This document shows positions 1 through 64,000 of a DNA stretch of 64,000 nt, piece by piece (within the stretch, counting starts at the first letter, position 1; each line of letters opens with the position of its first letter). Below the pieces are notes generated by a model. That model made no database searches, was not told where the DNA came from, and saw nothing but the letters and a program-made list of their open reading frames with translations. Both the position numbers and the translations under genes were made by a program. The stretch is from Botryllus schlosseri (taxonomy: Eukaryota): NCBI GenBank assembly GCA_051294905.1, contig CM119372.1:17548001-17612000 (forward strand), written 5' to 3'.

Positions 1-852
1 ATACACGGCCGCGTTTCGATTACTTATTCAGCCTACAGCCGCATTCCAGGGCGTAGGCTATAGCAATAAACTAACAGCTGGACGCCAAATAGGCTACCCA
101 GTACCCATGTTAAACTGTCCAACGTGCCCAATTCCGGTGACCTCCGGTCCGGACTAATCTACTTTTTCATATCGGCTTAATATACGCACTGAAATCAGGA
201 GTGTTCACTGTTCATTTTATGAATAGTTACTGGGATTGGTCACGGTCGCGTCAAGCGCGTACTTTTTTTAAGATTCAAGAATGATTTTCTTCATTAATAT
301 TAGAAGTTTCACACTATCAAATATTTATCCTTTCTCAGCTGATGTGATCAGATTCACCGGTTGAATTGACGGAGGGAGTGTTTTCGAAAATTTAGAGCAG
401 GATATATGATGATACATCTTCTGGTGACCCGATTATTTTAGTCACTTTGTTGCATGCTGTTATTTCTTGACCTCCCATCAGGATTGTCGGTCTAATGGAA
501 AGATATTGGAATCGGCCAAACCTACGAGAATCAATTTTTTTTTCGTGAGGCGCACGCGACCCTAAGATTGTATTCCTCTGCTGTACGCATCTGTACTGCG
601 GGGCTCAGACTACAAAGGGCGCTGTTATATTAACATCGAAAAATGAAGTTGCATTGAATCGCGCGTAGTGCGAAGAAAATTTCAAGAGAAATTAAATTCT
701 CTCATATATTTGGCAGTCAATTCGTAAAATTCAATTTGCATGTCGACGGCCGCCAACATAAACTAATTGAATTACGTGTCCACTGTCCATGGCCGCACAA
801 ATTACCTTCTGCGGTCACATGCGGCCGCAGGTTGCCCAGTGCCCACCCCTGT

Positions 853-1390
853 TAAGGTCGTGGTCCGGTAATCATAAGGGCTGACTATAGTATTCATTTA
901 GAAGAAATTGCTTGTATTTCGACTTGAATGCAGACGTGCTCGACGACTGTCAGTAGCCGGCGAGATGCTATATTCCACCATTGGGATCCGGCATACTTGA
1001 CAGAGCAATGCGTTTTCTTGTATTACGTCCAGATCATGTATAGTTGTTCTTCGTGACGTGCGTATGTGGCGTAGGCTACTTGTGCGCTTTTGACTCCGAG
1101 GTGGAGTAGTCGTTGAAATTTGAGGGACAGTGACCGCACTGTAACTGATACATCAACTTGTCAATTTCTAGCTTCCTCATGTCTTCTATGTTTAACACAC
1201 CAAATCGTTTGAGAAGCGATTCATCAGCTGCGCATGCAGGCCCCCGCGGGGCTTTGGCAATGATACGGACGAACCGATGTTGTAGTTTTTGCAGTGGGTA
1301 AATCGTACGTATTCTTGCAGGTAGCACCCCCGCAAAGAATTCCGTATTGTTACTTTGGAAGCAATAAGTGAGGAGCAGCGCAAACCGCAA
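853..1390 (-). mobile_element. L2/CR1-group LINE 3' fragment (family A), degenerate ORF2 C-terminus
   Basis: Translates to LQKLQHRFVRIIAKA...VLNIEDMRKLEIDKLMYQ, typical of an ORF2 tail, and is homologous to the copies at 2.5-5.0 kb and 44.8-45.3 kb. Confidence 0.75.
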
Positions 1391-3517
1391 GCGTATTGGC
1401 CATTGTTGTGCAAGCGATGAGCATTCACACTCTCACTCTCAGTCTCTCACTGCGCAATGCGCATTTGCTCCGAGCTCGACTGCTTATTCCAGACGGCATT
1501 TGCGTCACAATGAAAAACTGATTTTTAGGGGTTCCAGGAACACCAGCACAATACAATTGATATTATCGTAATCAATACCCCGGTGGCTTTCGATTGATAA
1601 CAATTTCATAAAATTACCGTCGGTCAAAAATTACCGTCAAATTGCCTTTAGCCCTGGGGTGGCCAACCTTTTCGGCCGGAGGGCCACATGCAATTGACGA
1701 ACCATTGCGAGTGCCACTAGCCGCGCCAAGCGCGAAAATTTTCCGAAGTTTATAGGTCAATAATATTGTTACTTGAGTAAATTGCGGGTCTGCTGTAGCG
1801 TGTATATCTCTGGGCTCGGTTTGCAAGGACTGGACTATTTGGCACCTGGACATATCGATATCGAGAGGTTCGGCCAACATGCGTCAAACACTTTGTCCAG
1901 AAATCCAGTGACAACATATTGTGCGAAGGGTGAAGCGCAAATTATTTTGCTTTATTGTAATGTACGAAGATCGACCAAAATGTGACTGGTCCGTGGATCT
2001 GCCAATGCGACGGAACTGATGTTTTAGTGATCACTAGGGCAAGTTTTTGTCGCGCTGAAATCGCGAGAAAGTTGCACTTAATTTTAACAAAAGTTACAGT
2101 AACAAGTTGCATTTATAATTTTGTTGAATTATTATGGTATAAGATACTCCAAAGGTTCCATTGTATTCCTGCAGAGCTATCAAATTTGTTACTTCGCTAT
2201 TTAACGACGTTCTGGCGAATCGGCTAAAAATTACATTTTCCCCGGCACACAGCAAGAAAATCACGCAGTGTGGGAATAATCCCCCCCCCCCCAAAAAAAA
2301 AAATAGTCAAACAGCATAGCGATAATAAGGAACAAGAACTTGTATTAAGTCGGTGGTTATAACCTGTGGTTCAAAGCAGCCCCAGGGGTTCGCTGAGCCA
2401 TCCAGTCTCAGGGGTAGGCCTACTCCGGAGGTCAAGACTATAGAATGTTCTACATTCTTGACTTGACTTGACTCGATGAGTCATTTTCTCAAAATTAGGA
2501 GATGACTCGACTCGTTTCAATCAATCAATCAATCAATCAATCAGGTTTATTAATATTTTCATCGTTTCAAAACATCACAAGACTGCGATACAATGAAAAG
2601 ATAGGAAGGTGTCGAAACAACTTGGAGTAGCCATTTAAGATCAGACACCCACCTTAGCCTAGGCGAAGTAAATAAGAGGCATGCACACTGAATGAAAAGT
2701 AATGCAGAGAATATAAGACGCAAGCGACAAAATGAGGTGGCATGTGGCGGAGGGCGAGGTCGGTGTTAGGTCGTGGTCCGGTAATCCTGAAGGCTGGCTA
2801 GTATTGATTTAGAAGAAATTGCTTGTATTTCGACTTGAATGCGGACATGCTCGACGACTGTCGGACAGTGTTGGGATGACTCGAGTCATGACTTGACTCG
2901 AGTCAGACTCGAGTCACCTTTTTCGCATGGCTTGACTTGACTCGAGTCACTTTGCTAAAATGACTTGACTTGACTTGACTTGACTCGGCGTATCAGAAAT
3001 GTGGATTGACTCGTGACTCGGAGCAAAATTCACGAGTCAATTTCAAGTCATCAATTAATCGGTATCGATAAAAATCACTGTATCTTGCATATGTTCGGAT
3101 TGTTCGCGAAGCGCTGGTGTAACCCGTGAAAGCGACCAATCATTCAATGATCGTGCGTTTTACTGAGCCTCCATTGTTCTCTCACAAATAAATTGATCGC
3201 AAACGAAGTGATCGAAGCTCACAGCTTACGTTGTCGTAAACTAGTAGTAAAGTAATATAATAGAAAATTATCTACCTTAACCAAACCTCTTGTTTTATTG
3301 ATTTTGAATTGTAATATAGTTCATATAGGCTACTCCTCAACCATTGGCGCAGGCTCGAATTGTATCATATCAAAATGTAAATGGGTAAAGTGTAATGTTT
3401 TGCATCTTATCAATTCGTTTCTCTATTCTCTATTTCGGTTGGTAACTATGAACTGAGGCTACGTATATGTGAGCGATACAGCGCATTCTTGGGTGTATAT
3501 TCAACTCGATATACGTT

Positions 3518-3971
3518 TAAAGCTCGCTATTGCAAATTTATATCATCCAAGTACTAAGAAGAACATTTCTCATGACCACAGTGATGTTGTTTGTTGTTTT
3601 GTTTCATTTTATATGTTACAATAATATTACCACTGTGTACATGGGTCAAATTGTCTCATCACACTGTTAACTATGATAACCGTCCTTCACTAGTGTTGCT
3701 GTCTTTTATTTACTTTTGTTTATTTCGTTACTCTTTGCGGTGCTACTCGACTGAGAGAAGAAATTGATTCATAATATTATTAATACTGCCAATATGCTTG
3801 GGTGACTCCGGCCTAGAAGACTTCGGTCATATCGGGTCTCCCAGTCTATACCATGTAAAATATAGTAGGAAAAAATGTATACTATTGGACGTGAATTGTT
3901 TGTGGACATTGACTTGACTATATTTCATGGTTGACGAATAAAAGAATTCTCTCTCTCTCTCTCTTCTCTCT
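3518..3971 (+). mobile_element. LINE 3' fragment with (CT)n tail nested in the hAT-like element
   Basis: Absent from the 36780 copy. Starts with the ORF2-like end FKARYCKFISSKY* and finishes with AATAAA then (CT)n. Confidence 0.5.
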
Positions 3972-3990
3972 CATCGGTTCAAAATCAATA

Positions 3991-4575
3991 AGCCCATTTA
4001 CATGGCCGTTTGGGTCAGCTTCGAAGCTGACTCGTCAATCCGACTCTCTCGTTTTTGAAAAAGAGAAAAAGGCAGACGGCTTCAATCCGTCTTGAGCTCA
4101 ATCCGTTCCGCAGAGTCGCTTGGAGACGACTTGAACAGTGCCGGTACTTGAAAACGAATCCAGACTGCAGCAACATACCAACATTTCATGTTCATATTTC
4201 ACGAAACCGGCGCGTATTTCAACTTGGTGAATGTGAAAGCTCTATCAGTACATGATACTGCTTTTATAATATGCACGTGGTCTTATTTGTTCAGCGTCAC
4301 AACTTATGAAGCGAGTACAGCCAACAATATAACTTGCACAACTCACTATCAGAAAGAATATATACACGATGTATTTGGTCATTCTAGAATTGTGATGAAG
4401 TATTTCTGGATATCTCAACTGCTATAGCATATTCCCGAGCTGAATCCCAAAGTGCTGTGTATCACTCGAGCTGCGATAAATATGACCATGTAAACTCGAT
4501 CACTTTGGCAAGCCGTCTCATGACGTCACTCCAAGACGACTTGACTTCAAGACGACTTGACCATGTAAATGGGCT
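3991..4575. mobile_element. MITE nested in the hAT-like element
   Basis: TIR AGCCCATTTACATGG...CCATGTAAATGGGCT flanked by TA on both sides. Absent from the sister copy. Confidence 0.8.
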
Positions 4576-5056
4576 TATTGACCACTCAATCTGTATTTCA
4601 GACAGCTAGCAAAATGTAATGACGTAATCATGCCTCATACTACGAAAAGGCAACTTGACTGGAATTTTGACTTGACTCGTGACTTGACTTGACTTGACTC
4701 GACTTGACTCGAGTCACCTCCAAAAATCGAGTGACTTGACTTGACTCGAGTCACCTTCGAAAACCGATTGACTTGACTTGACTCGAGTCAAAATGTGAAA
4801 TGACTCGAAATGACTCGTGACTCGAAGGTAGTGACTTGATCCCAACACTGCTGTCGGATAGCCGGCGAGATGCTGTTCCACAATTGGGGTCCGGCATACT
4901 TGATAGAGCAATGCGTTTTCTTGTATTCAGTCCTGATCATATGGTAGTTGTTCTTCGATGACGCGCGTGTGCTGTACTTGTGCGCTTTTGTCTCCGAGGT
5001 GAAGTAGTCGTTGAAATTTGAGGGACATTGACCGCAATGGAACTGATACATAAACT

Positions 5057-5537
5057 GTGTATTGAATCGACTTGGACTCGAGCTATTGCGCATGACTCGA
5101 ACCAATAAGTCATATGACATTATGACTCGAGACTCAGACGGCCAAGACCGACATTTCATTATAATTTCGAAGAATAGTTAAGTAATGACACTATTAGGAT
5201 TTCGTCTATTTGGTACTGGTACTTGAAAAGGCGACCAGAAACTGCTAAAAGTGAGGAAAATTGGTGCATTATAAATGGAAACCATTCGATATCACCAAAC
5301 AGTTATAAAAAGTGGATTTAACAAGACTTTAACTGGAAACTGAGCAGTCAACACAAGGACTTTGACTCGGATTCGAGTCACATAATTCCATGACTCGGAC
5401 TTGACCCTCTGATCGTTGACTTGGACTCGGAGTTAATTCGGTTGTGTATTGAAAATGACTCGACTAGATTCGAGTCAAAACTAGAAAAGTGAGATTGACT
5501 TGTGACTTGGAGCCTAGTGACTCGGTTGCGACCCTGA
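5057..5537. mobile_element. Truncated copy of MITE family D (CAGGGTTGTAA-type termini)
   Basis: Homologous to 29305-32848 and 32161-32718; ends GGTTGCGACCCTG. Confidence 0.65.
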
Positions 5538-6809
5538 CGTTTACACTCGATTCGATAAAGACACCCACCCAACCCAACTCATGTGATTCGTGATGTCAAC
5601 GTGATGTTGTACTATTTTTAATATTCATGTTGTAATTATGGTCAAATACGAAGCGCACTGTACCAATATAGAGATTACTACGTACCAATCATAGTTTGCT
5701 AAAGGCTACGGTAATAATCTATTCTTATCACCGGGTGATGATAAATGACCATCTGGTGGCGCGATTGCAGTATTTTCTTTCGATCATTGAGAATTTGGAT
5801 CAGACAAAAGCGGTCCTGGTAAGCCAAACCCTAAAACCCTGTCTTTTTTGGGTTCCTCTCGGAAAAATTCAAATAAATTTTTTGGATCAATACAGAATAC
5901 CTGGATAATTCAATTTAACTCAAGTGCGAACGAGGTAGATTTCATTCCACTGTAGAAATTATTCAATGACCACCAATTTGGATAAAATGTTGCATTATTA
6001 TTCATTTCTATCTCCGGCTCTCGCTCGCCAAGACGTTATCGTAGTCGTCTCAGTTGAGTTGGATTATCGTTTACGCTTTGGGCGATAGTTTACAGACGCG
6101 GCCGACAGACGTCTCATGCGGGAATCTGTATAAAGATATGTTTATGTACTTCTGTAGCACTTTATTGCACTGTTCACTCATTTCCATAGGATTGATAATC
6201 TAAAGATACCGTTGTATTGAATGAGATTTTAGGATATAATTAAATGAGGTAGCGAAGGACATATACTATACGATATATTTATCAACTGCAGTATATCCCT
6301 GGAATGCTATAACTGATGTTAGCATAACACAATGCTCGTGGTTGGGACACCAAAAACGTTTATTTCGTCACAGATGTCTGATTAGCATAATCCGCAGTGC
6401 AGCAATCGCCCATCGGCAATTATGTCAGTATAAAGTTCCTTCAAACAGTTGAAGATGACCATTATTCCACTTGTAGTCGTTTATTTCCTTTGTGCTTATC
6501 ATTTTATCGATGCTCAGTAGTATAGGCTCTTCCAATTTTTCAGCCTTCATTCCAGTGTAGGAATATAGTTAACACAAATTATTGCAACAACTTTATTCCA
6601 TTTCATTAGGCAGTTGCAAAGTAGCACTGTGAGTCGAATCTATTCTCTTATTAATTGAATGGTGGTATGTTCCAAGTTTGTATTGATTTGGTATTACAAA
6701 GGAGATATGAGGTATGTGTAAGAAACCATACAATTTAGCCTTATTGGTGTAGCCGTTGTGGCGAAAGGAGCGAGTGCCTCTCCAATTTTTTTCAACTTTG
6801 GCAATATGG

Positions 6810-7124
6810 TAGGGTTACCATACGTCCTCTTTTAAGAGGATTTGCCCTCTTTTTTGAGAGTGTCGTCAGAGGACGCCCAAATGTCCTCTTTTTTGAGATT
6901 TTTAGTTAAATATTGGTCAAAATTCGACTGAGATACAGTAAATCAGCTCTGAAGTAACGATCCGGCGGCTATTTCAGGAGCCAAGCCGGAAACTTGACCT
7001 TTTTTTTAATCAACCGACCACGAAGTGCAAAAAATTGACCATTTTTTCAGGATTTGCCACCGGTATTGCTAGTCGGAAAATTTTGAAAAAGTGTCCTTCG
7101 GATTTCCAAAATATGGTAACCCTA
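6810..7124. mobile_element. hAT-like MITE
   Basis: TIR TAGGGTTACCATA...TATGGTAACCCTA. The flanking CAATATGG recurs on the right after 3 extra nt. Confidence 0.75.
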
Positions 7125-7847
7125 CAACAATATGGCATCCGGCATCATTTGTTGTGATTGAGTCACAATAGATATTCGTGACATGTCATTATATAAAATA
7201 TTACGCCCCCTCCCGATTTTTCATCCTGGCTATGCCTGTACCCTTGTACGGTTCTGAAACCTTGTCATCTGCAAGTCGAACGAAGCCAATACTTTTGAAA
7301 GCACGGTTTCAAAGCTGAACTGTAGGGGTGAGGGTGATAAATAGTGAACTGTTTCCAACTGTTTTTCATGGCTATAACTGCATATATTTCCTCGCATATA
7401 CAGCTCTGTTGATAAATACATATGTTTTAAAATGGACACGTCTAAATCGAATGAGCAGCGTGGTACGGCTGAAGTCGTTCGTGGCCAAGTATTTGAAGTA
7501 GGGCCAAGATATCATACCCTGTCATACATTGGAGAAGGGGCTTACGGAATGGTTGTGTGAGTATCCGTTGCATGAATTCATTTTGATATAGGTCTTTGGT
7601 ACGAATTTTATTGCTCTGGTCAATGGGCAAGATTTTTTTCAACTTTGTATATATTTTAGAATCAGTATTATCAGTAATCTGGGAATTATTGGTTGAGCAC
7701 AGGTACTGGCCATTGATGGTCTAATGACGTTGGTGGTAATTGTGCAGAGGTAGAGTGCTTGCTTGGCTTCTAGATCGGTATGTTGTGCGTTATGGTAGCT
7801 TATACATTTTATGACATTCCTAGATGATAGTAGATAATGCTTTCTGA

Positions 7848-15437
<7,590 letters not shown>

Positions 15438-16453
15438 TGAAAGTACCTTGGATGATTCTAAGGTAGGTGTTTGTGATTATCCGTCTTGGATCTGTTACGT
15501 AACCTAATATACGTTTCCTCTCTTTTTAGAATACTTTGTTCTCGTGACATAACAAGTGATACATCACTGCCTTATATACGATGTTTCATAGCGGTGTCAT
15601 TATTTACGTTATTTGATAATGTGCACAATTTACTGTAATTTTGCCATGCCTTCCAATCTCTTATTTCTACCGAAGTATATATTGAGCCGTTTCGTGATTT
15701 TCTGGTTCCATATCCCATTGGTATCGTGCTACTTACCACTTGATGGTGCATGCCATTCGATATGTTTGTATCGGCCCATGTTCCAAAGTTTGGACTTACG
15801 AAGTTAGGTATAAGAACTATCTGCATTGATTGGGTATGTGAACCCAATGACCTTCATTGTTCAATGAAGATTCGGGGTTACTGGAATGTACAACGTACAT
15901 TGTACAATGCTCATGCTGCACGGTGTAACTATTTTGTAGTCCTCGCTATTGCATTGACGAAGATCAATGCCGAATATCAATGCTCAACTTTTTATAACAG
16001 TGATCTTCCTTTATCGTGACTTCATATTCAGATGTACGAAGTTTCCAATAATTATACGAAGATCATGTCCCGTTGTTTCTTTCTGATTCTTTGTGATTAC
16101 CAAGCGTTTATTTTGTGCTCGATGTGTAAAATTCCTATACAGAGATCAGAGTATATAGTTTCCATTTTGCGTTTAAAAGTGATCAGACCTTGCTTCTGTA
16201 GTGTGCTCATGGCGATGCCTACGTGAATAATAACAAAATCTCAACGTCTAAATGTCAACATTCCAATTTTGAAGTTGCCTGCATTTAATGAGACACTAAT
16301 TCAGCCGGAATCGCATCTATGATTTCCATGTATATAGCTCAGCATTTGTAGTGAAAACGATTAACTCGTGTTATGGGCACGAGATTACTTTTTTTGCTCA
16401 TGTATATGGTACATTTTATGTGCAGTAGATATAGATTTTTTATTTCAAACTGA

Positions 16454-16459
16454 AATAAA
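16454..16459 (+). terminator. Probable polyadenylation signal of the ERK gene
   Basis: AATAAA about 1 kb after the stop codon, followed by T-rich sequence. Confidence 0.5.
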
Positions 16460-16940
16460 AAAAAGTACGTATTAGTAGTTTTTTTTAAAGGTTATGTTGC
16501 TGGTAGATGCCCTGATATCCCAAGCCCCACTTTTGAATCGCCACTGCATCTTGTTGCCCTGTGTCCATTTACAAACCCAAATACTATTCTACCGTCTGAG
16601 TTCCAAATGTGGACTTGTGACATTTCATTGTATTCTCCTATATCGTAAGTTTGGTGCCCCTGAAAATGGCTGTTGCCACCCCCCTCCTTCTATATGGTTT
16701 CTTCTTGTGTAAATACTCGAGTATGGTTATCTGCTGGCTATGAAAAATACAATCGAAACATTCAATTTCTCTTCTGGTGTGGTCTTGTCTCGTGTACTAT
16801 GCAGAGTCTGCCTTGTGAGTGATATTTTTACAGAGTTGTTTTTCGAAAGCTGTATCTAAATTAGCCTATTGATGGAGTTCAGGATTAAATGCAATTGCAA
16901 GATTTGACCACGACCAGCATCAAAATGTAGGCTACTTTAA

Positions 16941-17305
16941 AGGGGCACTGCACTCTAAAAATGATGTGGTCTCAACTTGAAGGGCGAAAGGAAAAATAAT
17001 TTTGGGCTGCAGCCGTTTTCTTCAGAACGCCACCGTAATGGAGCTGCAATTCATTGAAATTTCCACAAGAACTTCCCGCTCCGGCAGTCACGCAGAGATC
17101 GAACTTTATATAGTTGTCAGCCAATATTATGAAGGAAATATGACGTACACGCCAAGGTGGTTTAGATACCGCGTTCAATGGAAGATGTTCAGTCAGGAGA
17201 TTTATGGCAAAATTGGGCCTAGTGTATATTTTGGCTGCGGCCAAATTTTTTTTTTGTTTTGCCCTTCAATTTGAGACCACATCATTTTTAGAGTGCAGTG
17301 CCCCT
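16941..17305. mobile_element. Kolobok-like MITE
   Basis: Long TIR AGGGGCACTGCACTCTAAAAATGATGTGGTCTCAA and its reverse complement, with TTAA on both sides. Confidence 0.88.
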
Positions 17306-18671
17306 TTAATAGCCATGAGGTGGTTTCTGTTCTGCTGTACGGAGTTTGCATAGGCCTACTGAAAACATTTTTATAGCTGACCATTTCCTTGTCAGACTAT
17401 TGTCTCCAATCTCCCACAAAAAAATTCTATAATATATCTTGATTTGTGAAACAATTTTAGGCCACATCGGAGTGTTCCCCCTGCCAATTGGGGTTCGGCA
17501 GTTATGGCCCTGATCTCACAAGCTGTGTAGTGTGTATCGGCCCTGTATTGAGGTTTATTCACCAACCGTTGTTTCATAAGGTATTCAATTATATTATTAC
17601 ATGTGTTGGGGTCGGTGAAATATGTCGAGACTCTCTCAAGGCACATTCATCATTTTAGTAATTGTGCAGAACGCTCATTTCACCCGAAGCCGTGTCATAG
17701 CATCATGCAGGGTCCTTTCTAGTGATCAGGATTACTTTTATTTCCGAGATTTACTGTTGACCTTGTCATGTTTACAATGATTAGGTCATAAATTATGGCA
17801 ACCTTGGATCATAAATTACGGCAACTTATTTCAGTACAGTTTAACAAGAATCTTGACATATAAACAAACCAGCAGCTTTATGACTTGGCTCTATGATGCA
17901 GACAGGGCTATGAGTAATTGCTGTTACTGTACAGCAATCGGTTTCATGAAAAAATCGACCGATCCTTACGAGCAAGAATCTAGTAAGATGCCTATGAGAA
18001 TTCATGTGAAAGGTGCGAGATTATATCACGGTTGAACTTGTAACCTAGACAAGTGAATTCAACCTCTGGTGAATAGGTAAGAGTTAGGGGTCAGGCTCGA
18101 TTGCTTCAACCATACGTGTCGCTTGAACAACCTTTTCGGCAACCCTTTGCCCTCAAAATAATATTTATCGCAGACCAGTAACGAACTCCTCACGGACCGG
18201 CAGTGGTTCGCTGACCACTGACTGAAATGATTGAAACAACAGTTTTCAGTCGAGAACTAACGAATGCTAAATTACTAAGCGAACTTGAACCTTATCAATT
18301 TTTGCCGTAAAGTTGACTCCGTGTGCCCACTGTGCGCTGAAGTACAATGCATATTTCGCACAGAACTAATTCAAATTAATTTCACTTGATCAATAACCCT
18401 GCGATATTCCTACAATGGAATTTTCACCACAGAACAATTGTAAATATCAATCGACATCCAACTCAAATAAGTAACGTGGACAATCGTAATTATGACATGT
18501 GGAGAAACATTGTCACCATGGCTAAATTAACTCAAGTCAATTATGCTCGCTTGAACCCTACACCCTGCAGTTATCTCGAGACAATCTTGATTTTACAACA
18601 ATGTATTGTTTCAAATATATCTGTACACTACTCCTGCAATAGATGGGTCCACTACGACGCTTCAGTCGTGA

Positions 18672-21600
18672 TCATGTGACGGAATTCGATTTCGAACGCC
18701 GCCTATCGATCAAGCTTTTGATAAAGAATTCCCCGGCTTTGTAGGACGACCGTACTAACGGACCGCTTGCCGTGTATAAAAATCCGAGCTCGCGTCCCAT
18801 GTCTTCCCAGTGCTTGAACTTTTCTGGAGTGACGTATTCCTGTACCTTTGTGTGCCTTTTCGTGGGTTGCATGTACTGTCCCAGGGTCACACAGTCCACA
18901 TCGTTAGCTCTGAGGTCTGAAGATGGCAACAGGGTTACAGGTCATGCAGAGCCATCGCAACTAAACACGGAAATTTCAGGGTTAAATAGACTTGAATACG
19001 GCTAAAGACTATTCCTGGAGGAACGTCGGAGGAAATTTGATTTAGTCTTCTTATTGTTTTATTAATCAACGGTATTTCTCAAGGTTCTAAAGTTATTTGA
19101 TGCTTTTACAGCTAAATGGACTTGAATACAGCAAAAATGAAAGTCTTTCAGTGACATCGCAAAATTGTGATTTGTATTATTATTGCTTGATCATTTCTAG
19201 AGGTAACAGCATTCAACTACCGTAAACCGGGGTAGCTTTGGACTTAAGGGTTACTTTGGACATTAAGCAGTAAAAGATTTAAATGGTTATTGATGGAAAA
19301 GGGTTACCGCTGGATGTCCAATTCTTTTTCATGAGGCAAGAGTACCACAAGTAGTCTCAATAAAAGGTGGATTCATTTCACTACCAGATAGACTTGACCC
19401 AACATTGATAAATTAATGGCGGGGGTCAATTTCATTAAAATTGATGGCCATTAAACTTCTTACAACCAAACATAGATAGCATGTGATTCATAAATTCAAA
19501 ACTTGGCAGCAGATACCTCTAAATAGTCTTAAGCCATGGCAAAAATCTCAGTGGGCTCACCCTTAGATCAATACAATAAAATGTGATGTCCAAAGTTACC
19601 CCGTCAAATTTTATCAGAACGGGATAACTTTGGACAGTGGAAAATGTGATATTTAGAGCTCTGGAAAGTGGCTGCTTCATCTGTGTCAGAGTGTAACGTC
19701 AACTATATTCCTTATTACCGGCCTGATGACTTTTTAAAATGGAATGAGAAGGTTATAAAATTAAGAGTTTAACAAAATATGAAAAAATGGGTAGGCAATG
19801 AGCTGAGAGATTGTAATCGGGTGTAAGCTACTTGAAAAACTAATCACATACTCCTAAAGATGCGCCTGCTGAATATGGGATATCGTAAATTACGACAAAT
19901 ATATCCATCAGAGGACATAAGAAAGGGAAAGTGTATCTTTTAAAGAACAGTAATATATTTGAAATCGGCAATAAATCACGGTAACATGCTTAATGTTTGC
20001 TGACGATTGCTGACACTGCCAGTGGGATACCCCTTATCACCATGTGTTATCTATAAGTCCCAATTGGTGAAGGCATGAGGGAAAATTGAGATAAGGGATG
20101 AATAAGGGGGCATTAGCCTTCATAAACTACCTAATTTTTTTGGGGGGGGGGAGGGGATTAGGTAAAAATCAAGCAATAGGCAAGACATATACTATTTTGT
20201 TTCAGTTTTAACCACTGCTCTCATCAAATCTTACCAAATAAGCCTCATTTACGAGGTTTCATAAACAATAGAGTGTAAAGGCATACAAAAAAATACATTG
20301 TCCAAAGTTACCCCACATGCAGGGGTAAGTTTGGACACGGATAATTTACAAAAATAAGGTACTTATTTATGACCATGAAGATTTTGGATTAGGTAATTCT
20401 AATCTTTGCTCCATGACCCCTGAAAGACACAAAACTTGCCTCCCCTACACCCTAGCATTTCCAAGATACAAAGCGGAATTGTTGAAATTTGTCCAAAGTC
20501 ACCCCGGTTTACGGTATCAATATCACAAAAAAACTTTCGCTTTATCGCGTATACATTAACATAAGTTATAAAACTGCATTCGATTCGAATTCAATGTATA
20601 ATTTGTGTACTATTCCACAGCCAAATACAGTTGGCCGCAATATATTATTTGTAGCGCCCAATGGTTTGAAAATATATTGACAAATTGGTCGTGAAATGCC
20701 ATCCTTGCTCAATGCTCAGCACCACAATAACACAAAGCATCGCTGGATTGGTGTGTATCGTAGGCTACATTTAACACAGGACTGAAGAGGAGATTTGAAT
20801 ATTTCCATATACTTACCTTTCATGGCTTGCAAAACCTCCTCGTCAGACTCTCCGAATCCGAGCATGATTGATGATTTGGTCAAAATATCGGGATTCGATT
20901 CCTTTGCGTGTTTCAAAACAGCCAGAGATTGATCGTAGGTCGCACGGGGGTCACGGACTAGCCTGTCGAAACATGTGTACAGCGGTTGAAATGTATACGG
21001 TATGAAAGTATACCACAATTAGCACCAAGGCTACCGCAATAGGAGCTAAGCTTGGAATGGAAGGTTTAAAAGGTACCGAGTATGAGTTTGTAAAGTAAGA
21101 CTGAAGGGTCAGACTGTTACTAGAAGATTGCTGGTGAGAGCAGGGTGTGGCAAGAAAGAAGCATTTCTAATTTTTCGTATTCGACTACTTTCACTTTACT
21201 GCTACTTGACTTTGCAAAATAGAAAGCAGTTTTGGGATAAGTTTATTGAAATTGGCATTACAAAGGAGCAAACTATCCCCCGTATAAATGAACTCAATAT
21301 ATTTTCGAAAGTTACGGTATTTAGTGTCCTCAGTCATTTTGCATCAGTCGCAAAGATGCCTTATGCAATTCAGAATGTAGCCACCTGCGAATAACAATAC
21401 ACATTTTGAAACCGCTTTTCAGATCTTTCATTTTGCACTTCACTTCCACTTGAAGTAGTTTTGACACGTCTTAGCAGATAGCAAAGCTGACTACTTTGAC
21501 CACCTCAGGTGACAACTGCAAATGGAGACAAATGAGGGAATGTCTAATGGCGCAGCAATCAGGCACAACATAGTACCGTAAATGTGAACTGCAACGCCAG

Positions 21601-24600
21601 ACTGCTACTCACAAACATGATGCAAATTTATCTATCTGATGACAAAATCGAAAAAGTAAAAGATTTTTGCTTCAAAAATAAAAGCATGAGCGGAAGCAGT
21701 CTAAAACATAACCACTCGCTGACCATCTCTGACGTACATCTGAGCAATGTGCAATGGTCACAACAACAATCAGCAGTTCTATCACTGTCATCCACTCACG
21801 ACGAATAATATGATGTAATGAATAGAGAGAAGGTCCGGTCTATCAATGTATGTTCCATCTCGGCCCACTGGTGTTTCACTAGTATTAATGCTCGATGTAA
21901 CAGTGTTCGATCATAATCTTTGCGGCTGTCTTTCAATTCCTTGCAAAATAGGGCTGTTCAATAAGTTCAAATATAACTTTTTTTTTTGAAACTTTACAGG
22001 CTACTTGATAAAATTGTTAGTTTACCTAGAAAAGAACGCTGCACACGAATTTTGGCTCAATTCCAACCAGTGGATGTGAAGTTATTGTAGTAGAAAATTC
22101 TGGGTTCATTTATTAAAAATAGATATAAAAATTTTTCAAATTTTACTAGATACCCCAAATTGATAGGTTATCTACAACAAATTTGGCTCAATTTCAACCA
22201 GTAGAAGCCAAGTTATTGGAGTACAAAATTTTGGATTTGAAAAAAATAGTATTTACGGCGGCAAATTCTTCAATAATTTATTATAGATCTACCAACCGTA
22301 AATACTATGATTTGAAATCTTAAATTTTGAACATCAATAACTTTGCTTCTACTGGTTGGGATCGAGCCAAATTTGTCCTGCATCGTTTTGTCAGACAACC
22401 TAGGGTAGCCACTGCCCACTAGCCAGTAAAATAAAATAAAATATATATTTATGTTTATCAACTGAATCCAGAATTTTCTACAACATAAAACTCCACTTCC
22501 ACTGGTTGGAAATGAACCAAAATTGGTGTGCAGCATTTTTTTATGTAATCCAACATTTTATCAAGTAGCCAGTAAAATTTGAAAAAAAGCTATTTTTGAA
22601 CAGCCCTATTGCTCATTCATTGTGACGTGTTCAATTATAATGACGCAGAACACTTACCACGTCAGGCTCCGTACGCATTCAATGTTGTGGGCGTATACGT
22701 CCAGACCAGACGTCGCGAGCCTTTCAACGGAACGCATGTTTCCGTGGAAGTCCGGCGTCAGGCATTCGACCAAAATGGTTTTCAACGACTTCTTGATGTT
22801 GATCACAGTGTTTCGAAAATGTTCCGCCCCACCGTCCGGCATATCTGCCAACATCGAAGGGGTGATGTTACAACATTTTAACGATACTGGGCGAGATAGT
22901 GTAATGGTTATGCGTCCGGCTTCTCGATCGATAGGTCGTGGGTTCGATCCTCGGCCGGGTCATACCAAAGACTCGAAAATTGGTATCCACAGCTATCCTG
23001 CTAGGCACTCAGCAATCACAGATAGCATGGAGGAGAAAAAAAAACAGGGGTGCAGACTAGATGACGTCACGGCCGTATCGCAACTCCGTCGTCATAGCAT
23101 CTCGATGGTGCAGGCGAAAAAGAATATCATATCTCTCTGGTGACAGGGTTGCCTTTTGGCTGTTTTCACAGAAATCATTAAAAACTGGCTGCATTCTCCG
23201 ACGGTTGTCAGTGAATAGATGTAGGCCTGCATTACAGTTCCAACTATATTTTGCCATGAAAATGAGTAGACTTTATGGTAAAATAGTCTGGCAAGTAACA
23301 AGTGCAAGTAGGTACCATGCCACGAACAGGCTCCATTGCGATTGATTGAACATATTTTCGTGACCAATCTGACCATTAAATGCACAAACACCCGTTGCAG
23401 AATTTGGTGTTTGTAGGGAAGTTGACCAACACAATAATTCCCCGTGGGTACTTCTTCACGGACCACACCGAGAATGGGCTCCCATAACAACCAATCAACC
23501 TATTTTAGCTGCGCTACCCTTATAATCCGTCAATGCGCTGCGCATCACTAAGAGCTAAGAAATTACCCTGTGACGTGGGCTCCACTCCTATGCACACCCT
23601 GTTTACCCTCTTCCAGAGACAGCGATGGACATCAACATAGTATCATGGAAATTGTTGTTCACCGACAAGATAGCGTAATGGTGAAGTGTGCGGCTTCTTG
23701 ATCGGTAGGTCATGGGTTCGATCCCCGTCGGGTCAGACCAAAGACCTGATTAGCAACATTGGTATCCATGACTTTCCTGATTGGCGCTCATGCATTACTG
23801 GGATAGCATGGAGGGTTGGTGCAAGACTTGGAATGCCATACATGGCTATATCTGCACCTTCCTTGTCCAGCGGCATATGCACAGATTGTGTGTATATATA
23901 TCGCGAGTCGGTGTACTTGCGGCAAAACATCAAGGACAAAAATAAACTACGTCATTTCCTTTCCTTAATCATAGTGTAAACAATGATAATGGGGAGCACT
24001 CCTGGATGTGGTGTGTGTGTCGAAGTAGTCCCTAATTAGGCCTACCAAACGTTATTGACCAGCATCTTCAAGAACCTGACTGTACCAAGACCAAAATGTC
24101 GCCAGTGATAGAAAACCCGCCCCATTTTTCTTCAGGATTCATTTTACTGGTCAACACATATTTTTAGGCAGACAAAGTAAGAGTGGGTTTGGGGGTTCTG
24201 AAGGGCACTGATTCCAAATATGACCTTAGATTTTTTAAACTGGCCCTATTTTTGGAGATAGTCCACGGGGCTATTTTGACAAAAATCTCATATTTTCGCT
24301 GTATGGGCTGGACAAAAAATCAGCTCCGTCGTACTATAAAGTTCAGAAATTCAACCTACTTGTTATTTGGACACGCTGAAGACTGTTTTAAATCAAAATA
24401 CATCAACAGAATTATATTTTGGGGTGTTAGATTTATCATTACTGGAGACTGTCACGGATATCATGTACATAAATAAACTTCAATCATGTATATAAGTTGT
24501 CCTTGTTAATGACACAATCAGTCCTTCACAGAGACTGATACAACTCGACGGCGAGTTGGACTGGAGCAATCGCTGCGAGTATAACTGACTTCGATTCCTA

Positions 24601-27600
24601 ACTGACTGCATATAGTCCGGACACTATAAGTTTCCCTTTGTGTGTATTGTAGAATGGCGATCAAACAACCCAGACTATAGCGTATCGTTAAAAAATACGT
24701 TGGCAAATACTCTAAATGAGAAATTACATTAATTAGAGTCCGATTCAGAGCGTCGTGGAAGCCCTGTTTACGGCACGACCGCTTTCGGAAAGAATGGTTC
24801 GTGATTGCACTTCTTCTCGCATCCAACGAGGTGACTCGAGCGTGACCAACCATAGATACAGACCAAACCACCGTGACATAAGTATTTACCTAAAAACTCA
24901 AATAACGTTGCATTAATTGAATCAGTTTTATGTCAACCACCTATTTTAAATTCAAAATAATCAGTTGGAATATAATATTAATAACTTATCCTAAAGCAAA
25001 ATTGGTTCTTGTACTCTTTTCGGTTGTAAGCAATTTAGTGCAGTTTTTTCGAAAGGTTCCAGCAATAGCCTGTCATATGTTTGTCGCATCTGCACTGATA
25101 TCTTTCTTTTGGTGTATTGGTGGAACCTTTCCCCTTTTTATTCCCTCTGATCAACGATATTATCAGAAAATATGTCAAGATGACTGAACTGGAAGTGAGA
25201 TTTAATGCTCATGTTTGCTCCAAGGTTTCCATATGCAGATACGAATTCCCGGACCGACTATTTGTAGTCGGGTGCTTTGTGATCTTCCAAAAAGTTTCAT
25301 TTACTACATTCTAGAAGGGATTCCATGCAGTGACCAGTCTGACCACCTTTCTCAGTGAACCACTTGCTAAACTGTCATTGACCCACAAAATCAGACTTGG
25401 AAACTCTCACCATCTCTGTCCACGGATGTTAAAACAACATAATCCAAACCCCAGCTGGCGATGGCGTGCGCGGTGTTCTCGGGTTCCATGGGATCGGGAG
25501 GCGGAGGGTTTTTCGCAGTCTTCACTGAACAAAACCTACATCCCCGGGTGCACGTATCTCCCATCAACTGCGTCACGAAAGCGGACTTTGACAGTAGCGA
25601 GCCAAGCAGTAAAATTTGAAGACGCAACTTACCATAATGGTAGCCGTAGCCGTACCATGTTCACCACCTCCCCAGCATTCGCCAATGTTGGGGCACCTCG
25701 CCTCCTCACACACTGTGCTTAAATTCAACTTTCGCAAATCAGATTTCAGTCTTTTGTAATTGTCGCCTTCGGGAAATTTGGTCTTTAGCCACGGAGGAAG
25801 CCTGAGTCTGCAGTAGAACGGAGTGTTGAAGTTGATGTAAGAAAACTATATATGGCGTCATCAGGTAGTGAACGCTGCTACTCAAATATAAGCCGAAGTA
25901 GAGGTTCCTACTTGAGGTAGAAGGAGAAAATGAAAGATCTGAAAAGTACTGAAGTAAGTATAGTTTCAGAAACTATACATTTGGTTCAGGGGTTTAGCAG
26001 TTACTTGGAGATGGGTACATTTGAGACTACATCTTCAACAATAACGCAAAATGCCAGATCATGCGCTACAAATTGGCCCAATCTTCAAAAATATATTCAG
26101 GTGTCGTCATACAGGACCTATTTCATGTGCACATTATGACAATGTGATGCAAGCTTATTAAAATAAAAATTGTAAAATGCAAGTAATTTCGCCTCAATCT
26201 TGTCGAAATGGAAGTGGAAATATTTCAACAACATAACCCACTTCAGTAGTGATGCAAGTAGAAAAAACTTACTTGAACAATCTGAAAAAGTAGAAGTATT
26301 CCGTTACAGATGCTGACCACATCTGACGGAAACACGTACTGCATTCTATCAAGGATTTATCGGCTTACCGTTTAACACCTTTTGTTCTGACTAGTTTTTC
26401 CGAGTAGTTCTGCCAGCTGTCCTCTTCAACTACGTCCCCAACAACAAACTCTTCTAACGATGGCCCGTTGGCTATCGCATTTTTCTGATCGGAACTGAAC
26501 AATCTTGAAGCGGACCGGATCAATCGATGTTCATATACCTTAAATCAAAATAGCCACATTCAAGTCGACATTATTGTGTTGTTACCATTTTATGCACACT
26601 GTCGGGGGCCTCCTCTGGTATAGCACATGATCGGTCTGTTCTCTGTAATTTCAGTCCTGTTCATGTTGCAACCAACCATACTATTAGATATTCTGGAACA
26701 GCGGTTCTCAACCGGGGGTCCGCGAAGCAATTTCAGGGGGTCCGCGAAGCAATTTCAGGGGGTCCGCGAGACCTCTAAATTTTTAAAAACCTAATTTTTA
26801 TTATATTTTTTAATTTGATAAAGCATGAGGCAGTTTCGCACCACAGCTGCTAAAACCTCATGACTCATATCATCATAATAATCGTCTGACATGGACTATC
26901 GAAGTGTTGAAACTCATTTCCATTGCCAGTTTTCCAATAACCCGCTGATATTGCTGTTTATAGACGTTTTATTGGGGTTTGTGGAAAAAATTAAGATATG
27001 GGAATAGTAACGTCAATCAGGGTGACTTCGTAATGTCTGCGAAAACTTCTCGATTTGAAGTTGACAGTCTCATCAAATTAGTGAACAGTCGTTTGAAATA
27101 AAAATTTCCGAAGTATTTCAATAATTGCCCAATGCAGGGAACAGCTTCTTGGAAGTACAGAACTTTATTATAAAATTGAATAGTATATTCATATTGAAAT
27201 GAACCCGAATATTTTCGGCTGACAATCGTCATAAATCGGACAATGATATACCTGCTCTTAAAGCTCGGATATCAGATTTTGCGCATTCTTATTGCGGATG
27301 CCCTATCGACGAGGCTGATTTTTTGATGAACAAGGAGTGTTTCGTTGCTATCAAGGCATTACGCTCCAGCCCTGAAATTCATATCACCAGTTATATTGGT
27401 ATAAAGCCTTGTCTTGTTAATGTTCAATTGTTCGTGGTCGAAAATGTTTGCTCGTAAATATATATGTAAACCAGAACAGAACAAGTCGTTTCATGACAGT
27501 CTTTCTCTGGTTGGAAAACTTGGATCCGTTCTTTGGAGCATAAAATTTCTCCATACTTTTAGCTTAGGATTTCACTTCGAGTGTAGAAACTCTCTGCGGA

Positions 27601-28424
27601 CCGATCAAAATGCCGTCGCGGGCCGAATCCGGCCAGCGGTCCGTATGTTTCCCGCCCCTGCGGTAGATGCTGGACGTGATATGTTCATAAAATATGTGTT
27701 TCTTCATTTTGGTGCCATAAATATTGCGATCACACCAAAAGTATCGTCGGAGCCGTTATGTGTTAATATTGCATTAGCTTCCACCTATCTTTGCTGAAAT
27801 GGTTTTCGGCACTCCTCGTTCATATCAAAACGAAGACGCGGATTTTCAAGACACGACCACGTACTTCAAGAAATACAGCAGCAAAATTAGCTTTTAAATA
27901 ATAAAAGTCCACCAATTTCTACATAAATGGTATGATGTTATCTTCAAGAAAATTCACTATTTTGCTGTTTATCACAAGCCTACAGTTCATATTTGCACAA
28001 GACAGTTGCCCCATAATAGAGCTAAAATTGAACTAAAACTTGAGGGGGTCCGCGAGGGTCCGTGACGGTCAAAAGGGGTCCGCGAAGCCAAAAAGGTTGA
28101 GAACCACTGTTCTGGAATGTTGACAGCTGCCAAAACGGCTCAGGTTTAATCTGTAGCCTAATATGTTAATTGAACACAAATGGAAAACAAGACAGACTTA
28201 AAGTAAACATAATGCCGATATGATCCATGTTGATGATCGATCAATCTTTTCTAATTAATGTCTCATCACTGCATGAAAACACAAGAGGAGTCAACACAAT
28301 CGGACAGGCATCGTAAAGAAAGGTGTTGAATTGAAACGTGTGATAATACCAAAGACACAAATTCATACATGCATACTGTATAGTAAAGTAAACTAACCTG
28401 GCAGAATGGCAGACGCCGCAGCAT
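18672..28424 (-). CDS. LIAS: Lipoyl synthase, mitochondrial (radical SAM), 368 aa
   Basis: Minus-strand exons 28424-28398, 26538-26369, 25807-25633, 25567-25411, 22844-22658, 20962-20817, 18916-18672 (1107 nt). Motifs [45 protein letters not shown] and [13 protein letters not shown]. The Arg-rich N-terminus MLRRLPFCQ resembles a transit peptide; the first exon is the least certain. Confidence 0.96.
19220..20514. mobile_element. Tc1/mariner(pogo)-like non-autonomous element in a LIAS intron
   Basis: TIR CCGTAAACCGGGGT..CTTTGGAC / GTCCAAAG..ACCCCGGTTTACGG with a TA TSD and internal repeats of GGGTNACTTTGGAC. Confidence 0.85.
21951..22606. mobile_element. Fold-back MITE in a LIAS intron
   Basis: Termini GGGCTGTTCA...TGAACAGCCC flanked by TA; the two halves are imperfect inverted copies. 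Confidence 0.75.
22889..23030 (+). mobile_element. tRNA-derived SINE with a Meta-like core
   Basis: A box TAGTGTAATGG, B box GGTTCGATCC, then GGGTCATACCAAAGACT..AAAATTGGTATCCAC..CCTGCTAGGCACTCAGCA. Confidence 0.75.
23664..23830 (+). mobile_element. Second copy of the tRNA-derived Meta-like SINE
   Basis: TAGCGTAATGG...GGTTCGATCC...GGGTCAGACCAAAGAC...TTGGTATCCATGACTTTCCTG, homologous to 22889-23030. Confidence 0.7.
26699..28109. mobile_element. hAT (Charlie-like) non-autonomous element in the first LIAS coding intron
   Basis: TIR CAGCGGTTCTCAACC...GGTTGAGAACCACTG, perfect 8-bp TSD TTCTGGAA, and subterminal GGGGTCCGCG repeats. Confidence 0.9.
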
Positions 28425-29538
28425 TTCACTATTTTCAATTGATGTCACACAGCGATAAATACCCTGTTTATCGCATAAAAATATGGTAGTACTATAGAGT
28501 ATACTCTATAGTATAGTAGTAGCAAGTTTCCTATTCCCAAATGTTATCGAACCCTTGACATTTATATGATTGACAGCTGAATTGTTTTGAATGCCCCAGG
28601 CGAAATGCTAAAATACGAACTCGAAATTTTTCCAGGTACGTAATGTCTAATTTTTATCCTAAAATCCAGACCCGGACATATGTGGTCAGTTATCATCAAC
28701 AACAACAATCTTTGGGTTATAATTTTCATCTGAACAAGTTACACACAACGTACACTGCGATAAGACACAATGCGATGTAACGAACAGATAGGAGGATGTC
28801 GAATGACACGCATCAGCAGCGATCCTTTACTCTAACTGTAGATAACTAACATTAGAGGTGGTCAAAGTAGTCAACAAAGCTACTGTAGTAGAAGTAGAAG
28901 TAGCGACGAAAAAAATCTACTCAAGTACGAGTAGAAGTACTTCTTCCATAAGCAACCTAAAACTACTTGAAGTAGAAGTAGAATTGACTGACTTTAAAAG
29001 TACTCAATTAAGTAAGTAGTTGTGAAAACGATCCTAATTCGTTCACATGGATTGTAAAAAGCTGCAAATTGGGATATGCGAAAGGTGACTAGCTTGATTC
29101 ATATTGATGCATACCAAGAGGTATCCAATTTTCGATATATTTTCCGGAAATTAAAGGCATTACTACACTTGCTTTTATGCTTCAACATGTATGTTATCTA
29201 AGCAAAAGAACTGATATTAATTCTCAAAGTATATGATACTGGGAATTAACAGTAAAATGTAAATACTACTTCTAAAAGTGGAGCATGTATTTCATGCCTT
29301 TAGTCAGGGTTGTAATGACTCGAGTCAGACTCGAGTCACGATTTTTTGATGACTCGACTTGACTCAAGTCATTTTCTTAAGAATGAAAAATGACTCGACT
29401 CGACTCGAGTCGATTTGTTTATTGACTCGACTTGTACTCGAGTCATTGCGCATGACTCGGAGTCCGAGTCTCGGACCAAGTCATATGACTCGTGACTGGG
29501 TCTACATTTGTGTATGGGCATTTCATTGTAATTTCGAA

Positions 29539-30598
29539 TTAAATAGTATATTCATATTGAAATGAACCCGAATATTTTCGGCTGACACTCGTCAGGGGTA
29601 ATCGTCAGCAACTAGTAGAGAATTGGAAAGAACATTGTATATCAACAATCGTATCACAAAATATGACGTCACCAGCATGAAATTTCGAATGAGAGAGCGT
29701 TCAATGTACTATTTTTAGGTGATACACGAACTCCTTTTGTTGACAGAGTTTTGGTTGATGTATTTTGATAAAAGTTGATTCCAAGGCACACAAATGGAAT
29801 TGTGAACGGCCTCGACCTACGATTCGAAATCGGTCGTCTCGATAATTATTCGCACAAATCGGATTATCCAACAGATGTTTGCCGATGGCAGAATTAATGG
29901 CCTTTGATCGATCAGCATCAATCTTAAGTGGATGAGTTAAGGGTGAGCTTTTCACATCGCGTGACGCACGTGTTCTGATAAATCTGGGGACATGTTGGTT
30001 TATGCGGTCCTGCAGACGTCTTGACGTTCTTCCCACGTAGCCACAATCACAGTGGCACCTATATTCGTACACTACATTACTTTGTTGAAGTGCAGGAAGC
30101 ACGTCTTTGCGTGTTGAAGGGAGCAGTTGTGTTGTTGTAAAAATCACATTGGTTTTGACTGTATCGTAACATTTACCGACAGCAGAAATCAATTGTTTTT
30201 CGAAGCGGGTGGAAATGGGGCCAATCCAAGGTAGATGAATATAGACATCTTTTATTGTTCGTGCGGTGGGCTCTGTTCGTTTTTCTGCGTTGAATTGTGT
30301 TAATTTCCTCTCCATGCCGCGGCTGATGACGTGTTCAGGGTAACCGTTATCAAGTAAGATTTTTCGGATGTAATCAAGTTCTAAACTCAGTTTGTTACCC
30401 GAACATATCATCAACGCTCTATGCACGAGTGTGCCTATGAGGTTAATTTTTCTGCGTCTAGGACTGAATGAATTCCAGCGAAGGTATTGGCCTGTGAATG
30501 TCGGTTTTCTGAAAACAGACGTTTCAAATTTGTTGGTATTGCGCTTTTCAACTAATACGTCCAGAAATGATAATGAGTTATTGCGTTCTTTTTCTAAG
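29539..30598 (-). mobile_element. 5'-truncated Penelope-like retroelement (RT C-terminus + GIY-YIG endonuclease)
   Basis: Open frame from about 30598 to 29701: SLSFLDVLV..VFRKPTFTGQYLRWNSF..HRA..NGYP..LPWIG..SNVVYEYRCHCDCGYVGRTSRRLQDRINQH..SAIGKHL..LESTFI. AATTTCGAA is duplicated at 29530-29538 and 30599-30607. Confidence 0.92.
29566..29599 (-). ncRNA. Minimal type I hammerhead ribozyme in the Penelope terminal repeat
   Basis: Minus strand ACCC-CUGACGA-GUGUCAGCC-GAAA-AUAU-UC-GGGU: intact core, stem I ACCC/GGGU and palindromic AAUAUU stem III. Confidence 0.8.
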
Positions 30599-30655
30599 AA
30601 TTTCGAAGAATAGTAAATTAAGTTATCACACTATAATTATTTTGTCTGTCAGTAC

Positions 30656-31954
30656 CAGAGGGGGTCAGTAACGAAGTACTTCTACTTTTTCGAAGTACTC
30701 AAGTAGTTTCCTCTACTTCTGGTACTTACTCAAGTAGATCTGATTTCCGTTACTTCTACTTCTACTTCGTAATATTTTGTGATCTACTTACTTACTTTTC
30801 GCTATTTTCAGTTTGTCAAGTAGAAGTAGTTCAATCTTCCAATCAGGAAGATAGCCTGAGGAATTTTGGGGCTGTTTTCACGGAGCATCAACATTTAATT
30901 TTCATAAAAGTTGAGTAAAGCCCAGAATTTTCGTCGCGCTTCGCGCGCAGTGGATACGGAGTTACCAGTATGTTTCACGAAAGTATCGATGAATATAATT
31001 TAGGTAGCGGGTTGGCGTGATTCTGTTCACACCACATTGTCGCCCTTCGCCCATATGAAATAATTCATCACAGTATATATGGCTCATCATATCGTTTGAA
31101 ACTGATGTTTCGCAATCTATCATTTCCTTGTCATATCGTAATCTAGCATGTCCATGGCACGTCCTAACCTGGAAAAGTGGACTCTGACTTTTTTGTTAGT
31201 TTTAGTGCTGTTTTAGCATACCGCCTTTGAAATTTTCTGGACTGAAGGCATGAAAATTGTGTTCTGCTTTTAGAAGTAGTATTTATGTTTTATTTTCAAT
31301 TCCCAGTATCATATACTTTGAGTTATAATTAATATCAGTTCTTTTGTCTGGATAAAATACATGTTGAAGTATAAAAGCAAGTGTAGTAATGCCTTTAATT
31401 TCCGGAAATAAAGCTACACAATATGGCATTTTCACGGTCCATATATTTTTATTAACGTTTACTAATCGCGAAAAGTGTTTTCACCGTATCCTATACAACT
31501 TCTCCGTATTGCTCTTCGACTAAACTACGGACCTGATAATATGGGGGATGGCGCCATACCATGCTATTTTCTAAAACGTGCTGTTCGAGAAAACAGAGGA
31601 TAAGTATCACATTTCCATAATAATACTATCATTTTTATCCTATGATGTGCTGGACGAATGCTTATTCTATCGAAAATTGGATACCTGCTGGTATGCATCA
31701 ATGCGAATCAAGCTCGTTACCTTTCGCATATATAGCTCAATTTGCACCTTTTTACAATCCGTGTGAACGAATTAGGATCGTTTTCACAACTACTTACTTA
31801 CTTGAGTACTTTTAAAGTCAGTAAAATCTACTTCTACTTCAAGTAGCTTTAGGTTGCTTATGGAAGAAGTACTTCTACTCGTACTTGAGTAGATTTTTTC
31901 GTCGCTACTTCTACTTCTACTTGAGTAGCTTTCTTGACTACTTTGACCACCTCT
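30656..31954. mobile_element. MITE family C copy 2, inverted relative to copy 1
   Basis: Termini CAGAGGGGGTCA...TGACCACCTCT; TSD GTCAGTAC / CTCAGTAC (7 of 8 match). Confidence 0.88.
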
Positions 31955-32160
31955 CTCAGTACTAATGCTTGAAAATGCTACCAGAAACTGTTAAAAGTGA
32001 GGAAAATTAGCATATTATAAATGCGAACCATTCAACATCACCAAACAGAGTAATAAAAAGTGGGTTTAGCAAGACTTTAACTGGAAACAGAGCTGTCAAC
32101 ACAATGACTTGGACTCGGACTCGAGTCAAAACACTATGACTCGGACTCGACACTCTACTC

Positions 32161-32718
32161 CAGGGTTGTAACCAAGTCACAAGGCTCCAAGTCACAAGTC
32201 AATCTCACTTTTATCTTTTTGACTCGAGTCAAGTCGAGTCATTTTCAATTCCCACCGAGTCAAGTCCGAGTCCAAGTCAGTGAACAGAGGATCGAGTCCG
32301 AGTCATTGTGTTCACTGCTCAGTTTCCAGTTAAACTCTTCCTAAACCCACTTTTTTAACTCTGTTTGGTGATATTGAATAGTTCGCATTTATAATATATC
32401 AATTTTCCTTACTTTTAGCAGTTTCTGGTCGCTTTCAAGCACCAGTACCAATAAACGAAATCCCAAGAGTGTGTTGGCTTCGAAATTTAAATGAAATGTT
32501 ATCAGTCTTCGCCGTCTGAATCTCGAGTCAATGACTTGCTTCGAGTCATGCGCAATGACTCGAGTCCAAGTCGAGTCAATACACAGATTGACTCGAGTCG
32601 AGTCGAGTCGAGTCATTTCCGTATTTTGAGAAAATGACTCGAGTCGAGTCGAGTCATCCGAAAATCGTGACTCGAGTCTGACTCGAGTCGAGTCATGACT
32701 CGAGTCATTACAACTCTG
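32161..32718. mobile_element. MITE family D copy 2, inverted inside copy 1
   Basis: Termini CAGGGTTGTAA...TTACAACTCTG with a perfect 8-bp TSD CTCTACTC. Confidence 0.9.
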
Positions 32719-33906
32719 CTCTACTCCGTGACTTGGACTCGGACTTGACTCGGTATGGAATTGAAAATGACTCGACTTGACTTGAGTCAAAACTATAAAA
32801 GTGATATTGACTTGTGACTCGAAACCTTGTGACTTGGTTACAATCCTGCGCGTTAGTCCAGAAAGTTTCAAAGGTGATATGCTAAAACAGCTCTAAAACT
32901 AAAAAAAGTCAGAGTCCCCTTTTCCAGATTAGGACACGCCATGGACATGCTGGATTACGATATGACAAGGAAATGATAGATTGCGAAACATCAGTTTCAA
33001 ACTTCATGATCAGCCATATATACTGTGATGAATTATTTCATATGGGCGAAGGACGACAATGTGGTGTAAACGGAACCACGCCAACCCGCGACCTAAATTA
33101 TATTCACTGATACTTTCGTGAAATCATACTGGTCACTCCGTATCCACTGCGCGCGAAGTGCGACGAAAATTCTTCGCTTTACTCAACTTTTATGAAAATG
33201 AAATGTTGATACTCTGTGAAAACAGCCCCGAAATTTCTCAGGCTATCTTCCTGATTGGAAGATTGAACTACTTCTACTTGACAAACTGAAAATAGCGAAA
33301 AGTAAGTAAGTAGATCACAAAATATTACGAAGTAGAAGTAGAAGTAGCGAAAATCAGATCTACTTGAGTAAGTACCAGAAATAGAGGGAAACTACTTGAG
33401 TACTTCGAAAAAGTAGAAGTACTTCGTTACTGACCACCTCTGCTAACATACATAGGTTAGTTATCTATGCTCTAACATCCACCTCGGCCTAGAGTGCCCG
33501 ATGTCACAGTTCTTTTCGATGTTGATCTTTTTTGAAGCCGCGGTCCTTTCTACTAGTTCTTTCCATTCCTTGTGAGTGCTTTCTTTCTTCGGGTCTTTTT
33601 TCTGGGCTTTTTTTTTGTCGCCGTAAGAACGGCGACAGCGGGGGAAGAGGAGCCCAGATGAACCTCCGATTGGAATAGATGAACTTCCGATGTGAAACAT
33701 CACAGAATGAACATTGAAGATGAAACCAACCGAGCAATCGATGACTGATAAATCATTTCTTTGCCTATGAAAGGGGATGAACCACCCTCGTCCACCCGTA
33801 AGCCGTAATATGAGATTTATTTTATTTCTGTACTGTAAGCAGAGGATCATTCGAAGCCTTCGGTTTCGGGTATTCGTGATGATACAGTTCGGCTGCTGAT
33901 ACATAC

Positions 33907-34075
33907 CTTTATTAACTTCCGAGGACGTCGAAAAGGAATTCAGAAGTTTTCGTCACCCAGAAACCGAAGCCGAAACGATTTTATCAGCACCAGCCTACAT
34001 TTTGTATAATTATTTCCGCTAGACGATGCTAGATAGCCGGAAGTTTTATTCAAAACAATACCTACTTCCTGGTTT
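33907..34075. promoter_or_regulatory. Candidate bidirectional promoter and non-coding first exon between LIAS (-) and the dioxygenase gene (+)
   Basis: ETS-type motifs CCGGAAGT (34037-34044), ACTTCCTG (34064-34071) and ACTTCCG (33915-33921). A minus-strand donor AAG|GTATGT lies at 33907/33906. This is unique sequence between two divergent genes. Confidence 0.4.
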
Positions 34076-34324
34076 TGCTTGCTTGCTCCCCGTTCTCTGC
34101 ATTTGCCATCGTTTCTGCACGCTTGTTTCTATTACCTTTCGTGTTCATTCGTGTATTTGTTTCTGTATCTGTTTCGAATGTTATTTGGATGCTATATTAG
34201 GTAATTTTCGTGGGTGGATACCATGTGGGTTGCTGCTCTGCCTTTAGATGGGATTTTGATGAATGGACTTTGCCATGTTTGGCAAGTCACACAACATAAT
34301 CATGATCAAATCACTGAATCAGCT

Positions 34325-34590
34325 GTCAGTTCAGTTTATTAAGAATTTTCATCTATTCAAAACACCACAAGACTGCGATACAATGAAAATATAGGAAGGT
34401 GTCGAAACGACTTGGAGTAGTATTTGAAATCAGACACCTACCCGGGCCTAGGCGATGTAAAGAGGAGACATGCACACTGAATGCAAAGTTAAAGAAGATA
34501 GTACAAAAAAACAAGCAACAAAATGAGGCGGCATGTGACGGAAGGCGAGATCGATATGTTAATTCGTGGTCCGTTAAACTTGAATGCTGG
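34325..34590 (-). mobile_element. Family A LINE 3' tail
   Basis: Homologous to 2545-2790 (CACCACAAGACTGCGATACAATGAAAA...GGCCTAGGCGATGTAAAGAGGAG). Confidence 0.75.
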
Positions 34591-34929
34591 GCTGACTGTC
34601 CCCTCCTTTCTTTTCCACTTTCGTTGTATTCCGAGTGCTGTGATATTTGAGTCGATGAAATTTCCCATGCAAATGATTCTGATCACCATTCGTCATGTTG
34701 ATTTCGAGTACCGGCGGCGCCAGATGCCGTGTATTCATTTTCATTTCTTGTCCATCTTATTACTCTTAACTTAATTGTAACCATTCGTTGTAGCCTACTT
34801 GCGGTAGGCTATTTCATTTTCATTTATTTTAAGCCAAGATGGCTGTTTGGTTGACTATTCTATGTCGCTTCGTCGTCTTCATATCTGTTCGTTGTACACA
34901 ATCTTGTGGTACTCTCATCTCGTTCAAGT

Positions 34930-35200
34930 CTAAATACATGCAATTTCTACTAAATGATCACTATAGTCAGCCCACAAGTTTACCGGACCCCGACCTGACA
35001 TATCGATCTCGCCTGACTCCTTGGGTCACGTGCCACCTCATTTTGTCGCTTGTCCTTTTGTATTATGCTCTCTTAGTTTTCATTCGGTGTGTATGCCTCC
35101 TTTTTTACATCGCCAAGGTGTTTTATCGCAGTCTTCTGGTATATTGAAATGAGGAAATAGGTAAAATAAATTGATTGATTGAAGTAACTGAACTGATACA
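34930..35200 (+). mobile_element. Family A LINE 3' tail in the opposite orientation
   Basis: TTCAAGTCTAAATACATGCAATTTCTACTAAAT...TTTACATCGCCAAGG...TATCGCAGTCTT...(ATTG)n. Confidence 0.65.
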
Positions 35201-35310
35201 CACAACGGGATTGCCTATCACTACCACTTTGCAGACTAATTCTTCCTCCATTTAATATATATAGTTTTGATTAGAATTGAATACCAGTATTGGCCTAGCT
35301 CATAAAAATC

Positions 35311-38300
35311 ATGACGTTGCGGATTGGCATTGTACTGCTATTTCTGGCTACTATAATCAACGAAGCATCGTCTCAAGCAAAGAATAGCAAATCAGCGCGG
35401 AAGATAATAGTATGTTTCGTTGATCCTTCAATATTCAATGTTGTTCCTTTCTTCATGTTGGTTGGGATTTTGTGACATAAGAGAGAAAAAAATGATGTGT
35501 ATTTTCATCAGAAAATAACGATTCTTCTCTTAACTAGAACCTTAATGTTCAACTTTTTTACTTGAAACTTTACCCAATCATCCCATACCTAATTCATAAC
35601 CGTCTTGTGCAGGTACAAAATGTGAAGATCGATGATAAAACTCGAATATCGATATACGACGGTGTAATCGGTGCTGAAAAAATTACTGTGCTTTCGGAAT
35701 ATGCTCAAAATGGGAATTTACAATTTGTACAAGAGGTAGGTCAATCATTTACTGTATCTCAATTGCAACAGAGACGACTGGTTTTGCCCAGCATGGGTAA
35801 TGGGTACTTGGGTAGGCCTACTCAATAATTTTGTGTGATTGGCATATTTCTGTCAGTAGCGTGTAAGGCAGAACCTTTTTTCCAATCTTATGCTCGCTTT
35901 TATGCGGAATTATTATCTTTTACCATTTTTATATGAATAAATTGATGTTGATTGTTTCATCGCAAATAGGCTACAATTACACTATGTAACATTTTTTTTC
36001 CTTGGTAAATAATTACCGTACTATGTTTTTTTGTGCCATAAAAACATGAAAAATCTTAGTTATACCACAATAACTTCGGGCACATGTTACTCAGAGTACT
36101 TTAAATCTGTATTTTTGGATCATTTCATGTCTTATCAACCTAAAAATAGATTGGGTCTACATCAAGTTTCAGATGACCTTCCCGCTGTTTATCAATGGAT
36201 TTCTCCACTTCAGCTGTACTTTTGTAGTGAAGCCCACTGCAATTCCTCTTCCTCTTTATTTGCTTTTCAAGTTCACAAGTTTTTTTTTTCGGTAGCCTAC
36301 CATAAAGGAAGGCTAAAAATAGTACTTTTATTCTCTATCCCATATATTGTCACTTTATGACTAAATTACATCCAACCGCTTCAGCAATGTTCATTCCGTA
36401 GCCTACTGCTTACATTTATGACTAGTGCGAGATCGCGAGTCTATGAATCACAAAAAAGGAGATGGATTCCAATGGAGACGGCATTCTAACCAACAAGCAA
36501 TATATCGTTAGATTCAGAATTTCAACACGTAGCCAACTACGCCACGAAGCTAGATCATTTATTAATATTTTTATGAAATCAATACACCACACGATTGCAA
36601 TATAATGAAAAGATAGGAGGGTGCCAAAACGACTTGGAGTACTGTAGTCTTTTAATCAGACACCCGCCTTGGCCTACAGCATGTAAATAAGAGGCAATGC
36701 ACACTGGATAAGAGAAAGGATAAAATATAAGTAGGCGACAAAAATGAATGCTGCAGGTGTTGGTAGGCGAGGTCGATATCGGTGTTGGGATGACTCGAGT
36801 CATGACGTGACTCGAGTCACTTTTTACGTATGACTTGACTTGCCTCGAGTCACTTTGCTCAAATGACTTGACTTGACTTGGCGTATCAGAAATGTGGATT
36901 GACTCGTGACTCGGAGCAAAATTCACGAGTCAATTTCAAGTCATCAAGTAATCGGTGACGATAAAAATCACTGTGTCTTACATATGTTCGGATTGTTCGC
37001 GAAGCGCTGATGTAACCCGCAAGAGCGACCAATCATTCAATGATCGTTTGTCCTACTGAGCCTCCATTGTTCTCTCACAAATAAATTGAGCGCAAACGAA
37101 GTGATTGAAGCTTACCGCTTACGTTGTCGTAAACTAGTATAGTAAAGTAATTTGATAGCAGAATGTATAATTCTGTTCTCTGTTCTTACCTTAACCAAAC
37201 CTCTTGTTTTATTGAAATTGAATTCGAATATAGGTTATGTAGTTCTCAACCATTAGCGCAGGCTCGAATAGTATCAATATGTTAATGGGCAATGTATTGC
37301 ATCTCATCAATTCGTTTCTCTATTCTCTATTTTGGCTGATAACTATAAACGGAGGCTATGCAATTGCTTACGTAGTTTAGCAGTTCTACGTATAGGGCTA
37401 TGTGAGCGATATAGCGCTTTCTTCTGCGTATATTTAACTCTGTATTCGTTCATCGGTTCAAAATCTATGACCATTCTATTTGTATTTCAGACAGCTAGCA
37501 AAATGCAATGACGTAATCATGCCTCATACTTCGAGAAGGCAACTTGACTTGAATTGTGACTTGACTCGTGACTTGACTCGACTTGACTCGAGTCACCTCC
37601 AAAATCGATTGACTTGACTCGACTCGAGTCACCTTCGAAAATCGATTGACTTGACTTGACTCGAGTCAAAATGTGCAATGACTCGAAATGACTCGTGACT
37701 CGAAAGTAGTGACTTGATCCCAACACTGGTCGATATGTCATATTGTGGTCCGGTAATCTTGAAGGCAACCTAGAATAAGTTCGTGCTGTTGATATCTTCT
37801 TTCAAACAAGCCGTGAGTGGACCGCTTTTGCTAACTAATTTGATCGATACTATCAATAGATGGTAGAGCTACTAAAGCGTTCCACCATAAATACCTGTAT
37901 AATAATGATATATTACTTGTTGGGTTCGCATCCCATTGAGGTCGTGTTTTACAGTTTTGAAAAGCGAAGCAAAAATTTTCGGCAAAATACCGCCGGTTTC
38001 AGCTGGTAAAATGCAGACGCACGCCGTACAATGAGCATATTTATATTTCAGAACTTTGACTATGCCATGGATAACGGACTGACGCCTTTCTTGTCCGTAC
38101 TGGATAGAGAGGAGTTCAGCAAGTCAAAGGCAAACGACGTTATCAAGAGCTTGGTGAAAAAATCTATCGGCGCAGATGTTAGTTTGTGTTGTTTTTTTGT
38201 TCTATTTTATCCTTCCAAAGTGTTGTAGATTTCCTTTATATCGATATGCTTGTCAGTTAGATGGGTCAATCATATTGAAAGTATACTATCTAATAGTCCA

Positions 38301-41300
38301 TACTTTAATTACCCTTAAGCATGAACTGTATGTACGTTTTATCTCGATATCTGGAAATAACGATATTGCATGTATCCATTTTCCAATACCGGTTGCGTCT
38401 GTAATTGTGGTTATGAACATTCGCACCAATGGGTACTGTTGCTCTTTGTTAAATGATATAGTCGTAGTTTCCGAATCTACTTCTCCCATGCTTGGATCAT
38501 ACAACTTTTAAAAAATTGCATTTGCTTGTATTTTAGTTTTTTCAAGTTATGTGATGCCTTTGTGTTTTCGTCGGTGTGAATTAATGCACATTCATCAGTC
38601 ACAAAGTGTGAACTTGGTTGTATCCTTCAGGTGAAATTTACAAACGCCTATATGGAGCTGCTGCATTCGTTAGATCCCAAGCCGCCTGTGGTTCAGTTTT
38701 GCCGCGAAAACGTTTACTACGCTACGATTTTCTTGCCTAACAAGTGGGGACACAATATGTATGGACAGGTACCCGTTTTCTTCCATTCGTCGTGATTCAA
38801 TGTACAAACAGCGTTGTGTAGGACTGGGAAAAATGGAGTATCTGAGTGTCAAGTATTGAAGTTCGAGTCAACTTTTCCGGTATAACTCATCATTACGTCC
38901 TAAATACAGGAAAATTTCAGAAGCTGAAACACGCTCTTTTCTGTCGACTGCAAACGAAGCATTGTCAGATCATCTCGAGCAGAAATAAATTTCTTTTGTG
39001 CACATTGTGAGAACTGACAACGTTGCAGATTGATGACTATTTAAAAGAAAGGTCGTTTTTATCGACATGCATAGCCACTTGTTTTTGATGCTTTAGCGTG
39101 TATGAATTATCCAAGTTTTCTTTAAAGTTACTTGCGACATTCTTCAATGTCTCTCGCTCGCTTTATTGTAGCTGTCATACTAGATAACATAGCGATCAGT
39201 GGCACCATCTGGTTTTACAGGAAGTGGTGTCATATCCTGATACGACTATGATTTTCCCACTCTGTAAATGATTTGCGGAAAGTCTGGCAATTCCGTATGC
39301 CAGCCTTATGTTAACTATCAGTAGATTAATCCGAGATATCTGTGATTTTTAGCTGTCATTTTACACTATTTCGACCAATAACAATGTGAGTTCGACGCCA
39401 AGAGAGGAAATCGTTCACACCGTACACCCAAAACCAGGCAGGATTGTGGTGTGGCCGTCCTGCGCACTTCAAGCCGCACACCCACCTGCGGTCAATTATT
39501 TCGCTAATCTCATGATGCTGAGATTGGTGTATACAAAAGCGGATGCAGAGGGTGAGTGCTTTAGTTGATGCTGAAATCAACTGATACACGAAAATAAGAC
39601 GTAATACGTTCACTGAGAAATATACTTCCTGTACAGGGATGATCATAGTAGTACTTGCTGATACCAGTATTCAACTAGAAGTAGCATTTTCCAAGTCAAT
39701 AAAAAAATAAGTATCGTCGGCCTAGTTTTTGCCTTAAAAACTGAAAACTGTTACTAGAAGTGGAACTGGTCTAAAAATCATTACCACTTGAGTAGGCTAA
39801 GTACTACAAGTAGGCGAAACCTACTTCATTACTCTGAAAAAGTAGAAGTGGTTTGTTGCTGACCAGTGACCACCTCTGCTCACTCCTACGTCACCCAAAA
39901 CGCTTTGAGATATTGGGAGATTTGAGGAATAATTAGACCAAGTCGTTGCGGTTGCTGCGATAGCAATGGCGACTCTGTTACCGCGACACTCTTTGTGAGA
40001 TTTCCGGTTCGTTTGAAGAAAGAACGATTGCCCTTTTCAGAGACAGTGAGCGAGAAATTTTTGATGAAAGATCCCGAGAAGCCAAAACTCGGAGACTGGA
40101 CTTTCACGAATGCTGACTCGAAGCGAGAGATCGACTATGCTAGTCATTTAAAACGAAGTTATTTCGACAGCAAACGGAGGTTTGTCAATTTTACTGCTCC
40201 GGCATTCGGCTGCATGTTGAGATTTTGCACCGTTACGGAAGGTTATCCTCGACAAATGTTAGGCCGTGTTAAGCCGAGTAACAACACGCAACAAGATAGT
40301 ATATGGCGTTACCAATAACAACTATTGTAGGTTTAATTGGTGTCTCGGGTCACGGAAATAGGATCAATAGCATGATCATGTTTACGTGTTGTATCGACAT
40401 CCTATCTGTTCGTTACATCACATCATGTCTTGATTGTCGCATTGTACCTTGTTTGTCATGAGCGCATGGAAATAATAGAACCGCTGACAATGACTATTAT
40501 GACTATTACTACGATATAATCACCACTTGCGGAGAAAATTTGTAAAGGGGTTAAAAGTGGTATTGAATTGAAGTACAAATACTATAATGCTGTGGTTCAG
40601 TGCAGTGATCAAAGTCATCGCCCACTGTCGCTTTGAAATATTTCGATGACCCACTTCTCACGGTTGAACTCGAAATATATAATGCTGGCAGTAATTCTAG
40701 CCTTGTGATGTAGCCTAGCCTAATCATGACCATTGAACAGACTGGTCAAGAACATATTGGAATTATGAGTATTATGACTCGAGAATGTATCATTATGTCT
40801 TGATGGTTATTGTATGACCGTTTTCAAACCCCGAACCCTGTTTATTGTGTGTAGAAAATAGCGATTCCGAAGTCAATTAACTTGTCAGGATGAATGTCCT
40901 TACCTAGGCCTACTATATTTCGCATTCGGTTTGCTCCCAATGACTGTCAGCTGAAAAGCATGGAGTGTAATATATTTGCCGAGGCTGTAATGAATGAATG
41001 AAACCAAGTTTTCATTTCACAATTTCCAATTAGCTACATGGCTCACCCCGAAATGTTCCTATGGCACGCCCCTTAAGAACCACTCATAATATAATGTAAC
41101 ATGACCGATATCAATTTTTTGTATTTACGACAGAGGCATATATGTACTGGATGACTTATATACCCCGGCTGAATTGAAGCAGTTTCGTAACATCTTGCTG
41201 GAAACAAGTTCGCTTCGCGTTTCCGAATATGACGGCTTCGCCTTGGAAGACAACGATAACGTTCAGTGGATTGCGTCGTATGACGTACGTTGTCACTAAT

Positions 41301-44300
41301 TAAATATATGTTCGTCGATGCGTGGATTAAATCGTCAGTGTATTGACCAGAGTATGGATCAAGTCACTACCTTCGAGTCACAACTCATTTCGAGTCATTG
41401 CACATTGACTTTGAATCATGCCTTCTACTTCAAAAATTAAACTCGACTTGACTAGTGACTTTACTAGACTTGACTCGAGTCACCTCGAAAAATCGAGTGA
41501 CTTGACTTTACTCAAGTATGCTTAGAAAATCAATTGACTTGACTCGAGACAAGTCAAGTCAGTCGTTTTTGGCGGTGACTCGAGTCAAGTCAAGTTGGAT
41601 TTTTGAAGTAGAAGGCATGATTCAAAGTCATTGCATTTAGATTAGATTTAGATTGAGTCCCCATATTCTGAATTGAGGAACAAATATAGAGTTGAAAATA
41701 TACGCAAAAAGGCGTTGAATCGTTAGATCATATGTAGAACTGCTAAAGTACGTAATTAACGGTATAGCCCCAGTCTATAATCATCAGCCAAGCCAGAAAT
41801 AGAAGATAGAAAACGATACCATGATATACAATTTCAGCCTGATGCAATTGTTGACGAATAATATCAACGTATGGAGGATATTCGTTCGATCTAAATCATA
41901 CAAGAGGGTTGGTTATATGAGCACAGGGCAATGTGACCAGTTTATACAACAGTGATACATTGCTATTGGATGACTTAACTACTAGTTTTCGACAATGTTG
42001 CATAAGCCGTAACCTCCGATCATTGTGTTTGCGATCAATATATTTGTGATATAACAATAGAGTCTCAGTAAAACGCATAATCATTATGTGATTGGGTGCT
42101 TTCACAGGTTACACCAACCAGCATATAGCTAAAAATCCAGATAAAGCGATATAGACAACACCGATTACTCGATGGCTTGAAATTGACTCGTAAATTTTGC
42201 TTCGAGTCACAAGTCAATCCTCATGTATGAAACGTCGAGTCATTTTTATAAATTGACAGGCCTGAATGCACTTCAAATTGAGTTTGTTACAGCAAATGTG
42301 ATTACGGCCGTTGCATGCAGTGCTTAATCTGGTAAATGCCAGTCCGATAATGTCATACGCTGAAAACATTTTTGTCGAAAACTACCGAGATTGTGTCTCA
42401 GCTGTGGTTTCTTCCGTTATCCAGGTGGAGGAATTTGTGAAGACTCCAGTCTGGACCAGAATGCAAGAACTGCTGTTCTTCTTGACCCAGGAAAACGAAT
42501 GGTATCCATATGACGTCGCCATGAACTATATTCGTCCGGCGGATCATACAAGGATCCATCCTGATGCTGAGCCCCATCAGGTTTGGTCGTTTGATACGAG
42601 ACATGGATTTTGTTTGTTAAAGAACGAATTCGTTAGCTACCATGTTCAATGAATAGTGTTCATACAGCCAGGGCCATGGCGAGATCCAAGATGGATGAAA
42701 TACAAAGGACAGACAAATAAACCATGAAATTTTTCCGGTCCTAATGTCACCTGTTCAGGGCATTTTTGGTAAACTGATGACCAGGGCAATTTTTTTACCT
42801 AAAAATCAAAATTTTGACATTTTTTTACCTTAAAAAACTGAATTTTGACCTCATGTATGCGAATTAGGTGTTTCCGCACATAATGACATAACAACATTGT
42901 TGGGTTATATTTTTCATCTGAACATGTCACACACAATGTACAATGCGATAAGACATAATGCGATGTCATGAACAGATAGGAGGATGTCGAACGACACGCA
43001 TCAGTAGCGATCCTTTACTCTAACATCCACCTCGGCCTAGAGTGCCCGATGTCACAGTTCTTTTCGATGTTGATCTTTTTTTGTAGCCGCCGCCCTTTCT
43101 ACTAGTTCTTTCCATTCCTTGTGAGTGCTTTCTTTCGTCGGGTCTTTTACTGGGCTTTTTTATCGCCGTAAGAATGGTAACGGCGGGGGAAGAGGAGCCC
43201 AGATAAACCTCCGACAGGAAACGAACCCAGTCCGTCTGATTGGTGGGCGCTTATCGTAACCACTACACTATCTCCCCCTGTCTGAATTGTACTACTTATC
43301 TTCATTTCTGGTTTCAACTGTCTGTCTGTTTGAAGTAGTTTAGCCTGTAAAAACTTTTTTGACTTCAAATCTGACTAATTTTTACATGAAACAACTTAAT
43401 TTTAACGAAATCTGGACCTATGAAGAATTCCAGTAGTGACATCACACATAATGGTACAACTAATTAAAATTTGTTGTATTGCAACGAAAGAAACTTTCCT
43501 ACATTCTCAGGTAGAACCACAAAGTAGCTTGCCAAGAATGGAGAAAGAACGTTCAACAGCAGCAGTTGTTGGCTACCAACACTGAAGTTGTGCATACACT
43601 GCTGGTGACACACCGTGTTGCTTCATTCTGACGATGTTGCCTACATCACAATTTTTCATCATGCACTTCTGGATATAAGAACCAATGCCCACGCAGATTG
43701 CTTCAGTTAGGATATTGCGGCACGTTAAGCATAACACCACATGTCAACCTATTTGTCTCATTTGACCGTTTATGATTCACAATGAGCCGACAATTGGCCG
43801 TCTACAACGGTAGGCCTTTAAAGTAGGCTACATGCTGCAAAATTTCAAATGATAAGATCACTGACAGTGCAAACATCTACAATACAAACGAAATGCAGGT
43901 TGCAAAAATATTTTGACTTTGTAAACAATTTTGAATATTTTTGACATAACGCTACAATTTTGATAACATTTTGACATGTCAAAAAAACTGATGCCCAAAA
44001 ATAAAATAAAGTCACTTTCGCCACCCTTAATCAGGGCCTCATTGACACAAATAAGGACACAATTCAAAAATAAGGACTACAAATAAGGATTTTATGGCAA
44101 CCATGCCGACCACTTAATTGTTAAATCTTTATTAATACTGATTTATTTGATAGTTGTTTAAGTGGTAGTTATGAAATGTTGTGCTTGATACAGAGTACTT
44201 GCAACACCATTCGAGTCCTGTTGCTATTGATCTAACAAACACCTACACTTCTCACCTGATCTAATCTATTGATGCAGCCAACTGACGTATCGTCATCTTA

Positions 44301-47300
44301 CAGGTGGAATACACCTTTCTTTTGTACTTGACCGAGAACGTCACTCGAACCGATTTTGGCGAAACCGTTTTTGTGGAGCGAGAGAAGCGAAAATCGGACG
44401 GAATTCACGCCTTCACAAATCCAGGCGGAGAAGAGTACGAGCCCATTGCCGCCGTTTGGCCCAAATACGGGAGGGTTGTTATTTTCAGAAGTAAGGTCAC
44501 CCACAATTCTGACAGCTGCTGTAGCTCGGCAGGCTCGAAAAACCGGAGTGATTCAATTCGGAATTTAGTATTGGGCTTCGAGTCGAGTTTTCCAGTATGG
44601 ATATTATGAAAATTTCAAATATTTACCTTTTATGCTATTTATACATGTTTTGGATGCTGTGGTACGACCAATCGAGGGTTTCAAAGTTTCCACAGTAGGA
44701 AAAAGTGTTGGAACCATAATTGAGTTAATATAACTCGCAGTGGAAAGGAGCGTACAATTTTAGTACTCACAATAATCGTTTCGCTATACTCAACTCGAAT
44801 TATTACAATTAAAAAGCCTACTTATCAACGAGAATGATACTTCATCATCATCATCATCATCATTGGTTTATTAGCAATTTTATCAGTTCAATACACCACA
44901 AAAATGCGATACAATGAAAAGACAGGAAGATGTCGAAGCGACAAGGAGTAGTCTATGGAATCTGACACCCACCTTGGCCTAGGCGATGTAAAGAGGAGGC
45001 ATGCACACTGAATGAAAGTAAAGAAGATAGTATAGAAAAAGAATGCGACAAGAAATAGGGCGGCATGTCATGGGAAGCGAGATCGATAGGTCAGTCGTGG
45101 TCCGGTAATCTTGAGGATGTACTGTATTTATTTAGTAGTAATTGCTTGTATTTCGACTTGAATGTGGACATGCTCGTCGACTGTCGGATGGCCGGCGGGA
45201 TACTGTTCCACACATCAGGTCCGGCATATTTGATGGAGCGATGATCTTTTCGGTCGATCATATGATATTTGGACGACGTGGACGCGCGTGTGTTGTACTT
45301 GTGCGCTTCGGTACTTTTTTCCCAACCTGGAAGCCTTGAAACTTCAATTGATCGTATAACATCTTCCAAAAGTAGTACAAGTACAAGGCACACGTACGTT
45401 AGTTGAAATGACATTTGTGTGAAGTCATGTCCACCCACAGCATTGTATTGTCACGAGGTGCAATGAAATCAGTAGGATCGAGAAAAATAACACATTATCT
45501 TTGTGTGGTATATAAGTGATATTGTTTTTCGCGGTCACATAATTGGTACGGTACATATGTCAACTTTCCACGTCATCCTTACTTATGGGATGTCATAACG
45601 AGTGATACTCAACTCGAAGCGTAATGCTCTATTCGGAATCGAGCCACTCAGATACTCGATTTTACCCAACCCTAGTGACAGCAGGGGCGGGCAACTTCTT
45701 CAGTGGGATATGGTCGAGTGAAGATCAATATCCTTGTTGTTTGTCCGGCATTGACCTGTTTTCAGCAAAACCCTGTTGGACAGTAATACCAGAGGTGGGC
45801 ATTTGTAGATTGCTTTGACCGCCATTGGTTTACGTGGCATACTGCTCGCTGGTGTCTTGGCTGGCCTGGGGCGAATCTTTCCCCGACCAATGTCAGTAAT
45901 CACAGCCAGTCGAATATGTGGTAGTCTTGTGACAAAAACACTCTTGGTTTTAAATATATGATGGCCTATTCTGTTCAATGAAACACTTTTCGTTTCTGCT
46001 TACGGCGCAACATTTATAATTGTGTTTAGATGTGATAGAACATTCCGCGAGACCGCTCAGCACGTCACATTTGGCTTGCCGGTATACGTTTGCTTGCAAG
46101 GCAAGTCGAAGCAAACGTCTGTCACTTATAAAGCAAGTGTACGAAAAGATGGAAGCCATCGATGACGGGACTAAGGAATTTGCAAAGCTCAACCAGTGAG
46201 TCGATTAGTTTTTTATTGAATGCGAGAGCGCATTTGCATTCTTCGGTCTGCTACACATTGTTAGCTTGTATCTCTAAGGCAGAGAAAAGTTCTGTGTCGG
46301 CAGGTTGTAGGGGAGAGGAGGCCAAGATGAGACACTTTTCTGATAATTCAACGCCACTCGAAGAGTAATGCCTTCTGAGGATTAATTTTGGTACCAATGG
46401 AAAGCCTGTGATCTGTACTATTTATGACTATGGCTTGAGTTATATTGAACAACATACTGATGGATTACTTGGCCCTCAAAAATTCTTGCTCAAATGTCTC
46501 AACTTACCCCCAGGTGAGAGTAAGATGAGACACCAAGCAGTTCTTGCTCATTACACCACCAATTCATCCCAAATGATGAATCAACTAGCAGCATCGTGAA
46601 TAAAATATAATAATCATGAAATAATTCACTTTTAAAAAGAATTTGTACATCATATACAAATTTAAATGACATCGAAAACCAATTATCCATGAGATCCAGC
46701 AACAATAAGAGTTTCGTTAATATTTTGTCTTGTAATGTCACATCTGGTAAACTACTAGATAAATGATACATTTTGTGTGCCTTCAACAGTAAATTTTGAA
46801 TCTTGCGAGGCCTTCAATAGAAAAGCCCTCTGATACCCACGTCTCAACTTACCCCCATGGTTTTGTCTCATCTTACCCCCACACCTCAATTATTGTATAA
46901 ACTTGAATAAAAAAATTTTTGTCTATTAGTTTTCAGAGGTAAGTGCATGCTTACACTGCTAATATTGCACTCAGCCAGCTCCAGTAATGTTGTTTTATAA
47001 TATGGAGTACTATGATAGGTAGGTATGCCCTTACAAACATGTATTCACATAACTGACATCGACTGTGAAAATATAGTTTTTGGCATTTTTCTCCCCAACC
47101 TCAAATCTGTTTGCCTTGTTAATATGGTAGAACTATAGAATGACATTATGGGAACAGCATAGTTGAAGGAATCTGTCCATCAGAAAATTTTTCTATGAAA
47201 AAATTGCATGTCTCATCTTGGCCTCCTCTCCCCTATTTATCAATAGAGGATATCAGTACGGTACTTGAGTACTTGCTTTTACGCAAAACCTACTGACGAC

Positions 47301-47754
47301 ACTGCCATTCGATGGGTTTTTGAAAATACAGTCTCCGTGACCATTTTGCCCCATCGGTCGAATTTTACTCGCTGAAATTAGTGCAAACATATCCCGACAC
47401 TATTTCCCACATTGTAAAATCCTAATTGGAAACATCAAGCAGTTTCGCCTGAAAACTGTTACCACTTGAGTAAATAGCACAAGTAGAAAAAACATGTTTG
47501 CCGTATACTGACCATCATATAACCTGGTATTGATTTTTTTCCGTGTCCTTGAGTACAAGCTGTCAGCCGAGTCTAGTTCGCTCACTATATACAACGTCTT
47601 TTGTACCAACAGAGACCTGTCAACAGGCCGTCACGATAACCCGGCCAAATCAAAGCTTTCCACGGAACAGTTGCAGGAGAAATTTGACGATATCAAGGCC
47701 AAAATATCCCAGCAAATGGCGGATGGCCTCCGGGATGTAGCCAGCAATTTGTGA
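35311..47754 (+). CDS. Uncharacterised secretory-pathway protein with tandem 2OG-Fe(II) dioxygenase domains, 541 aa
   Basis: Exons 35311-35409, 35613-35735, 38052-38177, 38631-38768, 39353-39551, 40041-40179, 41134-41284, 42425-42580, 44304-44490, 46030-46195, 47613-47754. All are GT-AG, phases are compatible, and the 1626-nt join is open. Signal-peptide-like start MTLRIGIVLLFLATIINEASS. C-terminal domain has RIHPD (HxD), FLLYL...FGETVF, PKYGRVVIF, EHSARP (distal His) and CRYTF (Arg). Confidence 0.88.
36780..37728. mobile_element. Second copy of the CAGTGTTGGGAT hAT-like element, inserted in a family A LINE tail
   Basis: TIR CGGTGTTGGGAT...ATCCCAACACTG with a perfect 8-bp TSD GTCGATAT. Confidence 0.9.
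42895..43278 (-). mobile_element. Full-length tRNA-derived SINE (family B) with a LINE-like tail
   Basis: Minus-strand head GGGGGAGATAGTGTAGTGG...GGTTCGTTTCC. Further copies at 28700-28836 + 33477-33672 (split), about 40350-40455 and 62600-62880. Confidence 0.8.
44841..45312 (-). mobile_element. Family A LINE 3' end with (ATG)n tail
   Basis: SIKYAGPDVWNSIPPAIRQSTSMSTFKSKYKQLLLNKY; (CAT)n at 44843-44863 on +. Confidence 0.8.
46310..47233. mobile_element. TA-flanked MITE (Tc1/mariner-like)
   Basis: 25-bp TIR GGGGAGAGGAGGCCAAGATGAGACA / TGTCTCATCTTGGCCTCCTCTCCCC with TA on both sides. Confidence 0.88.
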
Positions 47755-48240
47755 CAGTCTCTCCAATTCATCTCTTGATTCCATCAGATCGGGTAGAGTT
47801 CCGCTTTGGACATAATGCCGCGCGTGTTTGTAGTGTCGTTTTAAGACAACTCTGTCTATACGAACTTGATATTCGGATGCAAAAAAATATTTTGCTTGGG
47901 TCAATAGAAGTATGTGCTACTGTGTATCAACTTATTCCTAATTACAAGGGTATTAAACCTACCAGTATGGATTTTATGACTAGGAATGCATTTTTTATGG
48001 ATAATTTTGCCAACTCCTGACAAATCCCACTATTGCATATGCAATGCACACAAGTAAACTGTCCAACATTAGTTGATATGTCAATTTTGTATATATTGCA
48101 CCTTGCCAAGGTTTTTCACTGGAATGTTTTTGCACATTTTATCTCGATTTATCGATGCCTTCTTTTCAATCATTGTTACTATTATATGCAGAATTTTATC
48201 AGATCAATAAATTTTTCAGAAATCGATCACTCGGGTTTGT

Positions 48241-48246
48241 AATAAA
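48241..48246 (+). terminator. Probable polyadenylation signal of the dioxygenase gene
   Basis: AATAAA about 490 nt after the stop; another AATAAA lies about 35 nt upstream. Confidence 0.45.
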
Positions 48247-48704
48247 AATACTAATTCCGTATACAGATGGTACCATTGCCTTCAGCGGACACTATTGGCA
48301 TCAAAGGTGCCATATCAGGGAGAAATATAGGCCCATTTAGCTTTTGGATGATTGGTATTTAGCCCCAGCCAGAAGGAAGAGTACAACTATCGGAAATATG
48401 TTCCTGCATGTTATGTTTCTGCATTTGATTTCATGACGGCACCCAATGATTAGATGCAATATGTCAATTCATCTCATCAAATGGTAGTACACTTTATTGA
48501 TATCATGTATAACATTGTCTCGATATTGTGATCTCACACGATCAATTCATATATATATATAGGCCTATTCCATTGCACAATAACTCGAAACGGTACACAA
48601 GGACGACCAACAAAATGCATACAAATACAAGTCTCTAGCGCAATAAGCAGGAGATTCAGTAGTGAACAAACCGAAATAAACACATCAACATCGCAAGCAG
48701 GATA

Positions 48705-48995
48705 TCATCGAACAGTGTATGCTTGCAAGGACCGATTCACTCTCCACTGCCACAAGCTGAAGATGAACACGATAACATAAATCCCAGCAGCAATATAGCA
48801 GTTCTTAGCGGCGTCATCGTAATGTTGATACACGACGTCTTTGTTGGAGATATCAGTCTCGTTCAACTTTGCTATGTCCGCGTATAACGCTGGGCTTTTG
48901 ATGGTGAAGAAAACACCCATCAGACTGAGCATGATCATGGCCCATATACTGATGAGGTTGCAGCAGATTGAGCATTTAGGTCCCAGAAGTTTCAT
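48705..48995 (-). CDS. RNASEK: Ribonuclease kappa / V-ATPase subunit f, 96 aa, single coding exon
   Basis: GPK-C...ISIWAMIML.LMGVFF...S.AL..D and NCYIAAGIY...FS.WQ.R.N...Y.VR match the RNASEK pattern with two transmembrane helices. Minus-strand AATAAA at 48498-48493. Confidence 0.93.
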   Translation of the reverse strand: MKLLGPKCSICCNLISIWAMIMLSLMGVFFTIKSPALYADIAKLNETDISNKDVVYQHYDDAAKNCYIAAGIYVIVFIFSLWQWRVNRSLQAYTVR

Positions 48996-51126
48996 CGCGC
49001 AGGCGGCAGATTAGATTTGGCCCTATATAGCCTGATAATTTGGTTTACACTGTACCAAGAGTAAAACGATAATTGTTACTATACGAACCTCCCGTCTGTT
49101 GTCTGACTGTCGACAGTAGGCAGAGGATGGTAACAAATGGTAGGCATGAAGGCATGGACACTGGACAGCAGTCACTACTTGATTGGCAATGATAACCGTG
49201 GATATTTTACAGCGTTTGCCTGGAACCTTGATACGTGACCTCCATTGGTTGACCTACTATCTGGTCAGGACCAGAGGCTATACACTCCCCTGAGCCAGGC
49301 ACTAGGAGAGGCGATCAGGACAAGATTGTTCGCCAAGTCTTGCTGGCGCTAAACGTGAACATGTGATATTATTCGAAAATTTGAAATAGGCTATGTATGT
49401 GCTATTCTGCGAAAGGTTAACGATGAGAAACTAGATTCATCATAAAAACTTAATTACATTATCCATCACAGGACGAAATATGTTTTGTTCAACGTAACTC
49501 GAACCTCAACTCAAATTCAAAAGCACACAACGATACGGGGCAGGTGACTATCTTTCTTAACGTATCGATACAACAGTTACAGTATACTGGGCAAACAAAC
49601 TATTTTGTTAAAAGAGGGTGGCCATTTATTTGTGAAAAATTAAGATCGTTCATCCACAATAAATTCAGATGTGTCACTATTTTGAAATGGTATCCTGACT
49701 CAGTGGGTCTTCAACTTTTTCGGCCCCTACATCCCTTGACACATTCCAGAAAACAATTAGAAAATATATATATGAGCTATGGTAGCCTATATTTCTCATG
49801 ACAGACCTCTCCCACTCCATATGGAATATACTATGGTAAGAAGAGTGGGTGTAGTTCCTGGACAATTTTGTATCCCTTAACAGCGCACCCATTTATCATC
49901 CTTTTCCATCGATATCTTTTTAATTACCGTATTTCATTTCTTGTATAGATTATGTTATAATAACAAAATAAACTAGAGTGAAATAACCCGGATTACATCC
50001 AATCATAATCAGTTTGGGCGAAGTATGATCAAATTGTTTTGTGCATCATGAAAGCGAGTATCGATAACAACGTACAACCACATTGCATTAATAACTTGAT
50101 TGAGTGAAAATTAAAATAAATAATGTAGAAAGCTTGTTATTTAATGACTAATCGTCTCAAGACAACCCAAAGTAGTCAGTAAATCAAACTAACAACTACC
50201 AACCTTAAAATGTACTGCACCACCTCTCTCGCATCATGCGAAAGGTTGTACCAAAGGAGCCACGTTAAGACACATTTTCTCAAACTGTGTGGAGTAATTC
50301 AGGGCTTGATTGGACAGTACCGGTAGACCTACAATTTGAATGGATTTTTCATGTTTTGAATTCTTGTAGAGAATAAATGAACTATTGATCTGTAAATCAC
50401 ATTTTACAAACGCAAATACAAAAGTAATGGCCGGGTAACTTGATGTAGGCCTATAGTTTCCAGCCACCAGCGAGAACGAACCTGCAGAAAGGCATTCTGG
50501 GATTGTGTGTAGGCCGGGCAAACCGTTCCATAGGCGCAACCAATTTTTGGATTATGTGGCGAAATTCATCAACCTTGTTATTAAATCTAGGATTAGAATT
50601 TCAAAAATGGGATTCTATCCCAAGCCACTTTATCCCCTATACTTGGATGGATTTGAAGAGCGTACAATACAATATCCAATATATAGTTTTCAGAAATTGT
50701 AACGGATAACTCAACTGCAATGTATGAATACAAACACGAAAATATAAAATCCAATGGATTTTCGCGAGTTTAGGCTATACTTCGAAAGTCACGAAATTCT
50801 CACTCTGTGGAAATTCTTTCATGGTTGGGAACCGCTGTCCTAACTCGACATCAAAACAACCTCATTGTAACTGTGTAACTCAAGACCGTATGATCGGTTG
50901 CAAAATCGCGCTTTGGAAATATATAGTCACCATCTCAATACAGACGATATGGAAAACGGTCTCTAATGGCATGAAAATGAGCCAACAGCAACGTGCGACA
51001 TCAAGTGATGAACCTCTCAGGTCTTGTGATTGTCAAATCTCAATCACCAAATCGATCGATTCCCAGTGAAGTCACTAGTGGGCGATTGTATTGGTGCCCT
51101 GTCATAGCTATGGTCATGGTATAGAT

Positions 51127-52846
51127 CAGAGGTCTCAAACACGCGGCCCGCGAGAGCATTTTGTGCGGCCCGCGACGGCATCTTGGAATTTCAAGTATTC
51201 GACAATATATTCCAGTGGCACATATCTTTTAAAGATGTAAGAACTTGATGTTCAACCTAAAACTGCTATAAAAACACTGAAATCTCAACAAACTACGTTA
51301 TCACATCACTTTTAAAAGCTACCATGCGGTAGAAGATCAGCTATTATGTCACATTTTTAGTTCATGAGGATAAAGCATGACCCGTTGATGATTCATGACT
51401 GAAAATATTGTGATTTGGTTTTGTGCGATCTTTCGTAAAATTACTCGATTTCGGATTGACTGGGTGACTAAATCAAAATGACTCGAGTAGAGTCGAGTCA
51501 AACGTTAAAATTGGAGAAGGACTTGCGACGTGGAACGGTGACTTGGCAATCCTACGGACGTAACAATCTATGAAATTCTCATGGGGAATAGTAATATATC
51601 AAAATGTGGTAGCTTGAGTTGCGCGGGGTATGTATAGCTATCTAATCAGGTCAGTATGGCAACCATTGGCATTATGTGACCCCCTTGACGTATAGTTCGT
51701 TACATGCTAGGTGTTGTCTGATCTCTTTGTTATTATCGATGACGAGTAAGGTAGTAGTACGCTCTACAGCTGTAACACCAATTAATATATCGGTGATTGG
51801 ACATTTCTATTCTTAACCTGGGTCCGTAGGCTACACCCCTTCGGGGTACGGAGCACCACATCATGGCGTACGAGATGCATTGTGGAATTAGGCCAACATG
51901 CTGGGGAATATTTTCTTGACCAATTTACTCAACTAGAAAATGGCCATCGCGCTACGCGCGAGTTTACGAGTATGGGCTTTCTAATTTTAATATAGGACTA
52001 TAGGTACAATCAGAAATTGTGTTGAAAATGAACAGGGGCTACGAGATATCTTATTGGAAGCACGAGGGGTACGATCTCTAAGGTTGATAAACAATGCTAT
52101 TACTATGGCTCAATAATGATTATATTCAAGTTATTTTCGATATGTTCCAATAATAATCGAATGCGAAATCTGACGCTGATTTAATTTGACTTATTTGGTA
52201 ATGACATAGTAACAAAAGCCTACTTATCACGACTATATCATAACCCGGATTAGGCTACAACGCTCAAATATCAGATCAATCTTCAGTAGATTTTAAAATA
52301 TTCTACATAAATTGTGGCACGTCATAGGTCCACTATAGCTGCAATATTATAACCCGACAGTTTGACGATGTCATGATCAGTGCTCCCTCTAATTTTTGAT
52401 GCATCAGCCCAGACTCACCAAATCACTGCGCAGACCCTTGGACAACAGTGCATGACGAAAAAAAGGTCAGCACTTCAGATTTTTTGTGCGCAACTTGGAT
52501 TTTCTGTGCGCGGAGACCTTGTCTGCGCTGCGCATTTGCACACGTGCGCAGCTCAGAGGCAGCATTGGTCATGATGCATCCTCTCGCATGATGTCTATAA
52601 CTCATTATTTGAACAAATAATGCCCGGCATAAAATCAATTTTATTCAAATATTTGAAAATATGATTTTTTCCGTGTCAAGCGCGAATAGTACAATGATGT
52701 TTCTGGAATGCCTGTCCTCAGGCTCCCGTCAGAAAAGGCCTACTTGGAAAGTCTGGTTTGAATATCCCTATTATTGGTGGTGCGGCCCGCGGCGTCATCA
52801 AAACTAAGAAATTGGCCCGCGAACACATTTGAGTTTAAGACCTCTG
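51127..52846. mobile_element. hAT non-autonomous element with nested insertions
   Basis: TIR CAGAGGTCTCAAAC...GTTTAAGACCTCTG, GGCCCGCG subterminal motifs and a perfect TSD GTATAGAT. Confidence 0.88.
52378..52567. mobile_element. Small hAT-like MITE nested in 51127-52846
   Basis: CAGTGCTCCCTCT...AGAGGCAGCATTG with TSD GTCATGAT on both sides. Confidence 0.8.
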
Positions 52847-52998
52847 GTATAGATAATAACTAACCTAGGGATGTTAGTAATCTATAGTTAGAGCCATCGA
52901 ACTGAAACCGCTGGACGAATTCGCCAAAATCACGATCCGCTCATCACCTATTCAGTTCAGTTCAGTTCGGTTAATTAGCAATTTTTATCAGTTCAATA

Positions 52999-53996
52999 TA
53001 GGTCTAGCACTGTCTGCGTTCAGACCAAGGTGATGGAAGTATCCATCAAAAAAGAGAGCATCAAAGATTTAAATTATAAATTAAATTTCCCTTGAAAGTG
53101 CTGCTTTTGAGAATGTCCTGATGTCGGTGTCGTTCCAATTGAGGACATTGTTCATCAGCGTTGCGGAGGGTCTTCCTTTTTTCGTTCTCCTTTCATCTTC
53201 AAATGTAATTGACTTCACGACACTGTCATTAGGTGTGCAAGAAATTTAGCTTGTTGGTGATCAATGAATGCTGAGAGGTCTTCAGTGCGACAGATTCTAT
53301 GAAGATTCTGATTGCTAATTTTGAATGCGTGATCGGTTCCCCTTCGAGTGTAGCCTCCGTGTACCATTTTTCGCAAAAATTGTCTGTAGCAGACATCCAG
53401 GACGCTTCTTTGATTTTCCGAAAGAGACCATACACTGCAGCCATATGTGAGTCGACTTCGCACAAAGGCATTCAAAAATTTTATTCTTGTACCAATCCAA
53501 ATTCTGAAGTTTCGAAGCAGGTATATATAGATTTGGAAAGCTGCATGAGCCGAGCTGATCCTATTGTTGATTTCAGATATCCCCACATTCGTTTCGTTAT
53601 AGTGAATCATGCACCCAAGGTATTTGAAAACTTTCACGTTTTCAATATCATGATTATGCAGAGAGCAGATTGAAGTCGGGTAAGTCAGTTCTTCATTGTG
53701 GTTAAATATCATAGTTTTTGTTTTCGACTGATTAATTTGTAATGCAAACTCAGTAAGAGCTTCTAATAGTAGTTTTAGACCTTCCTGAAGAGAAGTTTGG
53801 TCTTTAAAAAAGAATTCCAGATCGTCCGCATAGCCTGAGCCCATGTTGATAGCGATTCCTTGGTAGTTCTTCTCCCTTTTATTTTCTTGTGCATAGTCCG
53901 GTGTGCGAAAATGATACTGGCTGAAAGCGATATCGGCTAGTTTCGATCTGTGTAGGAAAACTCTCACGGCATAGTCCATATAAAGATTGAAGTCGG
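52999..53996 (-). mobile_element. RTE-like LINE reverse transcriptase fragment (5'-truncated) inserted in a family A LINE tail
   Basis: FNLYMD...GYADD...LQINQSKTKTM...IENVKVFKYLG...EINNRI...RSRLTYGCSVW. The flanks 52951-52998 and 53997-54170 rejoin into a family A tail. Confidence 0.85.
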
Positions 53997-55538
53997 CACC
54001 ACCAAAATGCGATTCAATGAAGAGACAAGAGATAGGAAGATGTTGAAACGATTTGGAGTAGTCTTTGGAATCAGGTAGCCACCTTGGCCTGGGCGATGTA
54101 AAGAGGAGGCATGCACAGCACACTGAATGAAAAGTATAAGAAGATAGTATAATAAAAAGCAAGCGACCAATTCAGTTCTTCCGTAGTTTTGTGGATCAAC
54201 ACCATGTGTTAGACTGCGACTTTTATCTTTCATTTGCTACTTGAACCGGTAATCCTGTAGCTGGCGACTGCGGCACTGATCCCGAAAGTATATCCATAGG
54301 TTATATTCGGTTCCGGGCACTGAACACCCCATCCCCAATTCACCTTCAAAGTCAGAAGTAGGGATTGCCCAATGCAGACCAAGACAGGGTTGTGGGCAAC
54401 TATTTGCCCGGCGGGCCAAATGTGAAGCAGAAAGTACGTGGGTGGGCCGAGAGAAAAGCTTAGATTATGTTTTGCGGCTTGCAGTTTTATTTCTAATTTG
54501 AAAGCAGTGGATGCGTTAAACTAGGCTGCATCCTATCTCTGTGTGGCTTGATATAATAACCCTGCCGTTTTGCTAGCTTCGCTAGCTAGCAGGTCCGCAT
54601 CAGCCGGGTGTATATATTAACTGCATGGTTTTTCTGGCAATGCCGACTCAAATTATGTTCTATATACATGGAGACGTGCTCGGCACTCGATATGAACTAA
54701 AAAAGACAGATTTACGGCTGACTTCATGAAACAAATATGTACTGTAGTGCTCCGAATCTTGTTGAAATGTCGGCCTTCAGCCACATCTTTCATTGCGTTA
54801 CACAACATCGTTTGTGAGCGAGGATGACCGCTAATCACGAGCACAAAGCCAAGGTCTGATATTAGACCATGCCAAGAAGACCACTGGTCATGGTCAGGTT
54901 TACCTGATGCTACGAAATAAGTCCATCCATTCGCTCAACACTTGGTGAGGTCAACTAGATACCATTTCAAAAATTGATATGCGTAGCATTGCGTGAATTA
55001 TAAAAACTATACTTTCAGGGTCAATCTACAGAATGTACTCTCGCGACCATTCCGAGCATCAAGGATTCAGACAATGGGGCTTAATCGTTTTCGGGTAGTC
55101 AGACTGCATTGTGATTATGCCAGTGTCTGAATTTCACAACAGATATTTCAAAATCAGGATATTCTTTCACGGCATATACCTTCTAAAACTATTACAAGAC
55201 TCAAAGGTACACCAATATCATTTATTGAATAAGATATTGTTAATTGAGAGGCTCTGTTGGCTTCAGCAGAATCGTCGTGCGATTAGTGATGGCAAGTGGC
55301 ATTCGAAGAGAAACCTCAGATCTACATGCGTGTAGAACTGTAGATTGGCACATCAGTTGATCGCATTGCGACGAGGCAATTTTCAAGAGAAAATTTCGAA
55401 CACAGAACGCCATCAGTAATCAACCGCCAAATTGTCAGTATATATCTACACAAAAATGATAAGTATATTGCATGATTAATCGTTGCATTGCGGCGCCAGT
55501 TCCCAAGTCCTTTGGATTTCCGACGAATTGATTCGCTT

Positions 55539-58500
55539 TCAGCGCGCCGTTCTCTCGTAAACAAGTGGAAAGGGCGTGTGCGGCTGCAACCTGGAATAGC
55601 GAGACATTGAAAGCAATGATCCGGAAACGAATTGTCAATCGGTTCCGGGTTGCGCGACTATGATTGCGGTACTCGGTCATCAATGTGACCAAAACAGTTT
55701 TCTTGAAGTTGTGGCACTTTCCGAAAGATGGATTGCAACATTGTTCAATGAGTCATTTATGAACGAAAAATGAATACGGATATGCAGTACCGCGTATACT
55801 GCCTCTGCAACGACTGATATGTTAACGGAGATAACCGAGTTATATACCAGGGGTGGTGTGGGTTGTGTACGTGTAACAGCTTTGTGTGTGTCTCTCTTGA
55901 AGTGGCCAGAGGTGGTCAAAGTAGTCATCGATGGTAGCCGAGTAGAAGAAACGTAAATTTATGCTCAAGCGCAAGTAGAGATACCGGGTATATTTTAGGT
56001 CCAGCTTTGCATAAAAACCGAAAACTGTTAAGAAAAAGCAATTTAAAAGACAACCAATCGACTAAGTGGTGCAAGTAGGGGGAATCTTCAACGTACTTGT
56101 GTAATCTATGTAAGTAGAACTGCTTTCTCCTTACTACATCTGGCGTTGGTACACAGAAACATAGCCTATACCACCCGCGCGATGTATCGCCATACCAATT
56201 GGTGTATTCGAATAGTTTCACCCATTGGAATGGGTGTGGAAGCAATATTTGGTACAGGAATGTGGTTTACTGGATATGCACCACGCTATGGCCAATATCG
56301 CCGAAACACACACGATTATCGTGTACAGTGTATGTTAAAAATCCTTATTCGAACACATACCAATTTCGTTGGCTCCACTCTGATTCGTGAGTCTCCGTCA
56401 CATGGAAGGTGTAGATATGTCGGGACTTGTCGGATACGTTTTTGGCGCTCATATGCTGCACCTGGGCAAGTACATATTTACATATTGATTAATATTAATG
56501 GAATCTGTATATTCGACTTCTGTACCCCAAAAATTATCTATATTTACTTCTTTACTGATCGCCTCCACATATAACGACCGATATCTCGTTAATGTGTGTA
56601 TAATATATCACGCACACAAAATATTAGTATTTTATACGGTTGCAGTATATATTATTCGCAACGCAACGCACCTTCCCATCAATAATAATCATCGATCCTT
56701 TTTTCACGGGAACGGGCACAAATTTTTCGTCACCTAACGCGTGGAACTCTCCTTCGAAGAGAAGCGTTTGCTTGGCATTCTTGTCGGGGTTTCGAACCAT
56801 TCTGTACGTCACCTCGGCTGAAAGTAGACAGCCGCGATGTAAGGGGGAACCAGAGGTGGACAAAGTACAGTCAGCGTTTCTACACCAGTGAAAGTAACGC
56901 CGAAAGTCTTTACTCAAGTACGAGTACAAGTAGCGATATCGAACTAAGTAACTACGTAAGTGTTCTGAGCCTCATTTTGCCTAAATTATTGAAAACTGTT
57001 AAGCAGACGTAGAAAATAATAATAACCAGTTGAGCAAGTAGTGAAAGTATGCAAAACCTACTTGAGAAATATTGAGAACATAGAAAAAGTAAACGAACTT
57101 CATTACTGACGATCTCCGACTGAAATACAGTTGGTGGGTATATTATCTATAGCTAATCACTGAATGAAATACGAAAGCGAACGTTTACCATCTCTGTGGG
57201 AGCCGGGAGCGAAATGCAGGCATCCGTTCTCCAGCGTCGCGTCTTCCAACGCGACCCAGAATCCAGTCAGTTTCGACGGCGTCGACTCCAAAAAGGTGGC
57301 GTCGATGTGCTTGGTAACTGTGGCGCGAAGGGTGGAGAGATTTCGCGAGGCGAGTAACATTCAAGGCGACTTACCCGTTCCTCCGATGCGAGGTTGCTGC
57401 GAAAGTACAATGCGATGAAGTTGGACTGTCGATGTCTAACGACTGATTAATCCTGCGTTTACGGCAACATATACAGCCGATTTGCAATGAACTAATTGCG
57501 GACAAAGACTATGTCTTTCCCTTCTAGAAGACTAGAGCGAACCGCATAAACAGATTACATATCAGTGATTAGCAGATGTAATCACAGATGGTCAAAGTAA
57601 CCAACGTTACTACCCAGGTAGATGTAGTACACTTCTAGCCTAGTACAAGTATTATTGGCAATTTATGAGTAAGGGTAAGTAAGTATTCTATATAGACCCA
57701 CTGACCCAGTAAAAACTGAAAACTGTTAGAAGTTTGTTTGTTTGTTTTGTGGTATTCATGGTGTTTGTCGACTACTATGGTCATTTACACCAGGCCGATA
57801 TTGTTCATTATTTTCCGTAACAGCCGACTTATAGCACGGCCCACCTCTAGGCTTTTTGTAAGACACCGCTTACGCGGATGAGGTGGCGAGGAGGAGCCTA
57901 GGCAAACCTCCAACACTTGGGTATCGGAATTCTGAAGTCGACCTCGGTCGGACTCGAACCTGCACCCATTGGTGTTAGTAGAAGTGGAAGTACTCTAAAG
58001 TCAGTGCTGGTAGGCAATATCTACTCGAGTACTCCACCTATGACAGGGGCGGGCAACATCCGGCCCGCGAAGGGATTTTGAGCGGCCCGCAGAGAGTTTC
58101 CGGTCTCACATGATAATGCAGCCTGAGGTCGGAGAAAAGTCGACAGGAAACTTTTTGTTCTGATCTACATACATTTGCGAGCAAACATTTTCGACCATGA
58201 AATTGAACAGACAAAGCTTCGTTCCAATCTAACTGATGTTCACGAGAAGTCTTTACCAAGGGTTTCTATACGTCCGACATGGCGCTAGAGTTCAAATAAC
58301 AAAATAACTTGTCGACAACTTTGATCGACCACAGATCTCATTGACTTCAAGAGCTATTGAAGTATATTACGTCAATAAATTCAGTAAATACTGTTTTTGG
58401 CCTCAATGCTTTCAACTTAAAATTCACATTACACGATTTATTCCTTGTACAGGTGGATAAATACGCGTTTAATGTATCGATTTAGGAATCCGGCCCGCCA

Positions 58501-60907
58501 AGTACTTCATTTTCTTGTATCCGGCCCGCCGACTTGAGAAGATGCCCGCCTCTGACCTATGACATTCACACCTAGGGTTGCATTTAAAACAAACGTGGTT
58601 TTAAACAAAAGCCTTTAAAAAAATGTTGTTGTTTTTTAAATTGTAAAATTATGCCATAATTGTGTAAATACTTTCCAAAAAACATGTTGTATGAGCCTAC
58701 GGACAATTACCACGGGATATAGCCGACGTATATCGATACGGGATGGTTGGAACCCTCAAAATAGTCGGTTCAACAACAATAGTACAGATATTTACCCTAT
58801 ATGTTCAATTGTCAATACCAATCCACTATGACGTCACAATTGAAAATTCGTGGCGTCATGACTTAAAAATAACATGTTTTAAACAAGGGTCATGTTTTTT
58901 TTTTAATTGATTTTTGTTTTAAATGCAACCCTATTCTAATTTCTCACTCAAATCCGCCATTTTTCCTGTCTAGATTTTATATTGTGTCAGAGACTGCATC
59001 TATCATACTGTGTATAGTTAATGTTCCACCTGCAACAGCATGTTTAGCATGTATATGTTTACCTTGAAAATATACATGCTCTGAGGAATGGCCGGTTTCT
59101 TGAACTGAAGTTTGCGGAGAATCGCCTCCAGTTCAGGTGTGAAGGTCGCTTTCTCAAATTCCGGATTTAGAAAATGAAGTGCTGAAACAGGAGATACCCT
59201 CACTGAATGGCGCAATCCAACTGTAACGTGAACGAGAGCTGGCGCTTTACCGTGTCCGATTTTGTTCAAGGCCTTGTGTTTCGGTCTGTTCAGTTCCCCG
59301 TTGTCGTCCGTTGCCTCGGCTTCCCAGAAATACCGAATCTTGTCCCCGCTAGTCAGAAAGTAATCTTCTTTCATCTGCATTACAAATCATGTCATTCGGA
59401 TAAAAGCAATAATCTACAACACTTTATAGTCCTTGTCAAACCCAAAGGCAAAGTTCCAACAACGTGGGGTGTAGCGCCTGCGTCTCAGTGCCGTCACTAG
59501 GGTTGCATATAAGATAAAAATCCATTGAAAACAAACATGTTTAAAAACAAGGCCCTAATTTAAAACATGTTTTTAATTGTGTTTTTTAAGCCATGGCGTC
59601 ACGAACATTCAATTGTGACGTCATAATGGATTGACATTGACAATTGAAAATACACGGTAAATATAGCTCCTTTGACGAAATATCTGTGTTATAACGGTTG
59701 AACCGACTATTTTGAGGGTTCCAACCACCCTATGTCGATATACGTCTGCTAAATCGGGTGGTAATTGTCCGTAGGCTCATGCAACATGTTTTTTGGAAAG
59801 TATTTACAAAATTTTGGCATAATTTTTACAACTTAATTTTTTTTAAGGCGTTTGTTTAAAACTCGTTTTAAACAAAGTTTTTTAAAACCCCGTTTGTTTT
59901 AAATGCAATCCTAGCCATCAACATGAACTGGGAGCATGATTTCACACTCCGCCAATCCTAAGATTAGCGATTTACAAAGCGGGTGCATACCAATTCAGGT
60001 CGAGATTTGGAATGTAAGATTCTACCGACAGTTGAATTTGCTGAATGCATGAAATTCGAAATATGTTCAGTTGCCATTGTTAAAATGCAGGACGTCGGAG
60101 CGTTTCAAGGGTCTACCAAAATTCTTTCAATTTTATCAGAAAAAGCTTCTAATTACGAGAATAGTTGTACCGAGTGAATAGCGCGAATGCGAAACGCTAA
60201 TACAGACTATGTCGACTGTCGAGGTCACCAAGCATGCTGTCATTGCAGTGCTTTGATACTCCGCAATAGTAATAAGCCAAAGTAAAACACTAAAAGTTCT
60301 TTATAGCCAAAGGTGGCCAAAGTGGTCCGTAATTTCTACGAACATGCAAGTACAATTAGCGATTTCCAACATGTTTACAAAGTACTTCGACTTCGAGTGG
60401 AAGAGAATGATAAAAATGAAAATTATCTGGGAAGTTCTGAAGTGAGCAGGTTCAAATAGTAGATTTGGTTAAAGGGTCGCACACTTTTAGAAGTTGCAGC
60501 AATTGCAGGATGTGTCTTCGTGAATCGCGACTAATTCAAAATGACAACGACGGAATAGATCCGTGCAATCTTCGGACAATTTTCCTCATAAAAGTGGTGC
60601 AAACTTATTCTAAAAGTGTTTTCTAATTTTCAAAATCCAAATTGCAAAAAGTTAGAAGCATTGGAAAACAGTTTTTAAGTAGAAGTGAAAATAGTCTTAA
60701 TAAGTAGTGCGCGTATAGGCGAAAACGTAATCGAGTATCTGGCTTTGCTTGTAGTACACCAACCTGTTCGTGATCCTGCGTCGAAAAGACGGTGCGATGA
60801 TCAGCGGGATTCATGTCGTCGATCAATCGAGAGCATTCTTGGCGCAGTCTGTCGCATGTTTCCGGCGAATAGAAGCCCTCGATCACGAGATACCCGTCCT
60901 CCAGAAA
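55539..60907 (-). CDS. PHYHD1: Phytanoyl-CoA dioxygenase domain-containing protein 1 (first exon not located)
   Basis: Minus-strand exons 60907-60764, 59374-59251, 59181-59063, 57396-57375, 57317-57189, 56817-56672, 56461-56361, 55590-55539. Motifs [47 protein letters not shown] (HxD), [27 protein letters not shown] and NWLQP..PFP. AATAAA at 55226-55221. Confidence 0.95.
57733..57975 (-). mobile_element. tRNA-derived SINE fragment with (AAAC)n tail
   Basis: Minus-strand B box GGTTCGAGTCC near 57960 and (TTTG)n at 57733 on +. Confidence 0.5.
58044..58554. mobile_element. hAT MITE in a PHYHD1 intron
   Basis: TIR CAGGGGCGGGCA...TGCCCGCCTCTG, CCGGCCCGC motifs and a perfect TSD ACCTATGA. Confidence 0.9.
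58573..58933. mobile_element. MITE (TAGGGTTGCAT termini) copy 1
   Basis: TAGGGTTGCATTTAAAAC...GTTTTAAATGCAACCCTA; an inverted sister copy lies at 59498-59913. Confidence 0.85.
59498..59913. mobile_element. MITE (TAGGGTTGCAT termini) copy 2, inverted
   Basis: Internal sequence is the reverse complement of 58573-58933. Confidence 0.85.
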
Positions 60908-61019
60908 CTGCGATCAAAATTAACAGCGGATGGTACCGTGCCGCAATTATTTGCCATGGTCGCCGAGTTCATTATTTCATGTGGTAAATCGTTTTCGATT
61001 AATTATCCTCACTGGCCAG

Positions 61020-62015
61020 CAGGGTTGTAACCAGGGCTTTGGAGCCGGAGCCCCGGAGCCGTGCATTTTCACCGGAGCTGGAGACGGAGCTCTACTTAAA
61101 GTTCAGCCGGAGCCGGAGCTGGAGCTCGTTATTTGAGTAGCTCCGGCTTCGACGTATTTCATGAGATGCTATTATATATGCAACAACCACAGCTGCTGAT
61201 TAATCATAATTGAACAGCAGGCCTGAATTTTAATGCTATGCGCAACAATGGCATAGAGTAACTAGCCACTAGTTACGGCTAGTCCACTAGCCGCGCCAAG
61301 CGGGTAAATTTACAAAGTTTATATGTAAACTAGGTCAATAATATTATTACTTGAATATATTGCGGGTCTACTGTATACCGCCCGCATAGGCTCAGTTTGC
61401 AAGGACACGACTATTCGGCGTCTGGCCACATCGATATCGACGGTCTCCGATAATATGCGACAATAATTTTGTGCCTACTTTTCACCGTCGACGGTCCTTA
61501 TGCAAGCGCAAACGCGAAAAGACTTTCTCCCGTAATTGCGAATACAGTTAGACTCAATCGGGTAAATTAGGCGTTTTTTTCATTTTCAGTAGGGTAGGCT
61601 ACCAAGCAAGAAATCGTGGGATAATTAAACACGCAAAGTGTAAAGAAATATTTCACTACTATTTTAGTTTATTGTAATGTACGACGATTTACTGCAAATG
61701 TGACTGGACCCTGGATCTGCCAATGCGTCGGAACTGATATTTTAGTTATCAACATCCCAAGTGTCGCAGCCAGAATTGTAATTTTTGGTTGGCATTGCAA
61801 TTTCACAATCTGAGCATTTCATTTTCGATAATATAATAGGAAATTACCTCGCGGGCCACATTTGCCCCGCGGGTTGGCCACCCCTGATATTGACAGGCCC
61901 ATTCGATAATTTCAGAGCCGGAGCTGGAGCTGGAGCCGGAGCAGTGGTAATAATGCGGCTCCGGAGCCGGAGCTAATGTATGATAGAAGAATGCTCCGGA
62001 GCCGGAGCTGGAACT
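61020..62015. mobile_element. MITE with (GGAGCY)n arrays, containing a nested hAT-like element related to 1654-2230
   Basis: Starts CAGGGTTGTAACC, with GGAGCC/GGAGCT arrays at both ends. The inner segment shares CCACTAGCCGCGCCAAGCG...GGATCTGCCAATGCG with 1.7-2.0 kb. Confidence 0.65.
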
Positions 62016-62599
62016 GCTGTGACCATAACATTTATTTAAACAGTTCAACTGTTTCAGCACGATGGCGATCGACTCGATAGCATCTATAGTATTTTAGCGA
62101 TTTAATACTTAACAGTCATGTGGCATTGTATTTGAGGTTTTGTGAATCTCATTATCGTCGAGAAAACATTTAGGAAAATATTTTCTGCGAAATGGATTTG
62201 TCGACGAAGTAGCAAACTCGAAACAATAAACCAATTTTTGTCAGACTCGATCAATATTGACGCGATTCCGCGAGGGCAATGTTTATTTAAATCCGCTGCC
62301 CGAGTAGTCGGAATACCGATTGCACAATGATGTATCCAGGTCACGGCAGTGAGTTTATGGCGCAATGTTCGATTGATGCACACAATTGCACAATGCACAT
62401 CCGCCACCAATAACATCTTCATGAGCGATCCGATATGCTGACGTCGCCATATACAGTAAAAGTGCTTGCTAAGTCAGATCGACCAAAGCGCGGTGTAAAT
62501 GTAAAACAAATGCTGTATATCACAACAAAATCAACCGCGGAGAGAATCAGAAACTACAACGCCATGAGAATCCCACCAAACACGAACATTTGGCGTGAT

Positions 62600-62880
62600 T
62601 AGCTGTCGCCGTTGACAAAAAAGCCCAGAAAAAGAGCCGAAAAGAAAGCACTCACAAGCAATGGAAAGTACTAGTAGAAGGGACGTGGCTTCAAAAAAAG
62701 ATCAACATCGAAAAAAAGAACCGTGAGATCGGGCACTCTAGGCCGAGATGGATGTTAGAGTAAAGGATCGCTACTGATGCGTGTCGTTCGACATCCTCCT
62801 ATCTGTTCGTTACATCGCATTGTGTCATATCGCATTGTACATTGTGTGTAAGTTGTTCAGATGAAAATTATATCCCAACG
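62600..62880 (+). mobile_element. Family B SINE body and tail
   Basis: Reverse complement of 42895-43180. Confidence 0.8.
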
Positions 62881-63729
62881 ATTATTGATACTAGCTATCT
62901 GCAGTCTGTACGCATCAGCGATCGAGCAACGACCGTCGTTTACATCGATTATTTCACCACAGTTAGTGCAGTACACCACTCAACTGGCCACCTAATCCCC
63001 AAGTGTTCCGAGAAACAGTGCGCATTGCTCAAGATGAAATATATCGACGAAGACAAGTGGGAGGAACAAAACCTAGTTTTGCCAACCCATTTCTGACAAT
63101 TGGAATGTCGTTACGTCGTGGTATTTGTGGCCTCATAAAGTTTGCAGATCAACATCAGCCGAAAATATTCGGGTCAATTTCAATATGAATATACTATCCA
63201 ATTGTATACTGAAGTTCTGCACCTCCAAGAATCTCTTCAGATAAACATCTGAAACGCAGTCGTTCAATGAAATAATGTGAGCACTGCACAACTGTTCATG
63301 AGCCAATCACGAATTAAGCAGCTACATTCTGTATATCGTACACGCAAAGAAAATGCTTTACTGCACATTGCTCATAAATGCATTAGAATTGCACTCAGAC
63401 CGAAGCGAGCGTGCTTAGGAAACTGATTTTTATTGATTACGAAACAATAGATCTATGACAAATGCGATCCTGTTCTATTACGTCGAACCAACTAACCTTA
63501 TTCAATCTGTCCCCTGTAAAATCGAATGTATCCATGATGACTCGACTGCAATAACGAAGAGAACGCTTGTTCCAGCCAGGTTCTCGGCATATAGAGATTA
63601 CAAACAGCAATGTAGATTATTTTCGACTCACATGAACACCTCGCAGGGTTCAAAATCAGACCAATTTTATGAGAGATGCGTTCGTTTTTCGATCCGTCAG
63701 TGGGCGCTGACCTTTTTACAATGTTGCTC

Positions 63730-64000
63730 TCATCTCGTTTTCATGACAGACGGAGTCAGAGTCATTTTATTGAAATTTTCATCTGATCAAAATAGCAAAA
63801 GATTGAGATGGACAGACTGTTATTTCAATGGACAATTCGCAGAGGTATATCAGTGATATCACCTCACAATTCACATAGTAGCCTACATCTGATCACCTGA
63901 TCCAAAGACTGACTTACAGGCATTCTGCAATTGTGCAATGTGCAATGTGCATGTTATGTGGGGGTGGGCCATGGAGTCATCACAAAAATGCCTGATTTGT
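63730..64000 (-). CDS. Probable last two exons of an unidentified gene continuing beyond the window
   Basis: Donor GTAAGT at 63917 and acceptor TTTTGATCAG at 63783. The spliced frame is open: QIRHFCDDSMAHPHITCTLHIAQLQNAYENFNKMTLTPSVMKTR*. AATAAA at 63434-63429. No family recognised. Confidence 0.45.

What the first reader, a model, noticed from the sequence alone, without database searches (positions are those of the whole stretch)
35311..47754. Hidden 11-exon gene for a secretory-pathway 2OG/Fe(II) dioxygenase of no family I recognise
Seen: eleven GT-AG exons, barely visible in the ORF track, join into a 541-aa open frame. It has a hydrophobic N-terminus (MTLRIGIVLLFLATIINEASS), two N-glycosylation sequons (NVS, NVT) and a complete facial triad H370-x-D372...H444 plus R457 (His codons at 42557 and 46041). 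Established: HxD...H plus a basic residue defines 2OG-Fe(II) oxygenases, and the characterised lumenal animal members are P4H, P3H, PLOD and ASPH. This protein does not show their architecture by eye. Inference: an uncharacterised ER or extracellular hydroxylase acting on secreted proteins, matrix components or metabolites.
Basis: partly seen in the sequence, partly recalled or inferred. Interest (0 to 1): 0.85.

Follow-up and report, generated by a model that had tools for sequence, protein, structure and literature searches.

The report
Secreted two-domain 2OG oxygenase gene
This is a real, spliced and transcribed sea-squirt gene for a probably secreted iron/2-oxoglutarate oxygenase, built from a dead copy and a live copy of the same fold, from an animal protein family whose function is not known.

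Summary
Eleven GT-AG exons (35311-47754, + strand) join into a 541-aa frame with the stated N-terminus, NVS173, NVT389, H370, D372, H444 and R457. Spliced contigs from four public runs bridge all ten junctions.

The closest named relative is the uncharacterised Styela clava LOC120342750, 50% identical. Named relatives come only from tunicates, amphioxus, hemichordates, echinoderms, cnidarians, placozoans, ctenophores and sponges. All carry only generic or 'uncharacterized' names.

After the signal peptide come two homologous double-stranded beta-helix (DSBH) domains (hhalign E 2.2e-39). The N-terminal one has lost the metal and 2OG ligands. The C-terminal one keeps them in 80-85 of 85 relatives.

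An AlphaFold model of a 49%-identical orthologue (pLDDT 84) matches prolyl hydroxylases domain by domain (Z 15-16). Over both domains it matches OGFOD1/Tpa1, but with the catalytic domain in the opposite position.

Activity, location and substrate are inferred, not shown. I read it as an uncharacterised variant of a known enzyme kind, of moderate interest.

The parts
35311..35409 (+). Exon 1 (aa 1-33). Holds the start codon and a signal-peptide-like N-terminus; the likely cleavage site is after S21 (35373), with A at -3 and S at -1.
   Evidence: In-frame TAG 15 nt upstream. Junction 35409/35613 is bridged in X6 and X10. A 12-residue hydrophobic stretch scoring at least 1.8 (Kyte-Doolittle) lies near the N-terminus in 71 of 85 aligned proteins, the window's own included. 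The cleavage site is my reading of the -3/-1 rule; SignalP was not available.
35613..35735 (+). Exon 2 (aa 34-74), start of the N-terminal degenerate DSBH domain.
   Evidence: Junctions bridged in X1, X6 and X10.
38052..38177 (+). Exon 3 (aa 75-116), N-terminal domain.
   Evidence: tblastn with P0001 and P0002. Junctions bridged.
38631..38768 (+). Exon 4 (aa 117-162), N-terminal domain. It carries the stretch that aligns to the HxD region of the C-terminal domain but has no metal ligands. It also holds C140.
   Evidence: Junctions bridged.
39353..39551 (+). Exon 5 (aa 163-229), end of the N-terminal domain. Holds sequon NVS (N173, 39383-39385) and C199. The positions equivalent to the distal His and to the 2OG-binding Arg are not conserved here.
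   Evidence: On its own this exon gives a weak 2OG-FeII_Oxy_5 hit (E 0.031).
40041..40179 (+). Exon 6 (aa 229-275), the linker between the two domains and the first strand of the C-terminal domain.
   Evidence: Junctions 39551/40041 and 40179/41134 are bridged. The corresponding region of the model has low pLDDT, around residues 231-240.
41134..41284 (+). Exon 7 (aa 275-325), start of the catalytic C-terminal DSBH domain.
   Evidence: Junctions bridged in 4 of 4 runs.
42425..42580 (+). Exon 8 (aa 326-377). Holds the conserved W351-x-P-Y-D, N359 and R362, and the metal ligands H370 (42557-42559) and D372 (42563-42565).
   Evidence: H370 is kept in 85 of 85 and D372 in 84 of 85 aligned proteins.
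44304..44490 (+). Exon 9 (aa 378-440), core strands of the jelly roll. Holds sequon NVT (N389, 44337-44339).
   Evidence: This exon alone gives 2OG-FeII_Oxy_3 at E 0.0015 (19.9 bits, cut-off 27).
46030..46195 (+). Exon 10 (aa 440-495). Holds the distal metal ligand H444 (46041-46043), R457 (46080-46082), K463 (46098-46100) and the start of the C-terminal helical region.
   Evidence: H444 is kept in 84 of 85 (one gap), R457 in 80 of 85 and K463 in 78 of 85.
47613..47754 (+). Exon 11 (aa 495-541 plus the TGA stop), the long C-terminal helix. The 3' UTR runs on to at least 48200.
   Evidence: An X6 contig covers 47612-48200. AATAAA motifs at 48206 and 48241. Helix 511-540 in the model.

Best explanation
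The locus is a transcribed 11-exon gene of an ascidian (sea squirt). It encodes a 541-aa protein that enters the secretory pathway through a cleavable signal peptide.

The mature protein has three parts:
- An N-terminal DSBH domain (about aa 34-226). It is a diverged internal duplicate of the catalytic domain and has lost the iron and 2OG ligands, so it is a pseudo-oxygenase module. It probably serves as a scaffold or a substrate-binding module.
- A C-terminal DSBH domain (about aa 263-466). It binds Fe(II) through H370, D372 and H444 and the C5 carboxylate of 2OG through R457. It uses O2 to hydroxylate a substrate while 2OG is decarboxylated to succinate.
- A C-terminal helical tail (about aa 468-541).

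The most likely substrate class is a residue, proline first, of a lumenal or secreted protein, because both domains look most like protein prolyl hydroxylases.

Shown: the gene structure, splicing, transcription, orthology, the internal duplication, conservation of the catalytic residues, and the fold (on an orthologue).
Inferred: catalytic activity and ER or extracellular location.
Speculative: protein or prolyl substrate, and the role of the dead domain.
For: Gene and transcript: (all 10 junctions bridged, runs from four studies).

Orthology: 50% identity to Styela clava LOC120342750 and 49% to P0001. In the tree the window's protein sits in the tunicate clade, sister to those two.

Catalytic residues, in 85 aligned proteins including the window's: H370 85 of 85, D372 84 of 85, H444 84 of 85, R457 80 of 85.

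Pfam 2OG-FeII_Oxy_3 covers the C-terminal domain of P0001 and P0002 above threshold (40.4 and 42.7 bits against 27). It matches 30 of 30 family members scanned.

Internal duplication: hhalign of the N-terminal against the C-terminal domain gives probability 100%, E 2.2e-39, over 196 columns. In P0001 the residues that align to H370, D372 and H444 are T, I and C. In the window's protein the same stretches show no HxD and no aligned distal His.

Fold: AF2 model of P0001 with pLDDT 84.1 and pTM 0.83.
- N-terminal domain against algal P4H 3gze: Z 16.2, 176 residues aligned, rmsd 3.6.
- C-terminal domain against PHD2 5l9r: Z 15.9, 198 aligned, rmsd 4.2.
- Seven of the eight best rows of the search that does not use Foldseek are protein prolyl hydroxylases (OGFOD1 among them); the eighth is PolD.

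Secretory route:
- The window's protein has a hydrophobic N-terminus with R4 and A-S-S before Q22.
- A signal-like stretch is present in 71 of 85 proteins; most of the 14 without one look N-terminally truncated or sit just under my threshold.
- One relative (P0008) ends in KDEL.
- Sequon N173 is kept in all 11 tunicate proteins aligned, the window's included.
- A cysteine pair in the N-terminal domain (C140 and C199 here) is present together in 30 proteins, absent together in 45, and single in 10. That fits a disulfide.

Polymorphism: of 9 coding variants among the listed rows, 6 are synonymous. None touches the catalytic core.
Against: - No enzymatic, localisation or substrate data exist for any member, as far as my searches reach.
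- The structure is of an orthologue, not of the window's protein. The spliced product could not be handed to the folding or Pfam tools.
- The window's exons taken singly stay below Pfam thresholds.
- Fold-match Z-scores fall gradually (15.3 down to 11.2 over 50 rows). Small-molecule enzymes (PolD 15.1, SnoK 14.5) and AlkB (14.1) tie within about 1 Z of the prolyl hydroxylases, so the fold does not fix the substrate class.
- The profile of the family finds PDB sequences only weakly (best E 6.7e-4), and the prolyl-hydroxylase hits fall in the dead N-terminal domain.
- The cysteine co-occurrence and the signal counts are inflated by shared ancestry.
- No signal-peptide predictor was run.
- The window's protein has no KDEL-type end (it ends SNL), so ER retention versus secretion is open.
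Confidence: 0.6

Rival explanations
1. It is a secreted or lumenal 2OG oxygenase that acts on a small molecule, a glycan or a lipid-linked metabolite, not on a protein side chain.
For: PolD (Z 15.1), SnoK (14.5), EvdO2 (14.2) and other small-molecule DSBH enzymes tie within about 1 Z of the prolyl hydroxylases. The NCBIfam and ESM-Atlas neighbours are single-domain bacterial and phage PF13640 proteins of unknown substrate. Members of PF13640 also act on free amino acids, according to the abstract of PMC3684760 as listed.
Against: The best-scoring match of each domain is a protein prolyl hydroxylase. The tandem layout with a dead domain has its nearest parallel in OGFOD1/Tpa1, which act on a protein (titles). 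2OG, ascorbate and Fe(II) supply is established for ER-lumenal protein hydroxylases (general knowledge).
Confidence: 0.25
2. The N-terminal hydrophobic segment is an uncleaved signal anchor. The enzyme would then be a type II ER or Golgi membrane protein with a lumenal catalytic part, like P4H-TM.
For: The hydrophobic segment sits at the extreme N-terminus. The P4H-TM catalytic domain matches the C-terminal domain at Z 13.4.
Against: The hydrophobic core is only about 12 residues (IGIVLLFLATII). It is followed by small residues that fit the -3/-1 rule. No second hydrophobic segment lies beyond residue 90 in any of the 62 proteins examined (61 relatives plus the window's model). No EF-hand family is found in any of 30 members.
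Confidence: 0.1
3. It is the tunicate orthologue of OGFOD1/Tpa1, the cytosolic/nuclear ribosomal protein prolyl hydroxylase, and the gene model has a wrong N-terminus.
For: OGFOD1 and Tpa1 are the top Foldseek matches over both domains (E 4e-9 to 2e-7). JGI labels two relatives 'Tpa1-like'. Pfam 2OG-FeII_Oxy_4 hits the N-terminal domain in 23 of 30 members.
Against: - The catalytic triad is in the C-terminal domain, not the N-terminal one.
- Identity to OGFOD1 is only 9-10%, and the rmsd of about 17 A shows a different packing of the two domains.
- Ofd1_CTDD is found in 0 of 30 members.
- The N-terminal exon and its junction are in transcripts. The hydrophobic N-terminus recurs in 71 of 85 proteins.
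Confidence: 0.03
4. It is a decaying or catalytically inactive copy, a pseudoenzyme or pseudogene.
For: The tunicate branch is long in the tree. The N-terminal domain is already dead.
Against: The 541-codon frame across 11 exons is open. All four catalytic residues are intact and conserved across the family. Spliced transcripts occur in runs from four studies. Of 9 listed coding variants, 6 are synonymous.
Confidence: 0.03

Closest known systems
OGFOD1 / Tpa1 / Ofd1 (ribosomal protein uS12 prolyl hydroxylases; PDB 4nhy, 4nhx, 3kt7, 3mgu, 4nhk)
   Same: It has two tandem DSBH domains in one chain, one catalytic and one without ligands, with an Arg binding 2OG after the distal His. These are the top Foldseek matches over about 500-590 columns (E 4e-9 to 2e-7). 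VIA aligns 350-359 residues across both domains (Z 15.1).
   Different: - The order is reversed: here the dead domain is N-terminal and the live one C-terminal.
- Identity is 9-10% and the rmsd of about 17 A points to another relative orientation of the domains.
- There is no Ofd1_CTDD match (0 of 30).
- This protein has a signal peptide, sequons and a probable disulfide. OGFOD1 being cytosolic/nuclear is recalled, not tested here.
HIF prolyl hydroxylases (PHD2/EGLN1, Trichoplax and Dictyostelium PHD)
   Same: They are the best structural matches of the catalytic C-terminal domain: 5l9r Z 15.9, 198 residues aligned, rmsd 4.2, 15% identity; 6t8m Z 15.4; 6f0w Z 15.3. They share HxD...H with an Arg as the 2OG C5 ligand.
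   Different: PHDs are single-domain cytosolic enzymes. The family profile finds them only at E 0.19-1, and in the N-terminal domain. This protein adds a second, dead DSBH, a signal peptide and a helical tail.
Small P4Hs (Chlamydomonas P4H-1 3gze/2jig, Bacillus anthracis P4H, Pseudomonas putida P4H 4iw3, PBCV-1 vCPH) and the catalytic domains of the lumenal collagen enzymes P4H, P3H1 and LH3
   Same: They are the best matches of the N-terminal domain: 3gze Z 16.2, 5hv0 15.8, 4j25 15.6. P3H1 and LH3 catalytic domains score Z 15.1-15.2. The lumenal or secretory location is shared with the collagen enzymes (inferred for this protein).
   Different: The domain that matches them best has no metal ligands. 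None of the accessory modules of the collagen enzymes is present (peptide-substrate-binding domain, TPR region, glycosyltransferase domains): Pfam finds only three 2OG-FeII_Oxy families in 30 of 30 members. That C-P4H uses Lys, not Arg, for the 2OG C5 carboxylate is recalled.
NCBIfam NF052475 'FlmC family 2OG-Fe(II) oxygenase' (bacterial, 181 positions)
   Same: It is the strongest profile match by sequence. It covers nearly the whole profile in each domain, with E 9.2e-13 (P0001) to 2.2e-34 (P0018).
   Different: Scores of 44-119 bits lie far below the model's cut-off of 240, so these are not members. It is a single-domain bacterial family. I could not find what the name rests on: the Caulobacter FlmC described in passages of PMC7591256 is said to resemble a cytidylyltransferase.

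Membership tests
Fe(II)/2OG-dependent oxygenase superfamily | HxD/E...H facial triad plus a basic residue for the 2OG C5 carboxylate | tested here: met
   H370, D372, H444 and R457 are in the window's joined frame. They are kept in 85, 84, 84 and 80 of 85 aligned proteins.
Fe(II)/2OG-dependent oxygenase superfamily | Double-stranded beta-helix (jelly-roll) fold | tested here: met
   Tested on orthologue P0001 (49% identical), not on the window's own protein. AF2 gives pLDDT 84.1 and pTM 0.83. Both domains match solved 2OG oxygenases at Z 15-16.
Pfam PF13640 2OG-FeII_Oxy_3 | Score above the gathering cut-off (27 bits) | tested here: inconclusive
   Exon 9 of the window alone scores 19.9 bits. 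The spliced protein could not be given to the tool. The orthologues pass: P0001 40.4 bits, P0002 42.7 bits. At E up to 0.001, 30 of 30 members match.
OGFOD1 / Tpa1 / Ofd1 | Catalytic DSBH at the N-terminus followed by a non-catalytic Ofd1_CTDD domain | tested here: not met
   The triad lies in the C-terminal domain, and the N-terminal domain lacks it. Ofd1_CTDD is matched by 0 of 30 members.
Collagen prolyl 4-hydroxylase alpha subunit | N-terminal dimerisation and peptide-substrate-binding domains (Pfam P4Ha_N) before the catalytic domain | tested here: not met
   In 30 of 30 members only PF13640, PF13661 and PF13759 are found at E up to 0.001. The catalytic domain 7zsc_B aligns at Z 13.7, to the dead N-terminal domain.
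Prolyl 3-hydroxylase (leprecan) and lysyl hydroxylase (PLOD) | N-terminal TPR region (P3H) or glycosyltransferase domains (PLOD) in proteins of about 700 aa | tested here: not met
   The protein is 541 aa and no such Pfam family is found in any of 30 members. Only the catalytic domains align (8k0m Z 15.2; 8one Z 15.1).
Aspartyl/asparaginyl beta-hydroxylase (ASPH) | Asp_Arg_Hydrox catalytic domain with a TPR region | tested here: not met
   The family is not among the Pfam matches of the 30 members. That ASPH does not appear in the fold-search lists is noted only under Tried and rejected.
Transmembrane prolyl 4-hydroxylase (P4H-TM) | N-terminal membrane anchor plus an EF-hand domain before the catalytic domain | tested here: not met
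   No EF-hand family is found in 30 members. The catalytic domain 6tp5_B aligns at Z 13.4 to residues 255-519. Whether the N-terminal segment is cleaved was not testable here.
NCBIfam NF052475 FlmC family | Score above the curated cut-off (240 bits) | tested here: not met
   The four members scanned score 43.9-119.1 bits.
Secretory-pathway protein | Cleavable N-terminal signal peptide | not testable with these tools
   No signal-peptide predictor was available. Indirect support comes from the hydrophobic N-terminus, its presence in 71 of 85 proteins, the co-occurring cysteine pair and the conserved sequon, and KDEL on P0008.

The most novel reading that the evidence does not exclude
The family carries out an oxygen-dependent modification in the ER lumen or extracellular space that is not one of the four known animal lumenal hydroxylations (collagen Pro-4, Pro-3 and Lys-5; EGF Asp/Asn). 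The dead N-terminal DSBH would serve as the substrate-recognition module. The family would be an ancient animal invention: three paralogue groups are already present in sponges, ctenophores, cnidarians and placozoans. It would then have been lost in vertebrates and protostomes.
Probability: 0.25. Interest if true: 0.7.

Novelty: new variant of a known kind. Interest (0 to 1): 0.5.

Why it matters
Animal 2OG oxygenases of the secretory pathway are few, and each has turned out to matter: collagen stability, EGF-domain signalling, and P4H-TM disease. This gene represents a further family that is old and conserved and that nobody appears to have studied.

- The family has at least 103 cluster representatives at E up to 1e-30.
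- Its named members range from sponges and ctenophores to amphioxus and tunicates.
- Its catalytic site is intact, and its layout is unusual: a pseudo-oxygenase domain followed by an oxygenase domain.
- No vertebrate or protostome appears among the named hits.

Ciona has three paralogues and is genetically tractable, so the function is directly testable there. The finding does not overturn anything, because the enzyme chemistry is of a well-known kind.

Tried and rejected
- A blind enumeration of all GT-AG chains timed out. I replaced it with homology-guided enumeration.
- Single exons against Pfam give only sub-threshold hits.
- The look-up of sequencing runs: no RNA holder listed. The runs were laid anyway and proved to hold spliced contigs. 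No DNA run was laid as a control.
- Two odd joints at exon 10/11 (46194/47612 and 46189/47607) have the same 1417-nt skip. I take them as alignment shifts caused by variants, not as alternative splicing.
- No paralogue or further copy of the gene lies elsewhere in the window (tblastn).
- Literature searches found no paper on this family. They covered five LOC identifiers of relatives (0 papers), the Pfam names and accessions (23 papers, none on this family by title or abstract), and general terms.
- PMC13514124 only lists the Pfam name among its abbreviations (passages).
- FlmC searches and passages of PMC7591256 did not explain the NCBIfam name.
- ESM Atlas gives only single-domain phage PF13640 clusters at score 0.92, which is a weak lead.
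- Earlier findings of this scan: nothing found.
- ASPH and JmjC enzymes do not appear in the fold-search lists shown. That is no proof of difference.
- Intron positions do not correspond between the two domains (my comparison), so they neither support nor date the duplication.
- I did not run complex prediction, because the report claims no binding partner.


Full report
**1. The observation**

- tblastn with two relatives found by an exon search (P0001, and P0002 = Styela clava LOC120342750) placed exons 3-10 in order on the + strand.
- Exons 1, 2 and 11 were read from the sequence and from frame arithmetic.
- Several GT/AG combinations keep the frame open for exons 3-6. The combination with the best splice consensus gives exactly 541 aa.
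- The final model has GT..AG at all ten introns and a 1626-nt CDS. It carries H370, D372, H444, R457, NVS at N173, NVT at N389, and four cysteines (140, 199, 456, 462).
An in-frame TAG lies 15 nt before the ATG.

**2. Transcripts**

I laid four public runs from four studies on 35000-48200. They contain contigs that skip each of the ten introns at the predicted places:

| Junction | Runs that bridge it |
|---|---|
| 35409/35613 | X6, X10 |
| 35735/38052 | X1, X6, X10 |
| 38177/38631 | X1, X6, X10 |
| 38768/39353 | X1, X6, X10 |
| 39551/40041 | X6, X10, X16 |
| 40179/41134 | all four |
| 41284/42425 | all four |
| 42580/44304 | all four |
| 44490/46030 | X6, X16 |
| 46195/47613 | X1, X16 |

- For the last junction, X1, X6 and X10 show the same skip placed one base to the left.
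- One X6 contig of 1795 nt runs from exon 4 through exon 11 into the 3' UTR.
- Unique intron bins have zero depth in all four runs. Repeat-rich intron bins (36764-38086, 42938-43819, 44702-45583) have very high depth.
- The runs are not on record as RNA and no DNA control was laid. The inference that they are transcript assemblies rests on these features.
- Of nine coding variants among the listed rows, six are synonymous. The three others are E258A, Q528K and Q529R, and all lie outside the catalytic core.

**3. Relatives**

- The joined protein is 50% identical to Styela clava LOC120342750 over 522 aa and 49% to P0001. It is 36-39% identical to Ciona and Phallusia proteins and 27-35% to the rest.
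- Searches with P0002 (36 hits) and with a 30-sequence profile (35 hits) were followed by an exhaustive HMM search. That search found 1382 proteins at E up to 1e-3, 515 at up to 1e-10 and 103 at up to 1e-30, with the best 150 listed.
- All named members come from the following groups:
  - tunicates: Styela, Ciona intestinalis (three loci), C. savignyi, Phallusia, Clavelina;
  - amphioxus;
  - hemichordates;
  - echinoderms;
  - cnidarians;
  - Trichoplax;
  - ctenophores;
  - sponges: Corticium, Sycon, Oscarella.
- No named member is a vertebrate or a protostome. Many hits are unnamed, and only part of the list could be looked up, so this absence is a lead, not a result.
- Every name given is 'uncharacterized', 'hypothetical' or 'predicted protein', an automatic 'prolyl 4-hydroxylase alpha subunit ... 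domain-containing' label, or, for two JGI records, 'Tpa1-like'.
- A FastTree tree of 85 proteins of 400 aa or more, rooted at midpoint, shows about three old paralogue groups. The window's protein sits in the tunicate clade of one group, sister to Styela and P0001.

**4. Architecture**

- The AF2 model of P0001 (alignment A1, 30 sequences) is confident: pLDDT 84.1, pTM 0.83. It shows two jelly-roll domains (about 31-226 and 264-465) and C-terminal helices (468-540).
- The two domains are homologous to each other: hhalign probability 100%, E 2.2e-39, 196 columns, 15% identity. The protein therefore arose by internal duplication.
- In the C-terminal domain the ligands are almost invariant across 85 proteins: H370 85, D372 84, H444 84, R457 80, K463 78.
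- In the N-terminal domain the aligned positions are not ligands. They are T, I and C in P0001. The window's protein has no HxD and no aligned distal His.
- A minority of relatives in another paralogue group keep an H-x-D remnant there, but they have Tyr or Leu at the distal His position.
- Pfam sees 2OG-FeII_Oxy_3 in 30 of 30 members, 2OG-FeII_Oxy_4 (N-terminal domain) in 23 of 30, 2OG-FeII_Oxy_5 in 3 of 30, and nothing else.

**5. Fold comparison**

- Foldseek ranks human OGFOD1 and yeast Tpa1 first (E 4e-9 to 2e-7). The alignments span both domains but have low TM-scores (0.22-0.32) and an rmsd of about 18 A.
- VIA-align assigns the domains as follows:
  - The N-terminal domain matches Chlamydomonas P4H 3gze (Z 16.2, 176 aligned, rmsd 3.6) and bacterial P4Hs.
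  - The C-terminal domain matches PHD2 (5l9r: Z 15.9, 198 aligned, rmsd 4.2), Dictyostelium and Trichoplax PHD, and PolD.
- The search that does not lean on Foldseek gives the same picture. Its Z-scores decline smoothly from 15.3 to 11.2, and small-molecule enzymes and AlkB lie within about 1 Z of the top.
- So the fold is certain and the prolyl-hydroxylase-like subgroup is likely, but the substrate class is not fixed.
- By sequence the family is far from anything solved. The best profile hit has E 6.7e-4, and it falls in the dead domain.
- The strongest sequence-profile match is the bacterial NCBIfam model NF052475. It covers each domain almost end to end but scores far below its cut-off.

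**6. Location**

The window's protein starts with a short charged stretch, a 12-residue hydrophobic core and A-S-S before Q22. Several family-wide features point the same way:

- A comparable hydrophobic stretch is present in 71 of 85 proteins. Most of the 14 without one look truncated or sit just below my threshold.
- No further hydrophobic segment occurs beyond residue 90 in any of the 62 proteins examined, the window's model among them.
- One relative ends in KDEL.
- Sequon N173 is kept in all 11 tunicate proteins aligned, the window's included.
- A sequon near N389 is present in 32 of 85 proteins.
- The N-domain cysteines co-occur: both in 30 proteins, neither in 45, one in 10.

These counts are not phylogenetically independent. 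No predictor was run. Secretory entry is therefore a well-founded inference, and ER retention versus secretion is open.

**7. Mechanism and rivals**

I commit to the following reading. It is a Fe(II)/2OG-dependent hydroxylase of the secretory pathway. Its C-terminal domain does the chemistry, and its dead N-terminal duplicate packs against it (the high pTM supports a fixed arrangement) and probably helps bind the substrate.

My estimates:
- About 0.8 that it is an active 2OG oxygenase.
- About 0.8 that it is lumenal or secreted.
- About 0.4-0.5 that the substrate is a protein residue, proline being the first guess.

The rivals are a small-molecule substrate (0.25), a membrane-anchored form (0.1), an OGFOD1 orthologue (0.03) and a pseudoenzyme (0.03).

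**8. Comparison and novelty**

- It works like a PHD/P4H-type hydroxylase and is laid out like OGFOD1/Tpa1 turned round.
- It fails the membership tests for OGFOD1, C-P4H, P3H, PLOD, ASPH, P4H-TM and the FlmC model.
- Predicted orthologues are already in public databases, so the protein is not unseen.
- I found no study of any member. The searches were made, read as listings and abstracts, with passages only for PMC13514124 and PMC7591256.
- I rate it a new variant of a known kind, with moderate interest.

Noticed in passing
window 12218-12700 (+): An open frame with a protein-kinase domain (Pkinase, E 1.2e-21). It contains a T-E-Y activation-loop motif, so it is probably an exon of an ERK-type MAP kinase gene upstream of the finding.
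   Followed up: partly
window 53215-54171 (-) and 29701-30630 (-): Two long open frames typical of retroelements. The first has a reverse-transcriptase match just under the Pfam cut-off (RVT_1, 29.4 bits against 29.6). The second, of 309 aa, has no Pfam match.
   Followed up: partly
window 36764-38086, 42938-43819, 44702-45583 (introns 2, 8 and 9 of the gene): These intron stretches have very high summed contig depth in all four runs (hundreds to more than 1000). They are probably transcribed repeats or transposons. Short tandem repeats of a TGACTTGACTCGAGTCA-like unit lie at 36803-36878 and 37545-37668.
   Followed up: partly
relatives P0010-P0043 and others (alignment), N-terminal domain: Most non-tunicate members carry R-R-G-D at the place where the window's protein has H-S-L-D. 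Counts at the three RGD positions are R 67 of 85, G 52 of 85 and D 78 of 85. It is an RGD tripeptide in a probably secreted protein, but it aligns to a strand of the jelly roll, so it may be structural only.
   Followed up: no
relatives, C-terminus: Many full-length members end in two hydrophobic residues (LI, LL, LF, WF, IL). One (P0008) ends in KDEL. The window's protein ends SNL. The meaning is unknown.
   Followed up: no
relatives P0016, P0017, P0018, P0021, P0024, P0026, P0028, P0032: Some members of the long paralogue group keep an H-x-D in the N-terminal domain at the aligned position, although the distal His is replaced. It looks like a remnant of the once-active duplicate.
   Followed up: partly
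window 46195 and 47600-48200: There is a probable A/G variant at the last base of exon 10 (Q495R), inferred from joints shifted by one base. The 3' UTR is strongly polymorphic in run X6: 33 differences and 23 gaps over 47612-48200.
   Followed up: no
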